Part shown: piece by piece, positions 1 to 64,000 of the stretch | How positions within the stretch are numbered: position 1 is the stretch's first letter | Layout: each line of letters opens with the position of its first letter | Notes under the pieces: generated by a model | What the model was told of the DNA's origin: nothing | What the model saw: only the letters and a program-made list of their open reading frames with translations | The model's database searches: none | Position numbers and translations under genes: made by a program | Assembly (NCBI GenBank): GCA_028228555.1 | Contig: JAOJBP010000005.1 | Location: forward strand, 20,197-84,196 | Length of the DNA: 64,000 nt | Reading direction: 5' to 3' | Source: Candidatus Thioglobus sp. | Lineage (GTDB): Bacteria > Pseudomonadota > Gammaproteobacteria > PS1 > Pseudothioglobaceae

Positions 1-228
1 ATTATTTATTATTCAGTCGAGTGGTGGAATAGCCTACATCAAGGCGCCTCCATTGGCGTTAATAAAGTATCAATGCAAATAGATATGTTTATTGCATTAA
101 TGCTTATTAGTTTTGCCTTTAAATTTTTGTACGGTGCTTTGGTATTAATGCGAGCACGAGATGAAATATTAACCACAGAGCAAAACTCAACCTGGGTAAA
201 GAAGTTAATTATGAAAGGTGAGAAATGA
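1..228 (+). CDS. ccmC: Heme exporter protein C, 3' part (gene starts before the window)
   Basis: Frame 1 reads IIYYSVEWWNSLHQG...KGEK*, the CcmC WWxxLHQ motif; TGA at 226-228; upstream of ccmDE. Confidence 0.92.
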   Translation: MIYYSVEWWNSLHQGASIGVNKVSMQIDMFIALMLISFAFKFLYGALVLMRARDEILTTEQNSTWVKKLIMKGEK

Positions 229-389
229 TGGAAATATTTACACTTTTAGCCTTTGACAAATACGCTAGTTATATTTGGTTTTCATACGGAATCACATTTA
301 TTGCGATTGCACTGCTTTTTATAAGAACTAAAAGTATTCATCGTGATACGATCAAACAATTACGTTCTAAATATTTAAGGGATTTATAG
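225..389 (+). CDS. ccmD: Heme exporter protein D (54 aa, not in ORF track)
   Basis: My translation MMEIFTLLAFDKYASYIWFSYGITFIAIALLFIRTKSIHRDTIKQLRSKYLRDL*; single TM plus basic tail; ATGA overlap with ccmC stop; lies between ccmC and ccmE. Confidence 0.85.
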   Translation: MMEIFTLLAFDKYASYIWFSYGITFIAIALLFIRTKSIHRDTIKQLRSKYLRDL

Positions 390-390
390 T

Positions 391-807
391 ATGACTAAAA
401 GACAAAATAGAATGGTATTAGTGGCTTTACTGTTGGCAGGTGCTGTGTTGGCTATCACTTTGTTGCTTCAAGCATTGGGCAGTAATACGAATTATTTTTA
501 TTCACCTACTGAAGTAGCCGAAGGAAAAGCACCAATTGGTAAGACTTTTCGTTTAGGTGGTCTGGTTGCTAAAGGCAGCGTGATACGAAAAGATATGATG
601 GTTAGTTTTGATGTAACAGATAATAAGAATAAATTTACAATCGAATATACGGGCATCTTGCCAGATTTATTTAGAGAGGGTCAGGGTATTATTACAACAG
701 GCTCACTAGTAGGTGAAATCTTTATAGCAACTGAGGTTTTAGCGAAGCATGATGAAAACTATATGCCGCCAGAAGTGGCTGATGCATTAGAGAAAAGTAA
801 AAAGTAG
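391..807 (+). CDS. ccmE: Cytochrome c maturation heme chaperone CcmE
   Basis: N-terminal TM, LPDLFREGQG and LAKHDENYMPPEV motifs. Confidence 0.96.
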   Translation: MTKRQNRMVLVALLLAGAVLAITLLLQALGSNTNYFYSPTEVAEGKAPIGKTFRLGGLVAKGSVIRKDMMVSFDVTDNKNKFTIEYTGILPDLFREGQGIITTGSLVGEIFIATEVLAKHDENYMPPEVADALEKSKK

Positions 808-809
808 TT

Positions 810-1349
810 ATGGGTAAATTTCTGCCACTAGCCATCTTTGTTATCCTTGCTTGGTTTTTGTATGATGGACTAGGTCGTGATACCAAAAAACTACCTTCAC
901 CTTTAATTGGAAAAGCCTTTCCAGATTTAATCGTAGAAGACTTTAACTCAGATGAAAAATACTCCACTCAATCCCAATTAACAGGCAAAATTACGCTGGT
1001 TAATGTTTGGGCTTCATGGTGTGTAACCTGTCGAGCTGAACACCAAACTTTGATGAATATTGCCCAATCTAAATCTGTATATATGATTGGTATTAATTAC
1101 AAAGATACACGTAAAGAAGGTCAAGTTTTCTTAGATAGATTGAAAAACCCTTATGACCAAATTATTTTTGACGAACAGGGGAAGCTAGGATTGGAGCTCG
1201 GTGTTTATGCAACACCTGAAACTTTTGTAGTCGATAGCCAGGGAATTATTCGATTTAAGCGCATCGGGCAATTAACCCCAGAGATCTGGGATATGCAAAT
1301 TTTACCGTTAATTCAACAGCTTAAAATATCAGCAAAAACTAATACATAA
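810..1349 (+). CDS. dsbE: Thiol:disulfide interchange protein DsbE/CcmG
   Basis: NVWASWCVTC, GINYKD and LGVYATPETF motifs; ccm context. Confidence 0.95.
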   Translation: MGKFLPLAIFVILAWFLYDGLGRDTKKLPSPLIGKAFPDLIVEDFNSDEKYSTQSQLTGKITLVNVWASWCVTCRAEHQTLMNIAQSKSVYMIGINYKDTRKEGQVFLDRLKNPYDQIIFDEQGKLGLELGVYATPETFVVDSQGIIRFKRIGQLTPEIWDMQILPLIQQLKISAKTNT

Positions 1350-1375
1350 AGTTTTTTGTTTTTTTTTAAAAATCC

Positions 1376-1403
1376 GTTGACAGTATGGGTATTTAATGGA
1401 TAA
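1376..1403 (+). promoter_or_regulatory. Probable sigma70 promoter of hupB
   Basis: TTGACA at 1376-1381 and GATAAT 16 nt downstream. Confidence 0.5.
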
Positions 1404-1480
1404 TTCATCCAAAGCAGTGTTATAAATGCTTAGCAAATTTTAATAATGAAACATGATTTACGAAATAGGAGAATAGAGTA

Positions 1481-1756
1481 ATGAATAAGTCAGATTTAGT
1501 AGCAGCAATTGCTGAGAATTCAGGTTTAACAAAAGCTGATGCAGCTCGCGCATTAGACGCAACAACAGGTGCAATCACTACAGCATTGTCATCAGGCGAT
1601 AGCGTAGCAATTACAGGTTTTGGTAGTTTCTTAGTAAGAGACCGTGCAGCACGCACTGGCCGTAACCCACAAACAGGCGCAGCGATTCAAATCAAAGCAT
1701 CTAAAGTACCTGCATTTAAAGCAGGTAAATTACTTAAAGAATCAGTTAACTCTTAA
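1481..1756 (+). CDS. hupB: DNA-binding protein HU
   Basis: MNKSDL...GFGSF...RTGRNPQTG...VPAFKAGK; SD AGGAG; precedes ppiD. Confidence 0.96.
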
Positions 1757-1771
1757 GATTTTTTCAGTATA

Positions 1772-1815
1772 ATATGCCCGGTGCTTAATCTTAAGTGTTG
1801 GGCATATGTTTTTTT
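1772..1815 (+). terminator. Intrinsic terminator of hupB, overlapping the probable tRNA promoter -10 (TATAAT 1768-1773)
   Basis: ATATGCCCGGTGCTTAA-TC-TTAAGTGTTGGGCATAT hairpin followed by a T tract. Confidence 0.7.
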
Positions 1816-1891
1816 GGGCGATTAGCTCAGTTGGTAGAGCGTCGCCCTTACAAGGCGAATGTCACAAGTTCAAGTCTTGTATCGCCCACCA
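1816..1891 (+). tRNA. tRNA-Val (anticodon TAC)
   Basis: Cloverleaf; anticodon arm TCGCC-CTTACAA-GGCGA; TTCAA T-loop; encoded CCA. Confidence 0.97.
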
Positions 1892-1903
1892 AAAAAACAT
1901 TTC

Positions 1904-1980
<77 letters not shown>

Positions 1981-2134
1981 TTACTTTTTCAAGTATTGGC
2001 CCCCTAATTCAAATCAAATTTAAATAATCTAAAAACACCCTTTTTTTTTATAAACTTTTTCGTTTATAATCTTTGTTTTTCATGATTTAAATTTTGACGC
2101 TTGTTTTTCAAGCATCAATCCCCCTCTTATTATT

Positions 2135-3979
2135 ATGCTTAGTTCTATTAAAAACAAAACCAAAGGCTGGGTAGCCTATTTAATTGTCGGTTTAATCACT
2201 GTTCCTTTTGCCTTATTTGGTGTTAATGAATATTTTACTGGTGCCTCTAATATCGTCGTTGCTTCGATTGATGATGATGAAATTTCAAAAGAAGAGTTTT
2301 TAGCTGAATTTAATCCACAAAAAAGACGGCTTCAGCAAAAATTAGCTGAAAAATACGATACAGATTTCGATACGGTTTTAAAGCAATCAATTGTTAATCA
2401 AATGATTGATAAGCGCCTACTTAATCAGTTGGCTGAAGATATGTCGCATGCGACGAGTGGTTCAGAGTTAAACGCTATTATTCAAACTAACGACTTGTTT
2501 CAAGAGCAGGGTCGTTTTTCACTAGAAAAATATAAAAATTTATTAAGGCTAAATGGTTATACAGCTGCTGAGTACGAATCTGTTAGATCGAAAGAGTTGA
2601 CACAAAATCAAATTAAATATAACTTACTAGACTCTGCTTTTATGTTGCCTTCACAACTAGAAAGATTGCAAAACCTTAATGATCAGCAGCGCGAGTTTGC
2701 TTATATAAAACTTAATGCTGATGATTACACAGCCAAAGTGAATGTGAATGAAAAAAGTATTGAGGATTATTTCAATAATCAAAAAGAATCATTCTTTGCA
2801 CCTGAGCAGGCCAAAATTGAATTTGTTGAGCTTTCTTTAGCTCAAGTCGCCAAAACTATCAAAGTCACAGAAGATGAGTTATTTAACTTCTATGAGGATG
2901 AGCAAGCTCGATTCACAACAGAAGAAGAGCGTCAAGCGCAGCATATCCTATTAGCAACTGAAGAAACTGCTAACAAGGTATTAGACTTACTTAACCAAGG
3001 TGGTGATTTTTCAAAGTTAGCAGCTCAATATTCTCAGGATACAGGCTCAAAAGATACTGGCGGTGATTTAGGCCTGTTCGGCCGTGGTGTGATGGTTGGT
3101 GCTTTTGAAGAGAGTGCATTTTCTATGCAAGAAGGCGATCTAAGTGGCTTGGTCAAATCTGAGTTCGGATATCATATTATTAAATTAAACAAAATTAAGG
3201 CCGGCATCGTCAAGTCTTTTGATAGTGTTAAATCAGAGTTAACACAACTTTATACAGAATCTCAAGCACAGAAAGATCTATACAACTTAAGAGAGCAATT
3301 GGCCAATCTTTCTTATGAAGCCAACCTGGAAGAAGTATCTAGTCAAATGTCACTTAAGATAAATACGAGTGATTTCTTTGATAGAGAGGACACAAAGCTC
3401 GACGCTAAAATTGTTGCAGCAGCATTTAGCGATGTTGTCCTTAATAAGGGTGAAAATTCAGAAGTTTTAGAGTTAGATAAAAATCGTTTTGTTGTGGTTC
3501 ACTTGAAACAAAAACTACCTCAGCGTCAAAAAACATTTAAAGAGGTTAAGGGTGAAATTAACACCCATTTAACACGTCTTTTAGCTAAAACTTTTGTTGA
3601 TAATATTGCTACTCAAATTGTTACTTCTTCTAAAGTTGGTGATATGAAGTCTGTAGATCAGTTAATGAGTAAAAACTCACTTAAGTGGGAAACTATTGGC
3701 TGGGTTAAGCGCGATACCACTAAAGCTAATACCTCAATTGTCAACAAGGTATTTGCATTACCAAAACCAAAAACTGATCCGGTCTTCAGCGCTCAGAGTC
3801 TAGATAAAAGAAATGCACTTGTTATTAATTTAACCGGTGTAAAGGTTTCTAAGTCTAAAGCTTCAAAAGCTAATCTTGAAAAGATATTGCTAGGTTTTGA
3901 ATCTAATGAAGTTTTTGTGAATATCTTGCAAGCACTTAGATCTAAAGCTGAAATCAAAGTGTTTAATTCAAAACTATAA
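2135..3979 (+). CDS. ppiD: Periplasmic chaperone / parvulin PPIase PpiD
   Basis: N-terminal anchor, SurA-like N domain, parvulin motifs HIL, SQDTGSKDTGGDLG and SEFGYHIIK; follows hupB. Confidence 0.93.
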   Translation: MLSSIKNKTKGWVAYLIVGLITVPFALFGVNEYFTGASNIVVASIDDDEISKEEFLAEFNPQKRRLQQKLAEKYDTDFDTVLKQSIVNQMIDKRLLNQLAEDMSHATSGSELNAIIQTNDLFQEQGRFSLEKYKNLLRLNGYTAAEYESVRSKELTQNQIKYNLLDSAFMLPSQLERLQNLNDQQREFAYIKLNADDYTAKVNVNEKSIEDYFNNQKESFFAPEQAKIEFVELSLAQVAKTIKVTEDELFNFYEDEQARFTTEEERQAQHILLATEETANKVLDLLNQGGDFSKLAAQYSQDTGSKDTGGDLGLFGRGVMVGAFEESAFSMQEGDLSGLVKSEFGYHIIKLNKIKAGIVKSFDSVKSELTQLYTESQAQKDLYNLREQLANLSYEANLEEVSSQMSLKINTSDFFDREDTKLDAKIVAAAFSDVVLNKGENSEVLELDKNRFVVVHLKQKLPQRQKTFKEVKGEINTHLTRLLAKTFVDNIATQIVTSSKVGDMKSVDQLMSKNSLKWETIGWVKRDTTKANTSIVNKVFALPKPKTDPVFSAQSLDKRNALVINLTGVKVSKSKASKANLEKILLGFESNEVFVNILQALRSKAEIKVFNSKL

Positions 3980-4028
3980 ATTGCTTGGAGTTATAAAGGG
4001 CTTAAGATAAAAAGATACAAATAGACAC

Positions 4029-4059
4029 AAAAAAGCCTTGAATTTTCAAGGCTTTTTTT
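4029..4059. terminator. Bidirectional terminator between ppiD and fabI
   Basis: AAAAAAGCCTTGAA-TT-TTCAAGGCTTTTTTT. Confidence 0.85.
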
Positions 4060-4082
4060 GTTTAATAAAATTTTTTCTATCT

Positions 4083-4865
4083 TTATTCTGGACCTTTATC
4101 ATAAAAACTGTAACCAGAGTCGATATAGGTTACTTCACCTGTAATACCAGAAGCTAAATCAGAACATAAGAAGGCTGCTGCATTACCTACTTCTTCAGTA
4201 GTTACGGTACGCTTAAGTGCTGAAGAGTCTGCTGCATAGTCAAGTAGCTTGCCAAAGTCTTTAATACCAGAAGCAGCCAATGTCTTAATCGGACCAGCAG
4301 ATACAGCATTAACACGAATACCGCGCTCAGGTCCAAGTGCAGCAGCCATATAACGCACATTTGCCTCAAGTGATGCCTTAGCAACACCCATGACGTTGTA
4401 GTTAGGGATGGCGCGAATAGCACCTAGATAGCTAACAGTTAGCAGAGCACCATTATCATTTAGCATGGATGAAGCATATTTAGCAAGGGCTGTAAAGCTG
4501 TATGAACTAACGTCATGCGCTGCTGCAAAATTTTCACGGGTAGTCACTTCGACATAATTTCCATTCAGTGCTTCACGAGGAGCAAATGCCACTGAGTGCA
4601 CGATAATGTCAAAATTATCCCAGTGGCTTTTAAGCTCTGTAAAGGTTTGCTGAATGCCTTCATCTGTGGCGACGTCACATTCAATAACAATATTGGAGTT
4701 ACATACTTCAGCACATTTATCAACACGTTTTTTTAATTTTTCGTTTTGATAAGTAAGCGCAATCTCACATCCTTGTTTAGCCATCGCTTCAGCAATACCC
4801 CAAGCAATCGAGCGATTAGAAGCAACACCAACAATCAATGCCTTTTTTCCAGTCATGAAACCCAT
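4083..4865 (-). CDS. fabI: Enoyl-ACP reductase FabI
   Basis: [26 protein letters not shown] and [12 protein letters not shown] motifs. Confidence 0.97.
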
Positions 4866-4948
4866 AAAATCTCCAATTTGTCATTAATAAAAAACAAATT
4901 ATAACCTACACAGCACCTATAATAACGATCTGTTCTTGTAATTATTAA

Positions 4949-6415
4949 ATGTCAATGTTAGATATCTTCTTAACCCCAATTCGTGCATTTAGACTTAGAT
5001 ACATCCCTTTACTGTTGATTTATTTTTCATATGGTAGTGGTGTTTTTACAGCGATTGCTGAAAACTTTTGGGTCAAAGACACGTTGGATATGACGGCAGC
5101 AGATTTAGCCGAGCTAGGTATTTGGCTAACTGTCCCGTGGACGGTTAAAATGATTTTTGGCTCATTGGTTGATAGTGTTAATATTTTTGGATCTAATCGA
5201 AAATCCTATGTTTATATAGGCGCAGTTCTTATTACAATTAGCTCGTTGATGATGATAGCCGTGGTGGGTGACTACTCAATTATCCAAGATTTCTCTAAAA
5301 AATCTGTCTATGTTTTTGCCAGCGTAATTGCGGTGACGGGCTTTGTCATGCAAGATGTTGTAGCTGACACAATGACTACAGAGGTGGTTGATAAAAATCA
5401 GTCTCAAGAAAAAATAAACCAAGAGTTGGCTACCATTCAAGTTTTAGCTCGCCTATCTTTGGGTTTTGCAATTTTTATTACCGGTTGGATTGGTGGAGAA
5501 CTGGCAGATGTATTTCATGATAATCGTGAGATTGTATTTCAGATTGCCTTATTTGTACCTTTACTTTCTATTTTGGGTGTGAGCTTAGTCAAGCTTAATC
5601 CTGTGCCCATTTCTCCAATTAATAAGCAAGTGCTATTTGGAGGCCTGATCTTTGCAGTATTTATTGTTCTTATGGGTTATAACGACGTACCTTATTCACA
5701 AGAAATTATTTTTGTTATTTCATTATCGGTCGTTCTATATCTACTTTCTGATCTAATTAATGACTTAGATGCACGCACTATTCGTCATATCAAAATGGCG
5801 ATGATTATCATCTTTGTCTATCGCGCCATGCCATCAGTTGGTGCGGGTTTGAGCTGGTGGGAGATTGACGTTTTGGGTTTTGATGAATCCTTCTTTGCTA
5901 AGCTATCTGCTATTGGCGGTGGTATTGCTCTGGCGGGTATGTGGTTCTCAGCTAAGTTTATTATCAAGCGAGATATCGCCGAAGTGCTCATCTTTTTAAC
6001 CATTATTGGCACATTGCTATCATTGCCAATTGTGGCTATGTATTACGATGTTCATACTATGTTAGGCTTTGATGCACGAACTGTGGCTTTGGTTGATACC
6101 GCCATGGCTTCTCCGTTCGATTATATCGCCCAAGTGCTGATGCTAACCCTGGTGGCTATTTATGCACCCGAAGGTAAAAAGGGCACTTGGTTTGCATTGA
6201 TGGCAAGTTTAATGAATATAGCACTGAGTGCTGGCGGTTTGTTCACCAAATACTTAAATCAAATATTTGTTGTTAGTCGTGAAATAGTAACAGATGGCGT
6301 CGTTACCACTGCTCAAGATTATTCAGCTCTGGGAGATTTATTGTGGATTGTGGTTGTCATTGGTTTTGTGGTACCTATAGTCACCATTATTAAATACAAT
6401 CCTAATAAAGCATGA
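4949..6415 (+). CDS. BT1 (folate/biopterin) family MFS transporter
   Basis: About 12 TM segments; PWTVKMIFGSLVD and QDVVAD motifs typical of the BT1 family. Confidence 0.7.
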   Translation: MSMLDIFLTPIRAFRLRYIPLLLIYFSYGSGVFTAIAENFWVKDTLDMTAADLAELGIWLTVPWTVKMIFGSLVDSVNIFGSNRKSYVYIGAVLITISSLMMIAVVGDYSIIQDFSKKSVYVFASVIAVTGFVMQDVVADTMTTEVVDKNQSQEKINQELATIQVLARLSLGFAIFITGWIGGELADVFHDNREIVFQIALFVPLLSILGVSLVKLNPVPISPINKQVLFGGLIFAVFIVLMGYNDVPYSQEIIFVISLSVVLYLLSDLINDLDARTIRHIKMAMIIIFVYRAMPSVGAGLSWWEIDVLGFDESFFAKLSAIGGGIALAGMWFSAKFIIKRDIAEVLIFLTIIGTLLSLPIVAMYYDVHTMLGFDARTVALVDTAMASPFDYIAQVLMLTLVAIYAPEGKKGTWFALMASLMNIALSAGGLFTKYLNQIFVVSREIVTDGVVTTAQDYSALGDLLWIVVVIGFVVPIVTIIKYNPNKA

Positions 6416-6885
6416 GCCAATACAAGTATTACTTCCTGTCTTTAATATTGGTGATAGCAGATCAGCTTACTAAGTTAATGGTGTTCAACTCTTTAGAGTT
6501 ATATGAATCAATTGAAATAACGAATTTTTTCAGTTTAACCCATGTGCATAATTATGGTGCTGCATTTAGTTTTTTGGCTGATGAAGATGGTTGGCAGCAA
6601 TATTTCTTGGTAAGTGTCTCTGCAATAGCCAGTATTGTGATCATCCTATGGATGAGAAAAATTAGCACAAAGCAGCCTTATAAACTTATAGCGCTTAGTC
6701 TTATTTTATCTGGGGCTATCGGTAATTTAATTGATCGAGCAGTGTTTGGATTTGTAATAGATTTTATTAATCTTCACTATCAAGACTTTTATTGGCCAGT
6801 ATTTAATGTGGCCGATATGGCTATTACTTTGGGCGTTATATTGCTATTATTAGTTGATTTTAAAAAAGACAGGGCTAAATCATGA
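6412..6885 (+). CDS. lspA: Lipoprotein signal peptidase II
   Basis: DQLTK, NYGAAFS, GAIGNLIDR and FNVAD motifs. Confidence 0.97.
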   Translation: MSQYKYYFLSLILVIADQLTKLMVFNSLELYESIEITNFFSLTHVHNYGAAFSFLADEDGWQQYFLVSVSAIASIVIILWMRKISTKQPYKLIALSLILSGAIGNLIDRAVFGFVIDFINLHYQDFYWPVFNVADMAITLGVILLLLVDFKKDRAKS

Positions 6886-7871
6886 GTGATTGTTTAATCA
6901 TCGGTGGTGGTGTAATCGGCATGATGAGCGCTCGCTCTCTTGCGCTGTCTGGCGCAAAAGTTACCTTGATCGATCAACAAGCCTGTGCTCAAGAATCTTC
7001 TTGGGCAGGTGGCGGTATTATTTCAACGCTTTACCCTTGGAAATACAATGACTTAACTAACGAACTAAGTTTGGCTTCTCAGGTTGTATATGAGCAATTG
7101 TGCGCTCAAATACTAGAAGATACTGGGCTTGATCCACAGTATATAAAATCTGGATTATTGATGATGGATGAGTATGATTCAGACGAGGCAATAGCATGGT
7201 TGAAGCGCCATGGCTTAAAGTATCAGCCTCATCAGCAAGGCGCTTTATTTAGTGAGATTGCTCAAGTGCGTAATCCCCGCTTACTCAAAGCACTCAAAGC
7301 CGATATCATCAATAAAGGCGTTAAGATTATTGAGCATGTCAAAATTGAAAAATTATTAATTAAAAATGATAAAGCATTAGGTGTGGTGAGTGATAATCAA
7401 ACCTATTTGGCAGATTATGTTGTAGCTTGTTCAGGCGCTTGGAGTTCTCAGTGGTTGGATTTAAAAGAAGAAATATTTCCTATGAAAGGTCAAATGATTG
7501 TGCTCAAATCCAAACCAGATACTGTTGAGAACATAGTTTTGGATCAAGGACGATATATCATTCCTCGTCAAGATGGGCATATTCTAGTAGGATCAACCAT
7601 GCAAAATGTTGGTTTTGACCGTTCAACTGATGATCAAACGTGCAAAGAATTGCATGAGTTTGCTAGCAAAAGATTTAGCGCACTTGCCGATGCCCAAGTC
7701 GAGCATCATTGGTCAGGTTTTAGGCCAGCAAGTAAATCCGCCAAAGTCATGCTCGGCAAACACGCCGAGTTTGATAATGTATTTATAAATACCGGTCATT
7801 TTCGCAATGGCCTTAATATGGCGCCAGAAAGTGCCAAAAGAATTACACAATTAATCAATCATGAAATTTAG
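6882..7871 (+). CDS. thiO: FAD-dependent glycine oxidase (ThiO/DAO family)
   Basis: GGGVIG Rossmann motif, SSWAGGGI, GHFRNG. Confidence 0.75.
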   Translation: MSDCLIIGGGVIGMMSARSLALSGAKVTLIDQQACAQESSWAGGGIISTLYPWKYNDLTNELSLASQVVYEQLCAQILEDTGLDPQYIKSGLLMMDEYDSDEAIAWLKRHGLKYQPHQQGALFSEIAQVRNPRLLKALKADIINKGVKIIEHVKIEKLLIKNDKALGVVSDNQTYLADYVVACSGAWSSQWLDLKEEIFPMKGQMIVLKSKPDTVENIVLDQGRYIIPRQDGHILVGSTMQNVGFDRSTDDQTCKELHEFASKRFSALADAQVEHHWSGFRPASKSAKVMLGKHAEFDNVFINTGHFRNGLNMAPESAKRITQLINHEI

Positions 7872-8412
7872 CCTTATATTTTTATTTCTAACCTCAATCA
7901 TAAGTGCTGCTAATGCTCAGCTTTTTAAAGTATCTGATCGAGGTGGCATATTAAAGAACACCTCTTCAGAGCAAAGATGCGTCCTAGACGATCGGTCAAA
8001 ATTGGTATGGGAAGTTAAGCTAACCACCAAAGGTTTGCAAAATACCCAAAATACCTATACTTGGTTTAACACTAAAAGCGGCATCCAAAATGGCGACTAC
8101 TCGCATAATTGCCATTGGTCTGAATCTTGTAATACTCAGGCGTATGTCAAAGCACTTAAAGATATTAAGCTTTGTCAGCAGTTAAATTGGCGCTTACCAA
8201 CGCAAGCTGAGCTTAAAACACTTTTGGTATACGGAGATAATGATTTATTAATTAATCAAAATTTTTTCCCAAATACCCAGCTTAAGTCTTACTGGAGTTC
8301 TGATGAATTAAGTACTAATATCGCCATTGATGTGCCGTTTTATTATGGCGGCAGTCAAGGTTCAGATAAATCATTTGATGCCTATGTTCGCCTGGTGAGT
8401 GATGCTAACTAG
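7861..8412 (+). CDS. Secreted DUF1566 (Lcl C-terminal-like) domain protein
   Basis: Signal peptide; LVWEVK, WRLPTQAELKTL, YWSS and C-terminal YVRLV pattern. Confidence 0.75.
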   Translation: MKFSLIFLFLTSIISAANAQLFKVSDRGGILKNTSSEQRCVLDDRSKLVWEVKLTTKGLQNTQNTYTWFNTKSGIQNGDYSHNCHWSESCNTQAYVKALKDIKLCQQLNWRLPTQAELKTLLVYGDNDLLINQNFFPNTQLKSYWSSDELSTNIAIDVPFYYGGSQGSDKSFDAYVRLVSDAN

Positions 8413-10096
8413 AGAACTCGATCAGACCTTACTCGCAAGCTATTCGGATGATATTCCCAATTTTTTAAAACATATTTATGCAGCTCGCGGCGTTAGCGAA
8501 TCTCAATTATCATTAGGCTTATCAAATTTACTCACGCCTAATTTTGACCATCTAGATCGAGCCCTAGATTTATTAGAGCAAGCTTTATTAGAGCAAAGAC
8601 GTATTTTAATCATTGGTGATTTTGACTGTGACGGCGCAACTGCCTCGGTGGTGGCGGTTAAATCATTACGCATGATGGGTGCTAAATATATTGATTTTTT
8701 AGTACCAAATCGATTTGAGCATGGTTACGGGCTTTCGCCAGAAATTGTAAAGCTTGCTATTAAAGAAAAACAGCCTGATTTAATCATTACGGTTGATAAC
8801 GGCGTCTCAAGTTTTGATGGCGCCAAGCTGGCTAAAGAATCAGGTATTAATGTCATTATCACCGATCATCATCTGCCTAGTGACTCACTGCCAGAAGCTG
8901 ATGCCATTATTAATCCAAATCTTAAGGGTTGTGAATTTTTAAGTAAAAATCTAGCCGGTGTTGGTGTCTGTTTTTATTTGTTTTCAGCGCTTAGAACTCA
9001 CTTACAAAAAATTCAATATTTCACTAATAATAATATCTCATCGCCAGATCTACGCATTGTGCTTGATTTAGTTGCACTTGGAACGGTGGCTGACGTGGTG
9101 AAGCTTGATCAGAACAATCGTATTTTGATTGACCAAGGCATTAAGCGCATTCGCGAAAAACAATGTTCACCTGGTATTTTGGCACTGTTAGAAATTGCTA
9201 ATAGACCCCCAGAAACCTTGCAAGCCAGTGATTTGGGATTTGCAGTTGGACCTCGACTGAATGCAGCAGGGCGCCTGAGTGATATTTCCCGCGGTATTAA
9301 ATGCCTGCTAACAGATGATATGAATGATGCTAGACGCTATGCCAAAGAGCTAGAAGAATTTAACCAAAAGCGTAAAGAAGAGCAAGCGCGTATTCAAGAT
9401 GAGGCGCAAGTCATTGTCGATATGCAAGAGCTGTCCGAAGGTAAATTTGCCCTCAGCCTATTTGATCCGTCTTGGCATGAAGGTATTGTTGGTATTGTTG
9501 CGGGTAAGCTTAAAGAGGATTATCACTGTCCAGTGGCGGTATTCGCTAAATCTGGAGATTTCTTAAAAGGCTCTATTCGCTCAATCCCCGATGTACATAT
9601 TAAAGATTTACTTGATTTAGTTGATCGAAAAAATCCAGGCTTAATTCTTAAATTTGGTGGTCACGCTATGGCGGCAGGGTTAAGCATAAAGCTAGAAGGA
9701 TTTTCATCTTTTAAACAAGAGTTTAACAAAGCAATTAAAGCTCACCTTAACAACGAAATACCTAAAGTCGAATTATTAACAGACGGCAAACTTGAGCCGC
9801 GTGATATTTCACTAGACAATGCACAAATTTTGCAACAAGCAGGGCCTTGGGGGCAAAGCTTTGAGGAGCCTATCTTTTTTGGTGATTTTGAAATTGTTGA
9901 GCAAAGAATCGTGGGTGAAAAGCACTTAAAATGCCGATTAAAAGCTATTAATAGCAATCAAGTGTTTGATGCCATTGCATTTTTCCAAGCCCCACTGGAT
10001 TCAACACAAGTGAGTGTTGCTTATAAACTCTCAATTAACATTTGGCGTGGAAGTACTTCTTTACAACTCATGGTTGAACAGATAAACCCTATTTAA
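8399..10096 (+). CDS. recJ: ssDNA exonuclease RecJ
   Basis: GDFDCDGA, PNRFEHGYG, ITDHH, GPRLNAAGRL and FGGHAMAAG motifs. Confidence 0.97.
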   Translation: MMLTRELDQTLLASYSDDIPNFLKHIYAARGVSESQLSLGLSNLLTPNFDHLDRALDLLEQALLEQRRILIIGDFDCDGATASVVAVKSLRMMGAKYIDFLVPNRFEHGYGLSPEIVKLAIKEKQPDLIITVDNGVSSFDGAKLAKESGINVIITDHHLPSDSLPEADAIINPNLKGCEFLSKNLAGVGVCFYLFSALRTHLQKIQYFTNNNISSPDLRIVLDLVALGTVADVVKLDQNNRILIDQGIKRIREKQCSPGILALLEIANRPPETLQASDLGFAVGPRLNAAGRLSDISRGIKCLLTDDMNDARRYAKELEEFNQKRKEEQARIQDEAQVIVDMQELSEGKFALSLFDPSWHEGIVGIVAGKLKEDYHCPVAVFAKSGDFLKGSIRSIPDVHIKDLLDLVDRKNPGLILKFGGHAMAAGLSIKLEGFSSFKQEFNKAIKAHLNNEIPKVELLTDGKLEPRDISLDNAQILQQAGPWGQSFEEPIFFGDFEIVEQRIVGEKHLKCRLKAINSNQVFDAIAFFQAPLDSTQVSVAYKLSINIWRGSTSLQLMVEQINPI

Positions 10097-10391
10097 TTAG
10101 AGTTTAAAATTTCTCAAATTATGTGAATGGCACTTATTTTTGATTTTTTGTCATATTTTTAGCTAAAAAACCACGAATAAGCGCCTTATTTCTCCTAAAG
10201 CACCCCTATTTATATTGATTTAAGCCTTAATATTGCTATTTTTTAGCCGATTTATCATAGTTAGGTAATTTTAAATAAAAATTTGGCGAAATATTAAAAT
10301 TAATTTTTTTTTAAACTGTTTTTTTGACTTATATCAATAATATACAAATACTTATATAATTTGACCATATTATTTTCAGTAGGGACTTTTA

Positions 10392-12455
10392 ATGAATTTT
10401 AAGCATCAAGCTATCCGCACTTTTATTCAATTTTTTTTGTTATTTTTAGTTGCAAATAATGTTTATGCAGGGGCGATACCAAGCAATAGTGCCTTTACAA
10501 CTGCTATAGCTAGCTGCCTAGCTGAACAGCCTGTGACTGGTGCCTGTACAACATATGGCTCTTCATCTGGATATGGCACAATGTCTAATTGGGATACGAG
10601 TCTAGTTACAGATATGTCTGCAGCTTTTTATGGTAAAGACACTTTCAACGGTGATATTAGTAATTGGGATACGAGTAAGGTCACGGATATGAATTCTATG
10701 CTCTATGGAGCCAGGGAATTCAACCAAGATATAAGTTTATGGGATACGAGTTTGGTCCAGGACATGGAGTGGATGTTTGGTGAAGCCTGGGAATTCAACC
10801 AAGCTATTAGGAGTTGGGATGTATCAGATGTATCTAATTTCTATGGCATGTTCCACAACGCAACTGCTATGATATCTAACTACAGTGCACCATATACTCC
10901 AACTAATGCATGGTTTGACTCTACCGCCCCAACAAACCAAAACACCGTTTTTGCCACAGCAGCTAGTGCGTCAGGCGGTGATACAGTAACTATTGTCTCA
11001 TCAGGCGATTCAACTAACGATGTCTGGTTTGCACCAGCTGGCACAACCACATTTACTGCTGGCGCTACAATGACTAAAGCAACTAATGGTGTGGCAACCT
11101 CAATACTTGCACCAGCAACAGATGGTACTTACTACCTATACGTATTAGACTCTATAGGCAACATATCAACTGCGTCAACTGCTGCTTTAACGGTATCTTC
11201 TGCATTACCATCACCCCTTAACAAAACCGACGTCACCGACAGCATCAAAGCAATGAGTGGTATCGCTATTGACACCGTACAAATGAACTTCACTGCTGTT
11301 GATAGTAGAATCGCTTGGTTAAGCTCTAACATCAGTAGCAATAAACTCTCTCATCAAGGCGTTAGACTTAGTTTTGCCAATCCTACTATTGATAAACTAA
11401 TGAACACTGCTTATGTTGAACCTGGCAAGCTTAGTCCTACCAATAAACTATTAGAGTTACTACGTAACAACCTAGCTGATGACACACCAGATACTATGGC
11501 TATGACTGAAGACACTAAAGCCCAACTTAATAGTGCTGCCTTTAATGAAGCGGCTAAGCTTAGAGAAGAGACAATTGGCAAAGTACTTAACGCCACTGGT
11601 GGCTCAGTAATGGGTGACTGGAACGTCTGGACAGAGGGACGTATTACCGTGGGTAAGACTTACTCAACTGACACCACATCAGAGCAAGACTCACAAACCC
11701 AAAACATCTCATTAGGCTTTGATAGAATCATCAAAGATGATAATCAATCTTTAGAGAGTGCTGGACATATTGTTGGTGTGGTTCTAGGTATTGGTAAGAG
11801 TGATGCTGATACCACTAATAACTCCACCGTAGATGCTGACAGTTACTCTATATCAACGTATGGCGTTATTAGACAAGATGATAAAGAACTAGTCCAAGCC
11901 CAAATAGGCTATGGTCATATTAAAGTAGACAAGACTCGTATTGATGGTTCAGACACCCTAACAGGCTCTCACAATGCCAATCAGTTCTTTACCTCGCTAA
12001 TGGTTAAAAGAGAAACAATGAGTGTTGGTAGCTTCTCCCTCTCGCCTTATGGCAAGATACAAGCCTCACGCACTTGGTATGATGGCTATAGTGAATCAGG
12101 TGGTGCAACTGCACTCACCTATGGTGAGCAAACCATTGACTCAACCGTTCTCTCAGCAGGTGTTGATGTTGATTATATGATTCCAATACACAAAGGCAAC
12201 ATAAGACCTTTTGCTAAGTTTGAGTATGGTGCAGATGTGTCAGGCTCATCAACCGTTAATATGCATTACAACAATGAAGTCACTAACTACCAACTACAAC
12301 TAGACAACAAAGCAGACAGTAATTGGAAGTTTGTTTTAGGCGCAGATATGTATACCAGGGAAGAATGGGACTCATCAATCAGCTATGAGAGAACTGAGGC
12401 AGTTAATGCTGGATATTCGGATAGCTTGGCGGTTAAGGTTGGGTTGAAGTTTTAG
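10392..12455 (+). CDS. Autotransporter-like surface protein with BspA/DUF285 repeats
   Basis: Signal peptide; WDTSxVTDM 25-aa repeats; Ser/Thr/Ala-rich Ig-like stalk; C-terminal amphipathic beta-barrel ending in F. Confidence 0.8.
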   Translation: MNFKHQAIRTFIQFFLLFLVANNVYAGAIPSNSAFTTAIASCLAEQPVTGACTTYGSSSGYGTMSNWDTSLVTDMSAAFYGKDTFNGDISNWDTSKVTDMNSMLYGAREFNQDISLWDTSLVQDMEWMFGEAWEFNQAIRSWDVSDVSNFYGMFHNATAMISNYSAPYTPTNAWFDSTAPTNQNTVFATAASASGGDTVTIVSSGDSTNDVWFAPAGTTTFTAGATMTKATNGVATSILAPATDGTYYLYVLDSIGNISTASTAALTVSSALPSPLNKTDVTDSIKAMSGIAIDTVQMNFTAVDSRIAWLSSNISSNKLSHQGVRLSFANPTIDKLMNTAYVEPGKLSPTNKLLELLRNNLADDTPDTMAMTEDTKAQLNSAAFNEAAKLREETIGKVLNATGGSVMGDWNVWTEGRITVGKTYSTDTTSEQDSQTQNISLGFDRIIKDDNQSLESAGHIVGVVLGIGKSDADTTNNSTVDADSYSISTYGVIRQDDKELVQAQIGYGHIKVDKTRIDGSDTLTGSHNANQFFTSLMVKRETMSVGSFSLSPYGKIQASRTWYDGYSESGGATALTYGEQTIDSTVLSAGVDVDYMIPIHKGNIRPFAKFEYGADVSGSSTVNMHYNNEVTNYQLQLDNKADSNWKFVLGADMYTREEWDSSISYERTEAVNAGYSDSLAVKVGLKF
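10587..10860 (+). repeat. Four 75-bp coding repeats (DUF285 units)
   Basis: GGGAT(ACGAGT) cores at 10591, 10666, 10741 and 10816, exactly 75 nt apart. Confidence 0.85.
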
Positions 12456-12526
12456 GTCTTACAACAACTGCCAAATAAGCGCCACATCAAGGTAAAATAC
12501 AGCCTTTTATTTTTAACAAAATTAAC

Positions 12527-14431
12527 ATGCCGGTAATCACTCTACCTGATGGGTCTGAAAAATCTTTTGATCAAGCGCTAAGCGTTTTTGAAGTTGCAAA
12601 ATCTATCGGTTCTGGTTTGGCCAAAGCAACCCTTGCAGGTAAAGTAAATGGTGAGATGGTTGACGCCTCTTATTTAATCGAATCTGATGCCAGTGTATCA
12701 ATTATTACCGCTAAAGACGATGAAGGGCTTGAAGTAATTCGCCATTCTACTGCACATCTTTTAGCGCAAGCTACCCAAATGCTTTATCCTGAAGCTCAAG
12801 TAACCATTGGCCCGGTGATTGATAATGGCTTTTTCTACGACTTCGCTTATAAAGATGGATTTTCAGAAGGTGATTTAGCCAAGATTGAAAAAAACATGAA
12901 AAAGCTGGTCAAGCAAAGCCTTAAGATTGAGCGCTCTGAGATGAGTCGTGATGAGGCTATTGAGTTCTTTAAGGCGAAAGGCGAGCATTATAAAGCAGAG
13001 ATTATTGAATCAATCCCAGCTGACCAAACATTGTCTTTGTATAAGCAGGGCGATTTTATTGATTTATGTCGTGGTCCGCACGTACCCTCTACTTCAAGAC
13101 TTAAAGCTTTTAAACTGATGAAGCTTGCAGGTGCCTATTGGCGTGGTGATAGCAAAAATGAAATGCTACAGCGTGTTTATGGCACAGCTTGGGCAACTAA
13201 AGAAGATCTTGAGGCACACTTACACAGAATAGAAGAAGCTGAAAAGCGTGATCATCGTAAAATTGGAAAAACTCAAGATTTATTTCACATGCAAGAAGAA
13301 GCGCCTGGCATGGTGTTTTGGCATGAGAAAGGCTGGACTTTGTATCAAATCGTTGAGCAATACATGCGCTCAGTATTTAAAGATAATGACTATAAAGAGG
13401 TGCATACGCCACAGCTAATTGACAGAACACTTTGGGAAAAATCAGGCCATTGGGATAAGTTTGGCGATGCGATGTTTACCACGAGTAGTGAAAATCGTGA
13501 TTACGCAGTAAAGCCGATGAATTGTCCGGCGCATATTCAGATTTTTAACCAAGGCCTTAAGTCTTACCGTGATTTACCATTGCGTTTGGCAGAGTTTGGC
13601 TCTTGTCATCGTAATGAGCCATCAGGTACGTTGCACGGTATTATGCGTGTGCGTAATTTTGTACAAGACGATGGGCATATTTTTTGTGCTCCTGAGCAAA
13701 TTCAATCAGAAGTATCTAATTTTATTGATTTAACCTTTGATGTTTACAAGCACTTCGGCTTTGAAAATGTTGATATTAAGCTTTCAACCCGTCCTGAAAA
13801 TCGTGTGGGTTCTGACGAAGTTTGGGATAAGGCCGAAGCAGCACTTGCACAGGCGCTAGATGCTAAAGGTATTAAGTGGGACTTACAAGAGGGTGAGGGT
13901 GCATTCTACGGCCCTAAGATTGAATTTGTACTTAAGGATTGTTTAGATAGAGAATGGCAGTGTGGCACATTGCAAGTAGATTTCTCCATGCCAGAGCGCT
14001 TAGATGCACACTTTATTGCTCAAGATAATTCAAAGCAAACACCGGTTATGTTGCATCGTGCTATTGTTGGATCGATCGAACGATTTGTTGGAATTTTGAT
14101 CGAACATTATGAAGGTGCATTCCCTTCTTGGTTGGCACCAATTCAAGCAGTAATTATAAATATTTCTGAAAAACAGCTGGATTTTGTTAAAGAAGCTAAC
14201 AAAAAGTTAAAAAAACAAGGACTTAGAGTGATTTCAGACTTGCGTAATGAGAAGATAGGCTTTAAAATACGCGAGCATTCCATGCAACGTTATCCGTATA
14301 TTTTAGTAGTCGGCCAACGTGAAATGGAAAATAACGAAATTTCAGTACGTAAACGCGGTGGTGAGGACTTAGGTTCTATGTCAATTGAAGCGTTTGTAGA
14401 AATGACACAAAAAGAAGAAATAGAGGAATAA
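12527..14431 (+). CDS. thrS: Threonyl-tRNA synthetase
   Basis: TGS domain, [23 protein letters not shown] and YGPKI motifs. Confidence 0.98.
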
Positions 14432-14433
14432 TT

Positions 14434-14964
14434 ATTAAAAAACCAAATAAGATAAAAATCCGAGTTAATGACTATATTAAAGCTTCAGAAGTTCGATTAA
14501 TTGATGCAGAAGGTGGACAAGTTGGTATTGTTGATACCAGCGAAGCAAAACAAAGGGCAAAAGAAGTTAACTTAGATTTGGTAGAGGTATCTCCAAATGC
14601 CGTACCACCTGTTTGTAAGATCATGGATTTTGGTAAATATATTTATGAATTAAAGCAACAGCAGAAAGAAGCTAAAAAGAAACAAAAGAAAACCCAAGTT
14701 AAAACCATTAAATATCGTCCAGGCACAGAAGAAGGCGATTACCAAATTAAATTTAGGAATTTGGTCAAATTTTTAGACAATGGTGACAAGGTTAAAGTAA
14801 GTATTTGGTTCCGTGGTCGCGAGATGCAACACAGAGAGCTAGGCATGGAAATGCTCGACAGAATTGAGAAAGATACAGAAGAATTTGCTAATGTAGAACA
14901 AAAAGCAAAGATGGAGGGTCGTCAGCTAGGCATGATGCTGGCACCCAAATCGAAAAAGAGGTAA
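14434..14964 (+). CDS. infC: Translation initiation factor IF-3 with ATT start codon
   Basis: Frame is open upstream of the track's 14578 start back to ATT-AAA at 14434, preceded by GAGGA; reads [23 protein letters not shown]... Confidence 0.93.
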
Positions 14965-15085
14965 TGAAACATTAAATTAGACTTTGTTGTTCAGTCTTGT
15001 CTAATTTACACTTCATTGCTTCTTTGAAATATAACAAACTATTCATAAGAATAGTTAAATATGTCCAAAGGACAAGGAGAAAATT

Positions 15086-15283
15086 ATGCCGAAGTTAAAA
15101 ACCAATAGAGGTGCTGCAAAGCGCTTCAAAAAAACCGCGAGTGGCGGTTATAAGTGTAAACACTCTCACTTACGTCATATCTTGACTAAAAAGAGTACTT
15201 CTAGAAAACGTAGCTTACGTTCACCGGATACTGTAGAAAAAGCAGATGTACCGATGGTTCGTAGAATGTTACCGTATAGTTAA
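15086..15283 (+). CDS. rpmI: 50S ribosomal protein L35
   Basis: [15 protein letters not shown]...HILTKK. Confidence 0.98.
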
Positions 15284-15296
15284 GGGAGTATAGAAA

Positions 15297-15674
15297 ATGG
15301 CAAGAGTATCAAGAGGTGTGCAAGCGCACGCAAGACACAAGAAAATTTTAAAGAAAGCTAAAGGCTATTACGGCGCTAGATCAAAAGTCTACCGTGTTGC
15401 TAAGCAAGCAGTTATTAAGGCTGGTCAATATGCCTACCGTGACCGTCGTCAAAAGCGTCGTCAGTTCCGTAGACTTTGGATTGTCCGTATTAACGCAGAA
15501 GCGCGTAACTGTGGTTTAAGCTACTCAAGATTGATTGATGGCTTAAATAAAGCAGAGATCGTCATTGATCGTAAAGTTTTATCAGATATTGCAATTTTTG
15601 ATAAACCTGCTTTCGCCAAGATTGCAGATCAAGCAAAAGAGGCAATAGCGAAAGCGGCTAAAGCAGCCAAATAG
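15297..15674 (+). CDS. rplT: 50S ribosomal protein L20
   Basis: MARVSRG...AKGYYG...RLWIVRINA. Confidence 0.98.
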
Positions 15675-15682
15675 CTAAAACT

Positions 15683-15709
15683 AAAGCCATGATTTATCAT
15701 GGCTTTTTT
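15683..15709 (+). terminator. Intrinsic terminator after rplT
   Basis: AAAGCCATGAT-TT-ATCATGGCTTTTTT. Confidence 0.85.
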
Positions 15710-15751
15710 CATACCAAACTACAATAAACATCTTTAAAAATTCATGATAAC

Positions 15752-15780
15752 TTGTAAAAAGCGATTATATAAATTATCAT
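15752..15780 (+). promoter_or_regulatory. Probable pheS promoter inside a long inverted repeat
   Basis: TTGTAA (15752-57), 17 nt spacer, TATCAT (15775-80). Confidence 0.5.
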
Positions 15781-15790
15781 GCATTCTTAA

Positions 15791-16822
<1,032 letters not shown>

Positions 16823-16826
16823 ACAT

Positions 16827-19190
16827 ATGAATATTTCAACATCATGGTTACGTGAATGGATCTCACCTGTTGTTACGGATGAGATATTGGCCGAACAATT
16901 AACAATGGCTGGCCTAGAAGTCGACGGTATTGAAACTGTTGCACCGGCTTTTAGTAAAGTTGTTGTTGGGCATGTTGTATCTTGTGAAAAGCATCCAGAT
17001 GCAGACAAGCTAAACCTTTGCCAAGTTGATGTTGGTGAAGCTGAGACTGTTCAAATTATTTGTGGTGCTAAAAATGTACGTACAGGTCTTAAAGTCATGG
17101 CTGCTTTGGTCGGTGCTAAGCTACCAGGCGATTTTAAAATTAAAAAAGCTAAGCTTCGTGGCGTTGAATCATTTGGCATGATTTGTTCTGAATCAGAGCT
17201 GGGCATTAGTGATTCCTCTGAAGGTATTGCTGAGCTAGATTCACAAGCAATAATTGGCCAAAATGTTAGAGAATATTTAGATCTTGATGATCATATTATT
17301 GAGCTTGATATCACTCCTAATCGTGGTGATTGCTTTTCAGTATTAGGTGTGGCTCGTGAAGTGAGTGCTAATTACAATATGGCATTTGTTATGCCAGATA
17401 TTGAAATAAGCGCTTTGGGCAAATCTAGTGTTGCGACCAGTGTCAGTAATACTAGCGCTTGCCCTAAATACCTTACAAGATCAATCAAAGGTATTGACAA
17501 CTCTGTGCAAACACCACAATGGATGGCTGATAAACTAAAACGCTCAGGTCAGGCTACACATTCGCCAGTCGTTGACGTGACTAACTATGTTTTGATGGAG
17601 TTAGGTCAACCTATGCATGCGTTTGATTTAGACAAGATTCAGGGCGATATTCAAGTTAGAAATGCTAAGTCAGGTGAAACAGTGGACTTGTTAAATGATT
17701 CAACCGTTGAGCTAACAGACAATACATTGGTAATTACTGATGCAAAATCTATCCTTGCTATTGCAGGCGTTATGGGTGGCGAGGCTAGCTCCACTCAAAC
17801 GTCAACAACAGACATCTTACTAGAAAGTGCATTTTTTGAGCCAGTCTCAATTGCCGGAAAAGCAAGAAATTATGGACTACATACAGAGTCATCGCTTCGT
17901 TTTGAGCGTGGTGTAGATTTTAATATTACTGAGCTAGCACTTGATCGTGCTGCTCAATTGGTCTTAGAAATTTGTGGCGGTGAAGCAAGTGAAATAACAA
18001 AAAGTGTTGATGAATCAACCTTGCCAAAGCTAGAGCCTATCACTATTACACAAGAAAAAATTCAGAAAATATTAGGTTTTGAATTAGACAGTAGCTGGAT
18101 TGAGGAAAAATTCATCAATTTAGATTTTGAGATTAGCGACAAAACTAGTAATTCATGGACAATTATTCCACCAAGTTTTAGATTTGATATTCGTATTCCT
18201 GCTGATCTTATTGAAGAATTAGCAAGATTATATGGCTATGACAAACTCCCTGTTCAAAAATTATCATTAGATGCTAATATCAATGTGATTAAAGAAGCGC
18301 AGGTTGATAAGTATGACATTATGCAATCTTTGATTAGTCGTGGCTATCAAGAAGTTATTACTTATAGTTTTATATCTGAAAAGTATCAAGATTTAATCGA
18401 TCCGCTGGCTCAAAAAATTACACTAACAAATCCAATTTCAGCAGATATGTCCACCATGCGTTCTTCGCTTTGGGCAGGCTTATTGCAAACGGTAGAGTCT
18501 AATCAAAGACGCGGTCATACAGATGCACGATTCTTTGAAATTGGCTTGTGTTTTGGCGGTGTAAAAGCTGACGAGCAATCAAACAAGTTGGCTGGTATTG
18601 TTTCGGGCAATCGATTTGATTCCCAGTGGTCAAGTGAGCTTCAGCCACTTGATTTCTTTGATGCAAAAGCTGATCTTGAATCATTGTTAAGCTTTACTTC
18701 TGCAACGTTTGATTTTGAAGCTGCAGAGCATCCTGCATTACAAAAAGGACAAAGTGCTAAAATCAGCCTAAATGGTGAGCAAGTAGGTTGGATTGGCGCA
18801 TTATCTCCAGCGGTTCAAAAAGAATTATCACTGTCTAAGTGTTATTTATATGAGGTTGATTTAAACGCAATCTTAACTGGAAAAATTGCCAAATATGAGG
18901 CTTTCTCGTCTTATCAGCAAGCACAAAGAGATATTGCACTTGTGGTTGATCAAGCTACGCCAGTTGCCGCCTTAACTAAAAGTATTAATGAGTTAAAACA
19001 AGCCCATTTTGTGGGTGTTAGCTTGTTTGATGTATATGCCGGTGAGCATATTGAGACTGGAAAAAAGAGCATTGCATTAAGTTTAACTTATCAATCATTA
19101 GAAGCAACTTTGGCTGACGATGAAGTGAATGCAAAAGTAGATGAAGTATTAGTTCTAATGAAAGATAAATTTTCAGCCACACTAAGATAA
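16827..19190 (+). CDS. pheT: Phenylalanyl-tRNA synthetase beta subunit
   Basis: HPDADKL, TPNRGDC, RFERGVD motifs and FDX-ACB tail. Confidence 0.98.
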   Translation: MNISTSWLREWISPVVTDEILAEQLTMAGLEVDGIETVAPAFSKVVVGHVVSCEKHPDADKLNLCQVDVGEAETVQIICGAKNVRTGLKVMAALVGAKLPGDFKIKKAKLRGVESFGMICSESELGISDSSEGIAELDSQAIIGQNVREYLDLDDHIIELDITPNRGDCFSVLGVAREVSANYNMAFVMPDIEISALGKSSVATSVSNTSACPKYLTRSIKGIDNSVQTPQWMADKLKRSGQATHSPVVDVTNYVLMELGQPMHAFDLDKIQGDIQVRNAKSGETVDLLNDSTVELTDNTLVITDAKSILAIAGVMGGEASSTQTSTTDILLESAFFEPVSIAGKARNYGLHTESSLRFERGVDFNITELALDRAAQLVLEICGGEASEITKSVDESTLPKLEPITITQEKIQKILGFELDSSWIEEKFINLDFEISDKTSNSWTIIPPSFRFDIRIPADLIEELARLYGYDKLPVQKLSLDANINVIKEAQVDKYDIMQSLISRGYQEVITYSFISEKYQDLIDPLAQKITLTNPISADMSTMRSSLWAGLLQTVESNQRRGHTDARFFEIGLCFGGVKADEQSNKLAGIVSGNRFDSQWSSELQPLDFFDAKADLESLLSFTSATFDFEAAEHPALQKGQSAKISLNGEQVGWIGALSPAVQKELSLSKCYLYEVDLNAILTGKIAKYEAFSSYQQAQRDIALVVDQATPVAALTKSINELKQAHFVGVSLFDVYAGEHIETGKKSIALSLTYQSLEATLADDEVNAKVDEVLVLMKDKFSATLR

Positions 19191-19474
19191 TGTCGCTAAG
19201 TAAAAAAAATATCGCTGATGAACTTGTACGTGAGTTGGAAATGACTCATGCACAAGCTTTGCAATTAACCAATGATTTCTTTGACCAGATTCAGGCAACT
19301 CTAGCCACGGGCGAAGAAGTTAAGCTATCTAGTTTTGGTAATTTTGTTATTAGAGAAAAAGCCGCACGCCCTGGAAGAAATCCAAAAACAGGTGAATCTG
19401 TAGAAATATCAGCTCGAAAAGTTGTTAGCTTTAAGGCCGGGCCAAAACTTAAAAAATTGACCCAAATAGGCTAG
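19190..19474 (+). CDS. ihfA: Integration host factor alpha
   Basis: VKLSSFGNF, RPGRNPKTGE, VVSFKAG; canonical position after pheT. Confidence 0.95.
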   Translation: MSLSKKNIADELVRELEMTHAQALQLTNDFFDQIQATLATGEEVKLSSFGNFVIREKAARPGRNPKTGESVEISARKVVSFKAGPKLKKLTQIG

Positions 19475-19577
19475 CTTTATAATTAGTTAATCGCTAATAG
19501 TATTCACACCCCACAAGGAGGTACAAGTGATAGGGTTGGATGCTAACAGGTATTGTTAAGAACAATAGGGTTGTCTT

Positions 19578-20048
19578 TTAGTCACTTACAGCATTCATAA
19601 AACCCTTTAATACCGGCATAACCTTGTCAACGATTTGCTGATTCTTTTCAGCATTATGAACATGGCCATCAATAATTTTATGAGTTTCCACTAACGATGT
19701 TTGATAATCATCGTCAATTTCAAAATTAATAAAGTAGAAGCCTTTAGCTTTATCTCTAACCGATCTTACTGATAAGAAGTCAGTTTCCCAAGCAAGTTCA
19801 GCGGTATAGACGGCATTAGATTCTGTTGTATCTTTTTGCAATAAGATAATAGTACTGCCAAAATGAAAAATAAAATGATTAGCGCCACAGCTTGAAGAAG
19901 GTGTGCTTTTCAGCTCACCACTCTCTAGTGCATCAGCAATCTGCTTTAATTGGGCATTGTTAAGTTGGATGTATTTAGCATCTAGATAGGCGTCAACATT
20001 CGTATCTGGATGATTGTTTTTAATATATTCAACTAATTTATTTAACAT
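19578..20048 (-). CDS. Hypothetical soluble protein (156 aa)
   Basis: Long ORF filling the gap, normal codon usage; no family recognised. Confidence 0.75.
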   Translation of the reverse strand: MLNKLVEYIKNNHPDTNVDAYLDAKYIQLNNAQLKQIADALESGELKSTPSSSCGANHFIFHFGSTIILLQKDTTESNAVYTAELAWETDFLSVRSVRDKAKGFYFINFEIDDDYQTSLVETHKIIDGHVHNAEKNQQIVDKVMPVLKGFMNAVSD

Positions 20049-20141
20049 ATGAATTCTTTTGTAAATTAAAAAGAGAGATTATACCTGATTACGATTTTAT
20101 CGCTAGAGCGCTCTTTAGTGCTTGTCCGTCTGGACTGTAGT

Positions 20142-21218
20142 TTATCGCTTGTCTAGCGAGTCTGCGTATTTAATAGCATAAACATCAAAAATACTGATAG
20201 CCATAGCAGCAATAATTGGACCAATAAACAAACCTAAGACACCAAATTGAATGATGCCAGCCAATGTTGATAATACGGTAATTAAAGTATTGTCTAGCGC
20301 ACTAGATTGGTGACTGGTCTTGGTAAATTTTTGGATAATTAAAGGTCTGACAAAGTTATCAATAATAATGCCAATAAAAATAGCGCCAAATAAAACAATG
20401 ATGAGTGCATCACTAGTTTGACCTTGTGCATAAAGATATATACTGAGTGGTAGCCAGATAATCAAACCACCAAGCACCGGAATAAAGCTCGATAGTGCCA
20501 TTGCGATACCAAAATACAAAGCAGGCAAGCCTACTATCGTTACAGCGATAGAGAATATTACCCCTTGTAAAATAGCAATACTAAATACACTTCCAACCAA
20601 CGTAACAGAGAGACTTGAAAATTGATTTAGTAGGATGTCGTCTAAGCGATTTTCTAAAGGTGAAAGATCTTTAATGCGCTGAATGATGCTCTTACCATCA
20701 ATATAGAAGTAGTAAAGTGCAAAAACACTAATCACCAAGAAAAATACAAAATGAGAAGATAAAGACAGAATACTACTCAAAATCACCACTGAGAAGTCTT
20801 TAACACTTAACAGTAAGCCTTCTAGATTATTGTTAATAGTGGCAATTAGTGTTGTTTTTATGGATTCAGAAAAAGGCAGGCCTAAAATGGTTTGTTCGAG
20901 AATTTGATGGCTTTTTTCAATACTAAAATCCGTATTAATAGTTTGAATAAGGGTAGATACTTCCAGACCACTTACAAGCAAAATATAGCTTAATGGTAAG
21001 ATCAAAATTGTCGTCACTAATAGTGTCATCGACAGCGCTGCATAAGAAGCCGATAATCTATTTTTGAGTTTACTGTATTGATCAAAAGTTGCGATAGCGA
21101 TTAACAATGCTAAAAATAAAGCGGGAATAAAGGGTGTAAATAACCAGATTAATCCAGCGATAGCGATGAGCAATAAACTCAGCATATATCCATGTTCGTA
21201 CGGGGCTTTTTGGGTCAT
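20142..21218 (-). CDS. AI-2E (PerM/YdiK) family transporter
   Basis: Hydrophobic 358 aa; FIPVLG, DNFVRP and FGVLGLFIGP motifs. Confidence 0.9.
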   Translation of the reverse strand: MTQKAPYEHGYMLSLLLIAIAGLIWLFTPFIPALFLALLIAIATFDQYSKLKNRLSASYAALSMTLLVTTILILPLSYILLVSGLEVSTLIQTINTDFSIEKSHQILEQTILGLPFSESIKTTLIATINNNLEGLLLSVKDFSVVILSSILSLSSHFVFFLVISVFALYYFYIDGKSIIQRIKDLSPLENRLDDILLNQFSSLSVTLVGSVFSIAILQGVIFSIAVTIVGLPALYFGIAMALSSFIPVLGGLIIWLPLSIYLYAQGQTSDALIIVLFGAIFIGIIIDNFVRPLIIQKFTKTSHQSSALDNTLITVLSTLAGIIQFGVLGLFIGPIIAAMAISIFDVYAIKYADSLDKR

Positions 21219-21219
21219 T

Positions 21220-21924
21220 TTAAAAAGTTCCTTTTAAATAAGCTTTTCTATCGATCTCAGGCATGCGTTCAATCGCATATCTTAAAGTAGTTCTGGGTAG
21301 TTGTACATAGTTTTCTCTTAAGAAGGCTGTGCAAATGTTTAAGTCTTTTTTATAAACTTCTCTTAACATCCAGCCAACCGCTTTATGTATTAAATCTTCT
21401 TTGTCTTTTAGTAGTATTTTGCTGATAGACAAAGTAAGTTTAAATTGATTTTGTCTAATAAAAGCAAACGTAGCGACAATAGCAATCCGTCTTTTCCATA
21501 AATCATCTGAGTTAGCCCATTTAAAAAGAAGTGCAGTTTTTGTTGAGTGATTAAGCAAGTAATCGCCAATAATAGCAGGCACAGTAGTGTCAACCAAATC
21601 CCAATTATTAACAGAGCTAATATTTTCTAAATAATAGTTAAAAACGATTTCTTGATTATTTGTTTGATACAGATTCATTAATATAATCAGTGCGCAAAAA
21701 CGTACTTCATGAATAGGGTGAATGATCAATTGATCAATTTCACTAAATTCAATTCGCTTGAAATGTTGTTTTGCAATAAGGCGAATTTGCGGAACTCGAA
21801 CACCTATAAATTGGTCATGCTCTGAATACTGCCCAGGACCTGTTTTAAAAAATCTTTCATTGATTTTCTTACGTTCCAGGTTCGCGAAAGATTGAAGTTG
21901 TACTATTACTTCTTTGGCACTCAT
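21220..21924 (-). CDS. DNA alkylation repair enzyme (AlkD-like HEAT-repeat protein)
   Basis: FFKTGPGQY, FIGVRVP, NNWDLVD, LIHKAVGWMLRE and PRTTLRYAIE motifs. Confidence 0.9.
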   Translation of the reverse strand: MSAKEVIVQLQSFANLERKKINERFFKTGPGQYSEHDQFIGVRVPQIRLIAKQHFKRIEFSEIDQLIIHPIHEVRFCALIILMNLYQTNNQEIVFNYYLENISSVNNWDLVDTTVPAIIGDYLLNHSTKTALLFKWANSDDLWKRRIAIVATFAFIRQNQFKLTLSISKILLKDKEDLIHKAVGWMLREVYKKDLNICTAFLRENYVQLPRTTLRYAIERMPEIDRKAYLKGTF

Positions 21925-21965
21925 CGACTATACTATCATTTTTTGAATTAATAATTTAATCATAC

Positions 21966-22481
21966 ATGCAAACAGCTTATTTTGCCGGCGGATGTTTTTG
22001 GTGTGTTGAAGCCGTCTTTCAACGAATTCAAGGTGTGTTAAGTGTTGAGTCTGGATATTGTAACGGCTTAACCCAAAACCCAACCTATGCAGATATATGT
22101 ACTGGGTCATCGGGACATGCTGAAGTGGTCAAAATTAATTTTGATGAATCTCGAGTAAACTTTGAGCAATTACTTGTTGTCTTTTTTGCAACGCACAACG
22201 CGACTACACTAAATCAACAGGGTAATGACAGAGGTACGCAATATCGCTCTGGCGTTTTCTACACTAATGATGCACACAAAAATCTAGCCAATGCTTACAT
22301 CCAAACCCTGGGTGATAATATTGTGACTGAAGTCAGTGCGCTGGATGTATTTTATCCAGCAGAAGCATATCATCAAAACTACTTTAATAACAACTCTAAT
22401 CAGCCTTATTGCCAATTATTAATTGCACCAAAGCTTGACAAATACTTTAATCAAAATACGAAAGAAGATAATAATGAATGA
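21966..22481 (+). CDS. msrA: Peptide methionine sulfoxide reductase MsrA
   Basis: GGCFWCVE, GHAEVV and AEAYHQNY motifs. Confidence 0.96.
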   Translation: MQTAYFAGGCFWCVEAVFQRIQGVLSVESGYCNGLTQNPTYADICTGSSGHAEVVKINFDESRVNFEQLLVVFFATHNATTLNQQGNDRGTQYRSGVFYTNDAHKNLANAYIQTLGDNIVTEVSALDVFYPAEAYHQNYFNNNSNQPYCQLLIAPKLDKYFNQNTKEDNNE

Positions 22482-23217
22482 CCAGGAGCTGCTTAGGTAT
22501 TCTCGTCAAATTATGCTGCCACAGGTTGGCATTGAAGGTCAGCAGTGTTTGTTAGATTCTACCATGTTGTTAATCGGCTTAGGTGGGTTGGGCTCGCCAA
22601 GCGCTCTTTATTTGGCAGCAGCAGGTGTGGGGCATATCATTATTGCAGATTTTGACAAGGTTGAATTGTCAAATCTTCAGCGCCAAGTTGTTCACCATAC
22701 TCAAGATATCGACGAATACAAAGTAGACTCCGCACAAAATAAAATGCTGGCCATTAATCCGAATATTAAAGTAACCACACTTAAAGATCTGAGCGAAGAC
22801 AACCTTAAGACTTGGGTGAGCAAAGCAGATGTCGTCTTAGATGGTACGGATAATTTCGAGACACGTTTTAAGATAAACGCAGCTTGTGTGCAAGAGAAAG
22901 TAGCCTTAGTATCTGCTGCTGTTGTTCGCTTTGAAGGTCAGTTGTCAGTATTTAAAGGCCATGAGTCAGACCAGCCGTGTTATCAGTGCTTATATCCTAA
23001 GGAGGGTGAGAATAATGAAAATTGCTCAGAAAATGGCATCCTTGCACCAGTTGCAGGTGTTATGGGGACATTGCAAGCACTACAAGCTATTAAGGTTGTT
23101 TTAAATCTAGGTGATCAGCTGATTGGAAAGCTGATGATAATGGATGCTCTAAATCTTGATTTTAGAACGGTTAAGATTAGCAAAGATACTCATTGCTCAG
23201 TTTGTAACGCTTTATAA
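22474..23217 (+). CDS. moeB: MoeB/ThiF family adenylyltransferase
   Basis: RYSRQI, GLGGLG, SNLQRQ, CYQC and C-terminal CSVC; start set at ATG 22474 overlapping the msrA stop. Confidence 0.88.
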   Translation: MNDQELLRYSRQIMLPQVGIEGQQCLLDSTMLLIGLGGLGSPSALYLAAAGVGHIIIADFDKVELSNLQRQVVHHTQDIDEYKVDSAQNKMLAINPNIKVTTLKDLSEDNLKTWVSKADVVLDGTDNFETRFKINAACVQEKVALVSAAVVRFEGQLSVFKGHESDQPCYQCLYPKEGENNENCSENGILAPVAGVMGTLQALQAIKVVLNLGDQLIGKLMIMDALNLDFRTVKISKDTHCSVCNAL

Positions 23218-23278
23218 ATATTGCTAATTATTAAGATGATATTTAAATCTATTTAATAAGATAATTTTTTGATAAAAA

Positions 23279-23308
23279 TTGAACTATTGACATCCATCAC
23301 TGTATAAT
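23279..23308 (+). promoter_or_regulatory. Probable sigma70 promoter of the 60-aa gene
   Basis: TTGAAC, 18 nt spacer, TATAAT (23303-23308). Confidence 0.5.
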
Positions 23309-23396
23309 AATATTAGATTATAAATTTTATTGATTAAAGTATTTTTTAGCTGTAGTTTCTTACAGTGGATGCTTTAAGTTTTTTTAGGAGTAGAAT

Positions 23397-23579
23397 ATGA
23401 GCGGACAAATGCAAAGACCTGCAGTTCCTACAGGTGTAGTTGGTAAAGAAGGTTTCAGAGTTACAACAACTCAAAAAACTGTAGATGGTAAAGTACCTGC
23501 AGGTTTTCACGTTGGTTACACAACTGAATGGGATTCAGTACAAACAGAAGTGCCATACCAAACACCTAAGAAGCCATAA
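23397..23579 (+). CDS. Stand-alone small hypothetical protein (60 aa)
   Basis: SD TAGGAG, own promoter and terminator, codon choice like hupB (GGT/GTA/GTT/ACA/TAC/TTC). Confidence 0.85.
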   Translation: MSGQMQRPAVPTGVVGKEGFRVTTTQKTVDGKVPAGFHVGYTTEWDSVQTEVPYQTPKKP

Positions 23580-23601
23580 TTTATAACTAAATTATTGGAA
23601 T

Positions 23602-23642
23602 AAAAAAAGCCGCAAACTGAGCAATTAGTTTGCGGCTTTTTT
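23602..23642 (+). terminator. Intrinsic terminator after the 60-aa gene
   Basis: AAAAAAAGCCGCAAACT-GAGCAATT-AGTTTGCGGCTTTTTT. Confidence 0.9.
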
Positions 23643-23927
23643 ATGTTTAGTCACTTTTGGCTTTCAATTCTTAAAATTTCCTAAATTTTTTATCAAATTG
23701 TCATTAAGTGGATATTTTTAACTATAAAACAGCGTTTAATACTTATAAATGGCAATTTATAAGTATTTTTTAGCCAAAACTAAGCTTTAAAGTTGCATAT
23801 TTTGATTGATTTTCATAATTCCCTTATTTTTACAACATAGGCAATTACTTTTATCGTTATATTTATAATTATGAGTTAAAATTATTAAATTAAAAACCAA
23901 AAAAAATATTAAAAAAAGGAGAGGCCT

Positions 23928-25184
23928 ATGTTCAATAAATCCCAAACTTTAGCCGTTGTTGATTCTGAGATTTATGATGCAGTGATTGCAGAGACAGCTC
24001 GTCAAGAAGCGCACATTGAGCTCATTGCCAGTGAAAACTACACATCACCTGCAGTGATGGAAGTACAAGGCTCGCAGTTGACCAATAAGTATGCTGAAGG
24101 TTATCCTGGAAAGCGTTACTATGGTGGTTGTGAGCATGTGGATGTGGCTGAACAATTAGCTATTGATCGTGCTAAAGCTTTATTTAATGCAGACTATGCT
24201 AACGTTCAGCCTCACTCAGGCTCGCAAGCGAATGCAGCTGTTTTCCAGGCGCTATTAGTACCGGGCGATACTATCTTAGGTATGAGCCTTGCAGATGGCG
24301 GGCACTTAACTCACGGCGCAAAACCTTCTTTTTCTGGCAAAAATTTTAATGCTATCCAATATGGCTTAGTTGACGAGACAGGCGAGATTGACTATGACCA
24401 AGTTGAAGCTTTAGCACAAGAGCATAAGCCAAAAATGGTTATCGCAGGTTTTTCTGCTTATTCACGTGTAGTTGATTGGCAGCGTTTTAGAGACATTGCT
24501 GATTCGATCGGTGCTTATTTACTAGTCGATATGGCGCATGTTGCAGGTTTGGTTGCAGCGGGTGAATATCCGTCTCCAGTAGGTATTGCAGATGTAACCA
24601 CCACTACAACGCATAAAACACTTCGAGGCCCTCGTGGTGGCTTGATTCTTGCTAAGTCTAATCTTGACATTGAGAAAAAATTAAATTCAGCAATTTTTCC
24701 AGGTATTCAGGGCGGACCTTTGATGCACGTTATTGCTGCTAAAGCAGTGTGTTTTAAAGAAGCAATGAGCGATGAATATAAAATCTATCAAAAGCAAGTT
24801 AAGATTAATGCACAAGCAATGGCGAATGCATTTATTGAGCGAGGATATGATGTTGTTTCTGGCGGTACAGATGACCATTTATTTTTAGTCAGTTTTATCG
24901 ATCAAGGTTTAACCGGTAAGGCAGTTGATGCAGCATTAGGCAGTGCACATATTACAGTGAATATGAATGCCGTACCAAACGACCCTCAGTCTCCATTTGT
25001 GACTAGTGGTATTCGCGTTGGTACACCGGCAGTTACTACTCGTGGATTTGGCGAGCAAGAGTGCCGTGATCTTGCAGGTTGGATATGTGATATTTGTGAC
25101 GATCTTGGCAATGAATCAGTGATTGATGAAGTTAAAGTAAAGGTTGCTGAAGTTTGCGCTAAGCATCCGGTTTACTCTTTTTAG
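23928..25184 (+). CDS. glyA: Serine hydroxymethyltransferase
   Basis: [22 protein letters not shown] and [14 protein letters not shown] motifs. Confidence 0.98.
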
Positions 25185-25226
25185 TATCCACTTGATGGGT
25201 GCAAATAACTAGCATTAAGGGGGAGA

Positions 25227-25679
25227 ATGCGCTGTCCATTTTGTCAGTCTGACGATACCAAAGTATTAGATACACGTTTAATTGATGACGGCTCGCAAGT
25301 TCGTCGACGTCGTGAGTGCACGTCTTGTAGTGAGCGCTATTCAACCCGTGAAACGGTAGATCTTAACCTTCCAAGGTTGATTAAAAGTGACGAATCTAGA
25401 GAATCTTTTAGTGAGGGAAAGCTGCGTTCTGGCTTGTTAAAAGCGCTAGAAAAACGCCCTGTTAAAACCTCACAAATTGAAACTTCAATTCAGCGCATTG
25501 GGCACAAACTCATGACTCAAGCTGAGCGCGAAGTGCCTTCTAAAAAAATTGGTGAATGGGTTATGCAAGAGCTTAAAGAGCTTGACGAGGTGGCTTATAT
25601 TCGTTTTGCTTCGGTTTATCGACAATTTCAAGATATTGAAGCTTTTAAAAATGAGATTGATAAACTCATGAATAAATAG
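25227..25679 (+). CDS. nrdR: Transcriptional repressor NrdR
   Basis: MRCPFC...RRRRECTSC zinc ribbon, ATP cone, [10 protein letters not shown]. Confidence 0.97.
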
Positions 25680-25692
25680 CGATAGTATAAAA

Positions 25693-27054
25693 ATGGCAAA
25701 AACAAAAATTGAATTCGTTTGTCGGGAATGTGGCGCTTCTCACCATCAATGGGCTGGCCAATGTCTTGATTGTAAAGCTTGGAATTCTTTAGAAGAAGTT
25801 GTTTTGTCTCAAGCGACTTCTTCGAAACCTGAAAGTTTAAAAGATCTTCCACCTTCTAAAGTTCAAAATTTATCAGCTATTAAATCTGAAAATAGGACTA
25901 GGCTCAGCTCTGGACTTAGTGAGCTTGATCGGACTTTGGGCGGTGGCTTAGTAGATGGCTCTGTGGTGTTAATCGGTGGTGATCCCGGTATTGGAAAATC
26001 CACATTAATTTTGCAAGTGATGGCGGCTATTAACAAAACTGACACCACTTTGTATGTCAGTGGTGAAGAGTCAGCTGAGCAAATTGGTGATCGAGCAATT
26101 CGCTTAAGCATTAAAGAAGATATCTTACTTTTGAGTGAAACTCATTTAGAAAAAATTATTAAGCTGGCTAAAGAGGTTCGACCTAAGGTTATTGTGATTG
26201 ATTCAATCCAAACCATGGTCACTGACGGTTCATCTTCTGCACCAGGTTCAGTTACGCAAGTGCGTGATTGTGCAGCGCAACTGACCCAATATGCCAAACA
26301 AACCAACACAATATTACTAATGATTGGTCATGTAACCAAAGGCGGCGCTTTAGCGGGCCCCAGAATACTTGAACATATGGTAGATACAGTGCTTTATTTT
26401 GAGGGCGATGCAGGCGGGCGCTATCGTATTATTCGCGCGGTAAAAAATCGCTTTGGTGCTGTTAATGAAATTAGTGTTTTCGCAATGGGTGAAACAGGCT
26501 TAAAACAAGTTGAAAATCCGTCGGCTATCTTCTTGTCTAATCAGGCTAAGCCATCACCAGGGTCTATGGTAATGGTAACGCGAGAGGCAACTCGCCCGCT
26601 AATGATCGAAATACAAGCTTTAGTTGATCAAGCAAGTGGCAATCCCAAGCGTGTTTGTGTAGGATTGGAGCAAAATCGTCTAGCTTTGCAGCTTGCTGTG
26701 TTACATAAACATGGTGGCGTTGCCACTCATGATCAAGATGTATTTGTAAATGTAGTTGGCGGCATTAAAGTGAATGAAACTGCCTCTGATTTGGTAGTGA
26801 TGCTGGCGATTATGTCGAGTCTTAGGGATAAGGTAATCCCTAATGATTGGATTGCTTTTGGTGAAGTAGGCTTAACAGGAGAGATTCGTCCTGTTTATAA
26901 TGCGATTGAGCGTCTATCAGAGGCTCAAAAACACGGTTTCAAGGTGGCTATCATACCAAAGGGTAATTTACCTAAAAAAGCCCCTAAAGGCTTAAAAATA
27001 GTCCCCGTGGAATATTTATACCAAGCTTTGCAATACATGAGCGAGAACACCTAA
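25693..27054 (+). CDS. radA: DNA repair protein RadA/Sms
   Basis: C4 zinc finger, GDPGIGKST, KNRFG, Lon-like C terminus. Confidence 0.97.
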   Translation: MAKTKIEFVCRECGASHHQWAGQCLDCKAWNSLEEVVLSQATSSKPESLKDLPPSKVQNLSAIKSENRTRLSSGLSELDRTLGGGLVDGSVVLIGGDPGIGKSTLILQVMAAINKTDTTLYVSGEESAEQIGDRAIRLSIKEDILLLSETHLEKIIKLAKEVRPKVIVIDSIQTMVTDGSSSAPGSVTQVRDCAAQLTQYAKQTNTILLMIGHVTKGGALAGPRILEHMVDTVLYFEGDAGGRYRIIRAVKNRFGAVNEISVFAMGETGLKQVENPSAIFLSNQAKPSPGSMVMVTREATRPLMIEIQALVDQASGNPKRVCVGLEQNRLALQLAVLHKHGGVATHDQDVFVNVVGGIKVNETASDLVVMLAIMSSLRDKVIPNDWIAFGEVGLTGEIRPVYNAIERLSEAQKHGFKVAIIPKGNLPKKAPKGLKIVPVEYLYQALQYMSENT

Positions 27055-27074
27055 TTTTTAAGAGTAATTCTAAG

Positions 27075-29639
27075 TCAAGACTGATCATCACGTAAATTTT
27101 TTAAAGGTTTAATTCTAGATACATAGCCACCAACCAGCCAAGCCATCATCATAATTAAGATGGTAGCCAAGAGCAAAACAATTGTTAGTGCATCGAAATG
27201 AACTTCAAAAATTCGTTCAAATGTTAAGTATGAAAAGGCAAACGAAACTACAATGCTTAACATTACTCCAATAAATACCGCAATAATTGCAGGTAAAGAA
27301 AACTCAATTAGCACAAGTTTTTGTAAAGATGATGAAGACATTCCAAGAGTTTTTAGTAGCGACAACTCTGTTTTTTTCTCATAAGCACGCATAATAGAAA
27401 TTGAAAAAACCACCATCATTCCAGACAGGAAGGTAATAGTTGCTAAAAATAGAATTAACTCTAAAGCTTTTGCACCAATACTTAAAGTAGAGTCAATTAA
27501 TTTTTGAATGTCAATTGCTGAAATATTTGGATACATTTCTATTAATTCTTTTCTAAACTGAAACTTGTTTTCACCTTTAATATTAGGAATATTGGCAATA
27601 TAGGTTTTTGGTGCCAATATCAATGCTTGAGTTTGAAATAACACAAAAAAATTAGGCTGAAAACTATTCCATTTAACGCTGCGTAAATTTTGAATGACAC
27701 CTTTTAGGGAAACACCCTGAATATCAAAAACTAAACGGTCACCAATTTTTAGACCATTACGTTTAGCAAATTTTTCTTCAATTGAAACTTGAAAAGGAGC
27801 TTCAGGGGAGTATTCATCAAAGGACTCACCTGTAACAATTTTTTCAGAAGGGAGTAGCTTTTGACGGTAACTAAGATTAAACGCTCTTAGGAGTCCTTGT
27901 TTTTTTTGTTCATGGTTTACATAGCGTCGTCCAACAGGCTCATCATTAACATGAGTTAACCGACCACGAACTAATGGTGAAACATAATCTAGCTTTAATC
28001 CATATTCAATAATTAGTTTCTCCAAACCTTCAAGTTGTTCCTCTTGAATATCGATGAGAAAATAATTAGGTAATAATGCACCTTTTGGTTGCTTAATTTC
28101 ATTACTGATACCCATAGAAATTTGTGGGATCATCGAAATCAGGAACACACCTAAAGCTATTGCTGTAGCAGATGAAATAGTCGCATTTCTATGTCGTGCA
28201 ATTTGCCGTAATGCCATTTTATAAGTGCCTTTGTGTCTTTTGCTAAGCCACATTGAAAAATGACAAATAAGTGAAACGCAGCCAATTAAAATTAATAGAA
28301 CAAAGCAAAATACCAGTATAAAAAAACTACCTTGCATCCAATTCGTTAAGTAGGTTGCCACTAACCAAAAAAAGGTTAACCCAGGCAGATAAAAAATCCA
28401 CTGCTTTTTACTTTGACCAACCACTGGAACACCTTCGCTTTTGAGCAGAATAATGGGCTTAATATTCCTAACTTGTAGCCAGGTAGGTAAAGAAAATAAT
28501 ATGGCTGAAAAAATAGCGATTAAAAGTCCAGCTAATGCGGTTGTAAAATCGAATAAGACAAATTTAAAATCTCCAATAAAATCCGAAAAGTAAATACTAA
28601 AGATATAACTTAATAATCCACCAAAGAACACAGCCAATATCCCAGCAACCGATGCTAATAACAATAATTGTATTAGCATAATAATGTTAGATTGCTTGCT
28701 AGACAAGCCTAAGCAAGCTGCGATGGCTGAGCTTTTAAGGCGTTTTAAAGCATAATTTCTAAATAAAAAAGCCGTGCCAATGCCAGATAAAAACAAAGCA
28801 ACTAAGGAAACTAAATTTAAAAAACCAGCAATATATTCTAATAATACATCTAATCGCTCACTGGCATCTTTTAAACTGCGTACGCGTAGATCGCCAGCAT
28901 TTGGATAATACTGATAGATTAACGCAATGAGCTCTTGCTTTAAGTTGTCGATTGATTGAACGTTTTGCAACTTGATGTTAATACTAGAAGATGCCCGACT
29001 TCCCAGCATTAATAAACCAGTATCTTTAATATATTGGCGATGGATATATACAGTAGGAACAAAAGCACTAAAGGCGCTCCCCATTTGAGGTAAGCGACTA
29101 ATTGTTTGATTAATTGTAAATGAAGTGTTTCCAATTTTGAGCTTATCACCAACTTTAACCTGTAATAATTGCATGCTCTCTTTGTCAAGCCAAACCCCTT
29201 GCTGTTTCAATAAGCTATCACTAATAGATGCACTATTAACTTCACCATTTTGAATGGCAAAATCACTATATAAGTTAAATTTTTTATCAATACCCCGAAC
29301 ATTAAACAAGACTGTTTGTTTAGTGCTGTTAACCATAGAGAAAAGACTAGTGGTTTGCGTTATTTCAAAATTAGAGTTATTTTTAGATAAGAGGTCTTCT
29401 ACTTTTTTTAAAAGATCTTGCGGTAATGATTGGCGGCTGGAAATTTGCAAATCGCCATTAAGAATTTTTTTTAAATTATGATTAAAGTACTTATCAACAC
29501 CTACACCAATATTTCCAATAAAAACAAAGCCTACTAGCCCAAGCCAAAGGTTAACGGCAAAAAAAATCGAAAAAAATCGATTATTGAATAATTCTTTAAG
29601 AGCGTAGCGACTTAAAAAAGAAAGACGGTTAAACGTCAT
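27075..29639 (-). CDS. ABC transporter permease (FtsX/YbbP-like, duplicated architecture)
   Basis: 854 aa with two periplasmic plus TM halves; PNYFLIDIQ and WNSFQPNFF motifs; coupled to ABC ATPase. Confidence 0.85.
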   Translation of the reverse strand: MTFNRLSFLSRYALKELFNNRFFSIFFAVNLWLGLVGFVFIGNIGVGVDKYFNHNLKKILNGDLQISSRQSLPQDLLKKVEDLLSKNNSNFEITQTTSLFSMVNSTKQTVLFNVRGIDKKFNLYSDFAIQNGEVNSASISDSLLKQQGVWLDKESMQLLQVKVGDKLKIGNTSFTINQTISRLPQMGSAFSAFVPTVYIHRQYIKDTGLLMLGSRASSSINIKLQNVQSIDNLKQELIALIYQYYPNAGDLRVRSLKDASERLDVLLEYIAGFLNLVSLVALFLSGIGTAFLFRNYALKRLKSSAIAACLGLSSKQSNIIMLIQLLLLASVAGILAVFFGGLLSYIFSIYFSDFIGDFKFVLFDFTTALAGLLIAIFSAILFSLPTWLQVRNIKPIILLKSEGVPVVGQSKKQWIFYLPGLTFFWLVATYLTNWMQGSFFILVFCFVLLILIGCVSLICHFSMWLSKRHKGTYKMALRQIARHRNATISSATAIALGVFLISMIPQISMGISNEIKQPKGALLPNYFLIDIQEEQLEGLEKLIIEYGLKLDYVSPLVRGRLTHVNDEPVGRRYVNHEQKKQGLLRAFNLSYRQKLLPSEKIVTGESFDEYSPEAPFQVSIEEKFAKRNGLKIGDRLVFDIQGVSLKGVIQNLRSVKWNSFQPNFFVLFQTQALILAPKTYIANIPNIKGENKFQFRKELIEMYPNISAIDIQKLIDSTLSIGAKALELILFLATITFLSGMMVVFSISIMRAYEKKTELSLLKTLGMSSSSLQKLVLIEFSLPAIIAVFIGVMLSIVVSFAFSYLTFERIFEVHFDALTIVLLLATILIMMMAWLVGGYVSRIKPLKNLRDDQS

Positions 29640-30294
29640 CTAATTGACCATTTGTTAGTTTTAATTCCCTGTCGCAACGATCAGCTAATGCTAAGTCATG
29701 TGTTACAAGAAGTAAGGTTAAGTTTTTTGATTGCACTAAATCAAACAGAAGGTTTGTAATAATTTGCCCCGTTTCTACATCTAAATTACCAGTAGGTTCA
29801 TCTGCAAAAATAACTTTTGGCTCGTTGATTAAAGCTCTAGCAATTGCCACTCGTTGCTTTTCTCCACCGCTCAGTTTATTGGGTAAAGCATCTTGTCGGC
29901 TAGATAAACCTACTAGTTTCAATAGCTCTTTAGCTTTATCATTGGCATCATCTTTTGCAACAATATCAAGTGGTAAGGCGACATTTTCTAATACATTTAA
30001 GTGAGGCAGCAAATAAAAACTTTGAAAAATAAATCCAAGTTTTTGAGAGCGAAATTTTGTCAACTGATTTTCACTCATGCAGGTTATTTCTTCTTTATCA
30101 ATAACAATATTGCCTGAGGTAACATTATCAATCCCTGCTAATAAAGATAACAGTGTTGTTTTGCCACTTCCTGAAGTTCCTGTAATAGCTACTGATTGAC
30201 CTGTTTTAATAGTGAAGTTGACGTTACGCAATACAGGTAAATCATCACCCGATGGTAATTTATAAGTTTTGAGTAACTGGTTAACTGTAATCAT
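29629..30294 (-). CDS. ABC ATP-binding protein (YbbA/LolD-like)
   Basis: Walker A GTSGSGKT, LSGGEKQRVAIARA, ADEPTGNLD. Confidence 0.93.
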   Translation of the reverse strand: MITVNQLLKTYKLPSGDDLPVLRNVNFTIKTGQSVAITGTSGSGKTTLLSLLAGIDNVTSGNIVIDKEEITCMSENQLTKFRSQKLGFIFQSFYLLPHLNVLENVALPLDIVAKDDANDKAKELLKLVGLSSRQDALPNKLSGGEKQRVAIARALINEPKVIFADEPTGNLDVETGQIITNLLFDLVQSKNLTLLLVTHDLALADRCDRELKLTNGQLDDV

Positions 30295-30915
30295 TTAATT
30301 TAGTAATTGTACTTTAAGAAATGGGTAGATATTTTCCGCCATAATACTATGTCCTTTTGCATTAGGATGAATTCCGTCTGCTAAGTTTAAATTGGACTTG
30401 CCCGCAATGTTTTTCAGCAAGAAGGGCAATAGAGAAACCCCTGTTAAATCTGCAACTATTTGATAGCTTTCAAAAAAGTCTTTAGAATACTGCAATCCAT
30501 AATTTGGCGGAATGCGCATACCTAGCAATAGCACTTTTAAATCTTGTGATTTTGCTAAAACAATAGCCTTCTTTAGGTTTTCACGTAAAGCTTTGATAGA
30601 CTGACCACGCAAGCCATCATTCGCTCCTAAGGCCAAAACCAAATGAGTGGGTTTTGTTTGTAAAAGCCATCGCAGTCTAGAAACAGCGCTGGCCGAGGTA
30701 GAGCCACTGACACCTGAATTAATGACCTTAATTGAAAAGCCATTTTCCTGTAATTTTTTTTGCAATAACTGTGGATATGACTGGCCAGGATTTATTCCAA
30801 ATCCTTCAGTTAGGGAGTCTCCTAAAAACAATACTCGATTTTTTACTTCAGCACTTACATAAGTTGGCAAGTGAAATAAAAATAATAGTATGAAGAGGCG
30901 TATAAATGAAATCAT
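30295..30915 (-). CDS. tesA: Arylesterase / acyl-CoA thioesterase I (SGNH family)
   Basis: Signal peptide; GDSLT, LGANDGLRG, PPNYG and DGIHPN motifs. Confidence 0.9.
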   Translation of the reverse strand: MISFIRLFILLFLFHLPTYVSAEVKNRVLFLGDSLTEGFGINPGQSYPQLLQKKLQENGFSIKVINSGVSGSTSASAVSRLRWLLQTKPTHLVLALGANDGLRGQSIKALRENLKKAIVLAKSQDLKVLLLGMRIPPNYGLQYSKDFFESYQIVADLTGVSLLPFLLKNIAGKSNLNLADGIHPNAKGHSIMAENIYPFLKVQLLN

Positions 30916-31121
30916 AAGGGCTAATTTTATTATGTTTTAATACTTTAGATGACTTAAAGTTTGAGCGTGATTTATCTATTAAATATTACTCATAAAATGC
31001 TTGTATTGCGCTCTAATTATGTAAATGAAAACACCTAGTTTAATTGTAAGCATTTGATATTTATTACTAACTTGATCCGTAATATAATCACAAGAGTCAT
31101 TTATTATTAAAGAGAGCAAGA

Positions 31122-32372
31122 ATGGTATTGGAAATTGTATTTGCAGCAGGGTGTTTTTGGGGTGTGGAAAAAAACTTTGAAAAAATCGATGGTGTCACTC
31201 AAGTAGTTTCTGGCTATGCTGGAGGTAATTATGACAATCCGACTTATGATGAAGTATTAAAAAATAAAAATCTGAAAAGTTCAGGTTTTATAAGTTTTTT
31301 AAAAAATATTGGCATCACTGATGATGACGAGTTAGCGCCAGAGCAGGGGCTAATTAATCATACTGAAGTTGTCAAGGTTTCTTACAATTCTGATATTGTT
31401 TCTACAGAAAAATTGATTAATAATTTTTGGGAAATACATGACCCAACTCAAGTCAATGGTCAGGGTAATGATATAGGTGATAATTATCGATCAGCGCTTT
31501 ACTGGACAACAAAAGATCAGGAGGCAATCGCCTTGAGCACTGGGCAAAAATTTCAAAAGCTATTAACTGCTAAAGGTTATGGCAAAATTGTGACAGAAAT
31601 TAAAAAATTAGATAAATTTTGGCCTGCAGAAAATTATCATCAAGATTATCTATTAAAAAATCCAAATGGATACTGCCCTGATCATTCCACTGGTGTGAAA
31701 TTTGATTCATCAGTTAAAGCACAGATCGCTCATGAAGTGATTATGCCGCTGGGTGGTATGGAGATATTAGTCATTGAAGCTGAAGAAAAAGGCTCTTGTT
31801 TGTATTGTTTGCAATTTGAGAAAGAGATTAGTTCTAAATATAAAGGTAATATACCCCTTAGGAGTTCACCTTCATCAGCCCTAAAAGGCTTTGATTTAAA
31901 AACAAAAACCTGGGCGACTCCCACCATTTTTTTTATTAAAGATGGTAAAGAGGTTTGGGCTAAACAAGGTTATATGATGCCTAGTGAATTTTATAAGGCA
32001 TTGGGAGAATTTAAATTAGGCAAAGAATCTGAAGCATTTAATGTAGCTTTTAATGACGGTACAGATGGTAGATTTTGCAAGCAGTATGACATCTTTAAGG
32101 ACACACCTGATGGTGTGTTTATTGATAAATTATCTGGCAGACCTTTATTTGACACCCGTGATCGATTTAATTCAAAAACTGGCTGGCTGTCTTTTACAAA
32201 GCCAGTTAATGGTGAGACATATGAAAAAGCAGATAATAGCTATGGTATGAAGCGCACAGAAATTCGTTCGAAAAGTTCAGACATTCATTTGGGACATGTA
32301 TTTAATGATGGACCTAATGGAAAGCCACGCTACTGCATTAATGCGACTGTCTTGGAATTTGTAGCTAGGTGA
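31122..32372 (+). CDS. MsrA - thioredoxin-like - MsrB fusion
   Basis: N-terminal GCFWG...AENYHQDY (MsrA), central CLYC...ATPTIFF (Trx fold), C-terminal HLGHVFNDGP...RYCIN (MsrB). Confidence 0.88.
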   Translation: MVLEIVFAAGCFWGVEKNFEKIDGVTQVVSGYAGGNYDNPTYDEVLKNKNLKSSGFISFLKNIGITDDDELAPEQGLINHTEVVKVSYNSDIVSTEKLINNFWEIHDPTQVNGQGNDIGDNYRSALYWTTKDQEAIALSTGQKFQKLLTAKGYGKIVTEIKKLDKFWPAENYHQDYLLKNPNGYCPDHSTGVKFDSSVKAQIAHEVIMPLGGMEILVIEAEEKGSCLYCLQFEKEISSKYKGNIPLRSSPSSALKGFDLKTKTWATPTIFFIKDGKEVWAKQGYMMPSEFYKALGEFKLGKESEAFNVAFNDGTDGRFCKQYDIFKDTPDGVFIDKLSGRPLFDTRDRFNSKTGWLSFTKPVNGETYEKADNSYGMKRTEIRSKSSDIHLGHVFNDGPNGKPRYCINATVLEFVAR

Positions 32373-32454
32373 GTCATCTATTTTAATAAAGAACATGAAA
32401 ATATTACCAAGTCTCAAGGTATATTCTGAATATCAAAAATATAAACTATAAAAA

Positions 32455-32937
32455 ATGCAAATCTCTTTTATTAAATTAATATACATTTTGTTTCTTTCTT
32501 CTTTTATTGGTTCTTGTGCCAGCGTCAAGGACTTTCAAAAGATGAATAAAGATCAACGGGCTGTTAAACTATGTAAAGGGAGTTCTGTTGTATCATCTTA
32601 TAATATTAAGATTCGCAACTCAAGAGATAGGCTTAATAATATTGAATCATTACTGACCAAGGGTTATCGTATTGTCGAGAATTGTAATACTAAGGTTGTG
32701 AATACTGGCAAGAAAGACAAAAAAGGTGTCGAGATAATAAGAACATCAAAACACTGTAGTAACAACTTGATCCCTTTAACTTTTTATGCTGTAGAGTCTT
32801 TATCTGCTGAAATGCTTAACCTTAAAGCAGTTATCCCGGGTATGGTTGAGATGAGAGATAAGAAATATGACTCTTGTAAGTTAAAATATGGGCGTTTGAG
32901 CGCTGAAGAGGCATTCAGTATTTATGAAAGCCAGTAG
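32455..32937 (+). CDS. Hypothetical lipoprotein, Cys-containing
   Basis: Hydrophobic leader ending FIGS-C; four further Cys; no family recognised. Confidence 0.65.
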   Translation: MQISFIKLIYILFLSSFIGSCASVKDFQKMNKDQRAVKLCKGSSVVSSYNIKIRNSRDRLNNIESLLTKGYRIVENCNTKVVNTGKKDKKGVEIIRTSKHCSNNLIPLTFYAVESLSAEMLNLKAVIPGMVEMRDKKYDSCKLKYGRLSAEEAFSIYESQ

Positions 32938-33008
32938 TTAATTCTTAAAGTTGTAAAAACAAACAAATATTTAAAAAAGCTTATACTTTCTTTTCTCTTG
33001 ATTGAAGT

Positions 33009-33617
33009 TTAAAGGTCAATGCCTTTTTGTGCCTTTATATTTTCTCTAAAAGCATGCTTAATGTCTTTTACTTCACTGACGGTGTCAGCAATTTGAATAA
33101 GATTTTCTGATGCAGCTCGTCCAGTAATGACGACATGCTGATCTTTTGGTCGGTTATTAAGTGCATTAAGAATTTCTGATTCGTCTAAGTACTTATAGCT
33201 GATCATATAAGTGAGCTCGTCTAGTACCACCAAATCAATTGATTCATCTTTTAGATATACCTGAGCTTCAGACCAAGTTTCAGCCGCCATGGCTATATCG
33301 TAGGCCTTATCTTGAGTGTCCCAAGTAAAGCCAGTTTTCATGCGAGATATTTGCACATTTGGTTGCTTAGCAAGAAAGACATCTTCCCCTGTATCTTGAT
33401 CACCTTTTAAAAACTTGGCAATGCCAATCTTCATATCATAACCTAGAGCGCGACAAATCATACCTAGTGCTGAAGAGGATTTACCTTTGCCGTTACCAGT
33501 TAACAGTACGATAATACCTTTGTCGATATTGGCATCATCTATGCGGGCATCAATATATTCCTTCTTGCGCTGCATACGTTCTTTATAAGAAGCCTCTTTA
33601 GATTGATCTTCAGACAT
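33009..33617 (-). CDS. cobO: Cob(I)alamin adenosyltransferase
   Basis: TGNGKGKSSSA, GFTWDTQD, LVVLDE, VVITGR and KHAF motifs. Confidence 0.95.
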   Translation of the reverse strand: MSEDQSKEASYKERMQRKKEYIDARIDDANIDKGIIVLLTGNGKGKSSSALGMICRALGYDMKIGIAKFLKGDQDTGEDVFLAKQPNVQISRMKTGFTWDTQDKAYDIAMAAETWSEAQVYLKDESIDLVVLDELTYMISYKYLDESEILNALNNRPKDQHVVITGRAASENLIQIADTVSEVKDIKHAFRENIKAQKGIDL

Positions 33618-33625
33618 AATTTTAT

Positions 33626-34207
33626 CTAGCTTTTCTGTGAAGAGAAATATCGAACAAATGAGTAACGATGATTAAGTGTAAACACAATAGATATCACTAC
33701 CATCCAATATAAAACAGGCAGAATTTCAGCTATCGACCATTGTGCTAAGTAGGCAGGGAAGTTAGCCCAGCCAGTTTTTGCATAAGTGGCAGTAAAGAAA
33801 TAATAGCTTGAAGTAGCCACTAGCCATTGAGCACTCGTTGCTGCAATAATAATCAATGCATTTTTAACTATGCTGGTATTTATATTTAAACTTTTCATGT
33901 ATTTACCAACCCAGAAAATTGCATAGTAAGTAAATGGCAGTATGCTATAAGCGGGTGTAATACAATTAGCACTAATACCTTCATGAACAATTGCATAATT
34001 ATCAATCGCAACAGCGCTCAAAATAATCACAAATGCAACCCAAAACTTTCTCAAGTAAACGCCAGCAATAAATAGTGCAGGGATAGTAAAGTCTGGCAAA
34101 TGAACAATGCTTGACAGCCAATTAGCATGACCACGAGTAGCAATCATTAAAAGCACCATGATAAACACAGCAAACAGCGCTCTAGTTTTGTTGATTTGAT
34201 CTGTCAT
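33626..34207 (-). CDS. btuM: BtuM-like solitary S-component cobalamin transporter
   Basis: About 6 TM, 193 aa; ATRGH...HLPD, ID...I, CITPAY pattern; lies between btuB and cobO. Confidence 0.75.
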   Translation of the reverse strand: MTDQINKTRALFAVFIMVLLMIATRGHANWLSSIVHLPDFTIPALFIAGVYLRKFWVAFVIILSAVAIDNYAIVHEGISANCITPAYSILPFTYYAIFWVGKYMKSLNINTSIVKNALIIIAATSAQWLVATSSYYFFTATYAKTGWANFPAYLAQWSIAEILPVLYWMVVISIVFTLNHRYSFVRYFSSQKS

Positions 34208-34295
34208 CTTATTTCCTTTTTAATTCTTGATTAGTGTTTTTTATTATAGTCAATCTTGCTGCCAATCGGTAAAGCTCTAGTATCAAAGTGTTTTT

Positions 34296-36062
34296 TTAGA
34301 AGTTAAAGTCTAGTCCCAATTCAATCGACCTACCAAGTTGATTGTATTTATTTGCAACTGAATAGTTTTTGTTAGCTGCATTCTTAATTCTAAGTGCTAC
34401 TTTGGTCCTGTCACTAATATCATAATTAGTTGATAAGTTCATCAATGTATAGCCATCTAATCTAATATCACCATTATCCAAGCTAGATGATTTTTTAATA
34501 ACCTGAGTTTTTGAGTTAAATTTACCATACTGCTTACCAATTGTCAGATGCATAGTATTTTTTGGCCTTCTAATGCTTTGTAAAACTCTATCATTCTCTT
34601 TACTTATATTGTAGTTATGACCAAAGTCGATATCATAGCCAGCAATGTTGGTTTTTAGAGATAGCTCAATGCCTTTTGTTTTCAATTTTCCTACATTTTC
34701 ATAGACCCAACCTGTTGTGCCATCACTACGAAATGCGTTATTACTTGAGTTATTGTAAATTTTAATACTAGAGAATCCCCAAATGTGCTGCTTTTCCAGA
34801 CCTAACTCGATATTTTTTGATGTTTCTGGTCTAAGATTAGAATTACCAGCTAATTGGCCTAAAGTTGGAGTATTGAAGGATGTTCCATAAATACCAGTTA
34901 GTTTAAGGTTGTTTTCGAAGTGCTTAGATGTTCCTAAATTGTAAATTATTTCATTACCAGCTTTGCTATGATTAATATAGCGAACGCCTATGTTAATGTT
35001 AATATTATTAAAAGTTTGCTGCCAATTTGTATACAAATCTTTACTAGTAATCTTTGAACTAGATTTGATATTTTTATCTTCAGATTGGGATAAGCCAATA
35101 TTTAATAAGGCGTTACCAATGTTAATATCACTAATAGCAGTTATAGTTGTATTTCTAAAATCGTCACCATCACCACCCCAAGCGAAAATACCATCTTTGT
35201 ACGCTTTTCTCACTGTATCTATTTGCGAGAAATGCAACTTTGTTTTCCAGGTATCAGTATTCTTTTTCTGAGCGTTGATTGATATTTTGGATGAGTCTCT
35301 AGTAAGATACTGATCATTTGAGCCGCCAAATTGATCATCATATTCAATTCTAGTTCCATTCTTTGAGTAACTAATATCAAACTTTTTAGTGCCAAATTTA
35401 ATTTGTGTGGAATGGTTACTACTAGCATCTTTTTCGTTAGTAGAATCATCTGAACGGGCATTAATACCATCTGTTGAATGATTATTATGAGTAAATCTAA
35501 CAAAGCCATTTTTACTGCCATTACTTACTGATAGTGCATAAGTTTTAGCATTATTTGTGCCAAATTTAGTACTCACTGTTGCATGTCTTCCTTTTGCACC
35601 TTTTTTAGTAGTAATAGCAATAACACCTGATGTTGCAGAAGAGCCATATAAAACAGAGCCCGAACCTTTAACAATTTCTATTTTTTCAATATCATTCAGT
35701 ATGATGTCTGTAAGTCCATACTCAATCGCACCATTTGTAGAATTTGGTGGATTCATTCTGGCGCCATCAACGATAATCAAAGTATGATTTGAAGGTCCGC
35801 CACGCATAAAAATAGTTGGGACATTTCCTGTCCACATCTCAACACTTGGAACGGTTCCTAAGAATTCTATGAATGAATTAGCGCCTGTTGCTTTAATATC
35901 ATCAGCATTAAAGCTAAGTGTCGATGCAATGGATCCAATAACTGGATTTTCAGTTCGATATTCAGTATTTAGATAAATAGGGATTGGGCCTAATACCGCA
36001 TTGGTTGCTGTAGTAAAAGTTAGTAACGATACGGCAACAACAGAGAGCTGTTTAAATTTCAT
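34296..36062 (-). CDS. btuB: TonB-dependent cobalamin receptor (BtuB-like)
   Basis: Plug motifs MRGG, IEKIEIVKGSGSVLYGS, GVIAITTK; C-terminal GLDFNF; start reset to ATG at 36062 (MKFKQL), 8 nt after SD GAAGGA; riboswitch upstream. Confidence 0.8.
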   Translation of the reverse strand: MKFKQLSVVAVSLLTFTTATNAVLGPIPIYLNTEYRTENPVIGSIASTLSFNADDIKATGANSFIEFLGTVPSVEMWTGNVPTIFMRGGPSNHTLIIVDGARMNPPNSTNGAIEYGLTDIILNDIEKIEIVKGSGSVLYGSSATSGVIAITTKKGAKGRHATVSTKFGTNNAKTYALSVSNGSKNGFVRFTHNNHSTDGINARSDDSTNEKDASSNHSTQIKFGTKKFDISYSKNGTRIEYDDQFGGSNDQYLTRDSSKISINAQKKNTDTWKTKLHFSQIDTVRKAYKDGIFAWGGDGDDFRNTTITAISDINIGNALLNIGLSQSEDKNIKSSSKITSKDLYTNWQQTFNNININIGVRYINHSKAGNEIIYNLGTSKHFENNLKLTGIYGTSFNTPTLGQLAGNSNLRPETSKNIELGLEKQHIWGFSSIKIYNNSSNNAFRSDGTTGWVYENVGKLKTKGIELSLKTNIAGYDIDFGHNYNISKENDRVLQSIRRPKNTMHLTIGKQYGKFNSKTQVIKKSSSLDNGDIRLDGYTLMNLSTNYDISDRTKVALRIKNAANKNYSVANKYNQLGRSIELGLDFNF

Positions 36063-36065
36063 GAT

Positions 36066-36175
36066 AGTCATCCTTCGTGAGATTAAAAAAAGATTATGTA
36101 TCGGACTGATTTCGTAAAGAAAAATACCGTTGCGAGGACAGTGTGGGATTGGCACCCACTTCCATAATCAAGTGA
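36066..36175 (-). ncRNA. Cobalamin riboswitch, short class II / AdoCbl-variant type
   Basis: Minus strand GATTATG-GAAGTGGGTGCCAATCCCACACTGTCCTCGCAACGGTA...AGTCCGATA-CATAATC; closing helix GATTATG/CATAATC; -10 TATAAT at 36181-36186. Confidence 0.88.
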
Positions 36176-36341
36176 GCGAGATTATAGACTATTGTTAATA
36201 TGATTTAAAATTAATAAAAACTAGGTGTTAGTTATGATTGATCTAGAACAGATTACTAAGGCTGGATCATTGAAAAATATAGACAATATTGACGTAAAAT
36301 AAGGGCTAATTTTTTACATAATTATTTGGAAAATAATATCA

Positions 36342-37421
36342 ATGAGTGAAATCTATAATTTTAGTGCTGGTCCTGCAGCACTTCCTAAATCAGTATTACG
36401 CCAGATTCAAGAAGAATTATTGGAGTATGGTAATGCTAAGGCCTCGGTGATGGAGATATCTCATCGCGGAGTTGATTTTATGCAAGTAGCTCAAAAAGCT
36501 GAACAAGATTTGCGCGATTTGATGAATATTCCCAATAATTACAAAGTTTTGTTTTTACAAGGTGGCGCATCAGCTCAATTTTCTATGGTGCCAATTAATT
36601 TATTGCGAGGCAAAACTAAAGCTAATTATGCTAATACTGGACATTGGTCAGTTAAGGCGATTGCGGAAGCAAAGCGCTATTGCGATGTAAATATTTGTAC
36701 AGACAGTAGCGTGAATAAATTTACCGATATTGAAGACTATTCAAACTGGAATATCGACGAGTCTGCTGCATATTTACACTTCACACCGAATGAAACCATT
36801 GCTGGTTTGGAGTTTGATTTTGTTCCAGAAGTGGATATGCCAGTTGTGGCGGACATGTCATCTACGATATTATCACGTGAAATTGATGTATCAAAGTATG
36901 GTGTTATTTATGCAGGTGCACAAAAAAATATTGGCGTAGCAGGTGTAACTACTGTTATCGTGCGAGAAGACTTAATTGGCGATGTGGTGGCTAAACAGCC
37001 TATATTGTTTGACTATGCGACACAAGCTGATAACGACTCCATGTTTAACACGCCAACTACCTTTGCCTGGTATACAGCTGGTCTAGTATTTGAATGGCTA
37101 AAAGTTCAGGGAGGCGTTAAAGCCATGGCACAAATTAATAATCGTAAGGCTAGTAAGCTTTATCGAGCAATTGACAACTCTGATTTTTACTCGAATCCTG
37201 TTAATCCTAAATATCGCTCATGGATGAATGTACCATTTATATTGGCCGACGACACTCTTGATAAACTGTTCTTAGAAAAGTCTTATAATGCTAACTTATT
37301 AGCACTAAAGGGTCACAAGTCTGTGGGTGGAATGCGTGCCAGTATTTACAATGCAATGCCTGAAAGTGGGGTGGATGCACTAATTGAATTTATGACTGAT
37401 TTTGAAAGGCAATATGGGTAA
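36342..37421 (+). CDS. serC: Phosphoserine aminotransferase
   Basis: NFSAGPA, MEISHR, LQGGAS, YAGAQKN and GHKSVGGMRASIYNA motifs. Confidence 0.98.
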   Translation: MSEIYNFSAGPAALPKSVLRQIQEELLEYGNAKASVMEISHRGVDFMQVAQKAEQDLRDLMNIPNNYKVLFLQGGASAQFSMVPINLLRGKTKANYANTGHWSVKAIAEAKRYCDVNICTDSSVNKFTDIEDYSNWNIDESAAYLHFTPNETIAGLEFDFVPEVDMPVVADMSSTILSREIDVSKYGVIYAGAQKNIGVAGVTTVIVREDLIGDVVAKQPILFDYATQADNDSMFNTPTTFAWYTAGLVFEWLKVQGGVKAMAQINNRKASKLYRAIDNSDFYSNPVNPKYRSWMNVPFILADDTLDKLFLEKSYNANLLALKGHKSVGGMRASIYNAMPESGVDALIEFMTDFERQYG

Positions 37422-38493
37422 GAAAACATTAGCAGAGTTACGAGTTGAAATTGATGCGCTTGATCAACAATTGCAAATGCTTATCGGTGAGCGAGCTGAT
37501 TTAGCGGGCGAAGTGGCGAAAGTTAAAAGAGCAGATGATATCAATAGCGTGTTCTATCGACCTGAGCGCGAAGCTCAAGTGTTACGCTCTATCATTGAGC
37601 GCAATAAAAGCCAATTAAAAGACAAAGATATGGCGCATATTTTTCGTGAAATTATGTCAGCCTGCCTTGCTCTAGAGCAACCCCTTAATATTGCTTATCT
37701 AGGTCCTGAAGGAACCTTCACTCAAGAGGCTGCTTTAAAACATTTTGGTCATGCTGTTTCTACATTGGATTGTGCCAGTATTGACGAGATTTTTCATCAA
37801 GTTGAAAAGGGCAATGCACATTATGGTGTGGTGCCGATTGAAAATTCATCAAATGGCGTTATTGGTGGAACTGTAGATATGCTTTATTCACAAGATCTTA
37901 AGATTTGTGGTGAAGTAGAAATTTCTATTCAGCATCAGCTCATGAGTGCTGATCAATCAATTGAAATCAAAACAATTTACGCACATCAACAAGCACTTGA
38001 TCAATGTCAGCGATGGTTGGCGAATCATTATCCTAATGCGCAATTAAAAGCGGTCGCTTCTAATGCTTTAGCTGCTCGAATGGTTAAAGATGAAGTGGGC
38101 GCTGCTGCCATTGCTTCAGAAGCTGCTTTAAGTTTGTATGATCTAGAGCGAGTGGCTAAAAATATTGAAGACAAGGCTGGTAATACGACTCGATTCTTGA
38201 TACTCAGTAAAGAATCTATAGAGCCTTCAGGTAATGATAAAACCTCTATTTTGGTTGTTACTAAACATGAATCTGGTGCGTTGTTTGATTTGCTTGAACC
38301 TTTTAAAGAACAAGGTATTAATATGATGCAGCTAGCACGCCACCCAATTCCTGGTGTGAAGTGGGAATACTTATTTCTGATCGATATTGAAGGTCATCAA
38401 GATGATGACAAGGTAAAAATCGCCTTGGCTGAAGTGGAAAAAAGAGTGCTTAAAGTGAGCATTTTAGGTTCATATCCTATTGCTGTATTATGA
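37414..38493 (+). CDS. pheA: Chorismate mutase / prephenate dehydratase
   Basis: CM domain YRPEREAQV, LGPEGTF, PIENS, NTTRF, ACT domain; start taken at ATG 37414. Confidence 0.95.
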   Translation: MGKKTLAELRVEIDALDQQLQMLIGERADLAGEVAKVKRADDINSVFYRPEREAQVLRSIIERNKSQLKDKDMAHIFREIMSACLALEQPLNIAYLGPEGTFTQEAALKHFGHAVSTLDCASIDEIFHQVEKGNAHYGVVPIENSSNGVIGGTVDMLYSQDLKICGEVEISIQHQLMSADQSIEIKTIYAHQQALDQCQRWLANHYPNAQLKAVASNALAARMVKDEVGAAAIASEAALSLYDLERVAKNIEDKAGNTTRFLILSKESIEPSGNDKTSILVVTKHESGALFDLLEPFKEQGINMMQLARHPIPGVKWEYLFLIDIEGHQDDDKVKIALAEVEKRVLKVSILGSYPIAVL

Positions 38494-39554
38494 GTGTTTG
38501 TAAGACAGTTAAAGGCTTAAAGCCTTATCAAGGCGGCAAGCCAATTAGTGAATTACAACGCGAGTTAGGGCTTAAGCACATCGTCAAGTTAGCTAGTAAC
38601 GAAAACCCGCTGGGCGTTGGTCAAAAAGCCCTCGAAGCAATGCAAAAAGCCGTGAGTGAAGTGGATCGCTATCCAGATGGAAGTGGCTTTGAGTTAAAGC
38701 GAGCAATTAGCGATCATCTTGTTGTTTCAACAGACATGGTCACATTAGGTAATGGCTCAAATGATATTCTAGAGTTAGTTGCTAAAGCTTATGTTTGCTC
38801 TTCAACTGATGAGGTTATTTTTTCAGAGTATGCTTTTGTCGTATATCCATTAGCCACCCAAGCTTTAGGTGCAACTGCTGTTGTTACAAAATCTAAAGAT
38901 TTTGGCCATGATCTCGAAGCTATGCTGTTAGCAATTACTGATAAAACTAAGCTTATTTTCGTTGCTAATCCTAATAATCCAACAGGCACTTTACTTTCTG
39001 ATGAAGCAGTCCATGCTTTTTTATCACGCGTTCCAAATTCTATTTCAGTTGTATTAGACCAGGCATATTTTGAATATCTTGATCATGCTGATAGGGCTAT
39101 TGGTTGGCTTGCAGAATTTGAAAATTTAATTATCACCCGTACATTTTCTAAGGCTTATGGCTTGGCAGGTTTAAGAGTGGGCTATTGTGTCTCAAGTGGA
39201 AAAATTGCAGATTATCTTAATCGTATTCGCCAACCGTTTAATGTTAATCATGTTGCTCAAGTAGCAGCTATTGCAGCCTTGGGCGACCAATCTTATTTAG
39301 TACGATCAGTGATAGCTAACAATAACGGACTTAAACAATTAGAGCAAGGGTTTGATAAACTGGGACTATCCTATATTCCCTCATCAGCCAATTTTATTTC
39401 CGTTAAAGTTGACGATGCAGCTAAACTTTATCAGCAATTACTAGAACTTGGATTTATCGTCCGCCCCGTTGAAATGAAAAACTACTTGCGAGTTTCAATA
39501 GGCACTTCAAGAGAAATTTCAGATTTTCTAGATGCGTTAAAATCATTATTATGA
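38490..39554 (+). CDS. hisC: Histidinol-phosphate aminotransferase
   Basis: KLASNENPLG, NPNNPTG and RTFSKAYGLAGLRVG motifs. Confidence 0.93.
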   Translation: MSVCKTVKGLKPYQGGKPISELQRELGLKHIVKLASNENPLGVGQKALEAMQKAVSEVDRYPDGSGFELKRAISDHLVVSTDMVTLGNGSNDILELVAKAYVCSSTDEVIFSEYAFVVYPLATQALGATAVVTKSKDFGHDLEAMLLAITDKTKLIFVANPNNPTGTLLSDEAVHAFLSRVPNSISVVLDQAYFEYLDHADRAIGWLAEFENLIITRTFSKAYGLAGLRVGYCVSSGKIADYLNRIRQPFNVNHVAQVAAIAALGDQSYLVRSVIANNNGLKQLEQGFDKLGLSYIPSSANFISVKVDDAAKLYQQLLELGFIVRPVEMKNYLRVSIGTSREISDFLDALKSLL

Positions 39555-40402
39555 ATAAGATTTGTATTATTGGTGTCGGGCTGATTGGTGGTTCATTTGC
39601 TGCAGGCTTAAAAAAAGCTAATAAGGTTGCTAGCATTGTTGGCTTTGGTAGGAATGAGGCTAATCTGGCCAAAGCAAAAGAATTAAATATTATTGACGAG
39701 TACACACTTGATCTTGCCAAGGCACTTAAAGGTGCAGATTTGGTAATGATTGCCACTCCGGTTAATAGTTTTAAAGCAATATTAGAAATGATCAAGCCAC
39801 ATCTTGACGAAAAAATGATTATTACTGATGTGGGTAGCACCAAAGCAAGTGTTATTCAAATTGCTAAGCAAGTATTTGGGCATATGCCTGAAAATTTTAT
39901 TCCTGCACATCCGATTGCTGGCAAAGAGCGCAGTGGTGTTAAAGCTGCTGACGCAACTTTATTTAATCATAGGCGTGTCATTATTACCCCTGGCAAAAAT
40001 TCCAATACTCAATCTGTAGTTACAGTAAGTGATCTATGGGAAAGTGTGGGCGCAAAAATAGAAATTATGAATGAAATTAAACACGATGATTTATTAGCTA
40101 TGACTTCACATTTACCTCATATGCTCGCTTTTTCATTGATGGATTATTTGATATCAAGTAATCCAGAAGCATGTAAATATGCAGCAGGCGGATTTAAGGA
40201 CTTTTCTCGTATCGCTTCAAGTGATGCAGTTATGTGGCGAGACATTTGTATTAATAATCCAGATCAAATAGTTAAGCACATTGAGGGCTATCAAAAAAGC
40301 CTAGATAAGGTTGCTAATCTAATTAAAAACCAACAACCAGAAGAACTAGAAAAACTATTTCTTGATGCAAAATCTGCAAGAGATAGCTGGTTAAAAGACT
40401 AA
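39551..40402 (+). CDS. tyrA: Prephenate/arogenate dehydrogenase
   Basis: GVGLIGGS, TDVGSTK, HPIAGKE, TSHLPH and GFKDFSRIA motifs. Confidence 0.94.
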   Translation: MNKICIIGVGLIGGSFAAGLKKANKVASIVGFGRNEANLAKAKELNIIDEYTLDLAKALKGADLVMIATPVNSFKAILEMIKPHLDEKMIITDVGSTKASVIQIAKQVFGHMPENFIPAHPIAGKERSGVKAADATLFNHRRVIITPGKNSNTQSVVTVSDLWESVGAKIEIMNEIKHDDLLAMTSHLPHMLAFSLMDYLISSNPEACKYAAGGFKDFSRIASSDAVMWRDICINNPDQIVKHIEGYQKSLDKVANLIKNQQPEELEKLFLDAKSARDSWLKD

Positions 40403-40407
40403 ATATT

Positions 40408-41709
40408 ATGAGTAAGTTTATTGTAAAACCGGTAACAACCTTGTCGGGTGAGTTAAAAATTCCAGGAGATAAGTCTATCTCTCATCGATCAATCATGCTC
40501 GGTTCTTTAAGCGAAGGTGTGACAAAAATTTCAGGATTTTTAGAAGGTGAAGATGCACTATCGACTCTTAAGGCTTTTCAAGCTATGGGGGTTAAAATTG
40601 AGCGTGAAGATGATAATGTTACTATTCATGGTGTTGGTATTCATGGCTTAAAAAAACCGGATAAACAACTAGATTTAGGAAACTCAGGTACCTCTATGCG
40701 CTTAATGTCAGGAATTCTTGCCGCTCAAGCATTTGATTGTGAATTAATTGGTGATGAGTCGCTTTCTAAAAGACCGATGGGTAGAGTGATAAATCCGTTA
40801 AAAGATATGGGTGCAGTTATTGAAAGTAACGATGGTAAGCCGCCTCTAAAAATTACCGGCGGGCAAAAACTTAAAGGTATTCAGTATGATTTACCGGTGG
40901 CATCTGCCCAAGTAAAGTCATGTGTTTTATTAGCGGGTCTATATGCTGATGGCGATACTTGTGTGACAGAACCGGCGCCAACACGTGACCACACTGAGCG
41001 TATGCTAAAAGGCCTAGGCTATAATGTGCGCGTTAATAATAATCAGATGTGCCTTACAGGCGGTGGCAAGCTTAGTGCAACTGCAATTCAAGTGCCGAGT
41101 GATATTTCTTCTGCCGCATTTTTCATGGTGGCAGCTTGTATCTCGCCAAAAGCAGACATCATCCTAATGGGAGTTAATATCAATCCAACCCGAACAGGTG
41201 TGATTGATATTTTAAAGTTAATGGGTGCAAACCTAAAACTTTCTAATGAGCGCGAAATCGGCGGTGAATTATTAGCAGACATCCGCATTCAATCATCTGA
41301 GTTAAAAGGTATTGAAATCCCTAAAGCTTTAGTGCCATTAGCAATTGATGAATTTCCAGCAGTGTTTATTGCCGCTAGTTGTGCCCAAGGCGAAACAATC
41401 TTAACAGGTGCTAAAGAGCTCAGAGTTAAAGAATCAGACCGCATACAAGTAATGGCTGATGGTTTAGATGTTTTAGGTATTAAAAACGAAGTGCTAGACG
41501 ACGGCATTAAAATTCAAGGCGGTGAATTTAAAAAGCCAACATCAATCATTGAATCTCATCATGATCATCGTATCTCCATGTCATTTGCAATAGCCTCTTT
41601 AAGATGTGCTTATCCTATTGAAATTAATGGGGTAGATAATGTTATGACTTCTTTTCCTAATTTTGTTGATTTATCTAATTCAGCAGGTATGGATATTACT
41701 GAAGTTTAA
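40408..41709 (+). CDS. aroA: EPSP synthase
   Basis: PGDKSISHR, GNSGT, ASAQVKS, RVKESDRI and HDHRI motifs. Confidence 0.97.
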   Translation: MSKFIVKPVTTLSGELKIPGDKSISHRSIMLGSLSEGVTKISGFLEGEDALSTLKAFQAMGVKIEREDDNVTIHGVGIHGLKKPDKQLDLGNSGTSMRLMSGILAAQAFDCELIGDESLSKRPMGRVINPLKDMGAVIESNDGKPPLKITGGQKLKGIQYDLPVASAQVKSCVLLAGLYADGDTCVTEPAPTRDHTERMLKGLGYNVRVNNNQMCLTGGGKLSATAIQVPSDISSAAFFMVAACISPKADIILMGVNINPTRTGVIDILKLMGANLKLSNEREIGGELLADIRIQSSELKGIEIPKALVPLAIDEFPAVFIAASCAQGETILTGAKELRVKESDRIQVMADGLDVLGIKNEVLDDGIKIQGGEFKKPTSIIESHHDHRISMSFAIASLRCAYPIEINGVDNVMTSFPNFVDLSNSAGMDITEV

Positions 41710-41727
41710 GTAAATAAATAGACCAAT

Positions 41728-41755
41728 AAAAAAGGCGCTCAATGGGCGCCTTTTT
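41728..41755. terminator. Bidirectional terminator between aroA and the dsrC-like gene
   Basis: AAAAAAGGCGCTC-AAT-GGGCGCCTTTTT. Confidence 0.85.
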
Positions 41756-41777
41756 ATTAAGTTAAAAAGCTTAATGC

Positions 41778-42104
41778 TTAGTAACCACCTTTACGTCTAG
41801 TTTCTGGAAGACCAGCAACTTTACCAGCTTGTTTAGCAGGACCTTTAGGAAATAAGTTATACAACTCTTTAGTGCCTAATTTACCATCCCAATCATCTTT
41901 CAAACCTTTAACCATGTTGCGTTCGTTAGGCTGATTGGCGTTGTTGTTGATGTATTCATTACGCAGGAAATTAATCAATTTAAAGCTATCATCGGTTAAT
42001 TCGACACCTTCTTCTGCTGCAATTTCATGAGCAATGTCTTCGTTCCAAGTGTTAAGATCAACTAAGTAACCGTGAGCGTCTCTTTCTAAATCTGATAATG
42101 CCAT
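41778..42104 (-). CDS. DsrC/TusE-family protein lacking cysteines (RspA-like)
   Basis: GYLVDLNTWNEDIA...LYNLFPKGPAKQAGKVAGLP is the DsrC/TusE pattern; no Cys anywhere; ends RRKGGY. Confidence 0.85.
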   Translation of the reverse strand: MALSDLERDAHGYLVDLNTWNEDIAHEIAAEEGVELTDDSFKLINFLRNEYINNNANQPNERNMVKGLKDDWDGKLGTKELYNLFPKGPAKQAGKVAGLPETRRKGGY

Positions 42105-42193
42105 TGTATTTCCTCCAATGTGAAAAATTATAAAAAGAACTTATTATATAATAACCGAGTTTTGCTTTACCTTTTTTTTGTACGGATATTATT

Positions 42194-43078
42194 ATGACAC
42201 TTGAAAACGCATCACCTTTCTTTGCATGGGATGTTTCATCGTATTTAGCTTTATTTTTAATTGTAGCCTTTGTAGTGGTTAGTTTGGATAACTTATTTTT
42301 TAATAAGACTCCAAATGCAGAACTCTCAACACCTGATAAAACAGGCCTCCCAAAATTAATATATTTTGTCTTATTTTTGAGATTTAATAAAAATGAAAAA
42401 TACATTAACCGCCCAAAAATTGTTCAATGGTCTGCAGAATTTTTCCCAGTATTGCTTTTAGTGTTTGTATTGCGTGGTTTTGTTGTGGAGCCTTTTAGAA
42501 TTCCATCTAATTCTATGATGCCAACTTTGTTAACGGGAGATTTTATTTTGGTATCTAAGTTTGATTACGGCGTTAGCATTCCAGTAATAAATAAAAAAAT
42601 AATTGAATTTAAAAAGCCTGAAAGAGGGGATGTGATTGTTTTTAGGTATCCTAATTATGAGAAAAATGATAAGTATCAAGGTGCTGATTTTATTAAAAGA
42701 ATTGTTGGTATTCCTGGCGATAGCATCGTTCATTATGCAGATCGCTTGTCAATTAATGGCAAGGAGATTGCTTATGAAGATATTGAAGATTACCAGGGTG
42801 TAGAATCTGGTTCAGAGATGACAGGGTTTAAGCGTAAGCGAGAGTTGTTAGGTAATAATCTTCATGACATCTTGCTAGACCCAAATCAAAATTCTCAACG
42901 TGCTAGGGCTGTTGTTCCAGAAGGACATTATTTTGTCATGGGCGATAATCGATCTCGCAGTAGCGATTCTCGTTTTTGGGGTTTTGTGCCAGAAAAATAT
43001 ATCATCGGTAAAGCCTTTGGCATCTGGATGCACTATGATGATTCGCTTAAGCTAGATAGGGTTGGTGGTTTTAATTAA
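42194..43078 (+). CDS. lepB: Signal peptidase I
   Basis: EPFRIPSNSMMPTL, FIKRIVG and MGDNRSRSSDSRFWG motifs. Confidence 0.97.
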   Translation: MTLENASPFFAWDVSSYLALFLIVAFVVVSLDNLFFNKTPNAELSTPDKTGLPKLIYFVLFLRFNKNEKYINRPKIVQWSAEFFPVLLLVFVLRGFVVEPFRIPSNSMMPTLLTGDFILVSKFDYGVSIPVINKKIIEFKKPERGDVIVFRYPNYEKNDKYQGADFIKRIVGIPGDSIVHYADRLSINGKEIAYEDIEDYQGVESGSEMTGFKRKRELLGNNLHDILLDPNQNSQRARAVVPEGHYFVMGDNRSRSSDSRFWGFVPEKYIIGKAFGIWMHYDDSLKLDRVGGFN

Positions 43079-43100
43079 GATAAAACTAAGGTTTAAAGAG

Positions 43101-43949
43101 TTAATTGATATGTTTTAAGATATTACTAAGCTCGTCTTCTGATTTGTAATGGATGATGATTTTGCCTTTGTCACCCGTAGCTTTAATTTCAGTTTTAGAG
43201 TTTAGTGTTTTTGACAAAGCACTAACAAGTTCCGAAATATGCGGCTCAATAGTTGTGATGGATTTTGTTTTTGGATTTAAAACACGTTTAACCAGCTCTT
43301 CTGTTTGACGCACAGATAAAGATTTTGAAATGACTCGATTGGCCACCATTAGCTGATTTTCTTCAGTTAAAGGTAGTAGTGCACGAGCATGGCCCATTTC
43401 TATTTTTCCTTGACCAAGAAGTTTTTTTGATTCTTCACCAAGTTGCAATAAGCGAATCAGATTACTCACACTAGAGCGTGAGCGACCCACTACATTAGAA
43501 ATCTCTTCATGCGTCATCTTAAAATCTTCAATCAGTTGCTGTAAAGCTTTTGCCTCTTCAAGCGGCGTTAGTGATTCACGCTGGATATTTTCAATCAGAC
43601 CAATCGCAAGAGCTACTTGGTCGTTAATTTCACGCACAATTACAGGCACTTCTTTTAGCCCCGCAATTTGAGCAGCATGCCACCGACGCTCACCTGCGAT
43701 AATTTCGTACTTATCATAAGTGATCTTTCTAACAACCAATGGCTGGATAACACCCTGAGAAGTTATTGATGCAGCTAGTTCATTGAGTGTTTCTGTATCT
43801 ATATCATCTCTAGGCTGAAATTTGCCCCGCTGAAGGTTATTAACACTTAGCATTCTCATGCTATTATTCGTTTCTGAATTATCAGTGTTGGTACCAACTT
43901 GTCCTAATAAAATATCTAGTCCGCGACCTAATTTTGAGATTTTTGTCAT
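43101..43949 (-). CDS. parB: Chromosome partitioning protein ParB
   Basis: LGRGLDILL, IAGERRW, IENIQRE, HTH, MGHARALL. Confidence 0.96.
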   Translation of the reverse strand: MTKISKLGRGLDILLGQVGTNTDNSETNNSMRMLSVNNLQRGKFQPRDDIDTETLNELAASITSQGVIQPLVVRKITYDKYEIIAGERRWHAAQIAGLKEVPVIVREINDQVALAIGLIENIQRESLTPLEEAKALQQLIEDFKMTHEEISNVVGRSRSSVSNLIRLLQLGEESKKLLGQGKIEMGHARALLPLTEENQLMVANRVISKSLSVRQTEELVKRVLNPKTKSITTIEPHISELVSALSKTLNSKTEIKATGDKGKIIIHYKSEDELSNILKHIN

Positions 43950-43954
43950 AATAG

Positions 43955-44725
43955 TTAATTCATTGATGTTTTTCTTAGCACTTCACTGGCTAAAGAGATA
44001 TATGAAATTGCACCTTTAGATGATCTGGCGTAGCTAATCGCATCTTGACCAAAACTAGGTGCCTCTGCTAATTTTACATTTCTAGGAACAATAGTTTTAA
44101 AAACTTTGTGTGAGAAATATTGCTGTAATTGTAAAGATACTTCATTTGACAAATTATTTCGATTGTCATACATGGTTCTCACCAATCCAGTAATTTCGAG
44201 CTCTGGATTAGTGGTAGCTTTAATCTTATCAATAGTTTGTATTAGGGCACTCAAGCCTTCTAATGCGTAATATTCGCACTGCATAGGGATGATAATCCCA
44301 TCAGATGCAGTAAAGGCATTAATGGTTAGCATGTTCAAAGAGGGCGGGCAATCGATAATTACATAGTCATATTGACTAGCCACTGAATTAATAGCGTTTT
44401 TAAGCCTATATTCAGAATTCTGTCCACGTAATAGGGCTATTTCTGCCGCAATCAAATCTGTGTTTGAGCCCAATACATCAATACCTGATTCATCAACATG
44501 AACAATGGCTTTGTTAATACTGCATTCATCTAGAAGTAGCTCACAAACCGTATTTTCAAGCGTGTATTTATCCACACCACAACCCATTGTGGCATTGCCT
44601 TGTGGGTCAATATCAATTAATAAAACTCGTTTCTTAACTGCTTTTAATGCAGCACTCAAATTAACAGCTGTTGTCGTCTTACCAACGCCGCCTTTTTGAT
44701 TTGCAATTGAAAGCGTTATCGCCAC
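43955..44725 (-). CDS. parA: Chromosome partitioning ATPase ParA/Soj
   Basis: NQKGGVGKTT, DPQGNAT, DCPPSL, LAEAPSFG; GTG start. Confidence 0.96.
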   Translation of the reverse strand: MAITLSIANQKGGVGKTTTAVNLSAALKAVKKRVLLIDIDPQGNATMGCGVDKYTLENTVCELLLDECSINKAIVHVDESGIDVLGSNTDLIAAEIALLRGQNSEYRLKNAINSVASQYDYVIIDCPPSLNMLTINAFTASDGIIIPMQCEYYALEGLSALIQTIDKIKATTNPELEITGLVRTMYDNRNNLSNEVSLQLQQYFSHKVFKTIVPRNVKLAEAPSFGQDAISYARSSKGAISYISLASEVLRKTSMN

Positions 44726-44728
44726 TAA

Positions 44729-46063
44729 TTACTTTCCTAAAACCGTCAGCGCTTTAAGCAAATTACTAGCCTCATGCACAAAATAATCTTTCTTTAATTT
44801 TTCAATGGTTTTTTTGTCAGCAGTAGCTTGATTTTTTTCTTGCGACTTAACAATCTCAGACTCAGACATTTTGCTTGGATCTTCTTGTTCTAAGCGACCA
44901 CTTAGATCGTTCTCTTTAATATCAACAATTGATTCCTCCTCTTCATTTTCTAAACTGATATTTTTTAGTTTAATATCTGGTTCAATGCCTTTAGCTTGAA
45001 TTGATCGACCGTTAGGTGTGTAATATCGAGCAGTGGTTACTTTAAGGCCATACCCCTTATCTAATTCAATAATAGTCTGAACCGAGCCTTTACCAAAAGA
45101 GGTTTTACCCATAATAATAGCACGCTTATGATCTTGCAAAGCACCTGCAACGATTTCTGATGCAGAAGCCGAGCCTTCATTAATTAACACAACAATTGGA
45201 GAGCCCAGCATAATATCACCAGGCTCGGTTTTAAACTTTAAGTTTGAACTAGGAATTCTACCTTTGGTATAAACCACTAAGCCAACTTCATCAATGAACA
45301 AGTTGGAAACATCAACAGCACCATTTAAAACGCCACCTGGGTTGTTGCGTAGATCAAGAATTAACGACTTAAGATAGCCATCATTTTGATCTACCAAATC
45401 AGCAACTGTTTCTTTAAGAAGATTTGCAGTAGGTCCCTGGAAGCTAGAAACACGCACATAGCCAATATCCTTTTCAAGTAAATAACCTTTGACACTAACA
45501 ATAGTAATAATTTCACGAGTTATATCAACCACGAAAGGTTTTTGATTATTACGCAAAACAGTAATTTGTATATCAGTGCCAGGCTCACCACGCATTAGCT
45601 CCACACCATCTTCTAAGCTCATGCCACGAACTAGCTTCTCACCAATTTTAATAATTATGTCACCAGCCTGAATGCCAGCTTTATAAGCGGGAGTATCGTC
45701 AATAGGAGAGATAACTTGAATGCCATCATCTTTTTTACTAATCACGATGCCTAGACCACCAAATTTTCCCGAAGAGCTTTCCATTAAACTTTTTTGCTCT
45801 TTAGGCTCTAGATAAACAGAATGAGGATCAAGACCGCTAACCATTCCTTTAATAGCATTATCAAACAACTCTTTGTTCTCGACATCATCAACATACAATT
45901 GTTTGATATCACTAAAAACCACAGTAAAGGCTTCAAGATCTGAGAAAAAAGCCTCAACTCTTTGCTCTTCTTCAGTAGTTTTAGCGCTTAAAACAGGCGC
46001 AAAAAATAGCGCAGTAAGTAGTGAAAAAAGTAAGGAAAACCTAGAAAAATTAAATAAAGTCAT
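44729..46063 (-). CDS. ctpA: Carboxy-terminal processing protease (S41A)
   Basis: LDPHS, PDZ GGLG, DLRNNPGG, SASASEIVAGALQD and GKGSVQ motifs. Confidence 0.93.
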   Translation of the reverse strand: MTLFNFSRFSLLFSLLTALFFAPVLSAKTTEEEQRVEAFFSDLEAFTVVFSDIKQLYVDDVENKELFDNAIKGMVSGLDPHSVYLEPKEQKSLMESSSGKFGGLGIVISKKDDGIQVISPIDDTPAYKAGIQAGDIIIKIGEKLVRGMSLEDGVELMRGEPGTDIQITVLRNNQKPFVVDITREIITIVSVKGYLLEKDIGYVRVSSFQGPTANLLKETVADLVDQNDGYLKSLILDLRNNPGGVLNGAVDVSNLFIDEVGLVVYTKGRIPSSNLKFKTEPGDIMLGSPIVVLINEGSASASEIVAGALQDHKRAIIMGKTSFGKGSVQTIIELDKGYGLKVTTARYYTPNGRSIQAKGIEPDIKLKNISLENEEEESIVDIKENDLSGRLEQEDPSKMSESEIVKSQEKNQATADKKTIEKLKKDYFVHEASNLLKALTVLGK

Positions 46064-46103
46064 AATATAGTTATTTACTTATGCGAAGATTAAATATAAT
46101 ACT

Positions 46104-46811
46104 GTGAAAACGAGATACATTTTTTTAATTTTTTGCTTGTTTTTGCCAAATGGAGAAAAAATGAGTAAATTGAATGTCATATTATTAACATTATTATTAT
46201 CTTTATCCACGTTTAGCTTTGCACAAGAAGCTTTGGAAAACATTCAAAATCCAGTAGATACTCAAAATGAAGCTCCTGCTGAAGGATCCGTTTCAGAATC
46301 TCAAAAATCCGCTGGCCCTGTTAAAACAATCCAAACTGCCATTGTTAAATTGAACCAATTAACAACAGTTGTAAATTATTCTCCGCAGCTTGCAAGCACT
46401 TTAATTCAAACTCAAATAGCGCCATTATTTGATTTTGATCATATTGCTAGTGAGATCTTACTAGTAACTAATTTAAATTTAGGCGCTGATGAGCAGTTAT
46501 ATTTTTCCAATAAAATTAAGAAAAACATTATTACTTCATTATTATCAAGATTGACCCAAACTCGATCTACATCTTTCCAATTTATTTCAGCACGACCAGT
46601 TATTGGTGGTTCAATTGCTGTTAAACTTAAAGTTAATGGCTATTATTCATATGGTATGTTTCTAGATATAATCTTCCATCAAACAGCTGATCAAGCTTGG
46701 AAAATCTCAGATATCGTATTAAACAATGATAGTTTAGTGAATTATTATCAAAAAATGGTCTTAATTAAATTAAGAAGATACGGTATGTACGGTATGCTGG
46801 GTCGACTTTAA
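46104..46811 (+). CDS. MlaC/Ttg2D-like periplasmic protein (true start may be ATG 46161)
   Basis: Signal peptide MSKLNVILL...FAQE; LFDFDHIA and WKISDIVLNNDSLVNYY resemble the MlaC family. Confidence 0.6.
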   Translation: MKTRYIFLIFCLFLPNGEKMSKLNVILLTLLLSLSTFSFAQEALENIQNPVDTQNEAPAEGSVSESQKSAGPVKTIQTAIVKLNQLTTVVNYSPQLASTLIQTQIAPLFDFDHIASEILLVTNLNLGADEQLYFSNKIKKNIITSLLSRLTQTRSTSFQFISARPVIGGSIAVKLKVNGYYSYGMFLDIIFHQTADQAWKISDIVLNNDSLVNYYQKMVLIKLRRYGMYGMLGRL

Positions 46812-46843
46812 ATTTACCATTCAAATAACCCCGAGAAGACAAT

Positions 46844-47158
46844 ATGAGTGATATGACATTATTAGAAAAAGATGAAGATATTGAAAAGGCAACTAAAGCT
46901 TTAAAAGCGATGGCTCACCCATTGCGACTAAAGATTTTATGTGCCCTTAAAAATGACGAGCTACCGGTATTAGAAATTGTTCAGCAGGTAGGATCTTCAC
47001 AATCAAATATCTCACAACATATTGATATCCTAAGAACTAAAGGTATTGTTGAGTCAAGGCGCGATGGTAATAAGATTTTATGTAAAGTAAAAGATGCAAA
47101 AATTCTTAAATTAGTGGCTAATATGCAAGCAGTATTTTGTTCATCTGAAGATAATTAA
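46844..47158 (+). CDS. ArsR/SmtB-family repressor, BigR/SqrR-like
   Basis: LKAMAHPLRLKILC, SQSNISQH helix-turn-helix, C-terminal VFC. Confidence 0.85.
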   Translation: MSDMTLLEKDEDIEKATKALKAMAHPLRLKILCALKNDELPVLEIVQQVGSSQSNISQHIDILRTKGIVESRRDGNKILCKVKDAKILKLVANMQAVFCSSEDN

Positions 47159-47183
47159 TTTAATTTTTAGTTTATATATGTTT

Positions 47184-47214
47184 AAAAAAAAACCACCGTA
47201 AGGTGGTTTTTTTT
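47184..47214. terminator. Bidirectional terminator between the ArsR gene and the small-ORF cluster
   Basis: A9-CCACC-GTAA-GGTGG-T8. Confidence 0.9.
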
Positions 47215-47298
47215 AAACTTCTATTTCAAGGCAAATAAATAATTACACTTTAAGGCAACAATCTAGCCTGTGAAATTTTTATAACCCTAAACTATTTG

Positions 47299-47397
47299 CT
47301 ATTTTTTTACTTCTTGAACGGTAATTATTACAGCTATGATAGTAAGTGTAAAGCAAAATAAACCAAAGAAAAATACTACTGAATCTGTACCATTCAT
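47299..47397 (-). CDS. Small membrane protein B2 (32 aa)
   Basis: MNGTDSVVFFFGLFCFTLTIIAVIITVQEVKK*; SD AGGAG inside the upstream gene; paralogue of 47594-47707. Confidence 0.8.
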   Translation of the reverse strand: MNGTDSVVFFFGLFCFTLTIIAVIITVQEVKK

Positions 47398-47399
47398 AG

Positions 47400-47576
47400 T
47401 TAGCCTCTCCTGGTTATTATTTTAAAATAAATAGCAAAAGTTAAAATTGAAGGAATCCAAGTTGCAGTAAACAAGGCTTCTTGTTTTGTATCAGCACCTT
47501 GGAACCAAAGAAAAGCGGTTGTCATAAAAGCAACAGCTACAGCTATCAAGATAAGTACATCTGAGGTTTTAATCAT
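47400..47576 (-). CDS. Small two-TM membrane protein A2 (58 aa)
   Basis: MIKTSDVLILIAVAVAFMTTAFLWFQGADTKQEALFTATWIPSILTFAIYFKIITRRG*; SD AAGGAG. Confidence 0.88.
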   Translation of the reverse strand: MIKTSDVLILIAVAVAFMTTAFLWFQGADTKQEALFTATWIPSILTFAIYFKIITRRG

Positions 47577-47593
47577 AATTACACTCCTTATAG

Positions 47594-47707
47594 CTATTTT
47601 TTCTCTTCTGTCTCGATTTTTTTAAACTCTTGAGCAGTCAAAACAGCAGCAACTATTGTCAGTGAAAAGCAAAAGAAGCCAGCATAAAATATCATTGAGT
47701 TATCCAT
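47594..47707 (-). CDS. Small membrane protein B1 (37 aa)
   Basis: MDNSMIFYAGFFCFSLTIVAAVLTAQEFKKIETEEKK*; starts 2 nt after the A1 stop; SD AGGAAGG. Confidence 0.8.
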   Translation of the reverse strand: MDNSMIFYAGFFCFSLTIVAAVLTAQEFKKIETEEKK

Positions 47708-47709
47708 AA

Positions 47710-47886
47710 TTAATCCTTCCTTGCTATTATTTTAAAATAAATAGCAAAAGTTAAAATTGATGGAATCCAAGTTGCAGTAAACAAAGCTTCTTGCTTTGTA
47801 TCAGCACCTTGGAACCAAAGAAAAGCGGTTGTCATAAAAGCAACTGCTACGGCTATTAAAATAAGTACATCTGACGTTTTAATCAT
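47710..47886 (-). CDS. Small two-TM membrane protein A1 (58 aa)
   Basis: Identical to A2 for 54 aa, ends ARKD*; SD AAGGA. Confidence 0.88.
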   Translation of the reverse strand: MIKTSDVLILIAVAVAFMTTAFLWFQGADTKQEALFTATWIPSILTFAIYFKIIARKD

Positions 47887-47906
47887 AATTACATCCTTTT
47901 TAAAAG

Positions 47907-48110
47907 TTATTCTTCATTCCAAAAAGCCCAAGAACCTATTAGTAAGAAAATTACCGCTACTGAAGCATGCGCTCTTACACTTGATTCATTAGGCAACTCT
48001 ATTAAAAGCGGGAGAACATTAGCCATTCCTAGCAAAAGCCAAATTACTGATAATAATGCTAATAATAGTGCAGCTTTCCCGATTTTTTTTTTCATTCGAC
48101 TTTTCTTCAT
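47907..48110 (-). CDS. Small two-TM membrane protein (67 aa), first gene of the cluster
   Basis: Basic N terminus and two hydrophobic helices; 20 nt upstream of A1. Confidence 0.75.
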   Translation of the reverse strand: MKKSRMKKKIGKAALLLALLSVIWLLLGMANVLPLLIELPNESSVRAHASVAVIFLLIGSWAFWNEE

Positions 48111-48383
48111 ACTTAAATATTTAATTATTCAACAAACAATAAAAAATTAATAATTAAATTTCTATTTTTGAATATACCTGTTTTTTTAATCCTTGTTATA
48201 CAATTTATTTATTTTTGTACAATTTTATTTTAAAAGCAGTTTTAAACAATTAAAGTAACTGCTTAGTCATTACTAATAATATAAGGCCTGTCGAATGTAT
48301 ACTGTCAATAAAAGTGATTGTGAAAATATGTCTAAAGTCAGGCGCTTTAAAATAATTTTAGTTGATGCGGGGTAAGGCTAGTT

Positions 48384-48716
48384 ATGATGATTAATAATTT
48401 TACAATGAGCTTAACAGTGGCGAGTCTTTTCATCTCAACCTCTGTGCTTTCTAATAGCTGGGTGCTTGATAAGAGTAATTTTGAATATACTCAACCCACT
48501 TTGAATAAATGCATTGAGATCATGAAACAAGGTGTTTTAGTGGATTCCGAACCAATTAATAGGAATCAGCCGCTAGTTACCTACATTTATGACAACAACA
48601 TGTACAGTGTTCGTTGGAATAAAATTGATGAAATGCTGGTATGTTATTTCAATGGAAAACTGGTTAACTCTAAAAGTAATGAAGCCCAGAATAGAGATCA
48701 AATACTCCCAAGGTAG
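48384..48716 (+). CDS. Hypothetical secreted protein (110 aa)
   Basis: Signal-like N terminus, two Cys; no family recognised. Confidence 0.6.
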   Translation: MMINNFTMSLTVASLFISTSVLSNSWVLDKSNFEYTQPTLNKCIEIMKQGVLVDSEPINRNQPLVTYIYDNNMYSVRWNKIDEMLVCYFNGKLVNSKSNEAQNRDQILPR

Positions 48717-48879
48717 TTGAATATTGAATACACCTTTTATAGAGATTTTTTAGTACATATTTCGTGCATTAATAGCTATTTTGTGCATATAATTGTAGAG
48801 TAGTAATAACTCAAAACGAATTAATGAAAGCTTTAGAATGCCTTGATACAAAAGACTTTTCCAAGGCGAACCCCTTATT

Positions 48880-48956
48880 GTGCTCGTAGCTCAGCTGGAT
48901 AGAGTGTTGGCCTCCGAAGCCAAATGTCGGGTGTTCGAATCACCTCGAGCACACCA
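48880..48956 (+). tRNA. tRNA-Arg (anticodon CCG)
   Basis: Anticodon arm TTGGC-CTCCGAA-GCCAA; GTTCGAATC; encoded CCA. Confidence 0.97.
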
Positions 48957-48968
48957 TTTTAATAACCT

Positions 48969-49742
48969 ATGACTTACCCCAGTATTAATCCCGTTGCACT
49001 AGACTTAGGTTTTGCTCAAATCTATTGGTATGGATTGATGTATCTCGGCGCTTTTTTAGCGGCTTATTTTTTAGCTAATTATCGTGCCAAACAGGATGAA
49101 AATTGGAGCGCCCAACAAATTGAAGATCTAATTTTTTATGGCGCCATTGGTGTCATTGTTGGTGGACGCTTGGGCTATATGTTGTTTTACAACTTACCTA
49201 ATTTCTTATCTGATCCACTCTCAATCTTTTCCATTCAAGGTGGCGGTATGTCTTTTCATGGTGGATTTTTAGGTGTTTTATTGGCCATGGTTATATTCAA
49301 CCGAAAATACAACAAAAGCTTTTTCTCCACCATGGATTTTGTTGCACCTCTAGTGCCACTCGGGCTGGGTTTTGGACGAATAGGTAATTTTATTAATGGT
49401 GAGCTTTGGGGAAAGGTTACCACCAGTCCATTAGGAATGTACATTCAAGAGCAGGGCATTAGCCGCTATCCATCACAACTATACGAGGCTTTTTTAGAAG
49501 GTTTGGTGCTGTTTATTATTCTTTGGCTTTATAGTAATAAACCTCGCCCTTTAATGTCGGTTTCAGCATTATTCTTAATTTTCTATGGACTCTTTAGATT
49601 TATAATTGAGTTTGTTAGAGTGCCAGATGCGCAATTAGGTTACTTAGCATTTGAGTGGCTAACCATGGGACAATTGTTAAGCCTTCCAATGATAATATTA
49701 GGTTTTTACCTACTTTACAAACCAAACAAGCGACAAGCATGA
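48969..49742 (+). CDS. lgt: Prolipoprotein diacylglyceryl transferase
   Basis: WYGLMY, GGRLGY, GGMSFHGG, GRIGNFINGELWG and RYPSQLYE motifs. Confidence 0.97.
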   Translation: MTYPSINPVALDLGFAQIYWYGLMYLGAFLAAYFLANYRAKQDENWSAQQIEDLIFYGAIGVIVGGRLGYMLFYNLPNFLSDPLSIFSIQGGGMSFHGGFLGVLLAMVIFNRKYNKSFFSTMDFVAPLVPLGLGFGRIGNFINGELWGKVTTSPLGMYIQEQGISRYPSQLYEAFLEGLVLFIILWLYSNKPRPLMSVSALFLIFYGLFRFIIEFVRVPDAQLGYLAFEWLTMGQLLSLPMIILGFYLLYKPNKRQA

Positions 49743-50593
49743 AAGCATACATAGATATTGGAAAACGAATTTTAGACGAGGGTGTGTGGCTGGAAAATGC
49801 ACGTACTGGTCAAAAAACATTAGCCATTGTTGGCGCCACTTTTGAACACGATCTTAGCAATGGTACAGTGCCAGTTGTTACCACCAAAAAACTCTTTTGG
49901 AAATCAGCCATTGCTGAGATGTTGGGCTATATCCGTGGTTACAGCTCTGCAGCTCAATTTAGAGCAATAGGATGTAATACTTGGAATGCTAATGCTAATG
50001 ATAATCAGGCTTGGTTAGATAATCCACATCGAAAAGGTGAGGACGATATGGGTATGTGCTACGGCGTAATTGGGCGAGCATTCCCAGGTATCGAAGATGA
50101 TGAGCCACTAGATCAATATCAAAAAATCGTTACAGATTTATCTCAAGGTATAGATGATAGGCGTGAAATCATGACTTTTAATCACCCAAATCTCATTCAT
50201 AGGGCCTGTTTGCCAGCCTGTATGCACACCCATCATTTTAATTTACTCGGGGATGATTTGTATTTAGAAAGCTATCAGCGTAGCAGCGACTATGCCCTAG
50301 GTCAGCCATTTAATCATTTTCAAGTGGCATTTTTATTATTAATTACCGCACAAATTACTGGCAAAAAAGCCAAGAAAATGCGCCATCATTTATCCAATGT
50401 CCACTTGTATGAAAATCAAGTAGAGATTTTTAAAAACGAGCAAGTAGATCGTGAGCCATTAGCCTTACCAAGCCTGAAGATCAATCCTGAAATTAAAACC
50501 CTGGAAGATTTAGAAACTTGGGTGACCATGGATGATTTTGAATTGGTTGATTATAATCATCATGATCCAGTTAAATACCCATTTACGGTATAA
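49739..50593 (+). CDS. thyA: Thymidylate synthase
   Basis: PVVTTKKL, LPACM, YQRSSD, NVHLYENQ; start reset to the ATG overlapping the lgt stop (ATGA). Confidence 0.95.
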   Translation: MKAYIDIGKRILDEGVWLENARTGQKTLAIVGATFEHDLSNGTVPVVTTKKLFWKSAIAEMLGYIRGYSSAAQFRAIGCNTWNANANDNQAWLDNPHRKGEDDMGMCYGVIGRAFPGIEDDEPLDQYQKIVTDLSQGIDDRREIMTFNHPNLIHRACLPACMHTHHFNLLGDDLYLESYQRSSDYALGQPFNHFQVAFLLLITAQITGKKAKKMRHHLSNVHLYENQVEIFKNEQVDREPLALPSLKINPEIKTLEDLETWVTMDDFELVDYNHHDPVKYPFTV

Positions 50594-50596
50594 CCC

Positions 50597-50926
50597 ATGA
50601 GCTTGCCCAACTGTCCAAAATGTAATTCTGAATATGCTTATGAAGATGGCAATCTATTAGTTTGTCCTGAATGTGCTTATGAATTTTCAGTAGATGATTT
50701 GATTGAGCAAGAAGAGGTGGTTAAAGATTCAAACAATAATATTTTGAATGATGGTGATACAGTGACTGTCATTAAAGATCTTAAGATTAAAGGCACCTCA
50801 AACTCGGTTAAAGTCGGCACCAAGGTTAAGAGTATACGTTTGTGTGATGGTGATCATAATATTGACTGCAAAGTTCCTGGACACGGCGCTATGAAACTTA
50901 AGTCTGAGTTTGTAAAGAAAGTCTAA
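50597..50926 (+). CDS. yjdM: YjdM/PhnA-family zinc-ribbon protein
   Basis: [13 protein letters not shown]...CPEC; [14 protein letters not shown]; HNIDCK. Confidence 0.9.
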
Positions 50927-50992
50927 TCACTCTAAAAATTTACTAAATTTCACAAATCGACCTTAAAGGCCGGATTAGCTTAAAACTTTATC

Positions 50993-52024
50993 CTACTTCC
51001 AAATATCAACTGTAATACCTTGCGCTCTTAACAAGTCCGACTTATGCTCAAGATAACGTTGGAAATTTGGCTGAGTTTTGTATTCACCTGAGAGTACATA
51101 AGTCATAATTCCGTGGGTGTGATAAGACTTGAAAAAAGCATCTCTGCGGATAATCTCTTCGCCTGTTTTATCAAAAAATACGATGGCTGGTTTGTAAGTA
51201 AGATTCAGCTCATTGTACCAATCTTTAGCGGTGGTGCGCTTACCAGCAGGGGTGATAAGTTTTTCATCAGAGAGTGCATTAAAGCGCACAACTTGCATTT
51301 GTTTTAGATGTTTTTGAGTTTCTTCGAGTGGCATAAGTTGCTGATGAAAATCATTACATTCTAGACAATTTGGTTCTTCAAAAAATACTGCCAAGTATTT
51401 TTGTGCAGGCAAGGTTTTGTTTCGAGTCAACATATGTGGACCTTGCTCGAAAATGGCATGGGCATTCAGTGTGCCCGAGGTGTCCTTTTTAAGACTGTTA
51501 AGGTAGCTTGCATATGATTGATTTAAATAGGCTTTATTAGAAACATAATCAAGCGTGGCATGCATTTTATCAACTGATTGATAGCCATTTAGTCTAAGAA
51601 CATTTTCACCTTTTGCGTTTAAAAAGACAAGGGTGGGGGTGAATTGAATTTTCATTTTGGCTGAAAATTCTTTTTCTATGTAGTCATTACCTTGCCAATC
51701 GGTAAGCTCTCTATCGCCCCACATATTGGTTTCAATCGTATCGAAATTTTTTTGTAATTTAGCAACTAGAGCGTTATCATGAAAATTGTCCTGAACCAGT
51801 TTGGCACAATAAGGGCAACCATCTTGATGAAAATAAATCATCACATGCTTACCTTGGTCATCAGCCTCTTCTAGGTCTTCGGAAAAATCCATAAAACTTA
51901 CTTTAAACCAATTTGGCAAATCATCAACGACTTGACTGCCTAAAAATTCAGCCTCTTTTACCGGCTCAACAGCCAGAGTTGGTTGAAATATAAGTAGTGA
52001 AAATAATAGAACTAAAGCGCGCAT
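50993..52024 (-). CDS. soxW: SoxW-like two-domain thioredoxin-fold protein
   Basis: Signal peptide from ATG 52024; LPNWFKVSF, QDGCPYC, IQFTPT, second domain EPNCLEC, YKPAIVFFD. Confidence 0.75.
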   Translation of the reverse strand: MRALVLLFSLLIFQPTLAVEPVKEAEFLGSQVVDDLPNWFKVSFMDFSEDLEEADDQGKHVMIYFHQDGCPYCAKLVQDNFHDNALVAKLQKNFDTIETNMWGDRELTDWQGNDYIEKEFSAKMKIQFTPTLVFLNAKGENVLRLNGYQSVDKMHATLDYVSNKAYLNQSYASYLNSLKKDTSGTLNAHAIFEQGPHMLTRNKTLPAQKYLAVFFEEPNCLECNDFHQQLMPLEETQKHLKQMQVVRFNALSDEKLITPAGKRTTAKDWYNELNLTYKPAIVFFDKTGEEIIRRDAFFKSYHTHGIMTYVLSGEYKTQPNFQRYLEHKSDLLRAQGITVDIWK

Positions 52025-52091
52025 AATCTCTCTCCAGAGTTGATGACAGTTACTAAGAATTGTAGACCCAAAACGACGCCAATGCAAATGC

Positions 52092-52760
52092 TTAGCTTTC
52101 TATGGTTTCAATACCTTTTTGCGCAATGAATAATCCACAGCCTAGTAGGCGATGATCGCCCAATCCTTTTTCTTGTAATAATACAGACTCATCTTTTTTA
52201 AGATCAGCCAGCATTAAAGAGCGAGTGTGAATAGTACCATCATTAGTTTGAATAGTGCGTTCGAGACCGGCCATCATTTTTTTGACTTTAATACCTAAAT
52301 CAGATAACTCCTCAAAGCACTGTTGCAAAAAAGCCTCTTCGCTAATACTTTGATCACAAACTACTTGCTTAGCAAATAAAACCGGCATCTCACTTAATAA
52401 TTTATTGTTAATAAATTTAACAACCTTGATTTTGTATTCACCAAGATTTAGGGTTTGACCAACAATTGTCTTTGCACTATCTAGATATTTATGTTGAATA
52501 CGAATCGTAAGCTTAGAGCGTTTAGATGGATAGTAAAAGCCACCTTCTTTACTTTGCTCCCATCCATTTCCATCTGCTATACCAATAGTGTGAATGCCAG
52601 CGTTAGAATCGCTTAACCAGGGTAAATGCTCGAGCATTGCTTGCGCGAGTAAAAAACCATGATCCATTGGTAATATTTTCGATTGGATTTTAAAGCTAAC
52701 CTCTTGAATACTCTCAGGAAGCGTAAAATGTTCTACATTGGTGTCTTCTTGCCAAAACAT
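52092..52760 (-). CDS. Orphan Cas6/Cmx6-like RAMP protein
   Basis: N-terminal LPMDHGFLL...LPWL, SKLTIR, C-terminal Gly-rich loop GLGDHRLLGCGLF; no other cas genes or array in the window. Confidence 0.75.
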   Translation of the reverse strand: MFWQEDTNVEHFTLPESIQEVSFKIQSKILPMDHGFLLAQAMLEHLPWLSDSNAGIHTIGIADGNGWEQSKEGGFYYPSKRSKLTIRIQHKYLDSAKTIVGQTLNLGEYKIKVVKFINNKLLSEMPVLFAKQVVCDQSISEEAFLQQCFEELSDLGIKVKKMMAGLERTIQTNDGTIHTRSLMLADLKKDESVLLQEKGLGDHRLLGCGLFIAQKGIETIES

Positions 52761-52797
52761 ACAAAATAATTGTTAAATGAATATTGCGTAATTATAG

Positions 52798-53466
52798 ATG
52801 GAAAAATTACAACAAAAACTGAACTATCAATTTAAAGACTTGTCTTTGCTCGAGCTTGCGTTAACGCACCGAAGTATGGGCAAAAAGAATAACGAGCGTC
52901 TAGAGTTCTTGGGTGATAGTATTTTAGGCTTAGTGATTTCAAGGGAGCTTTATAAGCGTTTTACGCAGATTGAAGAGGGTAAGTTGTCTCGATTAAGGTC
53001 GCACTTGGTAAGAGGTCAAACACTGGCTAAATTTGGCCTTTCTTTGGAGTTGGCTGATGTGCTAATTTTAGGTTCTGGTGAGTTAAAAAGTGGTGGCTAT
53101 CGTCGTGAATCTATTCAGGCAGATGCGGTTGAAGCAATTTTTGGTGCAATTTTGCTTGATTCTGATTTAGAAACGATTAACACTGTTATTTTGGATTTAT
53201 ATCAAGAGCGTTTAAATGCAATTGACCCAAATGATTCCCTTAAAGATCCTAAAACTCAGCTTCAAGAATATTTGCAAAAGCGTAATAATGCACTGCCAAA
53301 GTATGAGCTAACCAAAACAGTGGGCAAAGACCATAATGCTGTTTTTACAGTGAACTGTTTTTTGCAAGATCAGAATATTCAAACCAGTCAAAATGCTAAA
53401 AGTCTCAAGCGCGCCGAGCAGTCTTGTGCCCAAGTGCTATTAGCAAAATTAAAGGAGAGTAAGTAA
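52798..53466 (+). CDS. rnc: Ribonuclease III
   Basis: NERLEFLGDS signature; dsRBD KDPKTQLQEYLQ. Confidence 0.98.
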   Translation: MEKLQQKLNYQFKDLSLLELALTHRSMGKKNNERLEFLGDSILGLVISRELYKRFTQIEEGKLSRLRSHLVRGQTLAKFGLSLELADVLILGSGELKSGGYRRESIQADAVEAIFGAILLDSDLETINTVILDLYQERLNAIDPNDSLKDPKTQLQEYLQKRNNALPKYELTKTVGKDHNAVFTVNCFLQDQNIQTSQNAKSLKRAEQSCAQVLLAKLKESK

Positions 53467-54350
53467 TGGGATTTCAAGCAGGATTTATCGCCGTGGTTGG
53501 TCGACCTAATGTTGGCAAATCCACATTAGTTAATGAGCTGATTGGGCAAAAGCTTTCTATTACTTCTCATCGTCCTCAAACAACTCGCCATCGTATTCAT
53601 GCGATTGAAACGACTGATGATTATCAAATGGTATTTGTGGATACGCCAGGTGTACATATTGGTAATAAAAAAGCCATTAATGCTTACATGAATCGTGCTG
53701 CGAGTTCGAGCATTAAGGACGTAGACATGATTTTGTGGCTAGTGGAAGTGGGTAAGTGGACAAAAGAGGATGCTCGTGTTTTGGAGCATGTGTCCCAAGT
53801 TGATGTACCTGTGATTATGTGTATTAATAAGATCGATAAATTGCCATCGCCTCAAGCTGCATTGCCTTTCTTAGAGAAAATTGGCCAAATATACCAGCCT
53901 ACCGACATGTTTCCTTTGTCTGCTTTTCAGAAAAAAGACACTAAAGCATTAAGAGAACTTGTTTTAAAGCATCTGCCCGAGCAAGACATGATTTTTGATG
54001 CAGACTTTATAACTGACAGATCAGAAAAATTTGTCGTTGCAGAGTTTATTCGTGAGAAGTTAATGCGCCATTTAGAAGAAGAGCTACCCTATGAGCTCAC
54101 CGTAGAAATTGAGCAATACGAGCTTGACGGCAACATGCAGCGCATTGCTGCACGTATTTTTGTTGAAAAAGAATCTCAAAAAAATATCGTGATTGGTAGT
54201 AAAGGTGAAATGCTAAAAATCATCGGTACTGAAGCACGTCAAAGTATTGAAGGATTTTTAGATCGCAAAGTGTTTTTAAAGCTTTGGGTTAAAGTATCAA
54301 CGGGTTGGTCTGATTCTAAACGTTCACTTGCATCATTAGGTTACGACTAG
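53466..54350 (+). CDS. era: GTPase Era
   Basis: GRPNVGKST, PQTTR, DTPG, NKID, KH domain. Confidence 0.98.
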   Translation: MGFQAGFIAVVGRPNVGKSTLVNELIGQKLSITSHRPQTTRHRIHAIETTDDYQMVFVDTPGVHIGNKKAINAYMNRAASSSIKDVDMILWLVEVGKWTKEDARVLEHVSQVDVPVIMCINKIDKLPSPQAALPFLEKIGQIYQPTDMFPLSAFQKKDTKALRELVLKHLPEQDMIFDADFITDRSEKFVVAEFIREKLMRHLEEELPYELTVEIEQYELDGNMQRIAARIFVEKESQKNIVIGSKGEMLKIIGTEARQSIEGFLDRKVFLKLWVKVSTGWSDSKRSLASLGYD

Positions 54351-54359
54351 TCATTATTA

Positions 54360-55280
54360 ATGGATTCAATTACTCAATTTAGTCTGGGTGCTGTTATTGG
54401 AATAGCCGTTTCGCCAAAGAAAACCCCAAAAGTCGCGCTGATTTCAGGACTTGTGGCAACCATACCAGATCTAGATGTTTTATTTAGTTATCCAGATGCT
54501 TTGACAAGTACCATTGAGCATAGAGGCTTCTCACATTCCTTGTTTTATCTCACTCTAATTTCGCCATTAATAGCGGCTTTACTGTACAAACTTTTTGATC
54601 TACTTAGCTATTTTCGTTGGCTAATTTTGGTCTTTTTGGTTTTAACAACTCACCCAATTCTAGATAGTTTTACAAGCTATGGCACTTCTTTGCTATTGCC
54701 TTTTAGTGATTTTAAAATTATGATTGGATCGATTTTTATCATCGATCCGATTTATACAATACCACTAAGTGTTAGCATTGGTTATATTTTCATCAAGAAG
54801 AAAGTGCTGATGATTAATAATTTTTCGTTTAATACAATTGCACTTATATTTTCACAACTTTATTTGTTGTCTACATTTGTCATCCAACAATCAATACTAC
54901 CAAGCGGAAAGGCTTATGCCACACCAACGCCATTTAACAGTATATTGTGGCGAGTTGTTGTTGTTGAGGATGATTTTATTAAGCAATATTTTGTTGATGT
55001 TTTTGGCAGCAAGGGTATAGAAATTAAAGTTGAAAATCGACACTATTTAAAAAATATTAACCAACAAGTTGTTGATAAATATGCCAATTTCTCAAGTGGT
55101 TTTTACAACTTAGAAGTTACTGATAACAAGCTAATATTGAAAGATTTTAGAATGGGTAGTATTACAAATCCAGTTTTTAGTTTTATCATTGCTGAACTTA
55201 TAAATGATCAGTGGATAGCAGTATTGCCCTCCAGAATTTCTACGAAGTTTAATGCAGATAATATGTATGGGAATGAATAG
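54360..55280 (+). CDS. Inner-membrane metal-dependent hydrolase (YdjM-like)
   Basis: MDSITQ, PDLDV, HRGFSHS, HPILDSFTSYGT and FIIDP motifs. Confidence 0.85.
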   Translation: MDSITQFSLGAVIGIAVSPKKTPKVALISGLVATIPDLDVLFSYPDALTSTIEHRGFSHSLFYLTLISPLIAALLYKLFDLLSYFRWLILVFLVLTTHPILDSFTSYGTSLLLPFSDFKIMIGSIFIIDPIYTIPLSVSIGYIFIKKKVLMINNFSFNTIALIFSQLYLLSTFVIQQSILPSGKAYATPTPFNSILWRVVVVEDDFIKQYFVDVFGSKGIEIKVENRHYLKNINQQVVDKYANFSSGFYNLEVTDNKLILKDFRMGSITNPVFSFIIAELINDQWIAVLPSRISTKFNADNMYGNE

Positions 55281-55282
55281 TT

Positions 55283-55972
55283 ATGGCAAAAGTGGATTTA
55301 ACCCCAGCTTTTTTGATACATCGAAGAACCTTTAAAGACACCTCTTTATTGCTAGATTTTCTTACCCTCGAACACGGCAGAATTAGATTGGTAGGTAGAG
55401 GTTTGCGCAACTCAAAAACCCAAATTCAAGTGTTTCAACACCTCAAAATTTCTTATAGTGGTAAGGGAGATTTAAAGAGCTTAAGTAACTGGGAGGCAGA
55501 TGATATCCCTAGACAGCTTAAGGGTGATAGTCTTATTCTTGGTATGTATGTCAATGAGCTTATTTCAAGACTATTGCATGAGCAAGATCCTCATTTTGAA
55601 CTGTTTGAGATTTACAAAAGCTTTGTTCAAAATTTAGCAACAATTAATCCGTTATCTAGCCATTGGTTGCTTCGTTTATTTGAACACAACTTATTACAAG
55701 AGCTGGGCTATGGTGTAGATTTTTCACAAGATATAATAGGTGAACCCATTGATTTAAATGCTCATTATGAATATCAACATCAAGGTGGATTTGTGAGAAG
55801 TGTTGCAGGTAAAATAATAGGAAAATCTATTAATCAATTATTGATTGATGATATTAACAACATGCCAGATCCACAGCAATTAAAGGCATGTAGAGATTTA
55901 AATCGCATGCGATTAAAACCTTTGCTGGGTGATAAGCCCTTACAAAGTCGATCATTATTTTTTAGCAAATAG
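55283..55972 (+). CDS. recO: DNA repair protein RecO
   Basis: AFLIHRR, TSLLLDF, YVNELI, LLQELGYG and PLQSRSLF motifs; operon position. Confidence 0.93.
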   Translation: MAKVDLTPAFLIHRRTFKDTSLLLDFLTLEHGRIRLVGRGLRNSKTQIQVFQHLKISYSGKGDLKSLSNWEADDIPRQLKGDSLILGMYVNELISRLLHEQDPHFELFEIYKSFVQNLATINPLSSHWLLRLFEHNLLQELGYGVDFSQDIIGEPIDLNAHYEYQHQGGFVRSVAGKIIGKSINQLLIDDINNMPDPQQLKACRDLNRMRLKPLLGDKPLQSRSLFFSK

Positions 55973-55978
55973 CACATT

Positions 55979-56704
55979 ATGAGTATTTATTTAGGCGTTA
56001 ACATTGATCACATTGCCACTCTTAGGCAAGCGCGTGGTACCAACTATCCGTGTCCAATTGAAGGAGCCTTGTTGTGTGAACAATCTGGTGCTGATAGTAT
56101 TACTCTGCATTTGCGTGAGGATAGGCGTCATATTCAAGATTCTGATGTAGAAATTTTACGAAATAAGCTCACGACTAAGATGAATTTAGAAATGGCAACG
56201 ACAGATGAGATGATCGCCATTGCCACTAAAATTAAACCTGAAGACTGTTGTTTGGTACCTGAAAAGCGCGAAGAACTAACAACAGAGGGTGGGCTTGAAG
56301 TTGCTAGCCAAATTCCAAGAATGACACAAGTTTGCGCTCAATTAGCTGAAGCTAGTATTATTGTTTCACTATTTATTGATGCCCAAAAAGATCAGATTGA
56401 TGCGGCAAAAGAATGCGGCGCGCCAGTTATTGAGCTTCATACAGGCCATTATGCTAATGCAACGGGCGATGAGCAAAAACAAGAGTTTGAGCATATAAAA
56501 GCAATGGCGGCATACGCACATTCTATTGGCCTACAGGTTAATGCCGGACACGGGCTTACTTTAGAAAATACTTCGGCAATTGCTGAATTGCCTGAAATTG
56601 TAGAGCTAAATATTGGTCATTCGATTATTGCAAGGGCTATATTTGTCGGTCTTGAGCAAGCTACTCGTGAAATGAAAGCGTTAATGCTTAAAGTTAGAGC
56701 ATGA
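55979..56704 (+). CDS. pdxJ: Pyridoxine 5'-phosphate synthase
   Basis: [32 protein letters not shown]. Confidence 0.98.
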
Positions 56705-57123
56705 TTTATGGCGTAGGCACGGATATCATCAATATTGAGCGTGTTGAACATATCTTAAGTAAAAATAAAGATGGTTTTGTTAGGCGAGTATTGTCGGATC
56801 ATGAGCAATCATTATTTGCCAATAAAGGTGATAGCGCCTCTTATTGTGCTAAACGATTTGCTGCTAAAGAGGCTTTTGCTAAAGCATTGGGTACAGGAAT
56901 TGGTAAGATTGTAAGCTTTCAAGATTTAACCATTCGTAATAACGATAATGGCAAACCTTATTTCATTCCAAGTGAAAAATTACGCCTATATTTAGTCGGT
57001 AAAAATATTAAACAGGCGCATTTAAGCTTGTCGGATGAAAAATTTAATGCGGTGGCGTTTGTCGTGTTGGAGTTGGGTGAAGAAAAAGCGGAACAATCGA
57101 AGGATTACGGCACAACTTTTTAA
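56701..57123 (+). CDS. acpS: Holo-ACP synthase
   Basis: [29 protein letters not shown]. Confidence 0.96.
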
Positions 57124-57434
57124 TTAATATATTCGCCATATCCTGCTTTTTGGGCTTCATTTTTAGTTCCAATGCAACCAAATTTTTGAGCAGTTTGATA
57201 TCCAGAAACAGCCATCGAATTTCTCTCTAAAATTCTAATTGGTGTTTTATCCATGTCAAAATACTTTAGAGATTTATTCATCTTTTTCATACCTTGAAGG
57301 GTTAGTCCGCCACAATTTTCATTGTAGTATTTAACCGCACCAATCACTATAAACATTTCATTAGGCGTTATAGCGTGTGAATTAATGTTTAGAGTTAATA
57401 AAATTAAGGTGATTATCTTCTTCATAAATCGCAA
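57120..57434 (-). CDS. Hypothetical small secreted protein (104 aa)
   Basis: Signal peptide, two Cys; 3' end overlaps the acpS stop by 4 nt. Confidence 0.65.
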   Translation of the reverse strand: MRFMKKIITLILLTLNINSHAITPNEMFIVIGAVKYYNENCGGLTLQGMKKMNKSLKYFDMDKTPIRILERNSMAVSGYQTAQKFGCIGTKNEAQKAGYGEYIN

Positions 57435-57500
57435 TAAATTTTAGGACGTGATGACCTAAAGTTTACTACTTTTCTTTAAGAAAATTAAAGATTTATTGGA

Positions 57501-58199
57501 TTATTTTGAATAATGACATAGGTAATTAACACTGACGTCATGCCCTAACTTGTAGGTTTTCTTAAATGGATTATAAGTCATGCCAATCATGCCTTTTAAC
57601 GACATATCAGCTTGTCTTGACCATTCATCCATTTCACTTGGTTTAATGAAATTGTCCCAATCATGCGTGCCCTGAGGTAGAAGTTTTAAGACATACTCAG
57701 CACCAATGATCGCAAACAAGTATGACTTGGCATTACGATTAAGGGTTGATAAAAACACTTGACCACCTGGCTTGACCAAAGTAGCACAAGCTTTAATAAC
57801 AGAACTTGGATCAGGAACGTGTTCAAGCATTTCTAGACAAGTTACTACGTCAAATTGTCCAGCGTGAGTTTTGGCTAATTCTTCTACTGGAATCTTTTGA
57901 TAATCAACTTCTAATCCGGATTCCAATAAGTGCAGCTTGGCTACTTCGAGTCCAGCTTCTGCCATATCAATGCCAGTTACTTTTGCACCTTGCTCGCACA
58001 TAGCTTCAGTAAGAATGCCACCGCCACAACCTACATCTAGAATATTTAAGTTCTCTAGAGAGTTGTTGCAACGCTCTTTAATATAATCAAGGCGCAAAGG
58101 GTTAATGTCATGAAGTGGTTTAAATTCCGAATTTTTGTCCCACCAGCGAGAGGCTAGCGCGGCAAACTTATCAACTTCATTAAAATCTACATTACTCAT
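57501..58199 (-). CDS. ubiG: Ubiquinone biosynthesis O-methyltransferase
   Basis: [39 protein letters not shown]. Confidence 0.97.
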
Positions 58200-58645
58200 A
58201 GTGATTGAACCTCTGCTAATACTGCTTCGACATGACCGCCTACTGCAACCTTATCCCAAGATTTTAAGATGTCACCATTTGCATTAATGATAAAAGTTGA
58301 GCGCACAATACCTATTTTTTGTTCGCCATTTCCAGGTTTTAATTGCCATATACCGAATGCCTCACATAGTGTGCCGTCTTCATCAGCAATTAGTTCAAAT
58401 GGAAATGATTGATCTTTTTTGAATTGTTCATGGCTAGCCATGCTATCTTTTGACACGCCATAGATCACGCAATTTGCATCGACAAAAGCTTGATGGTTAT
58501 CCCTAAAATCTTGACCTTCAAGCGTGCAGCCTGAAGTAGCATCTTTAGGATAGAAATACAACACAATGTTGCGTCTTTTTGCATCAGGAATACTAATATC
58601 TAAATTGCTGGTTGCTTTGCAGTTGATTGATTTAACTTTGTTCAT
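58196..58645 (-). CDS. bcp: Peroxiredoxin BCP/PrxQ, copy 2
   Basis: [27 protein letters not shown]. Confidence 0.92.
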
Positions 58646-58681
58646 AATGGTTAATACTTAAATTGATAAAAGCTTATTTTA

Positions 58682-59131
58682 TCATAGAGATTCAAGCGCA
58701 TCCAAGACCTCATTAACATGACCTTTAACTCTAGCCTTATCCCAAGATTTAAGGATATCACCTTCAGGGCTAATGATAAAAGTGGAGCGCACGATTCCCA
58801 TATACTCTTTGCCCATGAATTTTTTTAACTGCCATACTTTGAAGGCTTCGCATAACTCACCTTCTTCATCAGAGATTAGCTCAAATGGAAATACTTGTTT
58901 GGCTTTAAATTTCTCATGTTTCGCCAAAGTGTCTTTTGATACACCATAAATGACGGCATTCGCATCGACAAAGGCTTGATGGTTATCCCTAAAATCTTGA
59001 CCTTCAGTGGTACAGCCTGGGGTAGCATCTTTGGGGTAGAAGTACAAAATAATATTGCGCCCTTGTGGGTCAGGAATGTTAACGTCTAAATTACTAGTTG
59101 CAGAGCAGGTAATGGATTGAACTTTATTCAT
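58682..59131 (-). CDS. bcp: Peroxiredoxin BCP/PrxQ, copy 1
   Basis: [30 protein letters not shown]. Confidence 0.94.
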   Translation of the reverse strand: MNKVQSITCSATSNLDVNIPDPQGRNIILYFYPKDATPGCTTEGQDFRDNHQAFVDANAVIYGVSKDTLAKHEKFKAKQVFPFELISDEEGELCEAFKVWQLKKFMGKEYMGIVRSTFIISPEGDILKSWDKARVKGHVNEVLDALESL

Positions 59132-59175
59132 TGCTTGTATAATGAGATGTTTAAAACCTTGATTTTATCACTCTC

Positions 59176-60963
59176 ATGAAGAACATCCGTAATTTTTCAA
59201 TTATTGCCCATATTGATCATGGTAAATCTACTATTGCTGATCGGTTTATCCAGTTTTGTGGCGGCCTGAGTGATCGCGAAATGTCCGCGCAAGTGCTTGA
59301 TTCAATGGATATTGAGAAAGAGCGCGGTATCACAATCAAATCTCAAAGTGTGACGCTAGACTACAAGGCAAATAATGGTGAAATTTACCAGCTAAACTTT
59401 ATTGATACGCCGGGCCATGTTGATTTCTCTTATGAAGTTTCTCGTTCTTTATCTGCTTGTGAAGGTGCGTTATTAATTGTTGATGCTTCACAAGGAGTCG
59501 AAGCTCAAACAGTGGCTAATTGTTATACCGCTCTTGAGCAAGGTCTGGAAGTGGTTGCAGTTTTGAATAAGATTGATCTTCCTGCTGCAGAGCCAGAACG
59601 TGTTATTGAAGAAATTGAAGATGTTATTGGCATCGAAGCAACTGATGCGGTACATGCTAGTGCGAAATCCGGTATTGGAATACAAGATATTTTAGAACAA
59701 ATTGTTGAAAAAATACCTGCGCCTGAAGGTGAAATCGATGCCCCTATTAAGGCACTTATTATCGACTCTTGGTTTGATAATTACTTAGGCGTTGTATCGT
59801 TAATTCGTGTGATTGATGGTGAAATTAAAGCTAAAACGAAGATCAAAATTTTCTCTAATGGTGACGAACATTCAGTTGATGAAGTTGGTGTATTTACACC
59901 TAAACGCGTAAAGACTGATAGCTTGAAAGCTGGTGAAGTTGGATTTTTAATTGCCAACATTAAAAATATTGATGGTGCGCCAGTGGGTGATACCATTACC
60001 AGTGCTAAAAATTCGGTAGTTGAAGCGTTAGAAGGTTTTAAACCAGTGCAACCTAGAGTATTCGCAGGAATATTTCCTATCTCTGGCGAAGACTATGAAA
60101 AATTCCGTGATGCATTAGCAAAACTTCGACTTAACGATGCAGCTTTACAATACGAGCCTGAAAGTTCTGATGCATTAGGATTCGGTTTTAGAATCGGATT
60201 TTTGGGCTTGTTGCACATGGAGATTGTGCAGGAGCGACTTGAGCGCGAATATGATCTTGATCTTATTACTACAGCACCAACAGTTATTTACGAAATCTTA
60301 GACACTAAAGGCATTATTCATCATGTTGATAGCCCTTCTAAAATGCCTGAAAATCAAGCGATTGCAGAGTTTAGAGAGCCGATTATCACTGCTAATATTT
60401 TAGTAACGGACGAGTATGTAGGTGCGGTTATTAGTTTGTGCATTGAAAAACGTGGCATGCAAAAATCTATTACTTACATGGGTAGACAAGTGCAGTTGGT
60501 CTATGAGCTACCACTTAATGAAGTTGTGCTTGATTTCTTTGATCGTCTAAAGTCTGTATCTCGTGGCTTTGCCTCTATGGATTATCAATTTACACGCTAT
60601 CAAGAATCGGATCTTATTCGCCTAGATATCATGATTAATCAAGAGCCTGTAGATGCTTTAGCACTTATTATTCATCGTGATGATTCTATACGTAAAGGTA
60701 GGGAGTTAGCCGAGAAAATGAAAGAACTAATTCCGCGTCAAATGTTTGATGTCGCTATTCAGGCTTGTATTGGTGTGAAGATTATTTCTCGTGCGAACGT
60801 GAAAGCGCTTAGGAAAAATGTAACAGCGAAATGTTATGGTGGCGATGTCTCACGTAAGCGTAAATTACTTGATAAGCAGAAAAAAGGTAAAAAACGTATG
60901 CGTAGTGTAGGTCGAGTAGATATCCCTCAAGAGGCGTTCTTAGCAGTGCTTCATATCGACTAA
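59176..60963 (+). CDS. lepA: Elongation factor 4 (LepA)
   Basis: [31 protein letters not shown]. Confidence 0.98.
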
Positions 60964-60976
60964 AAGCCTTACGATC

Positions 60977-61762
60977 TTAAGATAATAAGCGCTCTATGAC
61001 AAACTTAGAGCCGAAATAGGCAACGACTAATAACCCAAATCCAATTTGAGTAGCGGTAATCGCTTGTTTTCCACGCCAACCAAAAGTGCTTCGTCCAATC
61101 ACTAGTATTGCAAAAATACCCCAAGCAATGATCGACAAAATAGTCTTATGCATCAGTTGCTGTGCAAAGAAATTATCAATAAAAATAAAGCCACTAATTA
61201 AAGATAAAGTTAGCAGATAAAAACCAATTCTTAAATTTTGGAACAGTAATCTTTCCATGGTTTGCAGAGGCGGCAACTTATTAATAAAAACGTTAATACT
61301 ACGATCATGAAGATGGCGCTCTTGAACTTTCAATAAGATTGATTGACATACAGCTAAAGCCAATAGGGCGTAAGCAGTTATTGATAAAAAAACATGTGAA
61401 GCGATACTTAAAGGAATGAGGTTATCGCCAGTATCTGGAAATAAAATACCAAACACCAATGACAAAGCTGCTAATGGATAAACCAAAATTCCCAGCGCAT
61501 GTACAGGTTTAGAAATAGAAGAAAGGAATAGCAAAATAGCCACCAACCAGCCAACGAAAGACGTGCTATTTGCTAGTCCAAATACAACACCATCAGGCGT
61601 CCAAAAATTAGTAAAGGTAAGTGTTTGAGCAATAATAGCAAAACTAATGAGTAATGAGGTAGTTTGTTGGCGAGGATGCTTAAGTTCATTCTGGCTAAAA
61701 AAACGCATCAGCAAAAGGGCTGCAGCAAGGTAAGCTGATATTGCGAAATAAGATAAAAACAT
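60977..61762 (-). CDS. ypjD: YpjD/CcsA-like cytochrome c assembly family membrane protein
   Basis: About 8 TM; SHVFLS, LPPLQTME, HKTILS and YFGSKFV motifs; divergent from ffh as in many Proteobacteria. Confidence 0.85.
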   Translation of the reverse strand: MFLSYFAISAYLAAALLLMRFFSQNELKHPRQQTTSLLISFAIIAQTLTFTNFWTPDGVVFGLANSTSFVGWLVAILLFLSSISKPVHALGILVYPLAALSLVFGILFPDTGDNLIPLSIASHVFLSITAYALLALAVCQSILLKVQERHLHDRSINVFINKLPPLQTMERLLFQNLRIGFYLLTLSLISGFIFIDNFFAQQLMHKTILSIIAWGIFAILVIGRSTFGWRGKQAITATQIGFGLLVVAYFGSKFVIERLLS

Positions 61763-61825
61763 ATTTAACTTGTTGGATTAATACAAGCTATTATAATACG
61801 ATACTTTGATTCAATAATTGTAATA

Positions 61826-63247
61826 ATGTTTGATAATTTAACCGAGCGCCTATCCAATAGTTTTAAAACCCTTCAGGGTAAAAGTAAACTTTCCCAGTCT
61901 AATATTAAAGAGGCTATTCGCGAAGTTCGTCGAGCTTTATTAGAAGCCGATGTAGCGCTTGAGGTTATCAAAGCCTTTTTGGATCGTGTACAAGAAAAAG
62001 CATTAGGTTTAAAAGTTGGCGAAGGACTCAACCCTTCCCAGGCTTTTATCAAGTTAGTTGAAACTGAATTAACCGACATTATCGGCGGTGAAAACAAAAC
62101 CCTAGATCTTAAAACTCAACCGCCAGCAGTGGTTATGGTGGCAGGTCTTCAAGGTGCAGGTAAAACAACTTCTATCGCTAAGCTGGCGCACTATCTAAAA
62201 GAACGTGAAAACAAAAAAGTATTGGTCGTTAGTGCGGATGTTTATCGTCCAGCTGCTATTGAGCAGTTAGAGGTTTTAGCCAAACAGGTTGGAATAGATT
62301 TCTTCCCATCAAGTATTGATCAAAAGCCAGAAAAAATAGTTGCCGATGCTAAAAGACATGCGCAAAAACAATTTCATGACGTGCTTTTGGTTGATACTGC
62401 TGGCCGTTTGCATGTAGATAGTGAGATGATGGATGAAATTCAAATCTTGCAAAAACAAGTCAATCCTATTGAAACCTTATTCGTAGTTGACTCAATGACT
62501 GGCCAAGATGCAGCGCATACAGCCAAATCTTTTGCAGATGCATTGCCATTAACGGGTGTTATCTTAACTAAAACTGATGGTGATGCACGTGGCGGTGCTG
62601 CACTGTCTGTGCGCTATATTACTGGTAAGCCAATTAAGTTTTTGGGTGTTGGTGAAAAAATTGATGCGCTAGAACCTTTTCATCCAGATCGTATTGTTTC
62701 AAGATTATTGGGCATGGGTGATGTGTTATCTTTGGTGGAAGAAATTTCACGAAAAGTTGACCATAAAAAGGCAGAAAAATCCGTTAAAAAAATGGCCAAA
62801 GGTCAGTTTGATTTATCCGATATGCGTGATCAGCTCTTACAAATGGAGCAAATGGGTGGCATGGAAGCCTTGATGGATAAAATGCCTGGCATGGGGCAAA
62901 TTCCTCAAAGTGTTAAAAATCAGATGATGGGTGGGGTGGATACCAAGCGTATGGTAGCCATTATTAATTCCATGACGCCCAAAGAGCGATCACATACCAA
63001 ACTCATTAAAGGCTCTCGCAAAAACCGTATTGCCAAAGGCTCTGGCACCGGCCCACAAGACGTTAACAAGTTGTTAAAGCAATTTGAGAAAATGCAAAAA
63101 CAAATGAAGAAAATGGGCGGCGGAAAAATGCAAAAAATGATGGCAAAAATGGCGGGTGCTCAAGGTGGAGAAATGCCAACGGGTATGCCAGATCTATCCA
63201 AGATGAAATTACCTGGTATCGGTGGTGGAAACAAATTTCCTTTTTAG
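61826..63247 (+). CDS. ffh: Signal recognition particle protein
   Basis: GLQGAGKTT, DTAGR, TKTDGDARGG, Met-rich M domain. Confidence 0.98.
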   Translation: MFDNLTERLSNSFKTLQGKSKLSQSNIKEAIREVRRALLEADVALEVIKAFLDRVQEKALGLKVGEGLNPSQAFIKLVETELTDIIGGENKTLDLKTQPPAVVMVAGLQGAGKTTSIAKLAHYLKERENKKVLVVSADVYRPAAIEQLEVLAKQVGIDFFPSSIDQKPEKIVADAKRHAQKQFHDVLLVDTAGRLHVDSEMMDEIQILQKQVNPIETLFVVDSMTGQDAAHTAKSFADALPLTGVILTKTDGDARGGAALSVRYITGKPIKFLGVGEKIDALEPFHPDRIVSRLLGMGDVLSLVEEISRKVDHKKAEKSVKKMAKGQFDLSDMRDQLLQMEQMGGMEALMDKMPGMGQIPQSVKNQMMGGVDTKRMVAIINSMTPKERSHTKLIKGSRKNRIAKGSGTGPQDVNKLLKQFEKMQKQMKKMGGGKMQKMMAKMAGAQGGEMPTGMPDLSKMKLPGIGGGNKFPF

Positions 63248-63568
63248 AAAACACTTATAAAAATTTCGAAAATAATGCGAATTGCAATATTTCTAGATTT
63301 AAAAGACATTAATCACCCTTAAAAAGACTAATTTAAAGCCAAAAAAAGCATTTTTGAGTGGTTTTTATCTGAAATATTGCTGTTATAGTAAAGACTTATA
63401 ATGCAATGACCATAATTTCGGAAATAATCGAAATGACTGGTTTCATCCCTAAATAACAAGTATTTTTTTATTCTGCAAGGCGAAGTTTGTAAAGTTTGAT
63501 TGAGCATAATCAATCTATGCGATTGAAAATTTTAAAAATCTAACAAAACAGAAGGGAAAAATAAGAAG

Positions 63569-64000
63569 CTATTTTATTCGGTATCTGGCAGATTGAGCAT
63601 GCGCTTGCAACCCTTCACCATCAGCAAGTGTTGCAGCAATTTCGCCTAAGACATTAGCGCCTTCATCAGATACCATGATTAAGCTTGATTTCTTTTGGAA
63701 GTCATAAACACCTAGGGGCGATGAAAAACGTGCTGTGCCAGATGTCGGTAAAACATGATTTGGACCTGCGCAATAGTCACCTAAAGATTCACACGTGTGA
63801 CGACCCATAAATATTGCACCCGCATGTTTAATGCCGTCGAGCATGCTTTGTGGATCTTCAACTGACAACTCTAAATGCTCAGGAGCGATCTGATTAGAGA
63901 TCTCAACTGCCTCATCCATGTCTTTGGTTAGAATAAGAGCGCCACGGTCTTTTAAAGCAGTGGCAATAATAGCCTTACGCTCCATTGTTGGTAATAATTT
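63569..64000 (-). CDS. hisD: Histidinol dehydrogenase, 3' part (starts beyond the window)
   Basis: [27 protein letters not shown]. Confidence 0.95.

Follow-up and report, generated by a model that had tools for sequence, protein, structure and literature searches.

We report a family of small, unnamed proteins that is almost entirely confined, in the searches made, to sulfur- and iron-oxidizing Proteobacteria with the AprM-type "lineage I" oxidative APS reductase. The member studied here, which we call X, has 60 amino acids and is encoded at positions 23397-23579 on the forward strand of the window, by which we mean the whole analyzed stretch of 64,000 nucleotides from Candidatus Thioglobus (SUP05 clade; genome of 1.25 Mb in 27 contigs). 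The gene is real, selected and codon-optimized. Because the family lies inside or beside the APS reductase gene cluster in most other sulfur-oxidizing carriers, X is probably an overlooked partner of this sulfite-oxidizing enzyme. From its linkage and co-occurrence, a functional tie of X to the AprM-type APS reductase pathway is likely. The more specific reading that we favor, in which X would be an abundant, non-catalytic accessory protein or modulator of the enzyme, is put forward tentatively and with not quite even chances.

SUP05/Thioglobus bacteria, together with related lineages, account for a large share of the sulfur oxidation that takes place in oxygen-minimum zones, vent plumes and chemosynthetic symbioses. 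Among the enzymes that these bacteria express most is AprBA, which serves as a standard marker gene. Proteins of about 55 aa often go unnamed when metagenome-assembled genomes are annotated. The present analysis points to one such protein, conserved and probably abundant, and in addition to four unannotated conserved genes of the apr cluster.

Results and Discussion

An earlier note on this DNA had read the X locus as a complete monocistronic unit with a promoter, a leader of about 80 nt, a Shine-Dalgarno site and a strong terminator. All of these elements were located and, the -35 hexamer of the promoter apart, they are conserved in the genus:

23279..23308, + strand: promoter-like site, TTGAAC (23279-23284), 18-nt spacer and TATAAT (23303-23308), with an A-rich tract upstream
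23338..23373, + strand: conserved 5'-UTR RNA element with two stems (RNAalifold consensus)
23386..23390, + strand: Shine-Dalgarno site AGGAG, 6 nt 5' of the ATG
23397..23579, + strand: complete coding sequence of X, 60 aa, ATG start, member of an unnamed family of about 53-62 aa
23603..23642, + strand: intrinsic terminator, GC-rich stem between an A-run and a T-run

The promoter named in the note, TTGAAC-N18-TATAAT, is the top promoter-like site of the region in a promoter scan, with 10/12 matches. When 19 genus-level loci were aligned, its -10 box CTGTATAAT proved invariant and the A-rich tract 5' of the promoter was conserved; the -35 hexamer TTGAAC showed no conservation across species. A perfect TTGACA at 23287-23292 was considered as the -35 box of TATAAT 23303-23308 and rejected, because the 10-nt gap is too close to pair; the scan partners this hexamer with AATATT at a spacing of 16 nt (10/12 matches). 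The distance from the -10 box to the ATG gives a leader of about 82 nt, which is kept in all 19 aligned loci, and (T)AGGAG is kept in 18 of them, the other one (L013) having T-GGAG. The terminator is indeed strong (-25.7 kcal/mol, z = -8.0 against shuffles), and its hairpin occurs in all 19 genus loci with a varying stem sequence.

Homologues under purifying selection are present. In a first sample, 18/18 additional genomes of the genus, as well as one genus outside it, had a full-length open homologue. Codon alignments of 185 pairs put the median pairwise dN/dS at 0.25, and synonymous differences were numerous. Since the open reading frame, the -10 box, the leader, the Shine-Dalgarno site and the terminator are all conserved and dN/dS is low, the unit is not a product of chance. 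One might still read it mainly as a non-coding RNA with a spurious frame, as conservation of the leader within the genus equals or exceeds that of the coding region. This idea is effectively refuted and keeps next to no probability: the frame is open in every homologue, dN/dS is about 0.25 and many of the nucleotide changes are synonymous, protein identity of about 50% reaches across classes, and both the Shine-Dalgarno site and the ATG are conserved.

Upstream of X lie an msrA-like gene (21966-22481) and then a gene for an adenylyltransferase of the ThiF/MoeB family (22423-23217) that ends in CxxC. From its annotated TTG start the latter would overlap msrA by 59 nt, and the true start is therefore probably further downstream. 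Reading of the translations gives glyA, nrdR and radA on the downstream side. The pairing of the ThiF gene with X is conserved in 17/17 Thioglobus loci, and glyA is the next gene 3' of X in only part of these, other ORFs lying between them elsewhere. A RiPP precursor, which would call for adjacent modifying enzymes and a variable core, was considered and rejected: the neighbors in Thioglobus are the moeB/thiF-like gene and glyA, and the whole peptide is conserved, its C-terminus most of all. In two Thioglobus genomes (L009 and L010, 1360-1680) no stop codon interrupts the 46 codons 5' of X, which creates a 107-aa open frame. This extension is most likely untranslated, because the Shine-Dalgarno site and the ATG are retained.

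Hallmarks of very high expression had also been claimed for the gene. The codon pattern is correct by count (Gly GGT 6/7, Val GTT or GTA 8/9, Tyr TAC 2/2, His CAC 1/1), as is the composition, in which Cys is absent. With 24 ribosomal-protein genes of the same genome as reference (contig C7, located via rplB), X has a codon adaptation index (CAI) of 0.752, above the ribosomal median of 0.696 and a genome median of 0.577. It ranks 7th among 1209 genes, and only 2.4% of random 59-codon gene windows reach its value. At the level of the sequence the hallmarks are thus there, and codon usage and expression signals together suggest that X is probably highly expressed. The predicted tryptic peptides are VTTTQK and the 26-residue VPAGFHVGYTTEWDSVQTEVPYQTPK.

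The statement that X belongs to no recognizable family was borne out. Pfam and NCBIfam scans gave zero matches even at E <= 10, a PDB sequence search with an 89-sequence profile gave none, and an ESM Atlas search returned no usable match. The exact protein is found on 297 contigs in public collections, where it is always called "hypothetical protein". Searches by pattern and tblastn, with one genome per prokaryotic species, located relatives well beyond the genus in 132 genome stretches of sulfur and iron oxidizers. The carriers are lithotrophs that include Thiogranum, Gallionella, Nitrosomonadales, Chromatiaceae, Thiotrichaceae and Piscirickettsiaceae, and further Granulosicoccaceae, Leucothrix, Cocleimonas, bivalve symbionts, Magnetococcales and a few Alphaproteobacteria. 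When 1.8 billion representative proteins were searched exhaustively with an HMM, only 33 clusters emerged, all of them short proteins of the same kind. Longer fused forms were searched for as well, and the search found only gene calls on single contigs that join X to a neighbor, namely the SlyD-like protein plus X (P0104) and X plus the N-terminus of Sat, with X directly before sat (P0105). We rejected both as real fusions and take them as direct adjacency.

Outside Thioglobus the protein has 52-56 aa (about 53) with the near-invariant C-terminus FQKEVPYQTPKKP, and its consensus reads MS..xTRPKVPEG....TTxQ....KGFVGYxTxWExFQKEVPYQTPKKP. The Thioglobus form has two short loop insertions relative to the other members. 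The family motifs are RPxVPxG, VTTxQ, GYxTxW and (Q)KEVPY(Q/E)TPKKP, and the termini are the most conserved parts. In a 33-sequence alignment the prolines P11, P57 and P60 are invariant and P8 and P53 nearly so. The protein carries a small net positive charge. No Cys or His is conserved in the family, and a redox or sulfur-carrier role is therefore excluded by the sequence.

We also predicted the structure. The AF2 model from the 89-sequence alignment (mean pLDDT 78.7, pTM 0.51) has three antiparallel strands, formed by residues 13-15, 22-28 and 38-45, and extended, proline-rich N- and C-terminal segments that carry the most highly conserved motifs. In the model, such extended and conserved termini would suit docking peptides. 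A first model, made from a shallow alignment, had reached a pLDDT of 63.7 and gave no fold match. The fold search with the better model gave nothing beyond chance either (Foldseek best E 1.4, VIA-align best Z 2.5).

For the genomic context we used the best 80 of the 132 relative-bearing stretches, in which ORFs were called and clustered; 63 of them are species-representative loci from outside Thioglobus. At least one cluster gene, that is aprM, aprB, aprA or one of four companions, lies within +-4 kb of X in 51/63 of these loci, and 48/63 have AprA, AprB, AprM, the 116-aa protein or the SlyD-like protein near X. Counted singly over the same range, AprA is near X in 43 loci, the SlyD-like protein in 43, the 116-aa protein in 42, the TPR protein in 31 and the HIT protein in 24; HIT is immediately 5' of X in 24 loci. 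An apr-cluster gene is absent from this range in 12/63 loci. The linkage spans many families. The co-localization of X with aprM-aprB-aprA is therefore conserved across distant lineages, Thioglobus itself being the exception. Indeed, the "stand-alone" gene of the earlier note describes Thioglobus only, as X lies in or beside the aprMBA cluster in most other carriers.

The neighbors were identified as AprA (TIGR02061, 1090.7 bits) and AprB (TIGR02060, 199.9 bits), with a membrane protein 5' of aprB at the position of aprM. On the 3' side of aprA the order is 116-aa protein, SlyD-like FKBP, TPR protein, HIT protein and X. The 116-aa protein (116-121 aa) has no match in Pfam or NCBIfam. The SlyD-like FKBP (168-169 aa) matches NF008008 with E 5.7e-17, which is under the curated cut-off of the model, and has no Pfam match. 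The TPR protein has about 342 aa and occurs in many lineages; the HIT protein has 137 aa and resembles ATP adenylyltransferases. X holds its cluster position whichever way it is oriented, being either in antisense or the final gene behind HIT, TPR or SlyD-like, and a DUF4279 gene is often found on the opposite strand of these loci. In a second, lucinid-symbiont-like arrangement X is antisense, with the SlyD-like gene on one side and additional operon genes, GNAT and HIT among them, on the other. Seven loci (L075, L079, L090, L091, L095, L096, L100) have the order aprM-aprB-aprA-116aa-SlyD-like-(X)-109aa-GNAT(Acetyltransf_6)-211aa-154aa-HIT, and the extra genes of this operon are likewise uncharacterized.

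In the host genome sat-aprM-aprB-aprA-116aa-SlyD-like is on contig C22, HIT on C12 and X on C23, and neither a TPR nor a DUF4279 gene was found in this genome. The pair of 116-aa and SlyD-like genes comes directly after aprA in most of the 63 loci (L038-L100), with counts of 42 and 43, respectively, and does so in the host as well (C22:34128-35005, outside the window; L103:5129-6003). None of the 116-aa, SlyD-like, TPR and HIT genes seems to have been described as a member of apr clusters. The literature that we searched does not mention X, a small apr-associated protein, SlyD together with aprBA or an extended cluster, and X is also unmentioned in the searched literature on highly expressed hypothetical proteins of SUP05. 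Around the HIT orthologue of the host (L102, C12:128452-131549) we saw four to five small secreted proteins rich in N, G, W, M and P, with CAI ranks from 23 to 579 of 1209, which look like sulfur-globule proteins. In another Thioglobus genome (G009:C8:933-1428) the match to the HIT orthologue is split into residues 1-95 and residues 97-130, which suggests a frameshift or a broken gene.

Next to linkage stands co-occurrence. In a class-wide sample of 401 evenly drawn genomes, X is present in 41 (about 10%) and AprA in 107; these and the following counts are descriptive, because related genomes are not independent and the statistical strength is overstated. AprA was found in 35/41 X carriers, and at least 37/41 have evidence of AprA once contig breaks are counted. 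Four of the six exceptions were examined: two (G081, G067) are explained by contig breaks and have apr-cluster genes immediately adjacent to X, and one genome that is 95% complete (G197) has X with no AprA match and no apr-cluster gene on the X contig. In 24/41 X-positive genomes, X and aprA share a contig and are no more than 5 kb apart. When the AprA copies are grouped by bit score and not by tree, X is present in 30/36 genomes with AprA above about 1010 bits and in at most 5/71 with lower or partial matches. The higher-scoring group includes every AprM-linked copy that we inspected, and we infer that it corresponds to the "lineage I" of Meyer and Kuever (PMC2211403). That X occurs only where AprA occurs is thus a near-rule and not a strict one (35/41 plus the two contig-break cases; 17/18 in the family sample).

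The family sample comprised 81 Thioglobaceae genomes from 19 genera. AprA is present in 17/19 genera and X in 5/19, the latter in 11/11, 1/1, 1/1, 1/1 and 3/3 of the genomes of these genera. Many of the X-negative genomes are complete single contigs. X is therefore optional for AprMBA and not an obligate subunit by presence in every genome of the lineage. A HIT orthologue (>200 bits) occurs in 17/18 X-positive and about 27/63 X-negative genomes of the family; together with the AprA counts this shows nested distributions, X within HIT within AprA.

These numbers also bear on the roles that the earlier note had guessed. A core function does not fit a protein found in a tenth of the class sample and in a minority of the genera of its own family. 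A ribosome-associated factor of the kind of RMF, Sra or the small r-proteins was rejected, as there is no family match and the distribution tracks AprA. The granule-associated factor failed on the same distribution, and X has no signal peptide; specifically, a sulfur globule protein (Sgp) was dismissed for the missing hydrophobic N-terminus and Sec signal and the missing Gly/Tyr-rich repeats. The guess of an enzyme-associated factor fits the linkage of X to the apr cluster and their co-occurrence. For the accessory role that we favor, it has to be weighed that X is unlinked to apr in Thioglobus, that the 12 loci mentioned above are without apr genes and that X is dispensable.

Two other roles within the same pathway were considered. 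X might bind Sat or the HIT enzyme, a possible APS phosphorylase, and thereby act as adaptor or regulator where APS is consumed, not on AprBA; its two termini might then tether Sat/HIT to AprBA and hand APS on, as a bivalent scaffold similar to CP12. The position of HIT as immediate 5' neighbor, its resemblance to ATP adenylyltransferases and its enrichment in the X-positive Thioglobaceae genomes speak for such an adaptor, as do the contig with sat directly after X (P0105) and the two separate conserved terminal motifs. We nevertheless judge it rather improbable: the distribution of the HIT orthologue is much broader than that of X, HIT, sat and X are at three separate places in Thioglobus, the HIT activity is only putative, and the nesting may reflect stepwise gene loss alone.

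Alternatively, X could work with the SlyD-like prolyl isomerase and the TPR protein while AprBA folds or is loaded with cofactors, either as an assembly or maturation factor or as a dedicated client. The cluster does encode such an FKBP, although at a sub-cut-off NF008008 score, and a TPR protein; five prolines of X are conserved, and in one gene call (P0104) X is joined to the SlyD-like protein. That terminal peptides are the typical ligands of TPR domains also counts in favor. Thioglobus, however, has X yet no TPR gene, and the AprMBA lineages that lack X evidently mature their enzyme. The codon usage is informative here. X is among the top codon-adapted genes, which would be unusual for an assembly factor, whereas the SlyD-like gene ranks only 948th of 1209 and the 116-aa gene 782nd; aprA and aprB rank 27th and 73rd. 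This rank groups X with AprA and AprB and is more in keeping with a partner or modulator made in quantity than with an assembly factor present at low level. We consider the role in assembly quite unlikely.

We then turn to the leader. The conserved element has an outer 7-bp stem (AAGTATT / GGATGCT), an internal loop UUUA and an inner 7-bp hairpin (GCUGUAG / UUACAGU), and it is included in the MFE fold. Over 25 sequences 96.3% of the cells are paired, with compensatory changes in 10/14 pairs; slid controls reach 32-60% paired, and no shuffle attains the observed covariation. The covariance model R1 scores 56.6 bits at the X leader, with the runner-up in the 1.25-Mb genome at 20.7 bits, and it also finds the element 5' of X in a locus outside the training set (L064). 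The same architecture with a different outer-stem sequence is present 5' of X in Chromatiaceae-, Thiotrichaceae- and Piscirickettsiaceae-like genomes. Rfam gave no match in 23279-23396 even at E <= 1, and a scan of the X region gave sub-threshold matches on the terminator only. We rejected the element as a regulon marker, as the model matches the leader of X alone in the host genome; this single match indicates that the element is gene-specific.

A second leader type was observed where X follows HIT. It reads GUCAG-N-GGGAGGGG-CUGAC-N-CCUCCC, lies about 30-100 nt upstream of X (L038-L056, L060-L061, L065, L070-L074, L078) and has its -10 box just 3' of the HIT stop codon. Here 97% of the cells pair and 4/11 pairs show compensatory changes, which is weaker support. 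Because its two helices cannot nest, this leader is pseudoknot-like; alternatively, CCUCC could pair with the Shine-Dalgarno site in an anti-SD/anti-anti-SD switch. The two covarying leader RNAs would be a putative case of gene-specific post-transcriptional control in a group dominated by uncultured organisms.

Such a gene-specific structured leader resembles the autoregulated leaders of ribosomal and RNA-binding proteins, and X may accordingly be asked to do something without a mechanistic tie to APS reductase, for example as an RNA-binding or stress protein that autoregulates via its leader. The proximity to apr would then reflect co-regulation or the shared ancestry of a gene island of sulfur oxidizers, which agrees with the unlinked gene of Thioglobus, with the loci that have no apr gene nearby and with X being optional for AprMBA. 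We regard this as unlikely, given the linkage across many families and in both orientations and the near restriction of X to AprA-positive genomes. Moreover, X has no known RNA-binding fold or family, and its positive charge is small.

Conclusion

In summary, we favor X as an accessory protein of AprM-type APS reductase. It would be a small, soluble, cytoplasmic protein with a three-stranded antiparallel sheet and two extended proline-rich termini, through which it may bind AprBA, or AprBA plus its membrane partner AprM. In this way it could stabilize, tune or localize the oxidation of sulfite to APS, as DsrD modulates DsrAB. In Thioglobus the gene may have left the apr cluster for its own strongly signaled transcription unit with a structured leader. 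Abundance, binding to AprBA/AprM and the modulatory role are in all cases what the genomic and predicted data suggest. For lineage I Apr the electron-transfer partner, the membrane linkage and the further needs of the enzyme have been described as unresolved (PMC2211403).

One may go further and speculate that X is an overlooked third polypeptide of the AprM-type system, which we consider possible but doubtful. An abundant 6-kDa chain would dock AprBA to AprM, or tether Sat/HIT to AprBA for the hand-over of APS, by its termini; its synthesis would be set post-transcriptionally by the leader RNA; and together with the 116-aa, SlyD-like, TPR and HIT proteins it would form an extended "apr" module. 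To our knowledge, published purifications of APS reductase report alpha and beta subunits only, which counts against X as a partner of the enzyme; a chain of 6 kDa is easily overlooked on gels. If this reading is true, current models of bacterial sulfite oxidation have missed the extended module.

The closest precedent for the role is DsrD, a small protein of the dsr operon that is an allosteric activator of DsrAB (PMC8794893). Like X, it is small, free of cofactors, lineage-restricted and encoded with a dissimilatory sulfur enzyme, and we liken X to it also in that DsrD was long annotated from context alone and is not needed for catalysis as such. The analogy is one of role only: we saw no relation in sequence or fold, and DsrD acts on the reductive DsrAB, in contrast to the oxidative AprM-type AprBA. 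DsrD is thus a precedent for a small operon-encoded modulator, and by analogy a modulatory role of X is hypothesized. The known partners of APS reductase, AprM and QmoABC (PMC2211403, PMC3333476), are also encoded with aprBA and follow the AprBA lineage, just as X follows the AprM-linked, higher-scoring AprA group. However, AprM and QmoC sit in the membrane and redox cofactors are bound by Qmo, whereas X is a soluble protein of 6 kDa without conserved Cys or His and is absent from many AprM-bearing genomes. CP12, the disordered GAPDH/PRK scaffold of the Calvin cycle, shares with X the very small size and the conserved terminal motifs that could bridge two enzymes; it uses two Cys pairs and redox control, of which X has none, and the two are not homologous. 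Finally, the leader recalls those of ribosomal proteins and the ompA-type 5' hairpins, in that a gene-specific, covarying stem-loop lies between promoter and Shine-Dalgarno site of a gene that is probably highly expressed. It differs from the known autoregulatory or stabilizing 5'-UTR stem-loops in having no Rfam family and in being replaced by a second, unrelated type in other lineages. X is better described as a member of an unnamed small-protein family that is attached to a known enzyme system and has its own conserved, private leader RNA.

What the first reader, a model, noticed from the sequence alone, without database searches (positions are those of the whole stretch)
47299..48110. Hidden five-gene operon of tiny membrane proteins with a tandem-duplicated A+B module
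Minus-strand order: 67 aa, A1 (58), B1 (37), A2 (58), B2 (32), terminator. Four of the five are absent from the ORF track. A1 and A2 differ at 8 nucleotides over the first 54 codons, all synonymous, which is direct evidence of purifying selection. Their last four codons differ and carry the SD for the B gene starting 2 nt after the stop, implying coupled expression. B1 and B2 are much more divergent but keep G.FCF.LTI.A...T.QE.KK with an intramembrane Cys. A conserved two-TM unit plus a variable single-TM partner suggests an undescribed small-protein membrane system (accessory subunits, channel or receptor with specificity unit, or defence). I recognise no family.
Basis: partly seen in the sequence, partly recalled or inferred. 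Interest (0 to 1): 0.7.

Follow-up and report, generated by a model that had tools for sequence, protein, structure and literature searches.

The report
Unnamed tiny membrane-protein operon, duplicated
Five real, strongly selected genes for tiny membrane proteins form one operon that this marine SUP05-type bacterium acquired from elsewhere; its two-gene core belongs to a large unnamed family found in abundant aquatic bacteria and in marine phages, often next to photolyase and redox-stress genes, and its function is still unknown.

Summary
On the minus strand, 48110-47299 encodes C (67 aa), A1 (58), B1 (37), A2 (58) and B2 (32), with a promoter-like site, Shine-Dalgarno sites, 2-nt A/B junctions and a shared terminator.

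A1 and A2 differ at 8 sites in codons 1-54, all synonymous.

- C-A-B in the same order occurs in all 65 genome loci that are intact across it, out of 68 fetched (Thioglobaceae, Methylophilaceae including OM43 and Methylopumilus, Methylophagaceae).
- The A+B pair alone defines a superfamily of at least 501 clusters at 50% identity. It also occurs in Bacteroidota-like contigs and in uncultured T4-like marine phages.
- No model in Pfam, NCBIfam, PADLOC, PHROGs or the PDB matches it.

In this genome the operon is a roughly 1.1-kb insertion between arsR and tRNA-Arg. It was not found in 17 of 18 other Thioglobus species. Its sequences nest among marine OM43 sequences, which suggests horizontal gain. 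The A-B duplication is specific to this lineage and appears in at least 10 independent assemblies.

Best reading: a heteromeric inner-membrane complex, with A as a conserved hairpin and B as a variable adaptor helix. A role in photo-oxidative or redox stress is inferred from neighbouring genes only.

The parts
48171..48199 (-). Promoter-like site: ATAACA, 17 nt, TATATT. It lies about 60-90 nt upstream of the C start codon.
   Evidence: Consensus scan. Relatives in marine Methylophilaceae have a clearer TTGACA-17-CATACT at the same relative place. No experimental support.
47907..48110 (-). C: a 67-aa two-helix membrane protein with a basic N-terminus, an ordered hydrophobic loop (NVLPLLIELPNES), an R.HAS motif and a W.FWNE(E/D) C-terminus.
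   Evidence: ORF. Present upstream of A in 67 of 68 genome loci. Near-invariant W24, L25, G28, P34, R46, H48, A49, S50, W61, W64. AF2 pLDDT 92.4, helices 5-29 and 44-62.
47710..47886 (-). A1: a 58-aa helical hairpin and the conserved core of the family (LWF.G...E.LFTATWIPSIL.F.IYFK). SD AAGGATG lies 7 nt upstream.
   Evidence: ORF. 96 close homologues. 501 representative clusters by profile search. AF2 pLDDT 93.9, helices 4-25, 28-38 and 40-57. Differs by 1 nucleotide in 177 from the orthologue in the sister species.
47594..47707 (-). B1: a 37-aa single-helix protein (by charge distribution, N-terminus outside and K/E-rich tail inside) with the motif G.FCF. Its ATG lies 2 nt after the A1 stop and its SD lies inside the last A1 codons.
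   Evidence: A B gene is found directly after A in 65 of 68 genome loci. G10, C13 and F14 are kept in at least 95% of 61 sequences.
47400..47576 (-). A2: a paralogue of A1, identical in residues 1-54. Its tail is TRRG where A1 has ARKD.
   Evidence: The A2-type protein (P0001, 95% identical to A1) is indexed in 119 blocks of the public collection.
47299..47397 (-). B2: a 32-aa divergent paralogue of B1, about 45-50% identical by eye, with a short tail. It is coupled to A2 in the same way as B1 to A1.
   Evidence: The orthologue in the sister species keeps the helix core and varies in the tail.
47184..47214 (.). Bidirectional intrinsic terminator (A-run, CCACC-GUAA-GGUGG, U-run), shared with the convergent arsR-family gene.
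   Evidence: Fold -19.4 kcal/mol, z = -5.5. The hairpin is also present in relatives that lack the operon.
47392..47902 (-). Tandem duplication: two 201-nt copies (47392-47592 and 47702-47902) at 90% identity with a 310-nt period. Each unit is SD + A + the start of B.
47213..48350 (.). Segment absent from the closest genome that lacks the operon (G002). In 8 of the 10 compared Thioglobus loci that lack it (L093-L100), the end of arsR lies about 35 nt from tRNA-Arg.
   Evidence: blastn of the window against 10 syntenic loci; sequences read; tRNA-Arg(CCG) at 48880-48956.

Best explanation
The region is one operon: promoter-like site, C, A1, B1, A2, B2, terminator. It encodes a hetero-oligomeric inner-membrane complex of a large protein family that has not been described.

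Shown:
- All five ORFs are conserved under purifying selection.
- A is a two-helix hairpin and C is a two-helix hairpin with an ordered loop.
- B is a single helix whose start codon is coupled to the A stop in bacteria of several lineages and in phages.
- A+B is the ancient module. C is an addition in Proteobacteria.
- In this Thioglobus lineage the operon sits in a roughly 1.1-kb insertion beside tRNA-Arg, and A-B was duplicated before two sister species split.

Inferred:
- A, B and C assemble in fixed ratios. A is the constant membrane platform. B is the variable adaptor, and its cytoplasmic tail (variable peptide, a DYDG.GN.GR.P motif, or a whole Usp domain in relatives) carries the output.
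- The second A2-B2 pair gives a second isoform with a different tail.
- The operon came by horizontal transfer from OM43-type Methylophilaceae.

Most speculative step: the complex serves adaptation to light-driven or oxidative/thiol stress at the membrane. This rests on neighbouring genes only: photolyase-family genes, a LitR/CarH-type regulator, SDR, DoxX, Msr, rhodanese, and peroxiredoxin plus glutaredoxin in phages.
For: Operon anatomy.

Selection: 8 synonymous and 0 non-synonymous differences between A1 and A2 in codons 1-54. I count about 16 synonymous and 0 non-synonymous changes across four copies in two species.

Family:
- C-A-B in the same order in 65 of 68 genome loci; the other three are cut at a contig end.
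- 501 representative clusters for A.
- B follows A at -7 to +5 nt in most of 80 metagenome loci and in many of 79 viral loci.
- B is recovered across the whole family by iterative search, C only in Proteobacteria.

Structure: AF2 hairpins, pLDDT 93.9 (A) and 92.4 (C).

Insertion: empty sites in 10 congeners. A was found in 1 of 18 other Thioglobus species.

Transfer: the Thioglobaceae sequences nest within marine Methylophilaceae.

Not an artefact: at least 10 independent assemblies.

Adaptor idea: B fused to a Usp domain; conserved tail motif in Bacteroidota-like and phage B proteins.

Stress link:
- LitR/CarH-type gene directly upstream.
- C-A-B-DPRP(-photolyase) and DPRP-SDR-A-B arrangements.
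- A photolyase-family gene within 5 kb in 7 of 39 non-viral A clusters. My rough estimate of the chance expectation is well under 1.
- Glutaredoxin-peroxiredoxin-A-B in 10-12 phage loci.
- An earlier scan note of the same pair next to DoxX_2 genes.
Against: - There is no expression, translation or interaction evidence.
- No neighbour is conserved across all contexts. The largest syntenic group covers 15 of 68 loci, and most loci show no stress gene nearby.
- In this window the neighbours are uninformative, because the operon is an insertion.
- In Methylophilaceae, photolyases, msrA and dehydrogenases are typical cargo of an additive flexible genomic island rich in hypothetical genes (PMC10872708). 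Co-location there may reflect island structure rather than shared function.
- Other contexts point elsewhere: cytochrome c4 directly upstream in Pseudothioglobus, Fur directly upstream in 10 loci.
- The gene tree rests on 120 columns with a midpoint root and an unresolved inner polytomy.
Confidence: 0.55

Rival explanations
1. C, A and B are detachable accessory subunits or assembly factors of a larger known membrane machine encoded elsewhere, such as a terminal oxidase, a cytochrome c pathway or a transporter. Small oxidase and pump subunits work this way.
For: - Very strong conservation of A (60-100% identity across orders) is typical of subunits packed against a conserved partner.
- In Pseudothioglobus the trio starts 18 nt after a dihaem cytochrome c4 gene on the same strand (the same upstream sequence in L029 and L046).
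- Phages often carry small host-complex subunits.
Against: - No match to Pfam or NCBIfam models of known small subunits.
- No oxidase or transporter gene is a recurrent neighbour.
- The patchy distribution (1 of 18 other congeners) fits poorly with a subunit of a core machine.
Confidence: 0.17
2. The module is a phage-related membrane device, such as superinfection exclusion, abortive defence, or a holin/antiholin-like or toxin-immunity pair. Here it was picked up as mobile cargo, and the variable B acts as the specificity element.
For: - The A+B family is common in uncultured T4-like marine phage contigs: 211 stretches, 79 of 80 loci confirmed by profile, beside T4 RNase H, PhoH and DnaB-type genes.
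- Here it is an insertion next to a tRNA gene with patchy distribution.
- B evolves fast while A does not.
- One relative lies beside an integrase/transposase-type gene.
Against: - No PADLOC or PHROGs family, including holins and exclusion proteins, matches.
- The close C-A-B family was not found in viral contigs, and no member was found in 50,697 GenBank phage records by tblastn.
- The tree largely follows Methylophilaceae lineages, from freshwater to marine, which suggests long vertical inheritance in non-prophage contexts.
- No phage or integrase genes are evident among the gene calls around the operon in this lineage.
- The extreme conservation of A is unusual for defence genes.
Confidence: 0.15
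3. A is a remote relative of the MerT/MerF type of small metal- or thiol-handling membrane protein, and the module moves a metal ion or a thiol-reactive compound.
For: - A recurrent weak match of A-family members from different branches to the C-terminal two helices of NCBIfam merT_RC607: E = 0.0045-0.09, covering the whole length of A.
- Neighbours such as Fur, ferritin-like proteins, rhodanese, DCC1 and an ArsR-type regulator in some loci.
Against: - Scores of 13-17 bits against a curated cut-off of 130.
- A has no Cys pair. Window A1 and A2 have no Cys at all.
- The Cys in B is not conserved outside Proteobacteria.
- The ArsR gene beside the operon is present in congeners regardless of the operon.
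- No mer genes are evident beside the operon in the window or in the syntenic loci.
Confidence: 0.06
4. The ORFs are not genes. They are chance frames or an assembly artefact of a repeat.
For: The ORFs are very short and AT-rich. Gene callers miss B in many assemblies. One assembly has a gap of Ns inside A1.
Against: - Only synonymous change in A.
- Conserved order, spacing and motifs in hundreds of loci.
- The same arrangement in at least 10 independent assemblies.
- Confident AF2 models.
Confidence: 0.01

Closest known systems
Unannotated 59+36-residue membrane-protein pair next to DoxX_2 genes in Bacteroidota
   Same: It has the same A+B architecture and shares sequence words with a Bacteroidota-type A (P0221) of the family defined here. 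I saw A-B followed by two DoxX_2-type genes in locus L188. That note also concluded these are conserved chromosomal genes and not island cargo.
   Different: That version has no C gene and no Cys in B, and it is not duplicated. Here the module is an insertion. Neither note gives a function.
MerT/MerF small mercury-transport membrane proteins (NCBIfam NF033560 merT_RC607)
   Same: Similar size and a two-helix hairpin. This is the only recurrent, though sub-threshold, profile match.
   Different: No Cys pair and no mer operon. Scores are about a tenth of the curated cut-off.
Small accessory subunits of membrane machines (CydX, CcoQ/FixQ, KdpF type)
   Same: Tiny, highly conserved and co-translated with partners. 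In one lineage the trio is co-directional with cytochrome c genes.
   Different: No sequence match to any such model. The module usually stands alone, with no large partner gene in the operon.
High-light-inducible proteins (HLIPs) of cyanobacteria and cyanophages
   Same: This is a functional analogy only. Both are tiny membrane proteins shared between aquatic bacteria and their T4-like phages and linked to light stress.
   Different: No Pfam match to the chlorophyll a/b-binding family. The hosts here are non-photosynthetic. A pigment role is untested.
Phage small membrane proteins (class II holins, T4 Imm-type exclusion proteins)
   Same: Two-helix proteins of 55-85 aa encoded in T4-like phage genomes.
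   Different: No PHROGs match at a useful E-value. Long-term chromosomal conservation in Methylophilaceae. No linked endolysin in the bacterial loci.

Membership tests
MerT/MerF mercury transporters | Score above the curated family cut-off (NF033560, 130 bits) | tested here: not met
   13-17 bits, E = 0.0045-0.09.
MerT/MerF mercury transporters | Cysteine pair in the first transmembrane helix for Hg(II) hand-over (from established knowledge of MerT/MerF) | tested here: not met
   Window A1 and A2 have no Cys. Homologues have at most one in helix 1.
MerT/MerF mercury transporters | mer operon context (merR, merP, merA) | tested here: not met
   The neighbours in the window and in the syntenic loci are arsR, mlaC, a 110-aa ORF, tRNA-Arg and lgt.
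Small oxidase or pump subunits (CydX, CcoQ/FixQ, CcoS, KdpF) | Match to the Pfam or NCBIfam model of the subunit | tested here: not met
   No such family at E <= 1 for C, A1, B1, A2 or B2.
Small oxidase or pump subunits (CydX, CcoQ/FixQ, CcoS, KdpF) | Encoded in the operon of the large catalytic subunits | tested here: not met
   No oxidase or pump gene is among the recurrent neighbours. Only cytochrome c4 is adjacent, in two Pseudothioglobus loci.
Anti-phage defence systems (PADLOC) | Match to a model of a known or candidate defence protein | tested here: not met
   0 families for all six proteins tested.
Phage holins and exclusion proteins (PHROGs) | Match to a PHROG of that function | tested here: not met
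   Only weak hits: E = 0.014 to a PHROG annotated 'membrane protein' (moron/AMG category) and E >= 0.1 to families of unknown function.
Type I toxin-antitoxin (small hydrophobic toxin with antisense RNA) | Known antitoxin RNA family overlapping or adjacent | tested here: not met
   The only Rfam matches are sub-threshold hits on the terminator hairpin, E >= 0.3 and far below the gathering scores.
Type I toxin-antitoxin (small hydrophobic toxin with antisense RNA) | Toxicity on expression | not testable with these tools
   Needs an induction experiment in a laboratory strain.
HLIP / chlorophyll a/b-binding family | Match to Pfam PF00504 with its pigment-binding helix motif | tested here: not met
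   No such hit for any family member scanned.
The A+B(+C) family defined here | A-type hairpin with LWF.G ... W(V/I)PSI(L/I) followed by a start-coupled single-helix gene | tested here: met
   Met twice in the window. The profile matches A1 and A2 at E = 6e-36.
The A+B(+C) family defined here | C-type hairpin (WL.LG ... P ... R.HAS ... W.FW) directly upstream; proteobacterial subfamily only | tested here: met
   Window C aligns with 30 further C proteins. W24, L25, G28, P34, R46, H48, A49, S50 and W64 are kept.

The most novel reading that the evidence does not exclude
A+B (with C in Proteobacteria) is a previously unrecognised membrane system for light-driven or oxidative stress. It is shared by some of the most abundant freshwater and marine bacterioplankton (OM43, Methylopumilus, SUP05/Pseudothioglobus, flavobacteria) and carried as an auxiliary gene pair by their T4-like phages. 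This would make it a heterotroph counterpart of the HLIP story in cyanobacteria and cyanophages. A would be the constant membrane platform, and the B tails would be exchangeable outputs.
Probability: 0.25. Interest if true: 0.8.

Novelty: categorically new. Interest (0 to 1): 0.62.

Why it matters
These genes are missed or left as "hypothetical" in annotation. Yet the family spans at least 501 sequence clusters at 50% identity. It sits in genome-streamlined plankton, where unneeded genes are thought not to persist, and phages have recruited it.

Defining its role would add a component to the membrane biology of dominant aquatic bacteria. It would also give a new candidate auxiliary gene in marine phages.

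The window supplies a natural experiment: a recently acquired operon, with empty-site relatives for comparison. It also carries a duplicated module in which the constant part (A) and the variable part (B) can be told apart by their evolutionary rates.

If the function proves ordinary, such as a subunit of a known complex, the result would still correct the annotation of thousands of genomes.

Tried and rejected
- **Protein family libraries.** Pfam, NCBIfam, PADLOC and PHROGs scans of all five proteins and of distant relatives gave nothing above threshold.
- **Solved structures.** The PDB sequence search with a profile and the Foldseek search of the A model gave nothing (E > 0.4 and E > 3).
- **RNA elements.** The Rfam scan found no riboswitch or leader upstream of the operon, only tRNA-Arg and noise on the terminator.
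- **A conserved large partner gene.** Clustering the neighbours of 68 + 80 + 80 loci found none common to all.
- **Cultured phages.** tblastn of three family members against 50,697 GenBank phage records gave no match. The low-complexity filter may hide weak matches.
- **ArsR/BigR-like regulator as the operon's regulator.** Rejected: 17 of 18 congeners have it whether or not they carry the operon.
- **The 110-aa ORF at 48384-48716 as part of the system.** Rejected: a relative has it without the operon.
- **Folding a natural A-B read-through fusion (L073) as a stand-in for a complex.** Not done. The short linker would force B into the opposite membrane orientation.
- **Broad alignment A3 for a metagenome scan.** A narrower alignment was used instead.
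Full report
**1. What is in the window**

The minus strand of 48110-47299 holds five co-directional ORFs:
- C: 47907-48110, 67 aa
- A1: 47710-47886, 58 aa
- B1: 47594-47707, 37 aa
- A2: 47400-47576, 58 aa
- B2: 47299-47397, 32 aa

Signals around them:
- A1, B1, A2 and B2 are each preceded by a good Shine-Dalgarno site: AAGGATG, AGGAAGGA, AAGGAG and AGGAGAGG.
- The SD of each B lies inside the last four codons of the preceding A. The B start codon follows the A stop after 2 nt.
- A promoter-like site (ATAACA-17-TATATT, 48199-48171) lies upstream of C.
- A hairpin flanked by an A-run and a U-run at about 47184-47214 folds at -19.4 kcal/mol, z = -5.5. It serves both this operon and the convergent arsR-family gene (46844-47158).

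The A-B duplication is a 201-nt direct repeat at 90% identity with a 310-nt period.

A1 and A2 differ at 8 nucleotides in codons 1-54, all synonymous. Codons 55, 57 and 58 differ.

**2. These are genes and not an artefact**

A sister species, Ca. Thioglobus sp. AH-541-B16 (G013 = L003/L015), has the same C-A-B-A-B arrangement in the same synteny. The two genomes are about 92% identical over 3.5 kb here.

Over the four A copies, every change in codons 1-54 is synonymous. I count about 16 events by parsimony. Three of them are shared by both A2 copies, so the duplication predates the split of the two species. With roughly three quarters of random changes expected to be non-synonymous, this is strong purifying selection.

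The A2-type protein (P0001) is indexed in 119 blocks of the public collection. Ten independent assemblies (ENA and JGI metagenomes, NCBI single-cell and MAG assemblies) show thyA-lgt-(110-aa ORF)-C-A-B-A-B-arsR-mlaC. One of them has a gap of Ns inside A1, the usual trace of a tandem repeat in short-read assembly.

**3. The conserved unit is a trio in Proteobacteria and a pair everywhere else**

A close-relative search found 96 proteins of 61-95% identity to A, all unnamed. One further hit is a 45-aa fragment.

A scan of one genome per species found 68 loci, in:
- Ca. Thioglobus and Pseudothioglobus (SUP05 clade)
- marine OM43 and other Methylophilaceae
- freshwater Ca. Methylopumilus and Methylotenera
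- Methylophagaceae

C, A and B occur in that order in 65 of the 68, with about 20 nt between C and A and 2-5 nt between A and B. The other three are cut at a contig end. Only the sister species shares the duplication.

Conservation is striking:
- In A: K3, S5, L23-W24-F25, E33, L35-F36-T37, T39-W40-I41-P42-S43-I44-L45, F47 and I49-Y50.
- In C: W24-L25, G28, P34, R46, H48-A49-S50 and W61/W64.
- In B: M1, F7, G10, C13 and F14.

A six-frame profile search of 400 evenly drawn genomes of the class found only four further carriers, from three families. Three of them carry a much more divergent C'-A'-B' trio. The fourth has a DUF2177 membrane-protein gene in the place of C.

A profile search of 1.84 billion representative proteins gave 501 clusters at E <= 0.001. 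The consensus is MFK.SD..IL.A...SF..S..LWF.G...EG.F.G.WVPSIL.FGIYFK.

In 80 metagenome loci of the divergent branch, A is followed in most by a single-helix ORF starting 7 nt before to 5 nt after the A stop. Many of these loci are Bacteroidota-like, with type IX secretion tails nearby.

Iterative searches recover B across the whole family but C only in Proteobacteria.

**4. Shape of the proteins**

- AlphaFold2 with an 88-row alignment gives A as a confident helical hairpin (pLDDT 93.9). The helices are 4-25 and 28-57, with a break at residue 39 ahead of the invariant W40 and P42.
- C is a hairpin (helices 5-29 and 44-62) with an ordered 14-residue hydrophobic loop (pLDDT 92.4).
- By the positive-inside rule (inference), both ends of A and of C face the cytoplasm. 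B has its short acidic N-terminus outside and its K/E-rich tail inside.
- The helix core of A carries conserved hydroxyl residues (T19, T20, T37, T39, S43). This fits tight helix packing or a polar path, and I cannot tell which.

**5. No known family**

- Pfam and NCBIfam give nothing for any of the five proteins or for distant relatives. PADLOC gives nothing, and PHROGs gives only E >= 0.014 to uncharacterised membrane families.
- PDB sequences give nothing, and Foldseek against the PDB gives E > 3.
- The only recurrent signal is a weak match of A-type proteins from different branches to the last two helices of NCBIfam merT_RC607. It scores 13-17 bits against a cut-off of 130. A lacks the Cys pair that defines MerT/MerF, so I do not file it there.
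- No riboswitch or leader is present.

**6. How the operon came to be here**

- The arsR-family gene is present in 17 of 18 other Thioglobus species. A was found in only one of them.
- Ten syntenic loci from those species lack the operon. In eight of them (L093-L100) the end of arsR is about 35 nt from tRNA-Arg(CCG) (window 48880-48956).
- The closest operon-free genomes lack window 47239-48765 (G014) or only 47213-48350 (G002). G002 keeps the 110-aa secreted-protein ORF.
- The operon is therefore a roughly 1.1-kb indel, slightly more AT-rich than its flanks.
- In a tree of C+A (120 columns), freshwater Methylophilaceae are deep and diverse. Marine OM43 branch within them. All Thioglobaceae sequences, including the window, lie inside a shallow marine clade mixed with OM43 (SH-aLRT 89-94, midpoint root).
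- I read this as transfer from OM43-type Methylophilaceae into Thioglobaceae, and into this Thioglobus lineage in particular. The caution is that the alignment is short and the inner nodes are unresolved.

**7. Phages**

- The close C-A-B family was not found in IMG/VR.
- The divergent A pattern matched 211 viral stretches. Of 80 loci kept, 79 match the family profile at E = 1e-13 to 1e-22, and many have a coupled B.
- Their neighbours are phage genes on one strand: T4 RNase H, PhoH, a DnaB-type helicase and a metallophosphatase. One group has weak nucleotide similarity to cyanomyovirus S-RIM2 around phoH and a thymidylate synthase gene.
- In 10-12 loci, A is directly preceded by glutaredoxin and a Redoxin-type peroxiredoxin.
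- No member was found in 50,697 GenBank phage records by tblastn, so the carriers are uncultured.

**8. Clues to function**

No neighbour is universal. Some themes recur in unrelated lineages:
- A LitR/CarH-type gene (HTH + B12-binding domains) lies directly upstream on the same strand (L111-113).
- C-A-B is followed directly by a photolyase-related DPRP gene (L070, L071, L074). In L075-L079 a DPRP follows about 400 nt downstream, and in L076 a second photolyase-family gene follows it.
- DPRP-SDR-A-B lies on one strand in a high-GC contig (L155).
- A photolyase and an SDR converge on A in L107.
- CFA synthase and DUF1295 flank the trio in G126.
- MsrB and DUF2177 lie upstream in G178.
- Rhodanese, DCC1-type thiol oxidoreductase and DoxX-type genes occur in many Bacteroidota-like loci.
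- B is fused to a cytoplasmic universal-stress-protein domain in L194.

When A sequences are grouped at 80% identity, 7 of 39 non-viral groups have a photolyase-family gene within 5 kb. For a gene family present two or three times per genome, I estimate that well under one group would be expected by chance.

Against this:
- Most loci show none of these genes.
- Other contexts differ: cytochrome c4 directly upstream in Pseudothioglobus, Fur directly upstream in 10 loci.
- In Methylophilaceae, photolyases, msrA and dehydrogenases are typical cargo of an additive flexible island full of hypothetical genes (PMC10872708). Co-location there may be structural rather than functional.

**9. Most likely mechanism**

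Shown: the operon structure, selection, hairpin folds, coupling of B to A, the deep conservation of A against the rapid change of B (above all in its tail), and the insertion and duplication history.

Inferred:
- C, A and B are made in fixed ratios and assemble into a small inner-membrane complex.
- A is the constant platform.
- B is an adaptor whose cytoplasmic tail is the variable output. In relatives the tail is short and charged as here, or carries a DYDG.GN.GR.P motif, or is a whole Usp domain.
- A2-B2 provides a second isoform.

Speculative: the complex acts in membrane adaptation to light-driven or oxidative/thiol stress.

I put about 0.55 on this package as a whole. That is near 0.9 for [quoted passage not shown] and about 0.3-0.35 for the stress role.

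The rivals are an accessory subunit of a known machine (0.17), a phage-type exclusion, defence or lysis device (0.15), a MerT-like metal or thiol carrier (0.06) and non-genes (0.01).

**10. Limits**

I therefore could not search the window's own genome for photolyases or rhodopsin, nor run a co-occurrence test. No multimer prediction is available with these tools.

Noticed in passing
L196-L275 (IMG/VR contigs), A at about 6001 in most: The A+B pair is widespread in uncultured T4-like marine phage contigs. In 10-12 loci it sits directly after glutaredoxin and a peroxiredoxin. It looks like an unrecognised auxiliary gene pair.
   Followed up: partly
L194:183-815: A B-type helix is fused to a cytoplasmic universal stress protein (Usp) domain, and its start overlaps the A stop. 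A second A cluster (L171) also has a Usp gene within 5 kb.
   Followed up: partly
L118, L131, L140, L148, L173, L177, L182, L189 and the phage loci L208, L213, L214, L223, L228, L244: Many Bacteroidota-like and phage B proteins carry a conserved cytoplasmic tail motif, DYDG.GN(W/F/Y)GR(I/F)P, followed by a Lys-rich end. It may be a docking peptide. Window B1 and B2 lack it.
   Followed up: no
window 47710-47886 versus 47400-47576, compared with L015: The rates are asymmetric. The A1 orthologues of the two species differ at 1 of 177 nt, while the A2 orthologues differ at 17 of 177 (13 synonymous in codons 1-54). C differs at 11 of 204. I have no explanation. Possibilities are recombination or conversion, or different codon constraint.
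   Followed up: partly
window 48384-48716 (+): A 110-aa ORF with a signal-peptide-like N-terminus and no family match lies divergent from the operon. It is an indel of its own: G002 has it without the operon, and G014 and other congeners lack it.
   Followed up: partly
L121-L191 (23 loci), directly downstream of B: An unannotated polytopic membrane protein of about 293 aa with no Pfam match follows A-B in 23 Bacteroidota-like loci, mostly on the same strand. It is a candidate partner in that branch.
   Followed up: partly
L004:1696-2939 (Pseudothioglobus, G020): Here the trio starts 18 nt after a dihaem cytochrome c4 gene, which itself follows a monohaem cytochrome c gene on the same strand. 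Co-transcription with respiratory cytochromes is possible.
   Followed up: no
window 46844-47158 (+): An ArsR/SmtB-family regulator with a sub-threshold match to the sulfite-sensing BigR model (72 bits against a cut-off of 155). It is conserved in 17 of 18 congeners and shares its terminator with the inserted operon.
   Followed up: partly

Follow-up and report, generated by a model that had tools for sequence, protein, structure and literature searches.

A Cas6-like protein coupled to the oxidative DsrAB sulfur-oxidation pathway of Gammaproteobacteria

Why would a 1.25-Mb genome that carries no recognizable CRISPR system retain a Cas6 homologue? The window analyzed here, a 64-kb (64,000-nucleotide) stretch of DNA from a SUP05/Thioglobus-like assembly (97.9% complete, 27 contigs), contains such a gene, which a preliminary description had interpreted as a domesticated RAMP protein, with a local RNA stem as a speculative substrate. 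We examined the identity of its product, its distribution across genomes and its neighbors here and in related bacteria.

Identity of the Cas6-like protein and its separation from CRISPR systems

52092..52760, minus strand: Dsr-type Cas6-like gene, 222 amino acids (PF09559 match, structure model, alignment, tree, dN/dS)

The 222-aa protein is a true relative of Cas6 with the RAMP/Cas6 fold. In a profile search, its residues 20-215 matched positions 2-190 of the 191-position PF09559 Cas6 model with an E value of 1.6e-47 (162.4 bits, cut-off 26.7), and it scored 102.3 bits against TIGR02807 cas6_cmx6 (marginally above the cut-off of 98.85), for which a true CRISPR-linked member scored 219 and another Dsr-type member 129. 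PADLOC returned Cas6 models only, with a match of 8e-58. The structure predicted by AlphaFold (pLDDT 90.1, pTM 0.85) consists of two ferredoxin-like (RRM) domains and a C-terminal Gly-rich loop, and the top 37 PDB matches found by Foldseek are all Cas6, Cas6e or Cse3, the best being the double-RRM Cas6 of a type I-B CAST Cascade (PDB 8FCJ chain B, 8fcj_B; TM 0.77-0.81). The Cas6-like gene noted in the preliminary description is confirmed. The LPxDH motif and Gly-rich loop that it had pointed out (LPMDH34 and GLGDHRLLGCGLF, the latter spanning residues 199-209) occupy invariant columns of a 32-sequence alignment, including G199, G201, G207, C208 and G209, and the N-terminal FWQE and the N65-G66-W67 insert are clade-specific. 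With a dN/dS of 0.088, the gene is under strong purifying selection.

The CRISPR partners expected of such a protein were sought both in the window and in the whole 97.9%-complete genome. Profile searches of both gave no matches to Cas1, Cas2, DevR/Cas7 or Cas5, and a k-mer scan of both found no CRISPR array, so that the early observation of a 64-kb region free of cas genes and arrays extends to the genome at large. The only Cas3 matches in this genome were sub-threshold helicases, the same as in every control genome. True I-MYXAN members do have a cas3-devT-devR-devS (cas8/7/5) operon and an adjoining array, and neither was found in this genome. When repeats from three real I-MYXAN arrays were compared with Dsr-type loci and with the window, their matches did not exceed those of shuffled queries.

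In a phylogenetic tree, 31 Dsr-type rows split from 49 CRISPR-type rows on a single branch with an SH-aLRT support of 100, and the CRISPR-type I-MYXAN members sit in WYL-cas6-cas3-devT-devR-cas5 operons. The protein belongs to a distinct, CRISPR-independent clade of PF09559. It shares with Cas6/Cmx6 of type I-MYXAN (a I-B variant; TIGR02807, PF09559) the Pfam family, the double-RRM fold, the LPxDH histidine (His34), Arg87, Gln196 and a GxGxxxxxGCG loop followed by F-P. The Dsr-type protein, however, has about 30 extra residues (the N-terminal FWQE and the NGW insert among them), is encoded without a cas3-devTRS operon or array, and occurs as a single copy per genome tied to dsrAB. It is also acidic rather than basic: basic residues have been lost at seven positions, the G-loop Arg among them, where 62-99% of the CRISPR-type Cas6 proteins have K/R, whereas R81, K161, R180 and K215 have been gained and are invariant, and the median pI is 5.98 (net charge −5) compared to 9.78 (+7) in the CRISPR type. 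The loss of basic residues and the acidic-to-neutral pI fit a changed ligand, possibly one other than RNA, while the four gained residues suggest that an anionic ligand is still bound.

Co-occurrence with dsrAB and the Dsr-linked gene module

In an even sample of the class Gammaproteobacteria, made up of 301 genomes that are not phylogenetically independent, PF09559 Cas6 is present in 95, DsrA in 94 and both in 91; four genomes have Cas6 without DsrA and three DsrA without Cas6. The clade thus couples near one-to-one with dsrA. Of the four Cas6-only genomes, two have short copies of the CRISPR type next to arrays and Cas1; other exceptions are G166, in which the module (described below) lies at a contig end and DsrAB is missing, and G284, which has DsrA without the Cas6-like gene. 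Within the SUP05 family, a single member, whose genome is complete, is without the gene, and DsrB is missing from it too. A separate phylum-level sample, drawn differently, contained almost no carriers and says nothing on Dsr-positive Alphaproteobacteria. The preliminary description had named the phyletic profile as a test by which it could be refuted, and the outcome was favorable because orthologues track dsrAB (91 of the 94 DsrA-positive genomes) and not Cas1. Its notion of a CRISPR-independent RAMP linked to sulfur oxidation is supported, except that the partner pathway is cytoplasmic Dsr instead of Sox. As this CRISPR-free branch occurs almost only in DsrAB carriers, a part of a defense system seems to have been co-opted by sulfur-oxidizing energy metabolism. 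We regard the combination of Cas6 identity and Dsr linkage as very probable.

Two readings would detach the protein from the Dsr pathway. The gene could be the remnant of a lost type I-MYXAN system, or encode a trans-acting Cas6 for an array located elsewhere or in unassembled DNA, as the I-MYXAN Cas6/Cmx6 name of the NCBI TIGR02807 model and the division of the genome into 27 contigs might suggest. The near-complete genome devoid of cas genes and arrays, the lack of Cas1 in 42 of 93 carriers, the retention of the gene in closed symbiont genomes reduced to 1.0-1.2 Mb, its dN/dS of 0.09 and the separation of the Dsr-type clade from real I-MYXAN Cas6 make this extremely improbable. Alternatively, the protein might be a non-CRISPR defense or toxin-like RNase unrelated to Dsr, its co-occurrence with dsr reflecting the common ancestry of sulfur oxidizers; kinship does inflate the co-occurrence statistics, and carriers show a mild enrichment in Cas1 (OR 2.2). 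Such a role is very improbable for a gene that is single-copy and found in no mobile-element context, is physically linked to dsrA in many families, is absent concordantly with DsrB inside the SUP05 family, and draws Cas6 models only from PADLOC.

The physical linkage is best seen in other families, in which a module divergent from dsrABEFHC comprises dsrQ (TauD-like), a gene for a 63-aa protein, a gene for an acidic helical-repeat protein, the Cas6-like gene, a gene for a cysteine-less DsrC paralogue and a gene for a 69-aa protein. The window contains one further part of this module:

41778..42104, minus strand: cysteine-less DsrC/TusE paralogue ('RspA'-type; PF04358, E 7e-30), ending in ETRRKGGY

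This paralogue has the DsrC fold but lacks the two C-terminal cysteines of DsrC. Such a gene adjoins the Cas6-like gene downstream on the same strand in 26 of the 30 loci compared, which come from different families; all adjoining paralogues end in RKGGY, 26 of 29 are Cys-free, and 84 of 85 genomes carrying the paralogue are DsrA-positive. The helical-repeat protein (pI 4.4) is present in 70 of the 301 genomes, all 70 of which have both DsrA and Cas6, and the stop codon of its gene abuts or overlaps the start of the Cas6-like gene. A fold search with it returned generic TPR-like or designed-repeat matches only (E > 0.05), and neither Pfam nor NCBIfam holds a family for it or for the 63-aa and 69-aa proteins. 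dsrQ, the TauD-like gene divergent from dsrA, owes its name to Lenk et al. 2012 according to PMC7596348, which does not mention a Cas6-like gene downstream of it; dsrQ lies in the same divergent unit beside dsrA in many sulfur oxidizers as the Cas6-like gene does, but encodes a 2-oxoglutarate/Fe(II) dioxygenase and not a RAMP. In the literature searched, we found no description of the invariant RKGGY end with its operon link to a Cas6 homologue, nor any paper linking Cas6 to DsrC or dsr.

In the streamlined SUP05 genome under study, the RKGGY-ended paralogue, the acidic helical-repeat protein, the 63-aa protein and dsrQ are all present and dispersed, the module parts being found on three contigs; a search for the 69-aa protein gave no convincing match. 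The dsrABEFHC genes are located at G000:C21:46333-50277 and the dsrQ-like gene at G000:C1:184952-185857. The Cas6-like gene adjoins neither dsrA nor the DsrC paralogue, an adjacency that holds in other families. The paralogue, 10 kb away, stands alone between aroA and lepB and shares 60% identity with its counterpart in L016, which directly follows the Cas6-like gene there. A search for a common promoter box upstream of the scattered SUP05 module genes gave no convincing motif.

Local neighbors and candidate RNA targets

50993..52024, minus strand: periplasmic protein of 343 amino acids with two thioredoxin folds (two Thioredoxin_2 stretches; context only)
52059..52088, minus strand: sigma-70-type promoter of the thioredoxin gene, TTTGCA/TTGCAT-N17/18-TACAAT, inside the 67-bp spacer (promoter scan; context only)
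50945..50972, minus strand: hairpin CGGCCU-UUA-AGGUCG, at about 50950-50965, in the convergent yjdM/thioredoxin spacer (context only)

As initially described, the Cas6-like ORF lies 37 bp from the start of rnc (52798) and 67 bp from the thioredoxin gene, measured to its conserved ATG at 52024. The protein encoded by the latter had been labeled SoxW-like, a label that we do not retain: it has a signal peptide, two Thioredoxin_2 domains with CPYC and CLEC motifs, and weak matches to DsbD/TsoB/DsbH-type families. The order era-rnc <> cas6-like - thioredoxin is kept throughout the SUP05 family (f1), clam symbionts included, and the thioredoxin gene is absent beside the Cas6-like gene in other families. 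The thioredoxin and rnc neighbors are clade-specific context, and the thioredoxin is at most a putative member of the module.

This conserved order could be taken to mean that the SUP05 protein processes the thioredoxin ('soxW') mRNA or partners with RNase III; its substrate would be the hairpin at 50945-50972 that the preliminary description had put forward. The gene order is, however, limited to one family, dsr-linked neighbors taking its place elsewhere, and the thioredoxin gene has a promoter of its own, whose TTGCAT...CTACAAT, together with a GGGGAGAG Shine-Dalgarno sequence, is conserved in 11-12 of 13 relatives. The hairpin folds no better than expected (z −0.70; 46 of 200 shuffles fold equally well), was not flagged by a terminator scan and is not conserved within the genus, where the spacer differs or is missing; it is a weak terminator-like stem at most. 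This local interpretation is thus largely refuted, and we consider it very improbable.

Other candidate RNA targets were rejected as well. The spacer between the Cas6-like and thioredoxin genes has no predicted pairs and only the conserved promoter and Shine-Dalgarno sequence, and the spacers that separate the DsrC paralogue from the Cas6-like gene in 26 loci share neither sequence nor structure. The dsrA leader carries a CCCTAGACTTCG box followed by a hairpin in about 24 of 41 loci, with a weak folding signal (median z −1.26) and no tie to Cas6. Rfam searches of the window, the dsr locus and the helical-repeat locus returned tRNAs and a cobalamin riboswitch only.

Proposed function and significance

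We propose, with a probability of roughly one half, that in Gammaproteobacteria the Cas6-like clade has been recruited as an accessory gene to sulfur oxidation by the oxidative (reverse) DsrAB pathway, its product serving jointly with the Cys-less DsrC and acidic partners as a ligand-binding subunit that tunes the pathway. We favor a regulatory or assembly role. The complex would bind a specific ligand and thereby tune the expression, maturation or activity of Dsr; the ligand would most likely be a defined cellular RNA, possibly cut at the retained His34/Arg87 site, and the Cys-less DsrC may be a non-reactive DsrC mimic or a nucleic-acid-binding partner. RNA binding or processing as the mechanism is somewhat less than an even bet; the loss of seven conserved basic residues and the acidic pI weaken the case for a nuclease or RNA-binding protein.

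The same changes in charge would also fit a protein-binding adaptor, in which the Cas6 fold no longer binds RNA and its remodeled groove holds a peptide or protein, for example the basic arm (…SRRKGGY) at the C terminus of the Cys-less DsrC paralogue, or else DsrAB/DsrEFH. Together with the acidic helical-repeat protein it would form a complex that acts as a decoy or chaperone. The tight operon linkage to the RKGGY-tailed paralogue, the translational coupling with the TPR-like acidic protein and the lack of any RNA element in the spacers, Rfam searches and repeat relics speak for it. Two observations speak against it: His34 and Arg87, residues of the catalytic type, are invariant along with the Gly-rich loop that binds phosphate, and the gained R81, K161, R180 and K215 suggest an anionic ligand. 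We consider the adaptor a less likely, though serious, alternative. More speculatively, the protein may be an overlooked, near-universal Cas6-derived component of the gammaproteobacterial oxidative DsrAB pathway that joins small acidic partners and a DsrC decoy lacking cysteines in a ribonucleoprotein or protein switch setting sulfite-reductase activity or dsr mRNA according to the sulfur or oxygen regime.

If true, the switch would be the first example of a CRISPR RAMP recruited singly to core energy metabolism and, for the evolution of CRISPR, a clean case of a lone RAMP exapted to housekeeping metabolism, its ligand surface remodeled and its active-site His/Arg kept. The exapted CRISPR-Cas derivatives covered in reviews (type IV, CASTs, a Streptomyces I-E derivative with a STAND NTPase, and HRAMP; PMC8730458) likewise reuse Cas proteins outside adaptive immunity, but are multi-Cas modules in mobile-element or defense contexts, in contrast to the single Dsr-type Cas6 in a core energy-metabolism pathway. 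The NCBI equivalog name 'type I-MYXAN CRISPR-associated Cas6/Cmx6' gives a false CRISPR signal in SUP05, in clam and mussel symbionts and in many other sulfur oxidizers. The Dsr pathway is globally important in oxygen-minimum zones, vents and symbioses, and four to six genes that are strictly inherited together point to a missing regulatory or maturation layer of it.

For decades, Allochromatium vinosum has been the subject of detailed work on the Dsr pathway, and the role of the Cas6-like protein is directly testable in a tractable organism. No paper discussing the A. vinosum 'Cas6-related' gene was found in the literature searched. This gene, Alvin_1248, a putative member of the Dsr-type clade located three genes from dsrA, directly precedes dsrA together with two hypothetical genes, and published tables list the transcripts of all three as increased 6-18-fold on elemental sulfur, with dsrAB down.

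A Cas6 fold in a CRISPR-free genome

The preliminary description had singled out an orphan Cas6/Cmx6-like gene, and the observation as a whole is confirmed:

52092-52760 (-), Cas6-like gene, 222 residues

Its product matches Pfam PF09559 (Cas6) over nearly the whole model (E 1.6e-47), scores 102.3 bits with NCBIfam TIGR02807 (cas6_cmx6, cut-off 98.85) and is recognised by PADLOC Cas6 profiles with E-values down to 8e-58. AlphaFold2, run on an alignment of 32 sequences, gives a confident model (pLDDT 90.1, pTM 0.85), and the model's best PDB matches are of the Cas6 type without exception, headed by the Cas6 of a type I-B CAST Cascade (8fcj_B/8fcu_B, TM 0.77-0.81) and followed by Pyrococcus and Thermus Cas6 and Cas6e. 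CAST Cas6 chain 8fcj_B is also recovered by the sequence profile (E 2.7e-30). Both Cas6 motifs named earlier, LPMDH34 and GLGDHRLLGCGLF, are present in invariant alignment columns, and the gaps given to rnc (37 bp) and to the thioredoxin gene (67 bp) are right. The protein's closest named relatives, Candidatus Thioglobus, Ruthia, Vesicomyosocius and Thiodubiliella, form the SUP05 clade.

Whole-genome searches of the window's own assembly (1.25 Mb, 27 contigs, 97.9% complete) found no Cas1, Cas2, DevR/Cas7 or Cas5; the Cas3 search returned sub-threshold helicase matches only, as in every control genome, and a k-mer scan for periodic repeats detected nothing array-like. Within the family, 23 of 24 genomes encode the Cas6-like protein, closed and reduced genomes of clam symbionts (1.0-1.2 Mb) among them; the gene order era-rnc <> cas6-like-thioredoxin is maintained throughout the SUP05 family, and dN/dS within the genus is 0.088 (53 pairs, maximum 0.125). 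This is no stray gene. The sole genome of the family without it, which is closed (1.7 Mb), also lacks DsrB, a natural experiment for the coupling of the two. In one relative, the Cas6-like gene carries an in-frame TAA (G018:C220:7235-7900), which may reflect a pseudogene or an assembly error; an assembly with 4% contamination (G017) has two copies, 74% and 62% identical, and is probably a mixed bin.

Coupling to the Dsr sulfur-oxidation pathway

Every marker was searched in one evenly drawn set of 301 genomes of the class, all at least 90% complete. PF09559 was found in 95 genomes, 91 with DsrA (TIGR02064) and four without it; DsrA was found in 94, three of which lack Cas6, and 203 genomes have neither. 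The odds ratio of about 1500 for Cas6 against DsrA is descriptive only, as related genomes are not independent. Most of the exceptions have an explanation: among the Cas6-only genomes, G045 and G296 have short PF09559 proteins of the CRISPR type, with Cas1 and real arrays (21 and at least 4 repeats) on the same contig, a third (G136) is 90% complete, and in the fourth (G166) the module described below lies at a contig end. Cas1 occurs in 51 of 93 carriers of the CRISPR-independent (Dsr-type) clade versus 74 of 208 non-carriers. With 91 genomes positive for both Cas6 and DsrA and 42 of the 93 carriers devoid of Cas1, the orthologues follow sulfur genes and not arrays, the behaviour by which the preliminary description had proposed to judge its reading.

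Neighbours of more distant Cas6-like homologues (34-43% identity) define a module. The gene directly upstream encodes a protein of about 235 aa that lacks an annotation, and the stop codon of this gene abuts on the Cas6-like start or overlaps it. The gene directly downstream encodes a cysteine-free member of the DsrC family whose C-terminal RKGGY is invariant. Of 30 loci taken from different families of the class, 26 have this DsrC paralogue next in line on the same strand, and in one more it lies nearby on the opposite strand. Once the neighbours of 45 further loci had been clustered and named with NCBIfam, the whole unit proved to be divergent from dsrA-dsrB-dsrE-dsrF-dsrH-dsrC.

Usual gene order of the module
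1, TauD-like dioxygenase (dsrQ)
2, 63-aa protein
3, Cas6-like gene
4, Cys-less DsrC paralogue
5, 69-aa protein
6, YbiX-type Fe(II) dioxygenase, convergent, often present

PMC7596348 attributes the name dsrQ to Lenk et al. 2012. The named carriers oxidise sulfur (Thioalkalispiraceae, Thiohalophilus, Chromatiales, Acidiferrobacterales, Thiohalocapsa, Ectothiorhodospiraceae, Sulfuricaulis). Among the 301 genomes, the 235-aa protein occurs in 70, every one positive for both Cas6 and DsrA; RKGGY-type DsrC (E <= 1e-24) occurs in 85 of 300, of which 84 have DsrA. In one family, a YeeE/YedE-type sulfur transporter (PF04143; locus L017 of G036, 8950-10215) follows the Cas6-like gene in place of the Cys-less DsrC, and no RKGGY-type paralogue was found in that family at the threshold used.

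The window's own genome (G000) retains parts of the module, scattered over the window and contigs C1 and C21:

window 41778-42104 (-), Cys-less DsrC paralogue, alone between aroA and lepB
G000:C1:178263-178442 (-), 63-aa gene, just ahead of the helical-repeat gene
G000:C1:177553-178260 (-), helical-repeat gene (the 235-aa protein), ahead of trpF-trpB
G000:C1:184952-185857 (+), dsrQ-like gene, after yidC
G000:C21:46333-50277 (-), dsrABEFHC, the dsr cluster

No convincing homologue of the 69-aa protein or of YbiX was found in this genome. Here the counterpart of the 63-aa protein is a 60-aa, acidic, unannotated product (sequence …FFRMDVKPDYQDTPENWEDRLEAAFY). The helical-repeat protein is very acidic (pI 4.4) and is modelled as eleven helices in a TPR-like repeat (pLDDT 90); its predicted structure has no significant PDB match. 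Neither it nor the 63-aa and 69-aa proteins belong to any Pfam or NCBIfam family.

Taken together, we consider it highly probable (about 0.9) that this Cas6 homologue is domesticated, independent of CRISPR and tied to the Dsr pathway. The earlier interpretation is partly right: domestication outside CRISPR stands, and the hairpin offered as a speculative local substrate finds no support.

An apparently rebuilt recognition surface and its possible ligands

With a CRISPR-linked member as phmmer query, 1597 relatives were retrieved from 1.84 billion representatives; two representatives with sufficient flanking DNA show the I-MYXAN layout, a WYL-cas6-cas3-devT-devR-cas5 operon. In a maximum-likelihood tree, 31 Dsr-type and 49 CRISPR-type sequences are separated by a single branch (SH-aLRT 100). 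TIGR02807 gives a CRISPR-linked member 219 bits, a typical Dsr-type member 129 and the window's protein 102, so that its I-MYXAN Cas6 name at NCBI reflects a permissive cut-off. This equivalog cut-off of 98.85 bits admits Dsr-type proteins, and CRISPR-free sulfur oxidisers are therefore annotated with a type I-MYXAN Cas6.

In Cas6 enzymes the general base is usually a His where helix 1 begins, and the RNA backbone is held by a Gly-rich loop. Aligned jointly, 31 Dsr-type and 143 CRISPR-type sequences share His34 (93% in the CRISPR type), Arg87 (99%), Gln196 and the GxG...GCG loop. Seven positions with 62-99% Lys/Arg among the CRISPR-type sequences have lost the basic residue in the Dsr type (136, 150, 167, 168, 173, 175 and 203 in the window's protein, the last inside the G-loop). 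The Dsr type in turn gains about ten basic positions; among these, R81, K161, R180 and K215 vary little or not at all. It also has a clade-specific N65-G66-W67 insert as well as W3 and W48; its median pI is 5.98 (net -5) compared to 9.78 (net +7) in the CRISPR type. As His34, Arg87 and the loop are kept while basic residues are swapped, an active-site-like core appears to be retained under a rebuilt recognition surface, which would fit a new specific ligand, either a different RNA or one that may no longer be RNA.

We give somewhat below even odds to a regulatory role in which the protein binds or cuts a specific RNA. The search for an RNA target was negative or weak overall. Its sole lead is a CCCTAGACTTCG box, resembling a -10 element, that is conserved in about 24 of 41 loci (L087-L131, several families) and precedes the dsrA ATG by about 100 nt. 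Behind the box come a hairpin whose sequence varies and a conserved ribosome-binding region, GGTAACCCCTTAAGGAGAA; the signal for folding is modest. In the window's own genome, GAGTAGACTTTT lies about 160 nt upstream of dsrA (G000:C21, about 50440). Somewhat less likely, in our estimate, is a protein adaptor working with a DsrC decoy. The DsrC paralogue retains FP..PSKQ..I.GLP, the arm motif of DsrC, and is unable to carry sulfur because G/A and G replace its two cysteines. The remaining probability falls to other roles of the Cas6-like protein.

Expression and local neighbours

In the model sulfur oxidiser Allochromatium vinosum, Alvin_1248 ("Cas6-related") and the hypothetical Alvin_1249 and Alvin_1250 directly precede dsrA (PMC11267869 Table S2), and by position and annotation, which match the Thiohalocapsa layout (L127), Alvin_1248 fits as a candidate Dsr-type member. 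On pyrite versus sulfide, RNA-seq ratios of the three genes are 1.12, 0.97 and 0.90 (not significant), and those of dsrA and dsrB are 0.038 and 0.046. On elemental sulfur, the three are tabulated as 6-18-fold up (12.5, 6.3 and 17.7; P 0.009, 0.002 and 0.002) and dsrAB 4-6-fold down (0.24 and 0.17); this column is drawn from Weissgerber et al. 2013 and, per the text of PMC11267869, compares S0-grown cells to sulfide controls. Taken at face value, the table describes a unit that is transcribed and reacts to the source of sulfur, in a pattern other than plain co-regulation with dsrAB. Full-text searches found no literature linking Cas6 with DsrC or dsr, an absence that is no proof of being undescribed, nor is a clade of this kind mentioned in CRISPR-exaptation reviews or in the 2011 and 2025 classifications.

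No evidence makes rnc, the thioredoxin gene or the hairpin at 50945-50972 members of this system. The thioredoxin gene (50993-52024), which encodes a double-thioredoxin protein, adjoins the Cas6-like gene in the SUP05 family only. The 67-bp spacer (52025-52091, -) holds its own TTGCAT-N17-TACAAT promoter and GGGGAGAG Shine-Dalgarno sequence, conserved across the SUP05 family (11-12 of 13 relatives), and the gene is therefore transcribed independently. The hairpin, put forward as a candidate substrate, is not significant (z -0.70), and relatives have other short stems, or no spacer whatsoever, in its place. Elsewhere in the window, a cobalamin riboswitch (RF00174) at 36076-36206 (-) scores 32.8 bits, slightly over the gathering score of 31.5.
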